From an uncultured Eubacteriales bacterium (GTDB lineage: Bacteria > Bacillota > Clostridia > TANB77 > UBA1234): a stretch of 64,000 nt of DNA. The notes under the pieces were generated by a model. It made no database searches and was not told the origin of the DNA. It saw only the letters and a list, made by a program, of their open reading frames with translations. Shown here piece after piece: positions 1-64,000 of the stretch. How positions within the stretch are numbered: the stretch's first letter is position 1; each line of letters opens with the position of its first letter. The stretch spans positions 90,636 to 154,635 of the forward strand of contig CAZEVD010000001.1 of NCBI GenBank assembly GCA_964515475.1. Direction: 5' to 3'. Position numbers and translations under genes: made by a program.

Positions 1-649
1 CATATTAAAAAAACATTTAGAAGATCAAGGAAACACTGTGACTGTTGATAAAAAAACAATAGGTGAAGAATATAATCCTAATAATTATAATTTTGTTTAT
101 ATTGGAGCCGGAACAGAAAGAAACTTAGACAGAGTTTTAAACGATTTATTAGAGCACAAAGATGAATTTAGAAAATATATTGATGATAAAAAATACATTC
201 TTGCTACAGGAAATTCGTTTGAAATGTTTGGAAAGAAAATAGAAGATACAGAAGCTTTAAATATTTTTGATTTTGAAGTTAAAAGAGATAAAGACAGAAG
301 TACTTCGGATGTGATTTATGAAAGTGAATATTTGAAAAATGATGTAGTTGGTTTTGTAAATAAAAGTACAAAAATTTATCACAATATGAATCCGTTTTTT
401 AAGGTTAAATTTGGATTAGGTGAAAATGAAAAGAAAGATTATGAAGGGGTAAAATATAAGAATTTTTATGGTACTCATATTTCAGGTCCAATACTTGCAC
501 GTAATCCAGAACTTCTACAAAATCTAGTAATAGGTTTGTGTAAGGACTTGAGTAGGGATTTTAAACCTAAAAAAATAGAATATGAGAATGAGCAAAAAGG
601 CTATGAATTGGTATTGGAAGAGCTTACCAAAAGAGCTGAAAGCAAGTAA
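1..649 (+). CDS. Class-I glutamine amidotransferase-like protein (GatD/CobQ-like), 5' end truncated by the window edge; the reading frame is open back to position 2
   Basis: Resembles S. aureus GatD by eye (GTHISGPIL versus GTYLHGPIL; FGKK segment). No Cys is visible at the expected nucleophile position in the part present in the window. The start at 38 is a GTG within an open frame. Confidence 0.45.
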   Translation, partial: ILKKHLEDQGNTVTVDKKTIGEEYNPNNYNFVYIGAGTERNLDRVLNDLLEHKDEFRKYIDDKKYILATGNSFEMFGKKIEDTEALNIFDFEVKRDKDRSTSDVIYESEYLKNDVVGFVNKSTKIYHNMNPFFKVKFGLGENEKKDYEGVKYKNFYGTHISGPILARNPELLQNLVIGLCKDLSRDFKPKKIEYENEQKGYELVLEELTKRAESK

Positions 650-713
650 ATTTTTATTGAAAAATATAGTTAATATGTTAAAATGATTTTGAAATCTAAA
701 AAGGAGGTTTTTA

Positions 714-1256
714 ATGATGGAATTAAAAGGTTCAAAAACAGAAAAAAATTTAATGGAAGCATTTGCTGGTGAGTCACAAGCAAGAAATAAATATACTTAT
801 TTTGCAAGCAAAGCTAAAAAAGAAGGATATGAGCAAATTGCTGCTATATTCCAAGAAACAGCTGATAATGAAAAAGAGCATGCAAAAATGTGGTTTAAAT
901 TATTACATGGAGGAGAAGTTCCAACAACAGCTGAAAACTTATTAGCTGCTGCAGAAGGAGAAAACTTCGAATGGACAGACATGTATGATAGAATGGCTAA
1001 AGAAGCTAAAGAAGAAGGATTCGATCATATCGCATTCTTATTCTCAGAAGTTGCTAAAATTGAAAAAGAACATGAAGAAAGATACAGAAAATTATTAGGC
1101 AACGTAGAAGGTGGATTAGTATTTAGCAAAGATGGAGAAAAAATCTGGAAATGTAGAAATTGCGGACATATCGTTATTGGTAAAGAAGCTCCAGGTATGT
1201 GCCCAGTATGTGCACACCCACAAGCATACTTTGAAATCAAAGCTGAAAATTATTAA
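714..1256 (+). CDS. rbr: Rubrerythrin: diiron ferritin-like domain with a C-terminal rubredoxin-like CxxC...CxxC
   Basis: The [13 protein letters not shown] and E..H diiron motifs are present. The C-terminus reads CRNCGH...CPVCAHP. RBS AAAGGAGG at 702-709. A terminator hairpin follows. Confidence 0.9.
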
Positions 1257-1265
1257 TATAAAAAA

Positions 1266-1306
1266 GAAGAAGCGGAAGGAAAAACTCCTTCCGCTTTTTG
1301 TTGTTT
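1266..1306. terminator. Bidirectional Rho-independent terminator between rbr (+) and spoIIID (-)
   Basis: Perfect 10-bp stem AGCGGAAGGA/TCCTTCCGCT (1271-1280 and 1286-1295), flanked by an A-run and a T-run. Confidence 0.8.
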
Positions 1307-1337
1307 TATGAAATTGGATTTTGAGAGCACAGTTATA

Positions 1338-1595
1338 TTAGTGCTTTCTGTCTGCGTATTTCTTTCTGGTGGCTTCACCACCACGGATATGTCTTTCTGC
1401 TTTGTTTTGATCTAAGATTTTTTTGACATCTTTTGCCAACGTGAGATTGACGCTTTCAAGACGTTCGGTGATATCTTTATGTACGGTAGATTTGGATACA
1501 CCGAAAACAGAAGCTGCAGTACGCACGGTTGCGTTTGTCTCGATAATGTAGTTGGCGATGTTCTTTGCACGATCGTATATATAAAGGTCCTTCAC
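1338..1595 (-). CDS. spoIIID: Sporulation transcriptional regulator SpoIIID (85 aa, HTH)
   Basis: Close match to B. subtilis SpoIIID: GVSKSTVHKD.TERL...HIRGGEATRKKY. RBS AAGGAGG upstream on the minus strand. Confidence 0.8.
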   Translation of the reverse strand: MKDLYIYDRAKNIANYIIETNATVRTAASVFGVSKSTVHKDITERLESVNLTLAKDVKKILDQNKAERHIRGGEATRKKYADRKH

Positions 1596-2003
1596 GAAAA
1601 TTCCTCCTTAAAATACACTTTATAAATTGTATTCTAATATGTTGCGAGTTATTACATACGTTTTTTGTGCATAGCACCAAATAAGCAAGGATGTATTTAA
1701 GCGTTAGGTTGTGATATCCGCTCCCTTCAAAAATTATTTTATGAGTTGTGTGTTTACAAAATATGTCAAAGGGTAAATAGAGTATTTACTTGACTTGATT
1801 CTAACATCTTTTTATATAGTGTGCAACTTAAATTATTTGATAAAAGTTGACACGTTTTTTTATAAATATAAGTAGGAAATACGATTGTTTTATGATAAAA
1901 TAGCAAAGAAGTATTCTTGCCTTGAAAATAGCATAATGAATAGGTTTACAGAGAAATGATATAGGTAAGAATAATTAACTGATTATGTAAAACGAGGAGC
2001 GTT

Positions 2004-2480
2004 ATGTTTGGAATTTTAATATTTTTGTTTTTAATATTTTCTATTTATTTTTATATGGTGTATTTAAAAGAGTATGTTGAAGTAACGAGAGTGTATAAAA
2101 CTTTGAGAAAATTATTAGAATCTCGTGATTTACTCATCTTAAAAATATTGCCAGATATGAAAAATAAAAAAATATCACAAAAAATTTTAAATTTAATAAA
2201 TGAGAGAAGAATAAAAAGTAAGATTTCATATGATGATGGAATTAATGCGGATGTTACGTTGAATTTAGAATTAAAGAACTTATATGATGAGATAAATAAA
2301 ATGAAAAAGAACGAAATACAAGATGAGATTTTTAAACATATAGTTCTTATGGAAAAACAATTAAAAGTAACTAGAAAGAGATATTCAGAAGCGGTTACTA
2401 AATATAATTTAGGATTAACGGTGCATCCTAAAGTTCTTATAAAAATAATGCATATGAGACCTTTAGAGTTGTATAAGTAA
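2004..2480 (+). CDS. LemA family membrane protein
   Basis: N-terminal transmembrane helix. LemA-like RKRYSEAVTKYN segment. Confidence 0.55.
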   Translation: MFGILIFLFLIFSIYFYMVYLKEYVEVTRVYKTLRKLLESRDLLILKILPDMKNKKISQKILNLINERRIKSKISYDDGINADVTLNLELKNLYDEINKMKKNEIQDEIFKHIVLMEKQLKVTRKRYSEAVTKYNLGLTVHPKVLIKIMHMRPLELYK

Positions 2481-2492
2481 GAGGTGAATTAA

Positions 2493-3500
2493 ATGGGTGA
2501 AGATGAAGAGAGAATAATTTGTCCTGGACTTGGTACTATGGATGTTGATATAGAAACAAGTTTGAGACCAAAAAATATTACAGATTATGTTGGACAAGAA
2601 AAAGTAAAAGAAAATTTAAAAGTGTTTATCGAAGCTGCTAAAAAGAGAGAGGAACCTTTAGACCATACTTTGTTGTACGGTCCTCCGGGGCTTGGAAAGA
2701 CAACACTTGCAAATATTATTGCAAATGAAATGAATACAAATATTAGAATTACATCGGGACCTGCTATTGAAAAGCCTGGTGATTTGGCTGCGTTATTAAC
2801 TAACCTTTCACCAAACGATGTTTTGTTTATTGATGAAATTCACAGATTAAATAAAAGTGTTGAAGAAATATTATATCCAGCGATGGAAGATTTTGCGCTA
2901 GATATAATCATTGGTAAAGGACCTAGCGCAAGATCTATAAGACTTGATTTACCTAAGTTTACTTTGGTTGGAGCTACAACTAAAGCTGGTAATATTGCAT
3001 CACCGCTTCGTGATAGATTTGGAATTATAAATAGACTTGAACTTTATGATAATGATCAATTAAAGAGCATTGTAAAGCGTTCAGCTGCTATTTTAAAAAT
3101 CGATATTACAGAAAAAGGTGCGGCGGAAATTGCGTCTCGTTCAAGGGGTACACCAAGAATTGCAAATAGACTTTTAAAGAGAGTTAGAGATTATGCTGAA
3201 GTTGTTGCTGATGGAACAATTACAGATGAGATTGCGGACAAGGCTTTAAAATGTTTAGATATAGATGGGCTAGGTTTGGATAATACAGATATAAAAATGT
3301 TAGATGCAATTATTAATAAATTTGCTGGTGGTCCAGTTGGTGTAGAAACATTAGCTGCAACAATTGGTGAAGATGCAAATACTATCGAAGATGTTTACGA
3401 ACCATATTTAATGCAAATAGGTTTTGTAAATAGAACGCCTCGTGGTAGAACAGCAACTAAAGCTGCATATGAACATTTAGGAATAGAGTTTGAAAGTTAG
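2493..3500 (+). CDS. ruvB: Holliday junction branch migration ATPase RuvB
   Basis: Walker [12 protein letters not shown], Walker [11 protein letters not shown] and a winged-helix C-terminus. No ruvA lies upstream. Confidence 0.95.
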
Positions 3501-3511
3501 GATGTGAAAAG

Positions 3512-4084
3512 ATGAAGGTTTTATTACATACGTGTTGTGCACCGTGTTCAACATACGTAATAGATAAATTAAGAAAAGATGGATATGAAGACATTACATC
3601 GTATTGGTACAATATAAATATTCATCCTTACGAAGAATACAGAGCAAGACTTAATGCATTAATTACATATACTGAAATGGTTAATGTGCCATTAATAATT
3701 GAAGATGATTATGGTGTAAGAGAATTTACCAAAAGTGTTATTAATGATATTGATGGTCGTTGCAGATTTTGTTATGTATCAAGACTTGCCAAGACGGTTA
3801 AGTATGCAAAAGAAAAAGGGTATGATGCATTTACAACTACTCTTTTAGTAAGTCCATATCAAAACCATGAAATGATAATTGAAATTGCAGAAGAACTTGC
3901 AAAACAATATGATATTAAATTTATTTATCAAGATTTTAGAGAAGGCTATAGAATAGGACAACAAATGGCAAGAGATGCAGGAATATATATGCAAAAATAT
4001 TGTGGCTGCGTTTATTCTGAAGAAGAATCTGCAAGGTTTCGTGAAGAACGCGCGAAGAAAAAAGCAGAAAGAAAAAATCAATAA
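3512..4084 (+). CDS. queH: Epoxyqueuosine reductase QueH (DUF208)
   Basis: N-terminal LLHTCCAPCS motif and conserved Cys pairs. Confidence 0.8.
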   Translation: MKVLLHTCCAPCSTYVIDKLRKDGYEDITSYWYNINIHPYEEYRARLNALITYTEMVNVPLIIEDDYGVREFTKSVINDIDGRCRFCYVSRLAKTVKYAKEKGYDAFTTTLLVSPYQNHEMIIEIAEELAKQYDIKFIYQDFREGYRIGQQMARDAGIYMQKYCGCVYSEEESARFREERAKKKAERKNQ

Positions 4085-4102
4085 CTTTGAGGAGGAGTTA
4101 AA

Positions 4103-5065
4103 ATGAAAAAAGTTTTGTCTGTTGTAATAGCGATAGTTTGTATTATAGCAATTGTTGGTGGCTGTATTTGGTGGTATGAAACAGCAACAATGCCTCAAGG
4201 TGGTGTGCATGATAATATAAGTGGGGATGCTGATACTAATAGCGGTGAAGAAGTTATTGAAACTGAACCAATATTTACTTTAGAAAATTATCCAAAAGTA
4301 GATGCTTCTTTAGCGATACATCCGTTAGTAGATAGTATAGCATCTAATTTTCTTGGAATTGAAAAAGAAAATTTAGGGTTTGAATATACAAAAACTCGTA
4401 CAAGTGATGTGTATAAGAATTTGATTGATGGAAATGTAGATGTAATATTTGCAGCAGAACCATCTGAAGATGATTTAGCTTATGCTAAATCAAAAGGTAT
4501 TGAGTTAGAAGTTATTCCTACAACAAGTAGTGCGTTTGTATTTATAGTTAATTCAGAAAATCCTGTTGAAAATTTATCTTTAGAGGAAGTTGTAAAAATA
4601 TATAAAGGAGATATAACTAACTGGAAAGAAGTTGGAGGAGAAGATATTGAAATAGTACCTTATCAAAGACCAAATGGTTCAGGAAGTCAAACAGCAATGA
4701 TTTCGCTTGTTATGAAAAATCAAGATTTAATGACTGCTCCTAAAATGCAAGTTGAAATGGAAATGGGAGGATTAATTGACGCGGTTGCAGAGTATGACAA
4801 TTCAAAAGCTGCTATTGGATATTCATATTTTTACTATGTAAATACTATGTATAAAAGAGATACAATAAAAATGATTGGAATAGATGGTGTAAAACCAAGT
4901 CTTGAAACAATAAAAAATGGGACATATCCAATTTATACAAATGGATATGTTGTAATTAGAAAAAATGAGACTGAAGATAGCAGTGCGAGAAAATGGGTTA
5001 GTGAAGTTTTAGGTGATAGAGGAAGTAAAATAATTGAAGATGCAGGATATGTACCTATACACTAA
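4103..5065 (+). CDS. PstS-like periplasmic-binding-protein-fold protein, N-terminally membrane-anchored; no ABC transporter partners adjacent
   Basis: PBP-like motifs VKIYKGDITNWKEVGG and NGSGSQTAM. Signal-anchor helix. Confidence 0.5.
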   Translation: MKKVLSVVIAIVCIIAIVGGCIWWYETATMPQGGVHDNISGDADTNSGEEVIETEPIFTLENYPKVDASLAIHPLVDSIASNFLGIEKENLGFEYTKTRTSDVYKNLIDGNVDVIFAAEPSEDDLAYAKSKGIELEVIPTTSSAFVFIVNSENPVENLSLEEVVKIYKGDITNWKEVGGEDIEIVPYQRPNGSGSQTAMISLVMKNQDLMTAPKMQVEMEMGGLIDAVAEYDNSKAAIGYSYFYYVNTMYKRDTIKMIGIDGVKPSLETIKNGTYPIYTNGYVVIRKNETEDSSARKWVSEVLGDRGSKIIEDAGYVPIH

Positions 5066-5077
5066 GGAGGTTTTTTT

Positions 5078-7075
5078 ATGAAAAAACTATTTGTAGGAAT
5101 TTTGATATTTGCAATACTTTCAATTGGTGTTACAGGGGTTTTAATTAAGGTTGAAAATGATAAAATTGATACAGAAAAAAACGAAATATCGAATGTTTTA
5201 TTTGGAGAAGAAAATAAAGAACAAAATGAAAAAGATGAAACTTCAAAAGTAATAGAAGAAAAAACTTTAGATTTATATGGTGTATATGATGAGAATGATC
5301 TTTTAGTGGAAGAGATTGAAGAACAAATTACGTTGTCTAATTATACAGTGACAATTGATATTCCTGTTATTAAAGGTTTAAAAGATAAAAGTATAGAAGA
5401 AAAAATAAATAATGATATAAAAAAACAACTTATTGAAAAGGTAAAAGAAATATCACAAAAAGATAATATTAATATATCAGACATAAATGTAACCACTTAT
5501 GTTTCTAGTAACTTTTCAAATGTAATTTCGTATCAATTACATATTGGTTATAAGAATATAGGTGCTGAGTTTCGTGATTATGAGTATTTTTTTCTAAATT
5601 ATGAGTTGATAAATGGGGAAAAATTGAAGTTTGAAGATTTATTTGTAAAAAATACTGATTTATACAGTATAGTAAGAAGAATGTTTTATAGGCAAGCATC
5701 AAAAGAATCGTTAGGCGGCGAAATTGACGGTTCTGTGTATTATGATGAAGAATCTGGGAAATGGCTTAGAGATACGTGGGATCCTTATACTGGTGAAGAA
5801 ATAAAAATAGAATATATTCCTAATTTAGATGAATATGAAATATCGAAGAAAATTGAAACGTTTATGCAAGATGATGAAAAAGAATTTCATTTTTCTCCAA
5901 CTAGAATATATATTGTAGATGGTGAAAGATATTATTCGTATTTTTTATATATTAAAGATATAGCTGATAAAGTAGTTATATACGATAAATATTTAACTAA
6001 AGAAAGTATATATGAAAACTCTGATATAGGATTAAAAAATTTATGGACATGTTCTGAACCGGCAAATTGGTTGAATCATCATCTAGAATATGGCTTTGCG
6101 GAAGATAATTTATATTATGAAATAAGCATGAGTAGCTATTCAAATAGTGAAGAGGCTGGGTATCCATTTTTAAATTCTTTAAATAAAATAAAAAAACAAT
6201 TAGTAGAATCTGCAAATGAGAAGGTTGAAGAATATAGGCAGATGGCAAAAGAAAAACCAAATGAATTTTTTGTTGTCAGTATAAATCCATATTATGTTAT
6301 AGATGCTGGAGATATTGATAATCAAATTTTTGTAAGAACAGAAGAGTATGTTACATCAGCAGATATAAAATATAAAAAAGATATGATTGATGAATTGTTA
6401 GCAAGTTATAGATATTATAATCTTGGGTTTTATAGAAGTGCATTAGAGCATGCAGGTTATATGTATGATCGTATTTCGAATGAATATTATTATGGAAATG
6501 TTGTATTTAACAATTTTGAAAGTAAATCAGAAGAAAAAGTATATGATGCTAGAAGTTTAATAGAAGTAACATCTTTAGACGAAGTTTTTAAAGATGGAGT
6601 CGATTATATGAATTTAATTCAATCAAAATTAAAAAACAAAATAACAAGATATTCGTATGTTGGTGAAGAAGAAATAAATAATCTTTTAAACGGAGCTAAG
6701 TATACACTTTATTTTGGCGGAATTAAAGCACAGTTATCAGACAATAGAGAATATACAATATATTATAGTGAATTTGATAAATCAATTTTAAATGTGTACG
6801 ATTTTGAAATGTATATAATTCAAGATAGCGATGTGACAAAAATTGAAAAGGCAGAAATAGAGCAGTTAAGTTTAGAAGAATTAAATCGTGCCTATAATGA
6901 AATTTTCGCAAGACATGGTCATGACTTTAAAAATAAAGAACTAAAGGAGTATTTTGAATTGTGCTCTTGGTATACACCTATAGCTAATAAATCTGTGACA
7001 CTTGAAGAATTAAATGAAATAGAAAAATATAACTTAGATATTATAAAGAGCGTAATCTCGGATAAGAAACGATAA
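5078..7075 (+). CDS. Membrane-anchored protein with RsiV-like DUF4163/DUF3298 region and a C-terminal YARHG domain
   Basis: C-terminal motif AYNEIFARHGHDF...ELNEIE, which is the YARHG signature. N-terminal TM helix. PVIKGL...IEEKINNDIKK resembles DUF4163. Confidence 0.55.
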   Translation: MKKLFVGILIFAILSIGVTGVLIKVENDKIDTEKNEISNVLFGEENKEQNEKDETSKVIEEKTLDLYGVYDENDLLVEEIEEQITLSNYTVTIDIPVIKGLKDKSIEEKINNDIKKQLIEKVKEISQKDNINISDINVTTYVSSNFSNVISYQLHIGYKNIGAEFRDYEYFFLNYELINGEKLKFEDLFVKNTDLYSIVRRMFYRQASKESLGGEIDGSVYYDEESGKWLRDTWDPYTGEEIKIEYIPNLDEYEISKKIETFMQDDEKEFHFSPTRIYIVDGERYYSYFLYIKDIADKVVIYDKYLTKESIYENSDIGLKNLWTCSEPANWLNHHLEYGFAEDNLYYEISMSSYSNSEEAGYPFLNSLNKIKKQLVESANEKVEEYRQMAKEKPNEFFVVSINPYYVIDAGDIDNQIFVRTEEYVTSADIKYKKDMIDELLASYRYYNLGFYRSALEHAGYMYDRISNEYYYGNVVFNNFESKSEEKVYDARSLIEVTSLDEVFKDGVDYMNLIQSKLKNKITRYSYVGEEEINNLLNGAKYTLYFGGIKAQLSDNREYTIYYSEFDKSILNVYDFEMYIIQDSDVTKIEKAEIEQLSLEELNRAYNEIFARHGHDFKNKELKEYFELCSWYTPIANKSVTLEELNEIEKYNLDIIKSVISDKKR

Positions 7076-7098
7076 AATTTGATGTGGGGTGAAATGTT

Positions 7099-7704
7099 AT
7101 GAAAAATATAAAGCTATTAGATAAAATTTCTCAAGGTATGTATGTCTTAACAACAGAAAACGGAGGCTGTTTAGTTGATGCAGTTTCACAAATAAGTTTT
7201 GGAGATAATCCTCTTATTACAGTTTCTGTAATGAAAAAGAATAATACAAATGAGTTGTTAAAACAAAATTCAAAATTTGCAATATCAATTTTGGGAAAAG
7301 ATGCTGATCCTGAAATTATAAAAACATTTGGATTTAATTCGATGAGAGATATTAATAAATTTGAAAAAGTTGATACTACAGATGTTGATGGTGTGAAAGT
7401 TATTGATAGCTCTTTAGGATATATGCTTTGTGAAAAAGTTGATTCAATAGACAATGATACACACACTCTTTTTATCGGAAAAATTATAGAAGCAGATTTG
7501 TTTAAAGATGAAGAAGCGATGACTTATGCTTATTATCAAGAACACAAAGAAGATTTATTGAAAGTCAAAACTGAAAATGGTGAAACAGCTTGGATTTGTA
7601 CAGTTTGTGGATATATTTATTATGGTGAAGAGGTTCCGGATGATTACAAATGTCCTATTTGTAAAGTTGGAAAAGAGTTGTTTAAAAAGCAAGAAGGAAA
7701 ATAA
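7099..7704 (+). CDS. Flavin reductase-like (FMN-binding split-barrel) domain fused to a C-terminal rubredoxin
   Basis: Flavin-reductase-like N-terminal ~150 aa. C-terminal [10 protein letters not shown]...KCPICKVGK rubredoxin motif. Confidence 0.7.
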
Positions 7705-7731
7705 ATTGTTCAAAAGATAAGGTGAAGTGAA

Positions 7732-8742
7732 ATGAAAAGTTGGAAGATATTAGATGATATTCAAACAATGGAATATTCTAAATTAATTAAATGGATGTTT
7801 ATAGTTGTTGTCGTATTAGTAGCAATTACTTTTGGAATAGCGAATATCAATGGTACGATTGATGAAAGAGCTGTGAAACTTGGTTCAGAATCTGAAGCGA
7901 TAAAGGAAACGTTAGTGAACGCGACAATGTTGTGGTTTTTTTGTGTTAACTGGTTAATTATAAATAGACATTTTCAAAAATTATTTTCATTAATTAGTGG
8001 TACAATAACAAAATCATATAAAGATAGTGATGCATACATATATGAAAGAGAATTGCCTAAATATAATGCGGCAATAGCAGGAGCATTATTTGATTTGAAA
8101 TCTACTTTTGAAGAAGATTATATTGCAGGTGTAATGGATTTGATTGCTCGAGGATATCTTATCGAAGAACATGATGAAATAAAAATAAATGAAGAAAAAT
8201 CAAAAGAAGATTTATCTAATTGCGAAATTTTTATATTAAAAGTTATGCAATATAAATCGAATGATGGATATAAACTTTCTCATAAATATGTGAATTCTGA
8301 ATTTTATAAAGCGCTAAAAAAAGATTTGCGTAAGTTAGGTTTTTATAAAGAATATACGAAAAGTGATAAGCTGTTTGATTGGATTTCTTATGCTACTAAA
8401 TCTCCAATGATAAGTTTTTGGTTGCCAATGATAATTTTCTTAATATTAGGACTTATATTAGTGGTTTTTGAAGGATATACACTATTTGTGCTATGTGTAG
8501 CTTTTGCATTCTTTATGATTTGGATAAGAGAAAATCGATTAACTCAAAAAGGTGAAATTGAAAAAGAACGAATTTCAAAATTAAGAAATTTCTTGCAAAA
8601 CGAAACTAATTTAGATGAAAAAGAAAATAACGAAAAAGCTTTGTGGGATAGATATCCAGCATTTGCAGTTGCGCTTGATGTGAATAACAAAATGGCTGAT
8701 GATATAAAAGAAAAATTGAAAAATATTGCTATCATTGTGTAA
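7732..8742 (+). CDS. Membrane protein of unknown function, tandem paralog 1
   Basis: Shares with the next ORF ERELPKYNAAIAGALFDL...DLIARGYLIEE and a C-terminal EKENNEK.LWDRYPAFAVAL segment. Multiple TM helices. Confidence 0.4.
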   Translation: MKSWKILDDIQTMEYSKLIKWMFIVVVVLVAITFGIANINGTIDERAVKLGSESEAIKETLVNATMLWFFCVNWLIINRHFQKLFSLISGTITKSYKDSDAYIYERELPKYNAAIAGALFDLKSTFEEDYIAGVMDLIARGYLIEEHDEIKINEEKSKEDLSNCEIFILKVMQYKSNDGYKLSHKYVNSEFYKALKKDLRKLGFYKEYTKSDKLFDWISYATKSPMISFWLPMIIFLILGLILVVFEGYTLFVLCVAFAFFMIWIRENRLTQKGEIEKERISKLRNFLQNETNLDEKENNEKALWDRYPAFAVALDVNNKMADDIKEKLKNIAIIV

Positions 8743-8751
8743 GGAGGTTTT

Positions 8752-9723
8752 ATGAAATCATCTAGAATATTTAATATGATTGCTATATGTGTAACTATTT
8801 TATTTATATTTGCAGGTATAATGGATGTTTTTATTCCAACGATAAAACCCATAGGATATAGTTTCGAGTCCCAAATTAAAGAGTGGGCTCGTATGTGGGC
8901 AACTATGATTGTGATAGCGAATGCTTTATTTTTACCGGCATATGTTTATAATTTTATAACTTGGATTAATAGAAAAGTTAGTAAAAAATTTGAAGATAGT
9001 GAAACTTTTATATATACAAGAGATGTGCCAGAATATAATGCTGCAATTGCAGGAATGTTATATGACTTTAAAGCAGATTATGAACAAGAATTTATTGCGT
9101 GTGTACTAGATCTTATTGCAAAAGGATATATTGTTGAAAATGCAGAAGGGTTAAATTTAAATGTGAGCAAAGTGAATCAAGCATACTCAGAAAATAAATT
9201 TTTAAAAAGTGAATTATATGTATTGGATTTATGCTGGAAAAATGTTTCGAGACTAAAAGAAGGTGTAATGGTTGATTTTGAAGAAGTTTTAAAAGAAGAT
9301 TTGAATCAATTTAATTTCTTTAAAAAAGAAAATATAATGGATAAAATAAAAAAATATTTTCTAACAAAATATAATCAAAACACAAAGAAATTTTTGACTT
9401 TTGTTGATTTTGTTGGAATTTTAATATCACTTATAGTAGTGATTGGAATAATGAAATGTTTTGAAGTTACTATTTTTTTGTTGGTGCTTTTGTGTGCGAT
9501 ATTTATGATTTTCTTAAGAAAAACAAGACTTACTAAAATTGGTGAAGCTGAAAAAGAAAAAATAACAAAATTAAAACATTTTTTAGAGAAAGAAACATCT
9601 TTTGATGAGAAAGAAAATAATGAGAAAAAAATATGGGATAGGTATCCGGCATTTGCGGTTGCTTTAAATGTAAATAAACAAATATCAAAAGATATAATGA
9701 AAAAAATAAATATAAAAGACTAA
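8752..9723 (+). CDS. Membrane protein of unknown function, tandem paralog 2
   Basis: Paralog of 7732-8742: TRDVPEYNAAIAGMLYDF...DLIAKGYIVEN and EKENNEKKIWDRYPAFAVAL. Confidence 0.4.
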   Translation: MKSSRIFNMIAICVTILFIFAGIMDVFIPTIKPIGYSFESQIKEWARMWATMIVIANALFLPAYVYNFITWINRKVSKKFEDSETFIYTRDVPEYNAAIAGMLYDFKADYEQEFIACVLDLIAKGYIVENAEGLNLNVSKVNQAYSENKFLKSELYVLDLCWKNVSRLKEGVMVDFEEVLKEDLNQFNFFKKENIMDKIKKYFLTKYNQNTKKFLTFVDFVGILISLIVVIGIMKCFEVTIFLLVLLCAIFMIFLRKTRLTKIGEAEKEKITKLKHFLEKETSFDEKENNEKKIWDRYPAFAVALNVNKQISKDIMKKINIKD

Positions 9724-9742
9724 GGAAGAGGTTATAAATAAT

Positions 9743-10153
9743 ATGAAAGTGTATATGTCAGGATCAATATACGGCGGAAGAGAAAAGTTAGAAACATATA
9801 AACAAATAATAAAAGAGTTAGAAAGATATGCGGAAGTAATAAATAAAAATATAGCAGATGATGAAGTGCTTGAAAAAGAAGCGATGCAAAAAGATGAAGA
9901 TATTTTTACAGATTTAGAAGTTAAATTAAAATCAGCAGATTTAATATTTGCAGAAGTCACTATTCCTTCGTTAGGAGCTGGATATGAACTTGGTTTTGCT
10001 GATGCTATAGGAAAGAATGTAATTGGAATTTATGATAAAACAATTACTCCAAAAGTTAGTACAATGATAAGAGGTAACAAAAGAATTACTTTGATACCTT
10101 ATGAAAATATAAATGAAATATTAGATAATTTAAAAGAAATTTTGAAAATATAA
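9743..10153 (+). CDS. Nucleoside 2-deoxyribosyltransferase-like protein (DNPH1/Rcl-like N-hydrolase family)
   Basis: MKVYMSGSIYGGRE...VTIPSLGAGYELG matches the DNPH1 signature (S.YFCGSIRGGRE...VTQPSLGVGYELG). Confidence 0.6.
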   Translation: MKVYMSGSIYGGREKLETYKQIIKELERYAEVINKNIADDEVLEKEAMQKDEDIFTDLEVKLKSADLIFAEVTIPSLGAGYELGFADAIGKNVIGIYDKTITPKVSTMIRGNKRITLIPYENINEILDNLKEILKI

Positions 10154-10203
10154 AATGGTAGTAAAAACTAATTTTATATTAGTTTAAAGGAATGATTAGA
10201 TAT

Positions 10204-11244
10204 ATGAGCGATAGGATAACTTTAAAAAGTTTATCTGATGAACAAATTGATAAATTAAGTGATTTACAAATGTACAATATAATGTTTGGTCCACTAGTTG
10301 AAAAGAGAAAAATGCTTGATTCATATACTCCAGAACAACTTGATAAAACATGTATTGCAGTATTTGGTGCGACTTCAAAGAAGTTAAGAGATAGAGTTCA
10401 AACAACAATTGATTTTGCAAGAAAAAAGAAACCAGCTGTAGTTTTATTTACTGGTGGATATAGCTGGGATGGTGTTGGAATAAAAGCAGATGGCACTCAT
10501 GTAAAAAAATGGGGAGAATCTACATATATAGATAGAATAATTTATAGAAGCGAAGAGTTTAATGAAGATTTTTCTTTTTTAGAAAGTCAAATAACTGATC
10601 AAATGATTGGTGAATATGTTGGAAAAGTTTTGGAAGATATGTATGAAGACAAAACTTTAAGTGAAAAACTTATGGCTTTATATAATGCGAGAAGTGACGA
10701 ACAAAATGAAGAATCGTTTGTAAAATGGTTTTCAAATAAAACAAAAAAAGAATGGTTAGAAAAAGGATTAATAAATAATTATACGATAAATCAATACATA
10801 ATTAATCGTTTTGCAGAAGCAGATATTATGCAAATGTTTTGGCAACATGAAATGGGAACAACTAACGATGTGCAAATAGAATGTGATAGAAAAGCAAATA
10901 ATACTGCTGAAAATGCAGTAAATTGTGTTGATGTTGTTTCAGAAAAATATGGAGATGTTGATACAATTGCAGTTGTTTCGGAATGGCCATATTTATTAAG
11001 AGCTGTTAGTACTACGAATAAGCCAGCAAGTTTAAGAGGCCTTAAAGTGCTTGCTTTGCCAGCGGAACAATTTAAATATGATAAAAAGACTTGTATGAAA
11101 TTATTAAGAGATGAAGCTAAGAAAATTATAAAATATGATGATGTTGAAGATATTGATATAACAGATTTTATTAAAATGAAAACTCGTATAAAAAATGGTC
11201 CTGAATACGGATTCGATATTGATGATGTGGGTGGAGAAATTTAG
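10204..11244 (+). CDS. YdcF/SanA-like DUF218 domain protein (start chosen at 10204 after the AAAGGAA RBS; ORF track gives 10192)
   Basis: AVVLFTGG...NTAENA pattern resembling DUF218. Confidence 0.35.
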   Translation: MSDRITLKSLSDEQIDKLSDLQMYNIMFGPLVEKRKMLDSYTPEQLDKTCIAVFGATSKKLRDRVQTTIDFARKKKPAVVLFTGGYSWDGVGIKADGTHVKKWGESTYIDRIIYRSEEFNEDFSFLESQITDQMIGEYVGKVLEDMYEDKTLSEKLMALYNARSDEQNEESFVKWFSNKTKKEWLEKGLINNYTINQYIINRFAEADIMQMFWQHEMGTTNDVQIECDRKANNTAENAVNCVDVVSEKYGDVDTIAVVSEWPYLLRAVSTTNKPASLRGLKVLALPAEQFKYDKKTCMKLLRDEAKKIIKYDDVEDIDITDFIKMKTRIKNGPEYGFDIDDVGGEI

Positions 11245-11265
11245 TTTTAGGATGGTGTAAATATA

Positions 11266-13890
11266 GTGAAGAAATTAGTTGCAATAGATGGTAATAGTAT
11301 AATGAATAGAGCTTTTTATGGAATCATGAATGCGAAAATGCTTATGACTTCAGATGGTATGTATACAAATGCAATTTATGGTTTTTTGTCTATTTTGTTT
11401 AAGTTATTAAATGAAGAAAATCCAGATTATATTTGTGTTGCGTTTGATTTAAAAGCTCCAACATTTAGACATAAAAGATATGATGGTTATAAGGCAACTC
11501 GTAAAGGAATGCCTGACGAACTTAGAATGCAAATGCCTGTAATAAAAGATGTTTTGAGAGCTATGAATATTTCTGTTTTAGAAATGGAAGGCTATGAAGC
11601 TGATGATGTTTTAGGTACACTTGCTAAGTATGGTGAAAATAATGAAATAGATGTTTTATTACTAACAGGAGATAGAGATGCATTGCAACTTGTTTCTGAA
11701 AAAGTTACTGTTAGAATCCCAACGACTAGAATGGGTAAAACAGAGAGTACAGATTATTCACCAGAAGTTGTAAAAGAAAAGTTTGGAATTAATCCGATTG
11801 AATTTATACAAATAAAAGGATTAATGGGAGATACTTCTGATAATATTCCTGGTGTACCTGGTGTTGGTGAAAAGACTGCATTTTCACTTATTACTAAATA
11901 TAACAATATTGATGTTATTTATGATGCTTTAGATAAAGGTGAAGAGTTAGAAGGAATTAAAGGAAAACTAAAAGAAAAGCTTATTGAAAATAAAGAACTT
12001 GCATATTTGTCTAGAGATTTAGGTACTATTTTTAGAGATGTGCCTATTGATTTCGAAAATATAGATATTGAGAAAAAAGAATTTAATAATGATAAATTAT
12101 ATGAGTTGTTTATAAAATTACAGTTAAAAACTTTCATTGAAAAATTAAATTTAAAAGGAAATGATTCGTATAATAAATCAGAAAAAATAAATGAAGAACT
12201 AGAAATAGAAGAGTTTGATAAATTAAAGTTAGATGATGTGTCAGAAGTTTCGTATTACTTAGATGGAAATGAATTAGCTGTATATGATGGAAATAGAGCG
12301 TTTTATACATCTGAAGTTACTGAAGAAGAGTTAAGAAAACTTTTTGAAAGTGATACTTTAAAAATTGGATTTGATGAGAAAAAAGATTATTTAAGATTAA
12401 AAAAATCAGATATTAAAGCGAATAATTTAACTTTCGACTTAACTATTGCCGCATATCTTTTAGATCCTTCTAAATCAACATATAAACTAGATGATTTGAT
12501 TTTAGAACAATTAGGTGTTTTGGTAGAGAAAAAAGAAGAAAATGAACAGATAACGTTTGCTGGTTTTGGAGAAACAACGGAAATTAATAATAAGGATACT
12601 TATTGTAAGTATGCTAAGTATATTTTCTTGTGTAAACAAAAATATGAAGAAGAACTAAAAAATAAAAATGAATATAAATTGTTTACGGATATTGAAATGC
12701 CGCTTATGCAAGTGCTTGCAAATATGGAATATGAAGGTGTACTTGTTGATAAAAATATGCTTTCTGAATATTCAGTTTCTTTAAATCAAAAAGTTGAAAA
12801 TTTATCAAAAGAAATTTGGGAACTTGCCGGAACAGAGTTTAATATCAATTCACCAAAACAATTAGGAGAAGTTTTGTTTGAAAAGTTGAATCTGCCAGTT
12901 ATAAAGAAAACAAAAAGTGGATATTCAACAGATAGTGATGTTTTGGAAAAGTTATCAGAAGAACATCCAGTGGTTGAAAAAGTTTTAGAGTACAGAACTC
13001 TTGCAAAACTAAAAGCTACGTATGTTGATGGAATGCTTGCACTAATAAATTCGGATACACAAAGAATTCATGCAAAGTTTAATCAAACTGTAACTGCTAC
13101 TGGCAGAATAAGCTGCACAGACCCGAATCTTCAAAATATTCCAATTAGAACAGAACTTGGAAGAGAACTTAGAAAAATATTTGTTGCAAAAGAAGGTTAT
13201 ATATTTTTAGATGCGGATTATTCTCAAGTTGAACTTCGTGTGCTTGCTCATATGTCTGGCGATGAAAATATGATAAAAGCATTTAACGAAGATATTGATG
13301 TTCACACTTTAACAGCATCGCAAGTATTTAATACTCCAATTGAAGAAGTAACAAAACAAATGAGAAGTGAAGCAAAGGCTGTTAACTTTGGAATTGTTTA
13401 TGGCATAAGCGATTTTGGTTTAGCTGAGAATATTAAAATTTCCAGAAAAAAAGCTAAAATGTATATCGAAAAATATTTTGAAACATATCCTAATATAAAA
13501 GAATTTATGGATTCTTTAGTACAGTCTGGTAAAGATAACGGATATGTTGATACACTATGGGGAAGAAGAAGATATATCCCAGAATTAAAATCTAATAATT
13601 ATAATGTTAGACAATTTGGCGAACGTGTTGCAAAAAATGCTCCAATTCAAGGAACGGCTGCAGACATTATAAAAATAGCTATGGTTAATATTGATAAAGA
13701 ATTAGAAGAGAAGAAGTTAGAATCAAAATTAATTTTACAAGTTCATGATGAATTGGTTATTGAAACAAAAGAAGAAGAACTTGAAATTGTAAAAGAAATT
13801 CTAGTTAGAAATATGGAAAATGTTATAAAAATGAAAGTTCCTTTGGTAGCAGAGGCAAATTATGGAAAAACATGGTATGACGCACACTAA
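11266..13890 (+). CDS. polA: DNA polymerase I
   Basis: 5'-3' exonuclease N-terminus. Pol A motifs [21 protein letters not shown] and [12 protein letters not shown] start. Confidence 0.95.
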
Positions 13891-13970
13891 AATATGCTAA
13901 AAAATACTACCAAAATGGCTTAAACTATGATAAAATTAGCAAAGAATTTAGAAAAGGGAGGAGTTTTATA

Positions 13971-14702
13971 ATGTCAGGACACAGCAAATGGCATAATATT
14001 CAAGCTAAAAAAAGCAAAACAGATGCTCAAAAAGGTAAAATATTTACAAAATTAGGAAGAGAAATCCTTGTTGCAGTTAAAGAAGGTGGACCTGATCCTG
14101 CATCAAATTCTAAACTTAAAGACGTAATAGCTAAATGTAAGGCAAATAACATGCCTAATGATAATATTGAAAGAAGTATTAAAAAGGCTGCAGGAGATAG
14201 TAGTGCTGCAAATTATGAAGATATAGTATATGAAGGATATGGACCAAATGGCGTTGCTGTTATGGTTGAAGCTATGACTGATAACAGAAATAGAACAGCG
14301 TCAGATGTAAGACATATTTTTGACAAATTTGGAGGAAACCTTGGAGCATCAGGTGCTGTTGCATGGATGTTTGATAAAAAAGGTGTAATTATAATTGAAA
14401 GAACAGCGACAACACTTTCAGAAGATGATTTAATGTTAGAAGTTATTGAAGCAGGTGCTGAAAACTTTGAAGCTGATGAAGAATTTTATGAAATTACTAC
14501 AGCTCCAGCAGATTTTTCAACAGTTAGAGAATATTTAGAAGGTAAGAGTATTACATACCTAGAAGCTGAAATCAAAATGATTCCACAAAACTATGTTAAA
14601 TTAGATAGCGAAGGTGCTAGAAAAATGTCATTAATAGTAGAACAACTTGAAGATTTAGATGATGTTCAAGATGTATGGCATAACTGGGAAGAAGAAGAAT
14701 AG
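13971..14702 (+). CDS. yebC: YebC/PmpR family DNA-binding transcriptional regulator
   Basis: [15 protein letters not shown]-terminus. RBS GGGAGGAG. Confidence 0.9.
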
Positions 14703-14714
14703 GAGTAAAAAAAC

Positions 14715-15023
14715 GTGGTAATAGTAGATTATACAAATGTAATTGTATTATGTGTTATGATGGTGTTTTTTATAGTGATGGGTGTAATGGGCTTTGTGAA
14801 GAAAAATGCGTGGTTTGTTATGACATCTACAATTGTTTCTTTAGTAATGCTTATTATACATATAGGCTTGGGAGAATTAATTGAAAAACAAGCATTGAAA
14901 TTTAATGCACTTATCGATTTTATAACTCTAGCTATTAATGTACCATTACTCGTAGTTATTGATGAAATTGAAACAAGAAGAGGAGTAATTAAAAAGGTAT
15001 TTGAACACAAGTATAAAAAATAA
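14715..15023 (+). CDS. Small hydrophobic membrane protein, hypothetical
   Basis: Three predicted TM helices. Followed by a terminator at ~15056-15095. Confidence 0.3.
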   Translation: MVIVDYTNVIVLCVMMVFFIVMGVMGFVKKNAWFVMTSTIVSLVMLIIHIGLGELIEKQALKFNALIDFITLAINVPLLVVIDEIETRRGVIKKVFEHKYKK

Positions 15024-15118
15024 ACATACTTTTACCCCTGTGATAAAGTATTCATACCAAGGCACTCAAGATAAATTCTTGCGTGCCGATTTTTTACACT
15101 CAAAAAGGAGGGATTTAT

Positions 15119-15817
15119 ATGGCAAAAAAACATTTATTTTTTGATTTAGATGATACGCTTATAAAGTGTTCGGGTTATTTTTATGACATCATGGATACGG
15201 TTGCGTATAAATTCTTAGAGTACGATTTGGATTACTCCTTAAAAGAAATTAAAGAGTTATTTGATGAAATACAAATGGAAAATATAGCAGAACATGGATA
15301 TGGACCAGATAATTTTAAATATTCATTGATGCAAGCTGGAAGTAAACTTTTAGGATACAACTTTTTTAAAGATAACTTAGCAGAGTTTATAGAGAACGAA
15401 ACAAAAATTTTATACAATCACCCAATAGAACTTATTGAAGGCGCAGAAGAGACAATTAAATATTTATATAACAAAGGTTATAACTTGCATATTTTAACAA
15501 AAGGATCTCAAAAAGTTCAAAAAGATAGAGTTAATAAGTTACCTATAAAAAAATATTTTGATGATTATTATATAGTTAAACACAAAGAAAAATCTGATTA
15601 TGAAGATATTTTAACTTCTTGTAAATTAAGTTCTAAGGATTGCTTTATGATTGGTAATAGTCCAAAAGGAGATATCAATGAAGCAAAGCTTGCAGGGTTT
15701 AATACAGTATATATTCCAAGTGCTGATACATGGTCTTTAGAAGATGAAAAGATAGCTAATACAAAACCTAAAACATATGAACTAGATAATATTTTAGGAT
15801 TAAAAAATATCTTTTAA
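15119..15817 (+). CDS. HAD-superfamily hydrolase (start chosen at 15119 after RBS AAAGGAGGG; ORF track gives 15083)
   Basis: FFDLDDTL motif I. Motifs II-IV: ILTKGS, KPK, GD...A. Confidence 0.7.
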   Translation: MAKKHLFFDLDDTLIKCSGYFYDIMDTVAYKFLEYDLDYSLKEIKELFDEIQMENIAEHGYGPDNFKYSLMQAGSKLLGYNFFKDNLAEFIENETKILYNHPIELIEGAEETIKYLYNKGYNLHILTKGSQKVQKDRVNKLPIKKYFDDYYIVKHKEKSDYEDILTSCKLSSKDCFMIGNSPKGDINEAKLAGFNTVYIPSADTWSLEDEKIANTKPKTYELDNILGLKNIF

Positions 15818-15868
15818 TGGTGTATACTTATTTATGGCGAAAATAATATTTGCGAAAAGGAGATAATA

Positions 15869-16324
15869 ATGAAGGCAGTAGTTCAAAGAGTTGAAAATTC
15901 AAAATTAGTAATAGAAGGTAAAGAATATTCTAGTATTGATAAAGGCTTTTTAGTATTACTTGGTGTTACTCATGAAGATACTGAAAAAGAAGCGAAAGTT
16001 TTAGCTGAAAAAATTTCTAAGCTTAGAGTTTTCGAAGACGAAAATGAAAAAATGAATTTATCTGTTATGGATATAAAAGGTTCATTGCATATAGTTTCAC
16101 AATTTACATTATATGCAGATTCGCATCATGGAAATAGACCAAGCTTTATAAATGCAGCTAAACCAGAAAGAGCAAATGAGCTATATGAATATTTCATAGA
16201 ATGCTGTAAAGAACTTGGCGTGCCAGTTGCTACAGGCTCATTTGGAGCATCTATGGAAATTACATTTACTAATATGGGACCTGTTACAATAATATTAGAA
16301 TGTGTAGATGGAAAGATTTTATAA
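15869..16324 (+). CDS. dtd: D-aminoacyl-tRNA deacylase
   Basis: AVVQRV...SQFTL...GNRPSF Dtd signature. Confidence 0.9.
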   Translation: MKAVVQRVENSKLVIEGKEYSSIDKGFLVLLGVTHEDTEKEAKVLAEKISKLRVFEDENEKMNLSVMDIKGSLHIVSQFTLYADSHHGNRPSFINAAKPERANELYEYFIECCKELGVPVATGSFGASMEITFTNMGPVTIILECVDGKIL

Positions 16325-16370
16325 AATTTAGCAGAAGATACAAAGATTGAATTTGGATAAGGAGAAAATG

Positions 16371-18515
16371 ATGATTACTATTGAAGAGAGATTGGTAAAA
16401 GAATTTAAGTTAAAACCATTTCAAGTTGAAAATGCAATCAAATTAATTGATGAAGGCAACACAATTCCTTTCATAGCAAGATATAGAAAAGAAGCAACAG
16501 GAGAAATGTCTGACGAACAATTACGTGATTTGTTTGAAAGACTTACTTATTTAAGAAACTTAGATAAAAGAAAAGAAGAAGTAATCCGTTTGATTGATGA
16601 ACAAGGAAAATTAGACGAAGAACTTCAAACTAAAATTATTGCTTCTGAAACAATGACAGAAGTTGAAGATTTGTATAGACCATACAAACAAAAGAAGAGA
16701 ACAAGAGCAACTATAGCAAAAGAAAAGGGATTAGAACCTCTTGCAATTATCTTTTGGGAACAAACTGAAAAAGTTAATGTTGAAGAGGAAGCTAGTAAAT
16801 ATATCGATGAAGAAAAAGGTGTTGCTACTGCAGAAGAAGCAATACAAGGTGCTAAAGATATAGTTGCTGAAATGATCTCAGATGTTGCAGATTATAGAAA
16901 AGAAATTAGAAATATCATTTATAGAAAAGGTATGATTTCGTCTAAAGCTGCAAAAGATGAAAAATCTGTTTATGAAATGTATTATGATTACAGCGAAGCT
17001 GTAAATAAAATTCCTAGTCATAGAATACTAGCTATGAATAGAGGAGAAAAAGAAGAATTCTTAAAAGTTAAAATTGAAGAAACAGATGATGAAATTTTAG
17101 CTTACTTGAATGGTGAAGTAATTATCGAAGATAGTCCATATGTGGAAATTTTAACAGATGTAATTGCCGATTCTTATAAAAGACTTATTAAGCCATCTGT
17201 TGAAAATGAAGTTAGAAATGATTTGACTGGAGTAGCTGAAGAACAAGCTATAAAAGTGTTTGGACAAAATGCGAAAAAGTTATTATTACAACCACCTCTA
17301 AAAGGTTTAACAGTTATGGGGTTTGACCCAGCTTATAGAACTGGTTGTAAAATTGCTGTTATTGATGAAACAGGAAAACTTTTAGATACAACAACTGTTT
17401 ATCCAACAGAGCCACAAAATGATGTTGATGGTGCAAAGAAAAAATTATTAGAATTAATTAATAAGTATACTATCAATATGATTGCGATTGGTAATGGAAC
17501 TGCATCAAGAGAATCTGAAATGTTTGTTTCTGATATGATTAAATTAGTAAAACATGATATTTATTACGCAATGGTAAGTGAGGCTGGTGCTTCTGTTTAT
17601 TCAGCATCAAAACTTGCTACTGAAGAATATCCTGATATTAATGTATCTTTAAGAGGTGCAATTTCTATAGCAAGAAGATTACAAGATCCTCTTGCAGAAC
17701 TTGTTAAGATTGATCCAAAGAGTATTGGTGTTGGTCAATATCAACACGATGTTAACCAAACTAGACTTGATGAAAGTTTAACTGGTGTTGTTGAAGATGC
17801 AGTTAATAGTATTGGTGTTGATTTAAACACGGCTACACCATCACTATTAAAATATGTTTCTGGCATTAACAAAACTTTGGCTAACAATATTGTTAAATAT
17901 AGAGATGAACATGGAAAGATTAAAGATAGAAAAGAACTTTTAAAGGTTTCTAAGTTAGGACCTGTTGCATTTACACAATGTGCTGGTTTCTTGAGAATAT
18001 TAGATGGAAAGAACCCGTTAGATAACACTTCTGTTCATCCAGAAAGTTATGAAGCTGCAGAAAAGATTTTAAATATTGCAGGATATGAAGTAAAAGATAT
18101 TAAAGAAAAATTAGGCGAAGTTAAAGCAAAACTTGCAACACTAGATGTTGAAAAGATTGCTAAGGAATTAGAAATTGGTGTACCTACTGTAAAAGATATT
18201 ATTAAAGAATTACAAAAACCGGGTAGAGATCCAAGAGAAGATATGCCGAAACCAATTTTAAGAAGCGATGTTTTGAAGATGGAAGATTTACAAGAAGGAA
18301 TGATATTAACTGGTACAGTTCGTAATGTTATTGATTTTGGTGCGTTTGTAGATATCGGAGTTAAGAGTGATGGACTTGTTCATATATCTGAACTTAGTGA
18401 GAAATTCGTAAAGAATCCAATGGATGTAGTTGCTGTTGGTGATATCGTAAAAGTTAGAGTAATAAAAGTTGATTTAGAAAAGAAAAAAGTTTCTTTATCA
18501 ATGAAAGGCGTATAG
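16371..18515 (+). CDS. tex: Transcription accessory protein Tex (YqgF-like, HhH and S1 domains) (start chosen at 16371 after RBS AAGGAG; ORF track gives 16347)
   Basis: Conserved Tex architecture with a C-terminal S1 domain. Confidence 0.9.
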   Translation: MITIEERLVKEFKLKPFQVENAIKLIDEGNTIPFIARYRKEATGEMSDEQLRDLFERLTYLRNLDKRKEEVIRLIDEQGKLDEELQTKIIASETMTEVEDLYRPYKQKKRTRATIAKEKGLEPLAIIFWEQTEKVNVEEEASKYIDEEKGVATAEEAIQGAKDIVAEMISDVADYRKEIRNIIYRKGMISSKAAKDEKSVYEMYYDYSEAVNKIPSHRILAMNRGEKEEFLKVKIEETDDEILAYLNGEVIIEDSPYVEILTDVIADSYKRLIKPSVENEVRNDLTGVAEEQAIKVFGQNAKKLLLQPPLKGLTVMGFDPAYRTGCKIAVIDETGKLLDTTTVYPTEPQNDVDGAKKKLLELINKYTINMIAIGNGTASRESEMFVSDMIKLVKHDIYYAMVSEAGASVYSASKLATEEYPDINVSLRGAISIARRLQDPLAELVKIDPKSIGVGQYQHDVNQTRLDESLTGVVEDAVNSIGVDLNTATPSLLKYVSGINKTLANNIVKYRDEHGKIKDRKELLKVSKLGPVAFTQCAGFLRILDGKNPLDNTSVHPESYEAAEKILNIAGYEVKDIKEKLGEVKAKLATLDVEKIAKELEIGVPTVKDIIKELQKPGRDPREDMPKPILRSDVLKMEDLQEGMILTGTVRNVIDFGAFVDIGVKSDGLVHISELSEKFVKNPMDVVAVGDIVKVRVIKVDLEKKKVSLSMKGV

Positions 18516-18541
18516 TATAAAATTTAGAAGAGGTGTAAGAA

Positions 18542-19150
18542 ATGTTACAAATAAAAAATCCAAAGTTTGAAATATCTGTAATGAATAAATCACAATATCC
18601 TAAAAATAGAATGCCACAAATAGTGTTGGCAGGAAAATCAAATGTAGGAAAATCTTCATTTGTTAATTGTTTGATTAATAGAAAGTCTTTGGCTAGAACA
18701 AGTAGTGAACCTGGAAAAACAAGACAAATAAATTTCTATAACATGGATGATATATTCTATTTTGTAGATTTGCCTGGATACGGTTATTCAAAAATGTCTA
18801 AAGCGGAGCAACAAAAACTTGGACCTGCAATAGAATCATTTTTGAAGAATTCAAAAAATATAAACTTAATAATTTTATTAATAGATATCAGACACAAACC
18901 TTCTGAAAACGATAAGATGATGATGGAATTTATTAAAAATACGGGTAACAGATATATCGTAGTTACATCTAAAGCTGATAAGATTGCTAAAACAAAAGTT
19001 CAATCTTACGTAGATGATATTGCTAAAGAATTAGATGTTGCGGATGATTTGATATTTGCTTTCTCTTCTGAAACAAAATTTAATAAAGAACTTATTTCTG
19101 ATGTAATTGCTGAGTCTTTGTTAACAGCAAAGACTTGGGATGAAGAATAG
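18542..19150 (+). CDS. engB: Ribosome biogenesis GTP-binding protein EngB/YsxC
   Basis: G1 GKSNVGKSS, G3 DLPGYG and G4 TKADK motifs. Confidence 0.9.
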   Translation: MLQIKNPKFEISVMNKSQYPKNRMPQIVLAGKSNVGKSSFVNCLINRKSLARTSSEPGKTRQINFYNMDDIFYFVDLPGYGYSKMSKAEQQKLGPAIESFLKNSKNINLIILLIDIRHKPSENDKMMMEFIKNTGNRYIVVTSKADKIAKTKVQSYVDDIAKELDVADDLIFAFSSETKFNKELISDVIAESLLTAKTWDEE

Positions 19151-19246
19151 GTCCAAACGGGGACGTCCTCAATTGGACACCAAATAATGCTTAAATTATT
19201 TATTACTTTAGGCAAGGTGTCCAATTGAGGACGTCCCCGTTTGGAC
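19151..19246. repeat. GC-rich perfect palindrome A with 31-bp arms
   Basis: GTCCAAACGGGGACGTCCTCAATTGGACACC (19151-19181) is exactly complementary to 19216-19246. It begins at the first base after the engB stop codon. Confidence 0.9.
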
Positions 19247-19257
19247 ATTTGGACAAA

Positions 19258-19295
19258 ATAAAACCACGGCACGCAAGGGGCGTGCCGTGGTTTTC
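19258..19295. terminator. Bidirectional terminator between engB (+) and the FtsH-like gene (-)
   Basis: AAAACCACGGCACGC-AAGGGG-CGTGCCGTGGTTTT perfect stem, flanked by A and T runs. Confidence 0.8.
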
Positions 19296-19308
19296 AAATG
19301 TGTTTATC

Positions 19309-20700
19309 TTATCCTTCAGCAGAGATAAGAATCTGTTTGATTTCATCGCCCATAAGGACTTCGTGCTCCATAAGAGCTTTTGCGAGAGCTTCGAGAGCTT
19401 TGCGGTGTGTCTTGACGATTTCGAAGGTCTCTTCTTCAACCTTCTTAAGATACTCCTGTGCAACCAATTCTGTTTTAGTAAAAAGATTGTTGGAATAGAA
19501 TCCGTAATCTTCGTCAATAGAGATAGGACCGATATCCTTATCCATACCGAAGTTTTGGAACATGGCAAGTGCCATCAAAGATGCGGATTGGAGATCTACA
19601 ACTACGCCAGTAGTATTTTCACCGTAAATAAGATCTTCGGCTGCTTTACCACCAAGAGAATAGATGATTTGTTTTCTACAGTCGCTTTTGAACATGGAGA
19701 ACTTTTCTTCACCGGCTTCTTCCTGAGTAAGACCAAGAGATGCAGCACGAGGAGTAATCTCAACTCGACCCAGAATATAATCGGGGTTAGAGTAATATGC
19801 TGCGATAACGTGGCCAGCTTCATGATAAGCAGTGGAAAGACGCTCTTTTTCGGTCATCTGGTTATAGGTCTGACCAGCTTCCAAAGCGAGCATGACTTCG
19901 TTAAAGTCTTTAGAAGTGACAACTTCCTGATCCTTACGAGCTGCGTAGAGAATCGTTTCGCGAACGATGAATTCGATGTCCTTGGGATACATACCAAGGG
20001 TGTTTCTTGCCAATCTTTCTGCCGAGACATCAGGGCTCAGCTCAGGTTTGTATTTTCCGAAGTATTCTTCGAAGAGTGCGGTACGCGTTTTGAGCGTAGG
20101 CGGCATAATCTGGATAACTTTATTCTTAGAGAATACGTTCGGAGAAAAATATGCGTTGGGCAGAGCAATCTGCTGCTCGATTGTGGACAAAACGACAATT
20201 GCGTTAGATGCGTTTGCAATCTTTTGTGTCAACTGATTGTGGAACAACATAAGCGATTCGGGTTTGAGAGCGTTGATAGCGCTGTAGTTCTGAATGTGAA
20301 TGACGCATCCTTTCGTGAAGCTCTTCGCAACATCGAAGATAGTGTCGACCAGTTTTTTCGCGCGGCGCGGGAAAGAAACGAAAGAAGACATATCTACAGT
20401 GATAAGCGGAATGCGAGCTTCTTTAGCTAAAGAAGAAACAAGGAGCGTTTTGCCAGAACCTGGAGCGCCTGCAAGCAGGAAACGCGAGTGCGGTGCGTGA
20501 ACGGGATCTTCACTATAGTGCTTGAGATTTCTGATGTATCTCAAAGCGTCGGTGAATTCCTCGCGTTCATTTTCCATACCAACGAGCTGCGACATTTTCT
20601 TCTCAATTTCTTTGGGCAAAGAGATATGAATGTAGTGCTTCTCGAGGTAGGAAATCTTCGTGTTGATTTTGACGTTCTGAACGTTTGACAAGAGCCTCAT
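19309..20700 (-). CDS. Soluble FtsH-like protein: AAA domain with degenerate Walker B plus M41 zinc-metalloprotease domain (HEAGH), with no transmembrane segment
   Basis: Walker A GAPGSGKT. The Walker B position reads GCVIHIQNYS, with no D-E. HEAGH is present, and FtsH-like GGKAAEDLIYG lies downstream. RBS AAAGGAGG 8 nt before the ATG at 20700. GC is about 47% against about 29% for the neighbourhood. Confidence 0.7.
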   Translation of the reverse strand: MRLLSNVQNVKINTKISYLEKHYIHISLPKEIEKKMSQLVGMENEREEFTDALRYIRNLKHYSEDPVHAPHSRFLLAGAPGSGKTLLVSSLAKEARIPLITVDMSSFVSFPRRAKKLVDTIFDVAKSFTKGCVIHIQNYSAINALKPESLMLFHNQLTQKIANASNAIVVLSTIEQQIALPNAYFSPNVFSKNKVIQIMPPTLKTRTALFEEYFGKYKPELSPDVSAERLARNTLGMYPKDIEFIVRETILYAARKDQEVVTSKDFNEVMLALEAGQTYNQMTEKERLSTAYHEAGHVIAAYYSNPDYILGRVEITPRAASLGLTQEEAGEEKFSMFKSDCRKQIIYSLGGKAAEDLIYGENTTGVVVDLQSASLMALAMFQNFGMDKDIGPISIDEDYGFYSNNLFTKTELVAQEYLKKVEEETFEIVKTHRKALEALAKALMEHEVLMGDEIKQILISAEG

Positions 20701-21112
20701 AAACGGAATACCTCCTTTATGTTCGAAATATTTATGTGCCTTTTGAACTCCCTTATTATATATGCCTGAATACATAAAAGTCAATGTCAAAAACAGTCAA
20801 AAAGAGGAGAAAAAACTATTTTTTTAACGAATAAAATTTACATAATTTTTATAGCTAAAATTGAAGGAAAAATATGGTTAAAAGCTTAGGGAAATACAAA
20901 GTTTACAGATTTTGAATACAAAACAACTTAACATAAGAATGAGAAGAGGGTTGAAAAAATCAAAAATTTTCTTTTTTACGGAAATAGCACATTTAAAGCA
21001 AATGGCGGTTTGACGGGTTGTTTGGTGTTGACTCGTATGCTAAAATTAATTTATACAAAGTAAAAATGTATAATTTATGTATACAAATTATTTTTGAAAG
21101 GAGTGATTTCAG

Positions 21113-32278: not shown

Positions 32279-33265
32279 ATGAAAGAAAAAATATCAATTG
32301 TTGTGCCGATGTATAATGAAGAAGAGGTTGCAAATGAATTCTATACTAGAACGACAGCTGTGTTGAAAGAACTTCCTTATAATTATGAATTGATTATAGT
32401 AAATGATGGCAGTAGAGATAAAACTTTAGAAATAGTTCTTGGTTTTGTTGATAAAGATGAACATGTAAAAGTTATCAATTTTTCAAGAAATTTTGGACAT
32501 CAAGCTGCAATTACTGCTGGAATAGAAAATGCAGAAGGAGATGCGATAATAACGATTGATGCAGATTTACAAGATCCACCAGAAGTAATGATTGATATGA
32601 TTGCTGAATGGCAAAAAGGTTTTGATATTGTTTATGCAAAAAGAAAGAGTAGAAAAACAGATACATTTTTTAAAAGATTTACGGCAAATATGTATTACAA
32701 AATTTTAAATAAACTATCTGATGTAAAAACTCCTGAAAATGTAGGAGACTTTAGATTAATAAGTAAAAGAGTTCAAGAAGTATTTAAAAAATTACCGGAA
32801 AAAGATAGATATATTAGAGGGATGTTTGCTTGGATGGGATTTAAACAAAGCATCGTAGAATTTGATAGGCAATCAAGATTTGCTGGTGAAACTAAATATC
32901 CGCTTAAGAAAATGTTGAAACTTGCATTTAGTGGAATTATAGGTTTTTCAACAAAGCCGTTACAATTAATCATAAAGCTAGGTTTATTAACAACATTCAT
33001 ATCTTTTATTTTGTTAATATATGCAATTGTAGTAAAGATAATGGGATATACGACAAGTGGTTGGGCATCACTTATGGTTGCAATAACATTTATCGGTGGA
33101 ATTCAATTATTATCTTTAGGAATTGTTGCTGAATATATAGGTAAAATTTATGGAGAGGTAAAAGACAGACCTGTATATATAATAATGGACAAGTATTCAA
33201 GAGAGAATACCAAACATACTCCTAAGATGATTGAAAAATTAAAAAATCTATGGGGACAGTCCTAA
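32279..33265 (+). CDS. GT2 polyisoprenyl-phosphate glycosyltransferase (GtrB/ArnC-like)
   Basis: VVPMYNEE...IIVNDGSRD...DADLQD (DXD motif) and two C-terminal TM helices. Confidence 0.85.
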   Translation: MKEKISIVVPMYNEEEVANEFYTRTTAVLKELPYNYELIIVNDGSRDKTLEIVLGFVDKDEHVKVINFSRNFGHQAAITAGIENAEGDAIITIDADLQDPPEVMIDMIAEWQKGFDIVYAKRKSRKTDTFFKRFTANMYYKILNKLSDVKTPENVGDFRLISKRVQEVFKKLPEKDRYIRGMFAWMGFKQSIVEFDRQSRFAGETKYPLKKMLKLAFSGIIGFSTKPLQLIIKLGLLTTFISFILLIYAIVVKIMGYTTSGWASLMVAITFIGGIQLLSLGIVAEYIGKIYGEVKDRPVYIIMDKYSRENTKHTPKMIEKLKNLWGQS

Positions 33266-33331
33266 AAAGGACACCCTCAAATTTGTTTTTTGAACAACAA
33301 ATTTGAGGGTGTCCTTTTTAGGATTGTCCCC
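33252..33331. repeat. GC-rich palindrome C with 36-bp arms and one mismatch
   Basis: GGGGACAGTCCTAAAAAGGACACCCTCAAATTTGTT (33252-33287) pairs with 33296-33331. It overlaps the gtrB-like stop codon. Confidence 0.85.
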
Positions 33332-33488
33332 GTAGAGAAATCTTAATTTACATACAACATTCACATAAGAAAAATTATCCGTAAACAGAGCAAACATAAT
33401 AAATTGCAAAACTCGCAAATGCTTGCAAATACTAAAAGAGAACATAAAACATTACTTAAAATTTATCTGAAAATTTTGTCTGTTTTTC

Positions 33489-33516
33489 TTGAAAAAAAAT
33501 ATAAGTATTGTAGAAT
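33489..33516 (+). promoter_or_regulatory. Candidate sigma-A promoter upstream of nrdD
   Basis: TTGAAA, 16-nt spacer, TAGAAT. The leader would be about 170 nt. Confidence 0.3.
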
Positions 33517-33687
33517 ATTAATTGAAAGTTTTGTGAAAATATTTTATAAAAATATTTTCATTTTTTTAAGTAATAGGTAATATATCGACATAATTGGTAT
33601 GAAATATTATCTCGGAATCCTACGAATGAAAAAAACAATGATTACAAAAGATGAACACATATAGAAGAACGAAGGGGGTAATATAAA

Positions 33688-35886
33688 ATGAACGTAATTA
33701 AATTAAAAAGGGAAAACAACGCATTAGACATCGCACTAATGGTTGAATCTGCAACAAAAACTGAAAGACAAGAGTATGATGAGTCAGCAATTGTTGATTC
33801 TCTAGTTAAAGAAACTGGCTGTGATAAAGCTTTAGCGAAAGAGATTGCTGGAATTGTTACAGAAAGATTGATGAAAGCTCAACTTTCAGAAGTTAGCACA
33901 TCATTGATTAGATCAATGGTTAATAACGTTTTATTAGAGAAAGGCTTAAACAAAGAATTAAAAAATAATTCAGAAGCTTCAATTCCTTTCTATAACATAA
34001 CAGAAATTATAACAAATGCTAACAAAGAAAATGGTAATACAGCTCACAATCCAGAGTCAATTAATTTGACACTTGCTGAGAGAATTTTAAAAGAATATGC
34101 GCTTAAAAATGTTTTTGATTCTGATATTTCAGCAGCTCATTTATCTGGAGAGCTTCATATACATGATTTAGGCATGATTGACAGATTTTATTGTTCTGGA
34201 CACTCTCCTGAGTATGTAAAAAAGAATGGTATTAGAAACATTCCTACAATACCTTCTAATTCGAAACCGGCTAACAGTGCAGCGGTACTTGCAAGACATA
34301 TTTGTTCTTTTACTCAATTCTTACAAGGACAATTTGCAGGAGCTATTGGTTGGGAAGCAATTAATATATTCTTTGCTCCATTAATTGCAGGAATGCCATA
34401 TAAAGATATTAAGCAATTAGCTCAAACTTTGATATTTGACTTATCACAACTTGCTGGTGCGAGAGGTGGACAAGTTGCTTTCTCAGATTTTAATGTATAC
34501 GTATCAGTTCCTCACCACTATCGTGAAGTGTTTGCTATGGGACCAAGAGGCAAATACATGGTTACAGATGAACTAAATGGTATTGAGTATTTCGATACAC
34601 AAGATGAAGCGAAAGCTTATTCAGAAGAAACAGGTTATAGAATTTTAAAATATAAAGATTATGAAAAAGAGTCTATGCTATTTGCTAAAGCACTTCTTGA
34701 AGTTGTTGGAGAAGGCGATGCAGATGGAATGCCATTTGCATTCCCTAAGATAAATCTTCATATTAATGAAGAATCATTCACAGATCCAAAAGCTAAAGCC
34801 TTATTAATGGTTGCGTGTGAATCTTCAAGCAAAAATGGATGTCCTTATTTCATATTTGATAGAAATGCATTTTCAGTTTCACAATGCTGCAGATTGAAAA
34901 TAGATTTCTCAGAAGAAGACAAGAAACTTATTGACACACCAGAAGAGTTAAGATTTGTTGGTGGACAAAACGTTTCAATTAATATGCCAAACATTCCATT
35001 AAAAGTTGGTAAAAATAAAGAAGCTTTTTATAAAGAACTTGAATCTAGAATGGAATTGGCTGCGAGAGCTAATTTACAAAGACAAAACTTTGTTTGGAAA
35101 CTTGCTAGTTTAGAAAATTCTCCATTAAGTTTCTATACAAACGGTATGGATGGAAAAGCTTATATTAGATTAAAAAATATTTCATATTTGATAGGTATTG
35201 TTGGTCTTAATGAATGTGTTTATAACCTAATTGGTGAACAACTTCATGAATCAGATGAAGCGTACATGTTAGGTCTTGAAATTGTTTCTTTCATGTATCA
35301 ACAAACAAAAGTATTATCTAAGAAATATGGAATTAACCTAAAACTAGAAGAAACTCCTGCTGAAAGTACAGCTGGTAGATTTGCTAAATTAGATATTAAG
35401 AAATATGGCGAGGCTGCATATCATAAAGAAAATCAATTTGGAGTTTATTATACAAACTCAGTTCATTTTGCTGCTGATAGCGATGTTGATTATGTAACAA
35501 GATTACAAAAACAATCTAAATTCCATACATTAGTTGAAGCTGGTAGTATGATTCATATTTGGTCTGGAAATAATGTTCCTAGTCCAAAAGCAATTTACAA
35601 ACTACTTGAAACAACTTGGTACAAGACAAAATGCGTACAATGGGTATTATCACCAGAGTATACATTGTGCCATGAATGCGGAACAAAGAGTAACGGATTA
35701 TTAGAACAATGTCCAAAATGTGGAAGTATTGATATAAGAGGCGTTACAAGAATAACAGGATACTATGTATTTATCGACAAGTTTAATAGTGGCAAACGTG
35801 CTGAACTTGCTGATAGACTAAGAGAAAATATTGATAGAGAGCAAGTTATAAAAGCTCAAGAAGATATTGAAAAAACAGCTAACTAA
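33688..35886 (+). CDS. nrdD: Anaerobic ribonucleoside-triphosphate reductase (class III)
   Basis: N-terminal ATP-cone. C-terminal Zn ribbon CHECG...CPKCG. Glycyl-radical region RITGYY. Confidence 0.9.
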   Translation: MNVIKLKRENNALDIALMVESATKTERQEYDESAIVDSLVKETGCDKALAKEIAGIVTERLMKAQLSEVSTSLIRSMVNNVLLEKGLNKELKNNSEASIPFYNITEIITNANKENGNTAHNPESINLTLAERILKEYALKNVFDSDISAAHLSGELHIHDLGMIDRFYCSGHSPEYVKKNGIRNIPTIPSNSKPANSAAVLARHICSFTQFLQGQFAGAIGWEAINIFFAPLIAGMPYKDIKQLAQTLIFDLSQLAGARGGQVAFSDFNVYVSVPHHYREVFAMGPRGKYMVTDELNGIEYFDTQDEAKAYSEETGYRILKYKDYEKESMLFAKALLEVVGEGDADGMPFAFPKINLHINEESFTDPKAKALLMVACESSSKNGCPYFIFDRNAFSVSQCCRLKIDFSEEDKKLIDTPEELRFVGGQNVSINMPNIPLKVGKNKEAFYKELESRMELAARANLQRQNFVWKLASLENSPLSFYTNGMDGKAYIRLKNISYLIGIVGLNECVYNLIGEQLHESDEAYMLGLEIVSFMYQQTKVLSKKYGINLKLEETPAESTAGRFAKLDIKKYGEAAYHKENQFGVYYTNSVHFAADSDVDYVTRLQKQSKFHTLVEAGSMIHIWSGNNVPSPKAIYKLLETTWYKTKCVQWVLSPEYTLCHECGTKSNGLLEQCPKCGSIDIRGVTRITGYYVFIDKFNSGKRAELADRLRENIDREQVIKAQEDIEKTAN

Positions 35887-35905
35887 TTAAGGGGGATTTT
35901 TAAAA

Positions 35906-36127
35906 ATGGTAAAAGCATATACAATGACAAATTGTCCTATGTGTGAGGAACTAAAAGCTTATATGAGAAACAGTCATATAGCTTATGAAGAAGCAAATGT
36001 GGATACAGATCCAAGAGCTAGAGCAGTAATGGTAGTTAACGATATTGAACAAATGCCTGCTGTAGAAGTTAATGGAAAACTTTATTCGGGAGATGTTGAT
36101 GAACTAAAGAATATTGTAAAGATGTAA
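35906..36127 (+). CDS. NrdH/glutaredoxin-like small redoxin
   Basis: 73 aa with a CPMC active site and thioredoxin-fold spacing. Confidence 0.6.
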   Translation: MVKAYTMTNCPMCEELKAYMRNSHIAYEEANVDTDPRARAVMVVNDIEQMPAVEVNGKLYSGDVDELKNIVKM

Positions 36128-36155
36128 TAAGTTACATTTATAAAGATGGTTAGTT

Positions 36156-36187
36156 AAAAGCGAGCATCAATTGCTCGCTTTTTTTAA
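36156..36187 (+). terminator. Hairpin plus T-run after the nrdH-like gene (possible partial terminator within the operon)
   Basis: GCGAGCA-TCAAT-TGCTCGC followed by TTTTTTT. Confidence 0.6.
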
Positions 36188-36238
36188 CGGACGACATATA
36201 ACGTTAATGTTATATAGAGCAGAAATTAGGAGGAACAA

Positions 36239-36904
36239 ATGATTAAATCAGTAATTTGGTCAAGTATGATAGATTATCCTGATAATGTTTGTACAACATT
36301 ATTTACTGGAGTTTGCAACTTTGACTGCGAATTTTGTTATAATAAAGGATTATTGAATGAAAAAGAGATAAATTTCGAAGATGAAATTTTACCTAAGTTA
36401 CTTGATAGAAAAGATTTTATTGATCATGTTATTATTTCTGGTGGTGAATGCACAATTCATCCGGATTTTGAAAAAATAATAAATGTGTTATATGAAAATG
36501 GATTTAAAATAGGAATACATACAAATGGATATGCTCCAGAAATCTTAGAGAAGATAATGGATAAAATAGATTATGTTGGAATGGATATAAAAAACGATTT
36601 TGAAAATTATGATAGAATAACAGCAACAAAAGTTGATGTTGATAAAATTAAAAAATCAGTGGCTATGATTTTAGATAGTGGTGTAAATTACGAATTTAGA
36701 ACAACAGTATATCCTAAATATTTGAAAAGTGAAAATGTTGTAAATATAGCTAAGTATTTAAAAGATGCTGGTGTAAAAAAGTTTGTTTTACAAAATTATT
36801 TTGATCATAATAAAACAGTTATACCATATTCTGCAGAAAAAATGAAAGAAATAAAAGCTGAGTGTGATGAATATTTACCAACAACTTTGAGGGGAATAAT
36901 ATAA
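36239..36904 (+). CDS. nrdG: Anaerobic ribonucleotide reductase activating protein (radical SAM)
   Basis: CNFDCEFC CxxxCxxC motif. Confidence 0.85.
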   Translation: MIKSVIWSSMIDYPDNVCTTLFTGVCNFDCEFCYNKGLLNEKEINFEDEILPKLLDRKDFIDHVIISGGECTIHPDFEKIINVLYENGFKIGIHTNGYAPEILEKIMDKIDYVGMDIKNDFENYDRITATKVDVDKIKKSVAMILDSGVNYEFRTTVYPKYLKSENVVNIAKYLKDAGVKKFVLQNYFDHNKTVIPYSAEKMKEIKAECDEYLPTTLRGII

Positions 36905-36921
36905 GAAAGGGACTGATAAAT

Positions 36922-37134
36922 ATGACAAATGAAATAATCGAAAAAGGATTACAATTAAATCCAAATATGAAATTGAACGAGGACCAGGAGCACGTGAAAA
37001 GAATATTAGTTGGAATAGAGAAAAAAGACGGACATTGCCCTTGTGTTATAACTGTAAATGAGGATACAATATGTCCTTGTAAGAAAATGAGAGAAGAGAG
37101 CAAATGCTGTTGCAAATTGTATATAAATAAGTAG
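36922..37134 (+). CDS. Ferredoxin:thioredoxin reductase catalytic-subunit-like Cys-rich protein
   Basis: CPC...CPC...CCC.LY pattern resembling FTR catalytic chain CPC/CHC motifs. Confidence 0.45.
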   Translation: MTNEIIEKGLQLNPNMKLNEDQEHVKRILVGIEKKDGHCPCVITVNEDTICPCKKMREESKCCCKLYINK

Positions 37135-37266
37135 ACATAAAAATAAAGCTAACTGAGAGAAAAAAGACGCTAATGCTTGAAATTTAGGCATTTCAGGCAT
37201 TAGCTTGTTTGTATGAGCCGAGCTAAAAAGATTCGAAAAAATAATTAAAAAAAGACTAAATTTTTG

Positions 37267-37295
37267 TTGACAATGAAGTCAATCTCTATTATACT
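37267..37295 (+). promoter_or_regulatory. Sigma-A promoter for the tRNA pair
   Basis: TTGACA (37267-72), 17 nt, TATACT (37290-95). Confidence 0.7.
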
Positions 37296-37312
37296 ATCAT
37301 TTGTCAGCTGAT

Positions 37313-37389
37313 GGATCTTTAGCTCAGTTGGTTAGAGCAACCGGCTCATAACCGGTCGGTCCGGGGTTCGAGTCCCTGAAGATCCACCA
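37313..37389 (+). tRNA. tRNA with CAT anticodon; Ile2 (lysidine)-like body, could also be elongator Met
   Basis: Cloverleaf with CTCATAA anticodon loop. Near-identical to B. subtilis tRNA-Ile(CAU). Encoded CCA. Confidence 0.85.
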
Positions 37390-37409
37390 CTAACTTAAAC
37401 TTAATAAAT

Positions 37410-37494
37410 GGGTAGATGGCCGAGTGGCTAAAGGCGGCAGACTGTAAATCTGTTCTCATCGAGTACGGTGGTTCGAATCCACCTCTGCCCACCA
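37410..37494 (+). tRNA. tRNA-Tyr (GTA)
   Basis: ACTGTAAAT anticodon loop, long variable arm, encoded CCA. Terminator hairpin at 37497-37526. Confidence 0.85.
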
Positions 37495-37640
37495 ATGAAA
37501 AGTCGTGCAAAGCACGACTTTTTTATTTGTGGAATCAGAGGTGAGATTCGAAAAAGAGCGTGAGTCAGACAAGCTAAAAGCGAAGACTAACGAACAAGAA
37601 ATAGTCCAGTGGACTATTTCGTAGCGATGCGGGTCGTAAG

Positions 37641-37657
37641 TCCACCTCTGCCCACCA
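37641..37657 (+). repeat. 17-bp direct duplicate of the tRNA-Tyr 3' end (TCCACCTCTGCCCACCA)
   Basis: Identical to 37478-37494. It is preceded by a degenerate T-arm-like GGGTCGTAAG, in place of GGTTCGAATCC. Confidence 0.8.
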
Positions 37658-37733
37658 AAAAAACGAGGTGGATTGATTTTATAAAAAGCAAGAATTATAA
37701 TGGTATTATAATTTGTACCAAGGAGGAGATTTT

Positions 37734-38723
37734 GTGAAGAAATATTTTTTAATAGTAATGGCTTTAGCATCTTTAAGTTTAGCAGGATGTGCTAAAAAAG
37801 GTGTTAATGGAGGAATTCCTACTCCGGATGATTTGTCTGGAAAAGGTGAAGTTCAAGTAAATGTATCTGGTGAAGAAAAAAATCCATATAAATTAAGTGA
37901 TGGATATGTATTAACAGATGAAATGATGAGCGCTGACATTTATAATGTTATGAATGATGAAATAAGAAAGGATATTACTGTTGAATCAGACGAAATGTCA
38001 TTTGAAATTAAATGTGTAGATATAGGTAGTGGGGATGTTAAAATTACAGTAAATGGTGAAGATTTGAAATTGACTTTTGTGACAAAACCTTACGAAGATG
38101 CTCCAGAGTTAGTAAGTAGTCAAACTTCTGATTGGGTTGGTGTTGTCGATTTAGATGAAACAGATAATTATAAGGAAATTGTTGTTAACAGACTTCTTGG
38201 TCAAGGTGAAGTAAGAGATGCGAATGATTTACAATTCTTTAAATTAACTAAAGAAGGCGCAAAATACATTGGTGCTTTTACATATGATCATTTTCTAAAT
38301 TGCAAAGAAGATATATTTGTAAAAATAAATGATAAATATATTATTCCTAAACTAAGTAGTGATGTAGCGCCTACTAAATTAGCTATGGGATATCACGAAT
38401 ATGTTAATGGAAATTTTATGTATGTTGATAAGTTTTTAACAGGTGAAGAAATTGCTGATGAAGAAGGTAATTTTTCTCCAGAATTTCAAAAACAAGTATT
38501 TTCTATCTTTAATGAAGGCGGTTATGGTGGTTTACGTTTAGAAAGCGGAGATACTATAAATGGAGATATAAGCTTTATTAAAAGAAATGTTGTTGATGCT
38601 GGAGGTTGGTCTTATTATACATATGATGTAAAAGTTGTGGGAGATAATACTTCAACTCGTTATTGGGATGATACTGAATCTAAGCCTGTTGCGGATGGCA
38701 CGATTTTACAAAATGTTAGATAA
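37734..38723 (+). CDS. Lipoprotein of unknown function (GTG start after RBS AAGGAGG)
   Basis: Lipobox LSLAGC. Confidence 0.4.
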   Translation: MKKYFLIVMALASLSLAGCAKKGVNGGIPTPDDLSGKGEVQVNVSGEEKNPYKLSDGYVLTDEMMSADIYNVMNDEIRKDITVESDEMSFEIKCVDIGSGDVKITVNGEDLKLTFVTKPYEDAPELVSSQTSDWVGVVDLDETDNYKEIVVNRLLGQGEVRDANDLQFFKLTKEGAKYIGAFTYDHFLNCKEDIFVKINDKYIIPKLSSDVAPTKLAMGYHEYVNGNFMYVDKFLTGEEIADEEGNFSPEFQKQVFSIFNEGGYGGLRLESGDTINGDISFIKRNVVDAGGWSYYTYDVKVVGDNTSTRYWDDTESKPVADGTILQNVR

Positions 38724-38756
38724 AACGAGAAATAATAGTATTTTGGGAGGAAACAA

Positions 38757-39251
38757 ATGCAAAAAATTACATGTATATTACTCATGTCAGTAATGTTATT
38801 TGTGTTACCAACTTTTTCATATGCAGCTACATTCGAAAGTTTTTTAGAAGATATTGGAATGGTTTTATTCATAGAAGCATTTGTAACAATACATATGTCG
38901 ATTTTTGTATTGTTTCCCTTAGCATGTATCTTGAATAAGAATAAAGTAGCTAAGACGTTTTGGATGATGTTTTTTATAAGAATAGTAGTTTTGTTGTATT
39001 TTGATTTCTTTGTTTCTACTGCAATTGCTATGGTAGACTTTTTTGCGGTATTCATAGGAGCTTTTATTATTGTTCCGCTGGCTGCTATCATTAAGTTTAA
39101 AATAGATAAGAAGAAAAGAGAAATAGATGATGCAAGTTTAAACAGTATTTTTGTAAAAGAGAAAAAAGAACATAAAGAAGAAGCTATTATAGAAGAGTCT
39201 GTTTTTGAAGAGTTTATAGATACTAATGATGATCCGATAACTAGATATTAA
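38757..39251 (+). CDS. Hypothetical membrane protein
   Basis: Four TM helices and an acidic tail. Bidirectional terminator at 39254-39293. Confidence 0.3.
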   Translation: MQKITCILLMSVMLFVLPTFSYAATFESFLEDIGMVLFIEAFVTIHMSIFVLFPLACILNKNKVAKTFWMMFFIRIVVLLYFDFFVSTAIAMVDFFAVFIGAFIIVPLAAIIKFKIDKKKREIDDASLNSIFVKEKKEHKEEAIIEESVFEEFIDTNDDPITRY

Positions 39252-39323
39252 TAAAAAAAGTAGACATTTAACAATGTCTACTTTTTCTTTTTTAAACATA
39301 AGGTTATTAGATAATCACAAATT

Positions 39324-39836
39324 TTATAATGAATATTTTTCGTCTAGATAAATGCTTGTTTCTTCTAAATCGTTAAAGTTTGCTTGTCTTAAAAGTTCGT
39401 ATGTTACAATTGCTACTGAATTTGATAGATTCAAAGAGCGAAGAGTCTTTTTCATTGGAATTCTAATTGCAGTATCTAAATTGTTTAGTAATAAATCTTC
39501 TGGTAATCCTTTTGTTTCTTTCCCAAATACGATAAAAACTTCTTCAAATTTTGAAAAATCCACTTCGGTATAGCATTTATGTCCTTTTGTTGTTAAAAAA
39601 TACATATGTTTTTCTTTAGCGGGATATTTTTCTAAAAATTTTTCAAGTGATTCATGTTCTTCAATTTCTACTTTATCCCAATAATCTAAACCAGCGCGAC
39701 GTACTTGTTTTTCAGATATATCAAAACCTAGTGGATGAACAAGGTGCAATTTAGTTCCGGTTGCAGCGCATGTTCTTGCGATATTTCCTGTATTTTGTGG
39801 TATTTCAGGTTCTACTAGTACAATATTTATTTTCAT
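39324..39836 (-). CDS. trmL: tRNA (cytidine/uridine-2'-O)-methyltransferase TrmL (SpoU family)
   Basis: MKINIVLVEPEIPQNTGNIARTCAA...IPM...SLNLSN, characteristic of YibK/TrmL. Confidence 0.8.
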   Translation of the reverse strand: MKINIVLVEPEIPQNTGNIARTCAATGTKLHLVHPLGFDISEKQVRRAGLDYWDKVEIEEHESLEKFLEKYPAKEKHMYFLTTKGHKCYTEVDFSKFEEVFIVFGKETKGLPEDLLLNNLDTAIRIPMKKTLRSLNLSNSVAIVTYELLRQANFNDLEETSIYLDEKYSL

Positions 39837-40017
39837 CGATTATAACGCTTCCTTTCTAAACATCTAGATAGAAAGATAGCACATAATTTGCGAAAAATCA
39901 AATAAAATGGTAAAAAAAGGAATAGAAATTATTGTGTTATTTCCGGTGATTTAATATTGTCAAAATCTTCAAAATATGTTAATATATTCACTGTCATAAG
40001 ACGAAGGAGGAGAAGTA

Positions 40018-40263
40018 ATGGAATTTTTACAAAATATATTAACTGTTTCACAAATATTTGTTGGTGTTGTAGCTATGATTTTCATACTATTACAAGATGC
40101 TAACGAACATTCAAACATCATTGTTGCTGATTCAAGCAAGGGCGGAAATATGGGATCAAGCAGAAATGAAAAATTAGCTAAACGTACAAAAGTACTTGCT
40201 ATAATATATGTTGTGTTGACAATAGCATTAGGCGTTGTAATGACTCTTACAACTGTTAAATAA
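40018..40263 (+). CDS. secG: Preprotein translocase subunit SecG
   Basis: About 80 aa, two TM helices, with the LLQ...GG.GSS central motif. Confidence 0.55.
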   Translation: MEFLQNILTVSQIFVGVVAMIFILLQDANEHSNIIVADSSKGGNMGSSRNEKLAKRTKVLAIIYVVLTIALGVVMTLTTVK

Positions 40264-40304
40264 TTATTTTTGGAAATAACATTGAAAGATAGATAATGTT
40301 ATAC

Positions 40305-40355
40305 CAACGAGCGCTGTCATGTATATGATGATAGCGCTCGTTTTGTTTTTGTTTT
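40305..40355. terminator. Bidirectional terminator between secG (+) and the gerA operon (-)
   Basis: 10-bp stem AACGAGCGCT/AGCGCTCGTT followed by a T-run. Confidence 0.7.
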
Positions 40356-40447
40356 TATATTCATAATTTCCATATGGTAGTGCGTAAATACCGGAAATAA
40401 TAGATAGTATAATTATAATAAAATCAAAAAAAGTCATAAAATCCTTT

Positions 40448-41644
40448 CTACACATTTGGTAATCGGTGAAATGCCGTTTCAGAAATATTTAAATCCACCT
40501 TAGAGATTATTTCAATTTTTGAATTTTTAAATATTTCTTTCCACTTGATTTTTTCAAATTCATCCCAAGTAAGATAATTAACTTTTGCATATTTACCTAA
40601 AGCTACAATATCTGAATTTATTTCTTTTAGTGTATCTAAATAATCAGTAAGTTGATTAGTAAGCTTTGATTCAAGAGAATCTTTTAGTTTATCTCTATTT
40701 TCTTTATCAACGTAATCTGTTGTTCCTTCAGAAGATAATATATGCGCATTTATATATGTTGTAATTTTTATATTTGGTATGTTATCTTGAATATTGATTT
40801 CGTAACTACATTTGCGTGATGGAGTTAAAGTAAAAGTTACAATTTCTGCTGGCTCATTTATATCAGGTATTCCGACAGTTCCACGTTCTAATGTGTTGGT
40901 TAATATTAGGTGAGATAAAGCTTTTTCAATTGGAATTGTCGATGTCATTTTTCCACCATCAAAGGTTGCAATTCCTGAAATTTGAATTTCATTTTTTTCG
41001 TTTGAAGAATTATTTTTTTCAGTTTCTTTTTGGTCGCTATCTGTTTTTTCTTTAGAACTTTTTAATACAATTGCATATGCATCTCTGTCAATACTTTGAG
41101 CAGATTTATAAAAGTCAAATAATTCTGATGAAACAAATAAATTTGTATAATTATTTGATGCAAAAAATAATTCATAGAATCTTGCTGTGCTAGATTCTAA
41201 TACAGGAGAAACATTTGAAAGAAAATCTTTTGTTTTTCCTTCACAGATTGCAATAGTGGTTTTAGGCCTAATATCAACATTTGCCATCAACTCACTTATG
41301 TGTCCACTTAAATCTTCTTTAGCTAATTCTTCAGAATATATAATTAATTTTACATTCGCTAAGTTTATTTCTTTACTTGTTTGCGTATTAACGATAGAGT
41401 TAGCCAAATAAAGCGATGGAGCAGAAACTGTATACGTGGTGTAGTTTTCTTTTCCGGTGCTACTTTCTGTTCCAGATAATTTTAGGGGAATTGCAATTTG
41501 ATATGTTATATCTAAGTTTTTTTCTTCGCCTTTGTCTATTCCGATTGCAATGACATACGCTAAATCATCTAATTCTTTTCTGTCATAGCATCCAGTTAAT
41601 AGCAGAGGTATTAACAATATAAATAATAATTTAAAAAGTTTCAT
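40448..41644 (-). CDS. gerAC: Spore germination lipoprotein, Ger(x)C family
   Basis: Lipobox LLLTGC, then YDRKELDDLAYVIAIGID, the GerAC-family signature. Confidence 0.8.
   Translation of the reverse strand: MKLFKLLFILLIPLLLTGCYDRKELDDLAYVIAIGIDKGEEKNLDITYQIAIPLKLSGTESSTGKENYTTYTVSAPSLYLANSIVNTQTSKEINLANVKLIIYSEELAKEDLSGHISELMANVDIRPKTTIAICEGKTKDFLSNVSPVLESSTARFYELFFASNNYTNLFVSSELFDFYKSAQSIDRDAYAIVLKSSKEKTDSDQKETEKNNSSNEKNEIQISGIATFDGGKMTSTIPIEKALSHLILTNTLERGTVGIPDINEPAEIVTFTLTPSRKCSYEINIQDNIPNIKITTYINAHILSSEGTTDYVDKENRDKLKDSLESKLTNQLTDYLDTLKEINSDIVALGKYAKVNYLTWDEFEKIKWKEIFKNSKIEIISKVDLNISETAFHRLPNV

Positions 41645-64000: not shown

Follow-up and report, generated by a model that had tools for sequence, protein, structure and literature searches.

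The 64,000-nucleotide stretch of DNA analysed here (the window) has 30% GC, a strong positive GC skew and tightly packed genes, with intergenic gaps of mostly 10-30 nt, and it carries three inverted repeats, A, B and C, beside housekeeping genes. The question raised by this arrangement is whether the repeats are hairpins that arose separately at each gene end or copies of an element that has moved about the genome. The sequence-only reading of the window had leaned to the second answer, taking them for GC-rich perfect palindromes of REP/BIME or MITE type.

Anatomy of the three inverted repeats

Element A starts at 19151, directly after the TAG stop codon of engB (18542-19150). It consists of a left arm on the plus strand (19151-19181), an AT-rich spacer of 34 nt with 18% GC (19182-19215) and a right arm on the minus strand (19216-19246), and the arms are complementary at 31 of 31 positions. 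The left arm is a single REP-like unit, GTCCAA-acGGGGACGTCCtcaa-TTGGAC, able to fold alone as a mini-hairpin, and the right arm is the same unit on the minus strand. Each arm can thus be written as a small hairpin, GTCCAA-ac-GGGG-ACGT-CCTC-aa-TTGGAC, and a fold of -13 kcal/mol is predicted for the unit (GTCCAA-ac-GGGGACGTCCTC-aa-TTGGAC). On the other side of A a gene for a soluble FtsH-like AAA+M41 protein is encoded on the minus strand (19309-20790), and the right arm lies directly 3' of the T-run of this gene's terminator. A separate canonical bidirectional intrinsic terminator had been noticed next to A; it is present at 19260-19294, between engB and the FtsH-like gene, is conserved in the related locus L006, and, though adjacent to A, does not belong to the repeat family.

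The FtsH-like protein has AAA and M41 peptidase domains and no N-terminal membrane part, and its gene, with 43% GC in a 30% GC genome, keeps its position in all relatives examined. The earlier idea that the palindromes are connected with this gene was not supported, because the gene stays in place with or without an element: it occupies the same position in relatives that have none beside it.

Element B is built on a larger scale. Its left arm (24095-24162, plus strand) contains 2.9 tandem 19-nt sub-units (TGACGGAACGGGGACGCCT, 24095-24150) and, further in, an A-like unit (24134-24164), its centre is 12 nt long (24163-24174), and its right arm (24175-24242, minus strand) mirrors the left one, with the 19-nt sub-units at 24187-24242. 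The arms, 68 nt each, are complementary at 67 of 68 positions (99%). Both ends of B are stop codons: pyrG ends at 24097, its TGA being the first three bases of the element, and the TGA of the convergent NFACT/FbpA gene (24240-25931, minus strand) forms the last three. The listed pyrG ORF (22409-24097) has 562 aa and a TTG start, about 31-33 aa more than its orthologues (529-531 aa); since the ORF is overlong and the Pfam match begins at residue 35, the true start is probably downstream.

Element C has two 44-nt arms, 33247-33290 on the plus and 33293-33336 on the minus strand, which are separated by 2 nt and complementary at 41 of 44 positions (93%). The left arm starts with TCTATGGGGACAGTCCTAAAAAGGACACCCTCAAATTTG and reaches into the upstream family-2 glycosyltransferase (GT2) gene (32279-33265), whose last six codons and TAA stop codon (33263-33265) it contains; nrdD lies downstream. 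The core of C (33264-33319), as read from the sequence and folded, is an A5 tract, a GGACACCCTCAAATTTG stem-loop and a T5 tract, which is the canonical anatomy of a bidirectional intrinsic terminator, and the outer GGGGACAGTCC / GGATTGTCCCC carries the stem beyond the A and T tracts.

The existence of three such inverted repeats is thus confirmed, and so is the claim that each touches or contains a stop codon (the TAG of engB, the TGAs of pyrG and NFACT, the TAA of the GT2 gene). Their description needed some correction. The boundaries given for A and B hold, but C is wider (33247-33336 instead of 33252-33331); only A is perfect, B and C having mismatches in their arms; and a GC content of about 55% is right for B as a whole (61%) and for the arms of A (58%), but A and C taken whole have 44% and 40%, respectively.

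The three elements are far beyond chance expectation, as judged from the count of CGGGGAYR, which occurs nine times in the window against 0.69 expected, with nine of nine occurrences inside A, B or C, and from the predicted RNA hairpins, which have energies of -69, -158 and -71 kcal/mol for A, B and C, respectively, and z-scores of -15 to -27. Between the arm of A and the inner arm of B, 26 of 31 positions agree, the best of 20 shuffles reaching 19 of 31. The long core motif reported for all three elements is common to A and B but not to C, which is related to A through the collinear alignment GGGGAC(A)GTCCT.AA..GGACACC. A second register, that of the earlier proposal, also fits (GGACGTCCTCAA in A, GGACACCCTCAA in C), because the arms are built of repeated GGAC/GTCC words.

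The mismatches in the arms of B (one), C (two) and the L006 homologue of C (three) are all G.U on the sense and A.C on the antisense strand. This pattern is compatible with selection on the transcript, but the strand asymmetry is also compatible with the strand mutation bias implied by the GC skew, which is a confounder here.

Two other features of the window may be recorded. Two ORFs, one for region 2 (26102-26506) and one for region 4 (26487-26798), make up a split gene of the sigma-70 family and overlap by 20 nt in different frames; the gene is also split in L006, L031 and L033, is a single 231-aa ORF in L008 and L030, and in L011 is broken by an island with a large serine recombinase, resembling the skin element. 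The split could be due to a frameshift or to a developmental rearrangement. Downstream of tRNA-Tyr there is a tRNA-like sequence of about 130 nt (37527-37657) with the same final 18 nt as tRNA-Tyr (GTCCACCTCTGCCCACCA) and a 5' GGTGG able to base-pair with its 3' end. The sequence is also conserved at L008:1340-1500, and neither ARAGORN nor Rfam called it.

Copies and orthologous sites in related genomes

Homologues of NFACT and HtpG led to syntenic loci of relatives, and the sequence compared amounts to about 240 kb from seven related assemblies. NFACT identity to the window is 88% for L006/L035, 81% for L011, about 80% for L008/L034 and L030, and 71% for L031. Loci L001, L002 and L037 come from the MAG GCA_964394075.1 (uncultured Eubacteriales bacterium), and the htpG loci are 20 kb long. 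Units were located by a descriptor scan, which in its permissive form yields many hits by chance (about 12 of 30). In the window itself, an nhmmer profile of the arm found no more copies in the other 60 kb.

The unit is an imperfect GC-rich hairpin of about 28-34 nt. Solo copies and arms alike read G(G)TCC(C)A, then 1-4 nt, then GGGGAC(G)(T/G)(C/A)C as the conserved sequence of the loop, then 3-7 nt and T(G)GGAC, and nine units from six assemblies have stems of 6-12 bp. Beyond GTCC/GGAC the stem extensions vary yet stay complementary (C/G, CG/CG, AAT/ATT, TTT/AAA, GTGTCTCAGTTG/CAACTGAGACAC), and a MAFFT alignment of the units anchors on GGGGAC and staggers the stems. About 20 elements were found in the approximately 240 kb of clade sequence from the seven assemblies, that is, about one per 10-20 kb. 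They occur as solo units, as inverted doublets around an AT-rich spacer, like A, and as mosaics with tandem sub-units, like B. The doublets, apart from A, are L001/L037:9771-9873 and the imperfect L037:6969-7045; solo units include L035:7139-7170, L035:2233-2260, the C-like L035:19548-19595 and, in the distant L031, one directly after a sigma-factor gene. Most of the solo units and doublets begin 0-3 nt from a terminator T-run or a stop codon.

The MAG offers the clearest pair of unlinked copies, one after engB (L002) and one upstream of htpG between divergent genes (L001/L037). Their arms are alike at about 30 of 31 bases, and their spacers are unrelated. Nor is the spacer of A conserved in the paralogous L001/L037 copy. 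The copy between divergent promoters means that 3' ends are no absolute rule, and the claim that the palindromes sit exactly at gene 3' ends cannot stand as a general one, the more so as one array lies upstream of engB. This array (L011:15747-15823, in the tex-engB gap) consists of six 12-nt GGGAC-box units (TTCTCAGGGACG / TCAGGGACACTT) in tandem, ends in a small CAGGGA...TCCCTG hairpin, and is a one-sided relative of the GGGAC boxes in B; in B, in L001 and in the array one box follows the next at intervals of 12-19 nt.

A related subtype of 60 nt, AAAACGGGGACGCCCCTTATT...AATAAGGGGCGTCCCCGTTTT, is built like a bidirectional terminator. Its two copies in L034 (9834-9906 and 19738-19806) have the same arm asymmetry and mismatches, and the copy upstream of htpG is nearly identical over its whole length to the palindrome between pyrG and NFACT in L030; the subtype was therefore copied as a whole. 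The 22-nt core common to A and B was found in one genome among GTDB species representatives (GCA_964394075.1), at two loci, which points to a low copy number per subtype. On this evidence A, B and C are members of a dispersed family of hairpin repeats, and not isolated hairpins.

Several orthologous sites are occupied differently in close relatives. The site upstream of htpG is empty in L035, has a 60-nt copy in L034 and a 135-nt doublet in the MAG, and the convergent junction by the NMT1 gene has no element in L034, a solo unit in L035 and a doublet in L037 (MAG). At the engB site there is a doublet in the window and in L002, a solo unit in L006 and L008, and none in L030, L011 and L031; a 73-nt indel sets L008 apart from its close relative L030. 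The solo units of L006 and L008, which stand in opposite orientations, are accompanied by engB's own canonical terminator. The copies in one genome tend to share a subtype, even where the orthologous copy of another genome differs, and this points to turnover or homogenisation inside genomes rather than to simple vertical descent, as far as the compared loci go.

The right arm of A is orthologous to the solo unit of L006 (19 of 23 positions identical), and the left arm stands where L006 has the canonical terminator of engB. Such a pattern would be the expected product of a local inverted copy made by template switching, or of a REPIN-type doublet. The region 16500-19250 of the window (tex, engB and A) is 96-100% identical to L002, with flanks of 85-89% identity on the left and 60-80% on the right. 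This tract (about 16500 to 19250) has the look of a segment exchanged not long ago, and its right border coincides with the right edge of A. Since A lies inside it, the agreement of A in the window with A in the MAG does not count as independent evidence of conservation.

The history of the B site can be followed through three lengths, 64 nt in L030, 95 nt in L006 and 148 nt in the window. In L030 it is AAAA-(T/C)GGGGACGCCCCTTATT-loop-AATAAGGGGCGTCCCC-(G/A)TTTT, a textbook bidirectional terminator with A4, a GC stem of 16 bp and T4; L006 has a palindrome with a diverged arm, CAAAGGGGACAGCCTTATTTGTACAC; and B in the window has triplicated sub-units and no T-tract. In each lineage both arms were altered in parallel. 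The stop codon of NFACT is a TAA outside the palindrome in L006 and L030 and a TGA inside it in the window. Judging from this series, B descends from a canonical bidirectional terminator with a GGGGAC stem, which is still intact in L030. At the C site L006 has an AT-rich palindrome, apparently decayed, and its glycosyltransferase ends in ...KKIFK, whereas that of the window ends in ...KNLWGQS: the outer GGGGACAGTCC arms of C run past the terminator core and replace the last codons of the gene. Comparison of the orthologous loci showed, in terms of sequence, changes in place that include tandem duplication, outward growth into stop codons, and replacement or loss of canonical terminators.

A probable REP-like family and the alternatives

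We think, with a probability of roughly 0.6, that A, B and C belong to a lineage-specific REP/REPIN/BIME-like family which occupies the terminator niche in uncultured spore-forming Clostridia of about 30% GC. The host is taken to be a spore-forming member of the Clostridia because it has a germination operon (GerA family). The gene for the spore-germination permease (GerAB-like) in this gerA operon is in two fragments, 41641-42135 and 42311-42739, which are 175 nt apart, and is probably disrupted.

The family is likened to REP/REPIN by its apparent mode of working and is not put forward as a proven RAYT system. The best reading of the comparisons is that it has colonised, and in places replaced, the ordinary terminators of a compact AT-rich genome and has taken over stop codons. 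The elements may have spread by a single-strand hairpin mechanism that leaves no target duplication, driven either by a RAYT/IS200-like HUH enzyme or by replication template switching together with gene conversion between hairpins, and template switching would keep the arms symmetric. In transcripts the doublets would form very stable 3' hairpins that may terminate the mRNAs of engB, pyrG/NFACT and the GT2 gene or shield them, and for this reason the host might tolerate them or use them instead of ordinary terminators. The position of the elements, the ancestry of B and the core of C support a role as very stable 3' hairpins that would replace terminators or guard mRNA 3' ends. A function of this kind had been suggested before; it is consistent with the anatomy of the C core and of the L030 orthologue of B, but A (TTT followed by GG) and B (no T-run), unlike the C core, have no U-tract, and therefore terminator activity is not assured for these two.

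The rival that survives best, though we consider it unlikely, is that the elements are ordinary intrinsic terminators which arose independently at each locus and never spread between loci. Their stems would be alike because few stable ones are available in an AT-rich genome, and the long symmetric arms would have been made locally by template switching. The textbook terminator at the B site of L030, the A5/T5 core of C and the clear growth of B in place fit this explanation well, as do further long palindromic terminators in the window, e.g. at 53099-53153 and 30972-31001. Hairpins of the type AAAACGGGGAC...GTCCCCGTTTT in unrelated, GC-richer organisms, found in a metagenome scan whose pattern forced part of the match, also suggest that such stems recur. 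It is difficult, however, to reconcile independent origin with arms at unlinked loci that match at 26-30 of 31 positions, when shuffled sequences gave 19 of 31 at most, or with a match of whole elements, spacer and mismatches included, that joins two different loci. Neither would local need account for the copy between divergent promoters, where no terminator is required and where the site is empty in a relative, nor for solo units directly downstream of terminators that are already complete. The absence of U-tracts from A and B points the same way.

It is likewise unlikely that the family is a self-spreading system of mobile terminators without a dedicated transposase. GGGGAC units would then copy themselves from terminator to terminator by template switching or hairpin-primed gene conversion, would home to the T-run at transcript ends, and would afterwards enlarge to giant palindromes, rewriting stop codons and the C-termini of genes. 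In a wider form of this reading, the AAAACGGGGAC...GTCCCCGTTTT palindromes of unrelated GC-richer environmental bacteria could be the same cross-phylum class. The metagenome scan with AACGGGGACGYC-N40-70-GRCGTCCCCGTT gave 13 loci with about seven distinct palindromes on unrelated contigs of 39-64% GC; these were mostly terminator-like hairpins, one was a tandem repeat, and they are probably pattern-forced and coincidental. Environmental contigs of 54-64% GC with palindromes ending in AAAACGGGGAC...GTCCCCGTTTT were seen at L017:1871-1958 and 3328-3407, L019, L021 and L029, the search pattern having forced part of the match. In L017 two such palindromes lie within 6.8 kb, each exactly between two genes, and L017, L020 and L021 have extra bases that match the window elements beyond the forced motif.

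We regard it as improbable that the elements are a functional RNA or protein-binding motif selected separately at each site, for instance a hairpin in the 3' UTR to which an RNase or an RNA-binding protein attaches, or arrays of GGGAC boxes for a DNA-binding protein. A conserved GGGGAC(G)... loop on variable stems would be expected of such a motif, and so might the spacing of 12-19 nt seen for the GGGAC boxes of B, of L001 and of the L011 array, the G.U bias on the sense strand, and the fact that three of three solo units of unambiguous orientation point the same way as the upstream gene. Most solo units, however, lie past a terminator T-run and for that reason would rarely be transcribed; units are gained and lost between close relatives beside housekeeping genes of no common function; and the boxes in doublets are buried in long perfect duplex. 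Searches of Rfam 15 at the gathering score matched no RNA family other than tRNAs, and the A-B region gave only noise at E<=10.

Classical MITEs, i.e. deletion derivatives of a DDE-transposase insertion sequence moved in trans via terminal inverted repeats, are the least probable of these origins, since, although the elements are small, palindromic, non-coding, dispersed and polymorphic for presence, no consistent direct repeat flanks A, B, L001, the L034 copies or the L008/L030 indel, the likeness spans the whole arm or unit and not the termini only, the spacers of the A type are unrelated, solo units are common, and no DDE transposase was found in any fetched locus. The proposal of REP/BIME-type or MITE-like mobile palindromes is thus upheld for the REP/BIME kind, by unlinked copies, by solo arms and by sites that are empty, solo or doublet, but not for MITEs, given the lack of target-site duplications.

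Other identities were considered and rejected. The AAC...GTT ends and the position at gene 3' ends were the reason for considering integron attC sites, but the elements have no R-box consensus, and the genes on either side of them are core housekeeping genes whose synteny is conserved. When viral contigs were scanned with three motifs, the matches were isolated chance hits in GC-rich coding DNA with no palindromic partner, and a phage origin was rejected. The elements are too sparse for DNA uptake sequences, parS-type or other chromosome-organising sites or CsrA-type GGA sponges; their sites turn over between relatives, and their boxes are buried in the duplex.

Relation to known repeats and significance

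It is instructive to compare the present elements with the REP and REPIN families, which have tens to hundreds of copies per genome, a conserved 5' GTAG/GTGG tetranucleotide adjoining the hairpin, and a cognate single-copy RAYT (Y1 HUH transposase) gene that is usually flanked by repeats. Unlike these, the family described here occurs in uncultured low-GC Clostridia and has no 5' GTAG: no GTAG was found beside the units, whose conserved parts are GTCC/GGAC and GGGGAC. Its copy number per subtype looks low, the exact core being present twice in one GTDB genome as against hundreds of copies in classical REPIN populations, and its elements overlap stop codons and recode gene 3' ends. A RAYT, also, was not identified: neither the scanned ORFs of the window nor the Pfam annotations of the genes called in the fetched loci gave a Y1_Tnp/RAYT match, and the same ORFs and loci contained no transposase, apart from the unrelated serine recombinase island in L011.

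There are also similarities. REPINs are inverted REP doublets with non-conserved spacers, and some are flanked by A and T runs (PMC3337134). Like the REP, BIME and REPIN sequences of Enterobacteria and Pseudomonas, the elements are built from a short, GC-rich, imperfectly palindromic unit that occurs in singlets, inverted doublets and mosaics; they have free spacers, no target duplication, several subtypes per genome, and presence/absence differences between relatives; and they are extragenic, lie mostly at 3' ends or convergent junctions and in some copies are flanked by A/T runs and terminator-like (PMC3337134).

With intrinsic (Rho-independent) terminators the elements share the position right after stop codons, the GC-rich stem and, in the C core and the 60-nt subtype, the flanking A/T tracts; they differ in the missing U-tract of A and B, in stems of 31-68 bp that are far longer than needed, and in the recurrence of the same sequence at unlinked loci and in a divergent promoter region.

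The Correia elements of Neisseria, the pneumococcal BOX and RUP elements and the Rickettsia palindromic elements are small palindromic repeats that insert at or into gene ends. Correia and RUP elements, which are linked to insertion sequences of the DDE type, bear terminal inverted repeats and come with target duplications; the Rickettsia elements insert in frame within genes. Like all of these, the present elements are non-coding, form hairpins, are dispersed, vary between close relatives and may supply terminators or change coding 3' ends, but the GGGGAC unit is not known from any of them. The GC clusters of yeast mitochondria (PMC4478555) are likewise short, GC-rich, palindromic, strain-polymorphic mobile elements in an extremely AT-rich genome, but they belong to a eukaryotic organelle, have other sequences and no relation to terminators.

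Template switching can create, homogenise and expand hairpin arms (PMC8794818; PMC13100816). The perfect arms with sharp borders, the parallel change of both arms between species and, at the B site, the outward expansion resemble template-switch hairpins, as does the inverted copy that replaces neighbouring sequence at A, although local action alone does not explain near-identical units at unlinked loci.

The elements also have practical consequences. Logan contigs of the window's strain, identified by exact-protein look-ups (SRR14307642/58/63; L003, L004, L005 and L033), break off after about 30 nt of A and 27 nt of B. This is expected of repeats or perfect palindromes in k-mer assembly, and the elements therefore fragment short-read and k-mer assemblies. 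These breaks, together with the recombination boundary at A, mean that the elements matter for MAG assembly and for the annotation of gene ends in these organisms.

To our knowledge, repeats of the REP/REPIN type have been studied almost entirely in Proteobacteria, and a comparable family in uncultured low-GC gut Clostridia would widen their known range. The orthologous sites, moreover, provide a natural series of the interaction between a repeat and gene ends, which leads from a canonical terminator to a near-perfect palindrome of 148 bp and includes the change of a stop codon from TAA to TGA as the palindrome engulfs the stop codons, a new C-terminus of a glycosyltransferase, and the replacement of a gene's own terminator by an inverted copy of the repeat.

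Follow-up and report, generated by a model that had tools for sequence, protein, structure and literature searches.

To our knowledge, FtsH is the one AAA+ protease that has been described as universally membrane-anchored. The plant chloroplast FtsHi proteins, of which the Ycf2-FtsHi motor is an example (structures 8XKU and 8XQW), are FtsH paralogues in which one catalytic module is inactivated while the fold is kept (PMC6460958). Outside the FtsH family, the Lon-like protease LonC of Meiothermus taiwanensis retains nucleotide binding although its AAA-like domain is dead; it assembles as a hexameric chamber and can break down unfolded substrates in the absence of ATP (PMC3391209). With respect to codon usage and selective tRNA charging, the choice among the TCN serine codons of the Bacillus subtilis sinR gene sets the protein level according to nutrient state and starvation (PMC3862929).

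The gene studied here is located in a 64-kb stretch of DNA, which was analyzed as a whole and is called the window below. The genome from which the window derives looks spore-forming, and the family to which the gene belongs is found in uncultured Clostridia of the gut and rumen that form a low-GC clade. A literature search of limited coverage turned up no report of a soluble bacterial FtsH with a dead ATPase. We consider it probable, though by no means assured, that the gene represents an undescribed family of native, vertically inherited, soluble FtsH-derived zinc metalloproteases, probably ATP-independent ring proteases, whose unusual codon usage is selectively maintained.

The longest open reading frame at this position (19309-20790, minus strand) starts with a TTG and would encode 493 residues, and the initial annotation placed the gene at 19309-20800. 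The gene was confirmed, but its span was not: the TTG falls within the promoter, and the true coding sequence is shorter. The ATG at 20700, located 10 nt downstream of AAAGGAGG, is the likely start codon and gives a protein of 463 residues; homologue P0001, which is 92% identical to it, has the same length. The Shine-Dalgarno sequence lies within cATAAAGGAGGTATTCCnTT(T)ATG, a motif conserved in the family, and the upstream motif cATTGACa-17/18-atATATAAT is kept in every family member examined. The near-consensus promoter, the consensus ribosome binding site and the strong terminator, which are conserved family-wide, indicate that the FtsH-like gene is its own transcription unit. The bracketing of the gene that had been noted before, by a palindrome and terminator on one side and an AT-rich promoter region on the other, also holds; the GC content upstream of the coding sequence is 27%. 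The coordinates of all features are given in Table 1.

Table 1. Features of the FtsH-like gene, its predicted product and the adjacent repeat (positions in the window)
Feature	Position	Strand	Description
Coding sequence, soluble FtsH-like protein	19309..20700	-	463 aa, stop codon included; GC 44.2%, GC3 0.47
Putative sigma-A-type promoter	20755..20784	-	TTGACT-18-TATAAT; 11/12 consensus matches
Putative Shine-Dalgarno sequence	20711..20718	-	AAAGGAGG; 10 nt ahead of ATG
Predicted intrinsic terminator of the FtsH-like gene	19260..19294	-	15-bp stem with 9 GC pairs, 5-nt loop, T-tract
Walker A / P-loop	20446..20469	-	GAPGSGKT, aa 78-85; by alignment to FtsH
Replacement of FtsH pore-1 loop	20353..20388	-	MFVG deleted or replaced (SF-PRRAK)
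Degenerate Walker B	20281..20307	-	CVIHIQNYS, aa 132-140; QN for DE
Degenerate second region of homology	20119..20190	-	STIEQ at sensor-1; YFSPNVFSK for LLRPGRFDR
Peptidase_M41 domain	19330..19857	-	aa 282-457; Pfam PF01434
HEAGH zinc site	19810-19824	-	within Peptidase_M41
Conserved Glu355	within 19630-19644	-	within Peptidase_M41
Third zinc ligand Asp369	within 19588-19605	-	within Peptidase_M41
GC-rich palindromic repeat	19151..19246	.	31-nt perfect arms, 34-nt spacer

Pfam matches in the order AAA, AAA_lid_3 and Peptidase_M41 bear out the FtsH domain order that had been proposed for the protein, with the M41 domain scoring 132.8 bits against a gathering threshold of 29.9. In a phmmer comparison, the protein matched Thermotoga maritima FtsH (2ce7) with a value of 6.7e-43, and the top PDB fold matches of its AF2 model (pLDDT 88.7) are the cytosolic regions of FtsH (3kds, TM 0.82; 7tdo, TM 0.81). 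The states of the individual motifs were read by alignment to true FtsH sequences and T. maritima FtsH (2CE7); family counts were taken over 67 relatives, and another alignment, A1, contains 51 sequences. A search for transmembrane segments in the protein found none (the highest Kyte-Doolittle value over 19 residues is 1.35, versus 2.58 in true FtsH), the periplasmic/extracellular domain PF06480 gave no match, and in the alignment the whole N-terminal transmembrane/periplasmic part of FtsH is missing.

The P-loop is kept as claimed, and so is the G-x-x-G-x-G-K pattern in 60-65 of the 67 family sequences; the Walker A lysine is present in 60 of them. The initial annotation further held that the Walker B acidic pair and the arginine-finger region had been lost, and the alignment agrees on both points. 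The protein has IHIQN where true FtsH has IFIDE, and across the family the Walker B Asp and Glu are found in 9/67 and 16/67 sequences, respectively. That a few family members keep D or E at these positions is an observation against a dead-ATPase reading. At sensor-1, the Asn is present in six of the 67 relatives, while the first arginine finger is found in none and the second in four. The column of the pore-loop Phe is a gap in 29 of the 67 sequences and polar in the remainder. To judge from these motifs, every element for ATP hydrolysis and substrate threading is missing from the protein, namely the Walker B DE pair, sensor-1, the arginine fingers and the pore-1 loop.

The M41 domain presents the reverse picture, and the reported retention of HEAGH and a downstream acidic ligand proved correct. 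HEXXH is found in all 67 relatives and the Glu at position 355 in 65. At position 369, 65 of the 67 relatives have Asp and the other two a gap; this Asp, which aligns with that of NDIERAT in T. maritima FtsH, is invariant in alignment A1. H293, E294 and H297 are also invariant. All catalytic and zinc-binding residues of M41 are retained, and the proposed combination of a soluble FtsH paralogue, degenerate ATPase and translocation motifs and an intact M41 zinc site extends across the ~67 relatives. With respect to its closest orthologue, the gene has a dN/dS of 0.067 and is under strong purifying selection.

We infer the protease activity, the oligomeric state and the nucleotide binding of the family from sequences and a monomer model. 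The protein would assemble into a ring like that of FtsH. Its dead AAA tier, which may still bind nucleotide, would serve as a scaffold or gate, and the ring would need no ATP to cleave its targets (peptides, unfolded chains or one specific unstructured substrate), which is how LonC works within the Lon family. Another role would have its models in mixed FtsH/FtsHi and m-AAA hetero-hexamers: instead of a stand-alone protease, the protein would be a regulatory or adaptor subunit, which assembles together with the canonical membrane FtsH or caps it. The protease domain mediates hexamerisation in FtsH. The full cytosolic fold, including this domain, is retained, the P-loop is conserved despite the loss of hydrolysis, and hetero-oligomers with catalytically dead subunits have been solved in the family (8xku, 8xqw). 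We nevertheless regard an adaptor role as unlikely. The identity to any true FtsH is merely ~28-30%, and the FtsH-like protein evolves far faster than its neighbours (53% identity versus 87% for Tex), a rate at which it would be difficult to keep up an interface with a partner that changes slowly; moreover, the intact zinc site points to catalysis by the protein itself. Within the 64-kb window there is no canonical ftsH.

The second unusual property of the gene is its base composition. The GC content of the coding sequence exceeds by far the values of the window (30.2%) and of the 5-kb flanks (29.8%), and amounts to 43.3% over the longer span assigned initially. The description of a GC-rich gene was thus right in kind but overstated in degree: the GC content is 44% instead of 47%, and the excess is ~14 points instead of 18. 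Its GC3 (0.46-0.47) is extreme (z = 12.5), as the 42 other genes of the window have a mean of 0.16 with a standard deviation of 0.024, and none comes near it (maximum 0.23). The codons ending in A are avoided (TTA, ATA, TCA, CCA, ACA, GGA, AGA and CAA), which are those read by U34 tRNAs, and NNY, CAG and TTG are preferred.

The base composition had been taken as a sign of horizontal acquisition, i.e. of a foreign island that a donor with a higher GC content had recently passed on. The GC content and GC3 are indeed atypical, and in its codon usage the gene is similar to mid-GC genomes. The conservation of the locus, however, argues strongly against this origin. At least 12 related metagenome-assembled genomes of Clostridia carry the gene at the same locus, with protein identities as low as 37%, and its identity to the window copy ranks as it does for the flanking genes. 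A position adjacent to engB is common to the window and L081, L086, L087, L001, L003, L004, L088 and L089, and in L005-L007 the engB-adjacent gene is found in a variant arrangement. In the deep clades L090 and L091, it is placed divergently beside a Pfam-annotated rpoB; in L005, two upstream open reading frames of 1183 and 1237 aa were taken as rpoC and rpoB from their size alone. The presence of the gene in related genomes is therefore not patchy. A contig scan with the universal AYHEAGHV pattern gave at least seven family loci among the matches listed, which did not include the window's own species. All family members with examinable flanks are on low-GC contigs (flanks of 28-37% GC), and none of them was seen in a GC-rich genome.

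The composition of the protein and the divergence of the gene point in the same direction. The FYMINK fraction is 0.315, compared to 0.348 +/- 0.04 in native genes, and both FYMINK and GARP are within one standard deviation. The dS to the closest orthologue is 0.70, similar to that of the neighbouring genes (0.60-1.09), and the promoter and ribosome binding site are AT-rich and conserved family-wide. Between engB and the GH18 gene, neither integrase, transposase or tRNA genes nor direct repeats were found. A recombination breakpoint at the 3' end of engB between the window and L086 could be taken in favour of transfer; it implies that alleles are exchanged at this locus between related lineages. 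The palindromic element adjoining the gene, which sits between the convergent engB and FtsH-like genes, could likewise be taken in favour of transfer. As the orthologous loci of L081 and L086 lack it and the window has a related copy elsewhere (24098-24243), it was rejected as an island border; it is window-specific, one-sided and no part of the FtsH-like gene unit.

The elevated GC3 likewise speaks against a recent foreign origin. Synonymous sites are saturated between the clades, the preferred codons are identical in all of them, and the elevated GC3 persists past synonymous saturation. In all 15 orthologous loci, GC3, Y3 and CTY/Leu of the gene are above, and TTA/Leu is below, the values of the neighbours, with the GC3 of the gene reaching 0.54 where the genomes themselves have 0.16. 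Some orthologues show the signature only weakly (GC3 of 0.29 in L087, 0.25 in L003, 0.26 in L089 and 0.19-0.20 in L091), and hence selection, if any, is not uniform. When substitutions were polarized, S>W and W>S changes were about equal in three of the four terminal lineages, where neutral decay would give ~4:1, although the parsimony test is biased towards W>S, as control genes showed. Because the locus is shared by at least 12 genomes, the amino-acid composition is native, dS is neighbour-like and mobility genes are lacking, the proposed recent horizontal acquisition is largely refuted and very improbable. The FtsH-like gene is vertically inherited and its atypical composition is an inherited trait; its GC richness is a gene-specific synonymous-codon signature and not a sign of foreign ancestry.

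What maintains this signature is a separate question. Ordinary translational selection would require that the gene is among the most highly expressed ones and that codons ending in C are optimal. This would fit with the near-consensus promoter and consensus Shine-Dalgarno sequence conserved in the whole family, as well as with the strong preference for NAC, TTC and ATC (C/(C+T) of 0.57), which the glycolytic and rubrerythrin genes of the window weakly share (0.21-0.37). Nevertheless, these genes, four in all (rubrerythrin, GAPDH, PGK and TPI), which served as the only proxies for high expression, prefer TTA (0.59), CCA (0.64), ACA (0.67), TCA (0.44), AGA (0.83) and CAA (0.97), i.e. codons that the FtsH-like gene avoids. 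The correlation of the codon shifts with those of the proxies is weak overall (r = 0.25), the GC3 of GAPDH is 0.17, and rpoB and rpoC of L090 and L091 are at background GC3. Translational selection of the ordinary type is therefore a doubtful explanation.

A gene-specific mutational process, caused by transcription or by head-on collisions in a strongly transcribed lagging-strand gene, seems less probable still. The GC skew of the window assigns the gene to the lagging strand; in the deep clades, the gene and rpoBC are divergently oriented (for L005, as judged from the sizes of the open reading frames), the predicted promoter of the gene is strong, and the protein evolves fast between clades. 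Contrary to this explanation, the dS to the closest orthologue is not raised above that of the neighbours, and other lagging-strand genes have a normal GC3. The bias is also specific for codons and not for bases: GTG, GCG and GGG are not enriched and GCA is unchanged, whereas CTC, CCC and CAG are strongly enriched. Finally, transcription-associated deamination of the known type would lower and not raise the share of C in the sense strand.

An overlapping functional element, either an antisense open reading frame of 373-401 codons or a structured mRNA, might shape the composition as well. An antisense open reading frame of 401 aa (19225-20430, plus strand) is codon-aligned with the gene, and in comparison with synonymous shuffles the mRNA has slightly more structure (z of -0.9 to -4.1). 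Among the orthologues, however, the length of the antisense frame varies from 52 to 480 codons and tracks the scarcity of TTA, CTA and TCA, and dS is not reduced; an overlapping gene was rejected because the frame is not conserved. A selected mRNA structure was ruled out because control genes give matching z-scores (-0.2 to -6.3). An element of this kind is barely credible.

We favour the view that selection on translation would maintain the codon signature. The most economical idea is that decoding by little-used G34/C34 isoacceptors may uncouple synthesis of the protein from the heavily used tRNAs, which would matter, for example, in amino-acid starvation or in stationary phase. The tRNA genes within the window are limited to tRNA-Met, tRNA-Tyr(GTA) and tRNA-Leu(CAA), and the other loci examined gave no useful information on the tRNA repertoire. 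An extended form of this idea, which we put forward tentatively and think unlikely as a whole, is that the protein could be an energy-independent “emergency” protease, whose message, consisting nearly throughout of codons for G34/C34 tRNAs, would still, or only, be translated when U34 tRNAs are uncharged, under-modified or cleaved. Such states might be amino-acid starvation, entry into sporulation or attack by anticodon nucleases. An ATP-independent protease would suit them, and the consensus promoter and ribosome binding site would give a high capacity for synthesis, gated at elongation. If true, this would be a natural case of whole-gene translational control at the level of isoacceptors, kept in most sampled lineages past synonymous saturation.

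Independently of the mechanism, the gene provides a clean natural case to ask what holds synonymous sites far from mutational equilibrium, since its GC3 departs while locus and promoter are conserved, as is a host-like amino-acid composition. It also calls for caution in the search for genomic islands, since composition alone wrongly flags a native gene as foreign.

Regarding its relation to other AAA proteins, membership in an anti-phage defence system was rejected, because the PADLOC matches are weak, partial and generic AAA similarities to IetA (at most 50 bits). The proteins of 800-1400 aa with multiple AAA domains that topped a profile search owe their inflated scores to several matched stretches; they are AAA proteins proper or tandem ones, in part with FtsH_ext, and are outside the family.

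The FtsH-like protein shares with FtsH (TIGR01241; MEROPS M41; 2CE7, 3KDS and 7TDO) the AAA-lid-M41 order, the fold (TM of 0.82 to 3kds) and HEXXH, the conserved Glu and the Asp third ligand, at 26-30% sequence identity across the whole cytosolic region. It differs in that it has neither the N-terminal transmembrane helices nor the periplasmic domain, and lacks the Walker B DE pair, the pore-1 loop, sensor-1 and the arginine fingers of FtsH. Its scores for the FtsH models are below their cut-offs (203.3 bits against the equivalog cut-off of 600 for TIGR01241 in NCBIfam, and 129.5 bits against 1008 for NF008004). With the membrane and periplasmic parts and the ATPase motifs missing, and the score below cut-off, the protein is predicted to be unable to act as an ATP-driven unfoldase at the membrane.

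The synonymous codon choice in sinR sets a precedent in a single Firmicute gene and offers, by analogy, a possible rationale for a conserved codon signature unlike that of the host. It involves only a few codons for a single amino acid, though, whereas in the FtsH-like gene nearly all families with multiple isoacceptors are shifted gene-wide.

Like FtsHi, the FtsH-like protein is an FtsH paralogue that appears to have one module inactivated within a conserved fold. The pattern is the opposite one: FtsHi has lost HEXXH, and with it the zinc site, retains the ATPase and is membrane-bound, whereas the family described here has apparently lost the ATPase, keeps the protease and is soluble. A soluble lineage without a motor that keeps its zinc protease is thus the mirror image of FtsHi, and it would be the FtsH counterpart of LonC, its closest functional analogue. 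The likeness to LonC concerns the probable working mode and not family membership: no Lon protease domain is present in the FtsH-like protein, whose protease domain is M41 according to Pfam, and the Ser-Lys dyad S16 domain of LonC and the zinc-dependent M41 domain are unrelated in fold and chemistry. If this working mode is true, an M41 chamber would be usable without ATP.

The FtsH-like gene of the window is located on the minus strand between engB and a secreted GH18 glycosidase gene (see table). The initial annotation had placed it at 19309-20800; a gene is indeed present there, but its start had to be moved to the ATG at position 20700. We took the CDS to begin at this ATG because the TTG of the longest ORF lies inside a promoter-like site, AAAGGAGG is present 10 nt before the ATG, and the closest database protein, P0001 (92% identity), has the same length of 463 aa as the ATG-started product. 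Every family member examined contains the upstream motif cATTGACa, 17-18 nt, atATATAAT, with cATAAAGGAGGTATTCCnTT(T)ATG about 40 nt downstream of it, and near-consensus sigma-A and Shine-Dalgarno elements are thus kept between proteins of just 30-50% identity. In the window clade the gene forms a monocistronic unit closed by a strong terminator.

Coordinates of the features in the window and, where a contig is named, in related genomes
Feature	Coordinates	Strand	Remarks
tex	16347-18515		flanks FtsH-like gene on engB side
engB	18542-19150		convergent with FtsH-like gene
Palindrome, engB/ftsH-like pair	19151-19246		perfect 31-nt inverted repeat, 34-nt spacer; abuts engB stop codon
Intrinsic terminator of FtsH-like gene	19260-19294		15-bp stem
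FtsH-like CDS as taken	19309-20700	-	463 aa from ATG at 20700
Longest ORF of FtsH-like gene	19309-20790	-	493 aa from TTG
Promoter-like site, TTGACT-18-TATAAT	20784-20755	-	contains TTG of 493-aa ORF
Secreted GH18 glycosidase gene	21113-22396		other flank, then pyrG
Palindrome, pyrG/rqcH pair	24098-24243		arms of three tandem ~19-nt GGAACGGGGACGCCTTGAC units
Sporulation-type sigma factor gene	26102-26798		split into two overlapping frames
Ger-like ORF (presumed)	40448-41644	-	
Ger-like ORF (presumed)	42887-44248	-	
GC-rich stretch	59900-60700		~0.8 kb, 42-45% GC; just upstream of gap-pgk-tpi
Small ORF after engB, L005	12172-12498	-	AbrB/MazE-fold Pfam match above gathering score
Small ORF after engB, L006	10742-11050	-	AbrB/MazE-fold Pfam match below gathering (18.7 vs 24.7 bits)
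Small ORF after engB, L007	12024-12374	-	no Pfam match
Interrupted sigma factor gene, L087	350-6250		element of ~5.1 kb
Neighbour gene, L088	1368-3074	same as FtsH-like gene	A3 and GC3 normal
PTAE/PT-repeat gene, L091	11714-12397	+	GC3 0.60

Both GC-rich palindromic repeats of the window are located exactly between convergent genes, and they have the core GGGGACG(T/C)CC...TTGGACA in common. GGGACGTCC-like motifs are found near the FtsH-like gene in the related contigs L004 and L091, and metagenome contig L084 breaks at both palindromes. The palindrome beside the FtsH-like gene is absent in two other relatives, L081 and L086, which carry their own terminators. It is thus a repeat element independent of the gene, and the palindromes look like a REP/MITE-like family.

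Pfam analysis of the 493-aa ORF detected an AAA domain (residues 105-203), a weak AAA_lid_3 and Peptidase_M41 (1.7e-38), and the score against the NCBIfam FtsH equivalog was 203 bits, for a cut-off of 600. An AlphaFold2 model built from a 51-sequence family alignment has a mean pLDDT of 88.7. Its top matches among solved structures are FtsH cytosolic regions (3kds: TM 0.82, rmsd 2.7 Å, 27% identity), followed by 7tdo, Yme1, AFG3L2 and FtsHi subunits. When aligned to true FtsH, the whole N-terminal part (TM1, periplasmic domain and TM2) is missing, and no hydrophobic segment was found in the protein (maximum KD 19-mer 1.35, versus 2.58 in true FtsH). Motifs were mapped on true FtsH and T. maritima FtsH 2CE7. 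The protein keeps Walker A (GAPGSGKT), HEAGH (H293, E294, H297), E355 and D369, the NDI Asp. IHIQN replaces the Walker B IFIDE, IEQ the sensor-1 TNR, YFSPNVFSK the arginine-finger stretch LLRPGRFDR and GMYPKDI the sensor-2 region GFSGADL, and the pore-1 loop MFVG is deleted. The initial annotation had read Walker B and the arginine fingers as lost and Walker A and HEAGH as kept, which is correct, and its description of a soluble, protease-competent pseudo-ATPase is supported at the level of motifs and by the lack of a TM segment.

A word-indexed search yielded about 66 relatives of 450-500 aa, all lacking a TM segment, with 30-92% identity, ranked above true FtsH (28-30%). An exhaustive profile search added just a handful of further 50%-identity clusters of 450-500 aa; the 800-1400-aa proteins that also ranked high in it have summed scores; they are tandem-AAA proteins or proteins of true FtsH type and do not belong to the family. 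The sole named member is an "AAA family ATPase [Clostridia bacterium]", and, among the matches listed, those with record titles come from uncultured Clostridia/Eubacteriales MAGs of ruminant or human gut. The literature searched did not describe a bacterial family of this kind, and neither NCBIfam nor Pfam yielded a model dedicated to it. The P-loop Lys is present in 60 of 67 members, the Walker B Asp in 9 and its Glu in 16, sensor-1 Asn in six and the first arginine finger in none, while HEXXH is found in every member, and 65 have the Glu and 65 the Asp ligand. Judged by these motif states, the family's ancestral and selected condition is loss of the ATPase with retention of the protease. The window gene is not decaying, since dN/dS against its closest orthologue is 0.067.

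The GC content of the CDS is 44.2%, compared with 30.2% for the window and 29.8% for the 5-kb flanks; the strong anomaly noted initially thus stands, although the values given for it (47% GC, an 18-point excess) were somewhat too high. GC at the three codon positions is 0.51, 0.33 and 0.46-0.47, whereas 42 other genes of the window average 0.42, 0.31 and 0.16; their GC3 has a standard deviation of 0.024 and peaks at 0.23 (z = 12.5 for the FtsH-like gene). The GC1 excess mostly reflects synonymous choice, with CTN taking the place of TTA for Leu and CGN that of AGA for Arg, and GC2 and amino-acid composition are host-like (FYMINK 0.315 vs 0.348 +/- 0.040; GARP 0.207 vs 0.182 +/- 0.040). In another GC-rich stretch of this 30% GC genome, at 59900-60700, neither strand carries a long ORF, and Rfam gave no hit at a threshold as loose as E <= 1; the stretch may represent a degraded gene or a structured RNA not described before.

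The composition had been read as a horizontally acquired island. This is not supported: the locus is common to relatives, dS resembles that of the neighbours, and mobility genes are lacking. The tex-engB / ftsH-like / GH18 / pyrG arrangement is the same in L081/L082, which carry the 92% orthologue, and in L086 (69%), L087 (56%), L001 and L004 (53%), L088 (52%), L003 (49%) and L089 (44%); in the latter seven, the wider neighbourhood (ruvB, queH, polA, yebC, dtd, tex, engB) is also that of the window. In the deeper clade L005-L007 (37-39%) the gene is directly upstream of engB, co-oriented with it and divergent from ORFs of 1183 and 1237 aa, taken from size alone to be rpoC and rpoB, and in the deepest members, L090 and L091 (~30%), it is likewise divergent from rpoB. 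Identity to the window copy drops in the same order for the FtsH-like protein as for EngB, Tex and GH18, but faster. Values of dS to L081 are 0.70 for the FtsH-like gene, 0.80 for engB, 0.60 for GH18 and 1.09 for pyrG, and no mobility genes, tRNA genes or direct repeats were found at the borders of the gene. Across 18104-21713 the nucleotide identity of the window to L081 is uniformly ~85%, whereas that to L086 is 90% across tex-engB, falling to 70% for the FtsH-like gene and to 74% for GH18. This step marks a recombination breakpoint at the engB 3' end; homologous exchange between related lineages therefore occurs at the locus, with the normal-GC GH18 gene included.

The FtsH-like gene departs from its own neighbours in the same direction at all 15 loci examined, which are not phylogenetically independent but cover at least six deep clades. 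Mean differences are +0.19 for GC3, +0.12 for the pyrimidine-ending fraction (Y3), +0.34 for CTY/Leu and -0.34 for TTA/Leu; A3 and ATA/Ile are below the neighbours at 14 of the 15. GC3 is 0.41-0.54 in the window copy, L081, L086, L004, L088, L002 and L005-L007, 0.36-0.37 in L001 and L090, and merely 0.19-0.29 in L087, L003, L089 and L091, where CTY is nevertheless favoured over TTA. Avoided codons are TTA, CTA, ATA, TCA, CCA, ACA, GGA, AGA, GTA and CAA; favoured ones are CTY, ATY, TCY, CCY, ACY, GGY, GTY, CGY, CAG and the NAC codons. The bias behind the GC excess is codon-specific and not general GC pressure, because GCA, GAA and AAA are almost unchanged and GTG, GCG and GGG are not enriched. 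Two other genes near family members are compositionally odd. A small ORF of 102-116 aa immediately downstream of engB in L005-L007 has a GC3 of 0.33-0.52 (medians 0.19-0.29), the second such gene at that locus, and in L091 the FtsH-like gene, itself of normal GC3, is followed directly by a gene for a secreted protein with C-terminal PTAE/PT repeats, whose adjoining genes have a GC3 of 0.16-0.19.

One ancient transfer with neutral decay thereafter cannot account for the signature, as synonymous sites are saturated between clades (pS 0.54-0.60 for Tex at GC3 0.15; 0.74-0.80 for the FtsH-like gene). Polarised synonymous changes (S>W:W>S) number 16:14 in the window copy, 9:14 in L005, 14:15 in L006 and 29:11 in L081, where genomic bias predicts ~4:1; control genes indicate that parsimony polarisation leans to W>S, and we count these ratios as suggestive only. 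The signature also differs from that of highly expressed genes: in the window, those for rubrerythrin, GAPDH, PGK and TPI favour codons that the FtsH-like gene avoids (TTA 0.59, CCA 0.64, ACA 0.67, TCA 0.44, AGA 0.83, CAA 0.97) and share with it only the preference for NAC/TTC/ATC. GC3 of GAPDH is 0.17, and rpoB and rpoC of L090 and L091 are at background. A codon-aligned antisense ORF spans 373-401 codons in the window, yet 52-480 among orthologues, its length merely tracking the scarcity of TTA, CTA and TCA, which rejects an overlapping gene. Selected RNA structure was rejected because z against synonymous shuffles (-0.9 to -4.1) is similar for control genes (-0.2 to -6.3), and replication-strand skew because C3 exceeds G3 both where the gene opposes engB (window clade) and where it is co-oriented (L005-L007); a same-strand neighbour in L088 has normal A3 and GC3. 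Hypermutation is ruled out by the normal dS. Of the two halves of the finding, the more surprising is the lasting non-equilibrium codon usage of a native gene, which also misled the composition-based inference of transfer.

The codon pattern fits a switch from codons decoded by U34 tRNAs, which are used most heavily in these genomes, to those of G34/C34 isoacceptors. Firmicute tRNA sets usually contain one isoacceptor for Lys, Glu and perhaps Ala, and codon change in the FtsH-like gene is small for these amino acids. Together, these two features suggest the hypothesis that selection acts on which tRNAs decode the message. A dependence of protein levels on codons under starvation is documented in B. 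subtilis (PMC3862929).

Comparison with the L087 protein (PLGHDKEG) attributes the split of the window's sporulation-type sigma factor gene (SigK/SigE-like, with pro-sequence) to a single additional C near 26485 ("ttgCggacat"); the frameshift could reflect a sequencing error, or the gene could be a true pseudogene. In L087 a skin-like element encoding a large serine recombinase interrupts the gene ~12 codons further upstream. From the look of their N-termini, we take two further window ORFs to resemble Ger(x)C and GerA-type germination receptor genes. The Ger-like ORFs and the sigma factor gene suggest that the host is a spore-former, which is relevant to speculation on when the FtsH-like protease acts.

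The FtsH-like protein is soluble, shares the fold of the FtsH cytosolic region and is under purifying selection; it keeps the P-loop and zinc site and has lost the elements for ATP hydrolysis and threading. It may assemble as an FtsH-like ring via the M41 tier, with the dead AAA tier, possibly nucleotide-bound, serving as a scaffold or gate, and would then cut, without ATP, peptides or substrates that are unfolded or unstructured. In Bacillus and Clostridium, lon normally precedes engB; in the window, a protease gene other than lon abuts engB. By homology, the protein is a member of peptidase family M41 and of the classical AAA clade, but it lacks five features that define canonical FtsH. The plant chloroplast FtsHi subunits are its mirror image, being protease-dead and membrane-bound with the ATPase kept. 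Functionally, the closest counterpart is probably LonC, an ATP-independent Lon-like protease: although the protease domains are unrelated, the FtsH-like family would be to FtsH what LonC is to Lon.

What the first reader, a model, noticed from the sequence alone, without database searches (positions are those of the whole stretch)
33688..37134. nrdD, nrdH-like redoxin, nrdG and an FTR-like Cys protein form one operon: probable ferredoxin-dependent disulfide relay to a class III RNR
Class III RNRs use either formate or a thioredoxin-type disulfide relay. In the thiol-dependent subtype, as characterised in a methanogen, the operon encodes an NrdH-like redoxin and a ferredoxin:disulfide reductase related to FTR catalytic subunits. 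Here a CPMC redoxin (35906-36127) and a CPC...CPC...CCC protein (36922-37134) flank nrdG. This suggests the same ferredoxin to FTR-like to NrdH to NrdD electron path in a Firmicute.
Basis: partly seen in the sequence, partly recalled or inferred. Interest (0 to 1): 0.5.

Follow-up and report, generated by a model that had tools for sequence, protein, structure and literature searches.

The report
Mini ferredoxin-disulfide reductase beside anaerobic RNR
An uncultured gut Clostridia genome encodes an anaerobic ribonucleotide reductase of the thiol-using type next to a small redoxin and a 70-residue iron-sulfur disulfide reductase, a module also common in gut phages that probably feeds ferredoxin electrons into DNA-precursor synthesis but has never been tested biochemically.

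Summary
In detail: nrdD (33688-35886), a CPMC glutaredoxin-fold gene (35906-36127), nrdG (36239-36904) and a 70-aa Cys-rich gene (36922-37134) are real, co-directional and conserved. (1) NrdD has the thiol-type site (Y168-C169, C400-C401-R402, E554), as in T. maritima NrdD, not the formate-type MGCR site. (2) The 70-aa protein is a minimal FTR-catalytic-subunit/FDR fold. Its model has pLDDT 94; the top 13 PDB fold hits are all FTRc/FDR; the family profile hits them at E 7.5e-8 to 4e-6. Comparative genomics adds support. The four-gene order is kept in 20 Clostridia species and the same four genes cluster in C. botulinum phage c-st. In viral contigs, every NrdD near a mini-FTR is CC-type. A mini-FTR lies near 40/80 CC-type NrdDs and 0/23 formate-type. 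Natural mini-FTR–glutaredoxin fusions exist. Corrections: the NrdD is NrdD2/NrdDh-like, not the methanogen NrdD3; the redoxin is not an NrdH-family member; a conserved terminator-like hairpin splits the cluster into nrdD-grx and nrdG-FTR-like. It is a new variant of the known FDR→redoxin→class III RNR scheme, without biochemical proof.

The parts
33489..33516 (+). Probable promoter of nrdD (TTGAAA-16 nt-TAGAAT with a TG extension), about 170 nt upstream of the start codon
   Evidence: Consensus scan. The -35 and extended -10 blocks are the only strongly conserved upstream blocks in an alignment of 21 orthologous upstream regions. No conserved NrdR box was found.
33688..35886 (+). nrdD, class III ribonucleotide reductase catalytic subunit, 732 aa. 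Thiol-type active site: Y168-C169, C400-C401-R402, E554. Glycyl-radical motif RITG691Y. C-terminal CxxC...CxxC Zn ribbon. Weak N-terminal ATP-cone.
   Evidence: PF13597 1e-133 and TIGR02487 above cutoff. Alignments to T. maritima, T4, P. copri and S. thermophilus NrdD structures. Residue positions.
35906..36127 (+). 73-aa glutaredoxin-fold redoxin with C10-P-M-C13 and a cis-Pro (MPAVE). Proposed disulfide shuttle to NrdD.
   Evidence: PF00462 8.6e-11. YruB family 50.8 bits and NrdH 33.5 bits, both below cutoffs. NCPMCEELK is invariant in the orthologues inspected. The gene lies between nrdD and nrdG in all 20 related species.
36156..36185 (+). Internal intrinsic-terminator-like hairpin (AAAAGCGAGCA-tcaat-TGCTCGCTTTT plus T-run) between the redoxin gene and nrdG
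   Evidence: Sequence. RNAfold -19.7 kcal/mol, and an equivalent hairpin with different stem sequences in nearly all 20 relatives. The consensus scan did not list it.
36239..36904 (+). nrdG, radical-SAM activase of NrdD (NrdG2 type), 221 aa, CxxxCxxC
   Evidence: TIGR02495 159 bits against a cutoff of 131; PF04055 4.8e-21.
36922..37134 (+). 70-aa minimal FTR-catalytic-subunit-like protein (mini-FDR). By alignment to FTRc, C39, C51, C53 and C62 are the predicted [4Fe-4S] ligands and C41/C64 the predicted redox-active disulfide. C63 replaces FTR His86.
   Evidence: Profile against PDB: only FTRc/FDR chains are hit. AF2 pLDDT 94.2. Foldseek top 13 are all FTRc/FDR, TMq 0.61-0.77. 8/17 close homologues hit PF02943. 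Purifying selection.
37169..37204 (+). Intrinsic terminator ending the cluster (15-bp stem followed by a T-rich tail)
   Evidence: Terminator scan and sequence. It is followed by a separate promoter (37267-37295) and tRNA genes.

Best explanation
The cluster encodes a self-contained, thiol-dependent class III ribonucleotide reductase system.

NrdG (radical SAM) installs the glycyl radical on NrdD Gly691. NrdD reduces NTPs using a cysteine pair (C169 with C400, next to the thiyl-radical C401) instead of formate, which leaves an active-site disulfide after each turnover. The 73-aa CPMC glutaredoxin-fold protein re-reduces that disulfide. The 70-aa protein is a minimal, single-domain ferredoxin:disulfide reductase. 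It would hold a [4Fe-4S] cluster on C39/C51/C53/C62 next to a redox-active C41-C64 disulfide, and would take two one-electron inputs from reduced ferredoxin to re-reduce the redoxin.

Transcription starts at a conserved promoter (33489-33516). A conserved hairpin after the redoxin gene probably lowers read-through, so that less nrdG and mini-FDR transcript is made than nrdD and redoxin transcript.

Shown here: gene identities, the thiol-type NrdD residues, the FTR/FDR fold and homology, and the conserved, subtype-specific linkage.

Inferred: cluster binding, ferredoxin as the donor, the order FDR then redoxin then NrdD, and attenuation by the hairpin.
For: NrdD is thiol-type. YC and CCR align to T. 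maritima Y124-C125 and C329-C331. A Glu sits at the T. maritima E495 column, where formate types have Y or L. Subtype definitions come from PMC4493059.

The 70-aa protein belongs to the FTRc/FDR superfamily:
- A1 profile against PDB: 7pwe 5.6e-4, 4tpu 0.01.
- Broad A2 profile: 4tpu 7.5e-8, 7pwe 3.5e-7, FTRc about 1e-6, and nothing else at E<=1.
- AF2 pLDDT 94.2.
- Foldseek hits 1-13 are all FTRc/FDR at prob 0.95-1.0; the next hit is at E=9.7.
- All six signature Cys are invariant in 99 diverse members.

Linkage:
- The order is identical in 20 Clostridia species, and tblastn with the window's two flanking genes found no match next to the cluster in any of them (one weak, distant match in L020).
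- C. botulinum phage c-st has grx-nrdG-nrdD-FTR-like.
- 23/43 de-replicated viral mini-FTR lineages have an NrdD on the same strand in a roughly 9-kb locus, against 0/16 control loci.
- All 61 aligned NrdDs, the window's included, have the CC doublet at the finger loop wherever it aligns, and none has MGCR.
- A mini-FTR lies near 40/80 CC-type viral NrdDs and 0/23 MGCR-type, Fisher p=3e-6.
- The 53 GenBank phage records with a mini-FTR are Bacteroides, Prevotella, Clostridium or unnamed gut-derived records. None is from the enterobacterial and vibrio phage genera that dominate the 2013 NrdD-carrying records.

FDR-redoxin partnership: natural fusions exist, namely P0046 (mini-FTR + PF00462) and PDB 7PWE (glutaredoxin/FDR fusion).

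Precedent: FDR plus NrdH reduce M. barkeri NrdD (Wei 2015, known here only by title and through citing papers).
Against: There is no biochemical evidence for this variant.

The window protein itself has no Pfam hit, and FTR His86 is replaced by Cys.

The family is not exclusive to RNR. It stands alone in Riflebacteria-like genomes, crAss001 and Lak phages, and in about half of the viral lineages.

Most viral NrdD-linked copies have no detectable redoxin nearby, so the redoxin step may not be universal.

The CC-type versus formate-type contrast is confounded with host ecology (strict anaerobes against enterobacteria), and the control sets are phylogenetically narrow.

In the window the mini-FDR is paired with nrdG and separated from nrdD-grx by a hairpin.

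Identifying the NrdD2-defining Glu with T. maritima E495 rests on my recollection of Wei 2014, which I could not read.
Confidence: 0.68

Rival explanations
1. The mini-FTR serves the activase, not turnover. It acts as a small Fe-S electron carrier that reduces the radical-SAM cluster of NrdG, the role flavodoxin or ferredoxin plays in E. coli.
For: In the window and its 20 relatives it directly follows nrdG, and sits on the nrdG side of the internal hairpin. P0029 also follows a 222-aa radical-SAM gene.
Against: All six Cys of the FTR disulfide-reductase signature are invariant, including the two non-ligand Cys. Formate-type NrdD systems also need NrdG reduction, yet 0/23 MGCR loci have a mini-FTR. 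None of the 53 mini-FTR phage records comes from the enterobacterial and vibrio phage genera that dominate the NrdD-carrying records. In phages the gene often abuts nrdD rather than nrdG. Grx fusions point to disulfide chemistry.
Confidence: 0.1
2. The mini-FDR reduces the NrdD disulfide directly. The CPMC redoxin is then either a parallel or back-up donor fed by another reductase, or has a different job.
For: 38 of 45 NrdD-linked viral loci, and 40/40 in the second sample, show no redoxin detectable with my HMM. Several mini-FTR genes overlap or abut nrdD.
Against: The redoxin is kept between nrdD and nrdG in all 20 species and is present in phage c-st. FDR-Grx fusions exist. My Grx HMM was built mainly from one clade and may miss phage or host redoxins.
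Confidence: 0.12
3. The mini-FDR is a general-purpose ferredoxin-dependent thiol reductase for cellular or phage redox homeostasis, and its position next to nrd genes is a genomic accident. NrdD would then be reduced through an ordinary NADPH/TrxR/thioredoxin route, as in N. bacilliformis.
For: Stand-alone copies occur in many genomes and phages. 20 of 43 viral lineages show no nearby NrdD. NrdD2 enzymes can use Trx/TrxR (title of Wei 2014; Table 1 of PMC9176816).
Against: The same-strand linkage recurs in 23 de-replicated viral lineages, 20 Clostridia species and phage c-st, and only with CC-type NrdDs. The window's own flanking genes do not recur beside the cluster in the relatives.
Confidence: 0.1

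Closest known systems
Methanosarcina barkeri class III RNR system (NrdD3 + NrdH-like redoxin + ferredoxin:disulfide reductase, Wei et al. 2015, Biochemistry 54:7019)
   Same: The same proposed electron path: ferredoxin to an FTRc-related [4Fe-4S] disulfide reductase, then to a small redoxin encoded with the RNR, then to a cysteine-using NrdD.
   Different: The NrdD here has the Glu and the Y-C / CCR signature of NrdD2/NrdDh, not NrdD3. The reductase is a 70-aa single domain, whereas the solved archaeal FDR (4TPU, 173 aa) has an extra rubredoxin-annotated part. The last motif is CCC rather than CYC. The host is bacterial or phage. The reductase gene is hard-wired into the cluster.
[quoted passage not shown]
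   Same: Six-Cys signature and fold. The C-terminal half is almost superimposable in sequence: CPCKKMREESKCCCKLY against CPCVPMRERKECHCMLF.
   Different: 70 aa against about 110 aa. The first spacer is 9 residues rather than 16. His86 is replaced by Cys. No variable-subunit gene lies in the cluster. The protein falls below the Pfam threshold.
Desulfotalea psychrophila glutaredoxin/FDR fusion (PDB 7PWE)
   Same: A glutaredoxin-fold module partnered with an FDR module. It is the best hit of the close-family profile (E 5.6e-4) and a fold match at prob 1.0.
   Different: Here the two modules are separate genes with nrdG between them, and they are dedicated by position to an RNR.
Thermotoga maritima and Neisseria bacilliformis NrdD (NrdD2 / NrdDh)
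   Same: The Y-C and xCCR finger-loop motifs and the Glu. A protein reductant is used rather than formate (PMC4493059).
   Different: N. bacilliformis uses Trx/TrxR/NADPH. The window has QCCR rather than SCCR, plus a dedicated redoxin and a mini-FDR. Overall sequence similarity to T. maritima NrdD is low (E 2.5e-17).
Clostridium botulinum phage c-st genes CST074-CST077
   Same: The same four components in one co-directional block: glutaredoxin, nrdG, nrdD and a 63-aa protein annotated as 'weakly similar to FTR catalytic chain'.
   Different: The gene order is grx-nrdG-nrdD-FTR-like. It is a phage, the NrdD is longer (978 aa), and the redoxin has CTAC.

Membership tests
FTR catalytic subunit / FDR superfamily (PF02943) | Six-cysteine signature CPC-Xn-CPC-X8-CxC (four cluster ligands plus a redox-active pair) | tested here: met
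   C39-P-C41, x9, C51-P-C53, x8, C62-C63-C64. All six are invariant in 99 diverse family members.
FTR catalytic subunit / FDR superfamily (PF02943) | Significant sequence homology to characterised members | tested here: met
   The family profile A2 hits only FTRc/FDR chains in the PDB, at E 7.5e-8 to 4e-6. 8/17 close homologues hit PF02943, and longer relatives pass its 22-bit cutoff.
FTR catalytic subunit / FDR superfamily (PF02943) | The protein itself passes the Pfam gathering threshold | tested here: not met
   No Pfam hit, even with max_evalue 10. The protein is a truncated, divergent core.
FTR catalytic subunit / FDR superfamily (PF02943) | FTRc fold | tested here: met
   AF2 pLDDT 94.2, pTM 0.80. 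Foldseek top 13 are all FTRc/FDR, TMq 0.61-0.77, prob 0.95-1.0.
FTR catalytic subunit / FDR superfamily (PF02943) | Catalytic His between the last two Cys (CHC) | tested here: not met
   Cys63 occupies this position. The position varies across the mini family (C, H, R, I, K) and is Tyr in 4TPU and 7PWE.
FTR catalytic subunit / FDR superfamily (PF02943) | [4Fe-4S] cluster and ferredoxin-dependent disulfide reductase activity | not testable with these tools
   Requires anaerobic purification, UV-vis/EPR and activity assays.
Plant/cyanobacterial FTR heterodimer | A partner variable subunit | not tested
   No such gene lies in the cluster. The rest of the genome was not available.
NrdD2 (Wei 2014) / NrdDh (RNRdb) | A third active-site Cys next to the thiyl-radical Cys (xCCR motif) | tested here: met
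   S398-Q-C400-C401-R402 aligns to T. maritima A-S-C329-C330-R331. The motif definition is in PMC4493059. The variant here is QCCR, not SCCR.
NrdD2 (Wei 2014) / NrdDh (RNRdb) | An active-site Glu | tested here: inconclusive
   E554 aligns to T. maritima E495, where formate types have Y or L, and is conserved in 53+ CC-type NrdDs. That E495 is the defining Glu is recalled from memory; the source paper is not held.
NrdD2 (Wei 2014) / NrdDh (RNRdb) | Tyr preceding the universally conserved Cys (NrdDh) | tested here: met
   Y168-C169 aligns to T. maritima Y124-C125 (PMC4493059).
NrdD3 (methanogen type) | Third Cys present but no Glu | tested here: not met
   The Glu is present. Three phage NrdDs with QCCA and no Glu look NrdD3-like, but the window's does not.
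NrdD1 (formate type) | Met two residues before the thiyl Cys (MGCR) and no third Cys | tested here: not met
   The window has QCCR, against T4 MGCR.
NrdH redoxin family (TIGR02194) | Passes the family HMM cutoff; CVQC-type motif | tested here: not met
   33.5 bits against a cutoff of 85.75. The best match is the YruB family at 50.8 bits against 88.55. The motif is CPMC.
NrdG (TIGR02495, NrdG2) | Passes the equivalog cutoff | tested here: met
   159.1 bits against a cutoff of 131.15.
Single operon | Co-directional genes with no internal terminator | tested here: inconclusive
   The genes are co-directional with one conserved promoter and one terminal terminator. A conserved terminator-like hairpin lies between grx and nrdG. 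No transcript data are available.

The most novel reading that the evidence does not exclude
The 70-aa protein would represent a large, essentially unannotated family of minimal ferredoxin:disulfide reductases: 1096 representatives at 50% identity, phrog_38239 'unknown function', usually below the Pfam cutoff. On this reading the family is the dedicated physiological reductase of thiol-type (CC-motif) class III RNRs in strict anaerobes and their phages. Gut phages would then carry it to connect viral dNTP synthesis directly to the host's low-potential ferredoxin pool. It could also be the unidentified protein reductant of NrdDh enzymes such as that of T. maritima.
Probability: 0.5. Interest if true: 0.7.

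Novelty: new variant of a known kind. Interest (0 to 1): 0.55.

Why it matters
How class III RNRs that do not use formate get their electrons in vivo is known for only two systems: Trx/TrxR in Neisseria bacilliformis, and FDR/NrdH in a methanogen. A hard-wired ferredoxin to mini-FDR to redoxin supply would extend the ferredoxin route to bacteria and to the NrdD2/NrdDh subtype.

It would also assign a function to a widespread 55-100-aa family that phage databases list as unknown. The family has been read as an auxiliary metabolic gene unrelated to replication, as with crAss001 gp5 (PMC6235969).

Finally, it defines the smallest known FTR-type catalytic core, which would be useful for mechanistic work. 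The four proteins are small and can be tested directly in vitro.

Tried and rejected
- Direct Pfam and NCBIfam scans of the 70-aa protein gave nothing. Homology appeared only with family profiles.
- The key papers could not be read: Wei 2014 PNAS, Wei 2015 Biochemistry and Prakash 2018 JBC. The NrdD3 residue details and the position of the M. barkeri FDR gene are therefore unverified.
- Literature searches linking FTR to NrdD/NrdG or to phage RNR returned nothing.
I used a degenerate DNA pattern on viral contigs instead.
- An NrdR box upstream of nrdD was considered and rejected: the best matches are 11-13 of 16 at non-conserved positions.
- Rfam hits at 33246-33337 to miRNA families are below gathering scores and are artefacts of a long perfect hairpin.
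- A prophage origin for the window cluster was considered. Neighbouring ORFs do not look phage-like by eye (they were not scanned against any library). This was not investigated further.
- My NrdG and Grx HMMs, built from the Clostridia clade, detect few phage activases or redoxins. Absence of those genes in phage loci is therefore not informative.


Full report
**Observation**

- nrdD (33688-35886, 732 aa) matches PF13597 at E=1e-133 and passes the TIGR02487 cutoff.
- The 73-aa ORF (35906-36127) is a glutaredoxin-fold protein with C10-P-M-C13 (PF00462, 8.6e-11). It scores below the cutoffs of both the YruB (50.8 bits against 88.6) and NrdH (33.5 against 85.8) families.
- nrdG (36239-36904) passes the NrdG2 equivalog cutoff.
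- The 70-aa ORF (36922-37134) reads CPC-x9-CPC-x8-CCC and has no Pfam or NCBIfam hit of its own.
- The 70-aa ORF is nevertheless a real gene. Orthologues differ at few non-synonymous sites (pN 0.04-0.17) while synonymous sites are near saturation, and dN/dS is <= 0.14 where computable.

**Is the 70-aa protein FTR-like?**

Yes.
- With the single sequence, the only PDB chains reached at E<=10 are FTR catalytic chains, aligned on CPCKKMREESKCCCKLY against CPCVPMRERKECHCMLF.
- A profile of 17 close homologues (A1) reaches the Desulfotalea glutaredoxin/FDR fusion 7PWE (E=5.6e-4) and the Methanosarcina acetivorans FDR 4TPU (E=0.01) over nearly the whole length. 8 of the 17 members hit PF02943 individually.
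- An exhaustive HMM search found 1096 representatives (E<=1e-3), mostly 55-100 aa. Their motif is CPC-x9/11-CPC-x8-C[C/H/R/I/K]C.
- A 99-sequence profile of these (A2) hits every FTRc/FDR structure at E=7.5e-8 to 4e-6, and nothing else at E<=1.
- The AlphaFold model is confident (pLDDT 94.2, pTM 0.80). Its 13 best Foldseek matches in the PDB are all FTRc or FDR chains (prob 0.95-1.0, TMq 0.61-0.77), after which the list drops to E=9.7.
- The six signature cysteines are invariant family-wide. The seventh, C63, occupies the FTR His86 position, which is variable in this family.
- The protein is therefore a minimal FTRc core. It lacks the long first loop, the termini, any variable subunit and any rubredoxin domain.

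**Which NrdD subtype?**

PMC4493059 states three things. T. maritima NrdD carries 328-SCCR-331 where T4 has 288-MGCR-291. Tyr124-Cys125 is characteristic of subclass NrdDh, where T4 has Asn78-Cys79. In Wei's scheme NrdD2 has a third Cys plus a Glu, NrdD3 has the third Cys without the Glu, and NrdD1 has neither.

HMMER alignments place the window's residues as follows:
- rfY168-C169sghs on T. maritima mpY124-C125fayt.
- svsqC400-C401-R402l on avasC329-C330-R331l.
- E554 (LKLEETPAE) on E495 (FNIEQVPAE). The formate-type structures have Tyr (T4, S. thermophilus) or Leu (P. copri) at that column.

The enzyme is therefore thiol-type and NrdD2/NrdDh-like, with a QCCR variant. It is not the NrdD3 of the methanogen precedent. 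That E495 is the defining Glu is my recollection of Wei 2014, which is not held.

**Operon structure**

Alignment of 21 orthologous upstream regions shows one conserved promoter, TTGAAA ... TG-TAnAAT, at window 33489-33516, and no conserved NrdR box.

A strong terminator (37169-37204) follows the 70-aa gene. Beyond it lie a separate promoter, tRNA-Met, tRNA-Tyr and another terminator.

Between the redoxin gene and nrdG there is a GC-rich hairpin with a T-run (36156-36185, -19.7 kcal/mol). Equivalent hairpins with different stem sequences occur at the same place in nearly all relatives. The cluster is therefore organised as nrdD-redoxin | hairpin | nrdG-miniFDR. Whether it is one attenuated transcript or two is open.

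**Comparative genomics**

- The close CCC-type family is found in 24 species genomes. Twenty are uncultured gut or rumen Clostridia ('Eubacteriales') MAGs. All twenty have the order nrdD-redoxin-nrdG-miniFDR. tblastn with the window's two flanking genes found no match next to the cluster in any of them; the only hit is a weak, distant one in L020.
- Four Riflebacteria-like or unclassified genomes have a stand-alone copy.
104 of them encode a validated family member.
- After de-replication at 70% identity there are 43 viral lineages. 23 have an NrdD on the same strand within the roughly 9-kb locus, and 11 of those are within 600 nt. None of 16 false-positive control loci has an NrdD.
- Every one of the 61 aligned NrdDs in this set, the window's included, has the CC doublet wherever the finger loop aligns. 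53 show the full Y-C/[SQM]CCR/Glu signature, three are NrdD3-like (QCCA, no Glu), and the rest are fragments. None has MGCR.
- Conversely, 40 of 80 independently sampled SCCR-type viral NrdD loci have a mini-FDR within 6 kb on the same strand. None of 23 T4-like MGCR loci does. Fisher p=3.3e-6.
- In GenBank phages, 2013 records carry an NrdD, mostly from phages of enterobacteria and vibrios. The 53 records with a detectable mini-FDR are crAss001-like phages, Lak megaphages, C. botulinum phages and unnamed gut-derived records.
- Phage c-st has glutaredoxin-nrdG-nrdD-'weakly similar to FTR catalytic chain' as consecutive genes.
- Natural fusions of the mini-FDR domain with a glutaredoxin domain exist: P0046 and PDB 7PWE.

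**Interpretation**

The best-supported mechanism is a ferredoxin to mini-FDR to CPMC redoxin to NrdD disulfide relay, with NrdG as the activase.

The strongest discriminator against the idea that the mini-FDR serves NrdG is its restriction to cysteine-using NrdDs, since formate-type systems need NrdG reduction just as much.

Caveats:
- That contrast is confounded with host ecology, and the control sets are phylogenetically narrow.
- About half of the family's lineages are not next to an NrdD, including crAss001 gp5 in a tRNA array and the Lak phages. The module can therefore serve other partners.
- Most phage copies lack a detectable dedicated redoxin.
- Nothing has been shown biochemically for this variant.

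**Comparison with the known**

The scheme itself is known from M. barkeri (Wei 2015), cited. This case differs in several ways: the NrdD subtype, the domain architecture and size of the reductase, the residue at the His86 position, the hard-wiring of the reductase gene into the cluster, and the taxonomic range (bacteria and phages).

PHROGs lists the family (phrog_38239) as 'unknown function'. The crAss001 paper treats its copy as an auxiliary metabolic gene unrelated to replication. I found no paper linking FTR-like genes to NrdD in bacteria or phages, though three key papers could not be read.

I rate it a new variant of a known kind and of moderate interest.

Noticed in passing
window 33246-33337: A long, nearly perfect inverted repeat lies immediately after the upstream glycosyltransferase gene, which ends at 33265. 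It gives below-threshold Rfam hits to several miRNA precursor families on both strands. It is most likely a bidirectional terminator, and the hits are artefacts of the hairpin.
   Followed up: partly
window 37267-37523: A separate small transcription unit lies just downstream of the cluster. It has a near-consensus promoter (TTGACA-17-TATACT, 37267-37295), tRNA-Met(CAT) at 37313-37389, tRNA-Tyr(GTA) at 37410-37494, and a terminator at 37497-37523.
   Followed up: partly
L151 (Bacteroides phage crAss001) 2271-2468; L152 and L153 (Lak megaphages) about 11956-12177: The mini-FTR family is present in crAss001-like phages (gp5, embedded in the phage tRNA array) and in Prevotella Lak megaphages. In both, no NrdD lies within about 6-12 kb, so its partner there is unknown.
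   Followed up: partly
L127, L054, L044 (viral contigs): Three phage NrdDs directly adjacent to mini-FTR genes have a QCCA finger loop and Ser or Ala instead of the Glu. The two with an aligned N-terminus (L127, L054) have F-C instead of Y-C. This is an NrdD3-like residue pattern (third Cys, no Glu) found outside methanogens.
   Followed up: no
P0043 (151 aa), P0046 (127 aa): There are unusual fusions of the mini-FTR domain. P0043 has an N-terminal SpoIIID DNA-binding domain (PF12116, 3e-18) fused to PF02943. P0046 has the mini-FTR fused to a glutaredoxin domain.
   Followed up: partly
L025-L028 (metagenome contigs carrying P0027): A 103-aa CCC-type relative sits in a phage-like replication module (DnaB helicase, HNH, holin, M23 peptidase) with no nrd gene among those called in the locus.
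   Followed up: no
L150 (phage c-st) 4020-6956: The c-st NrdD is 978 aa, much longer than typical NrdDs (about 600-730 aa), which suggests an insertion or an intein. The RNR/mini-FTR block lies about 2 kb from the botulinum neurotoxin/hemagglutinin locus.
   Followed up: no
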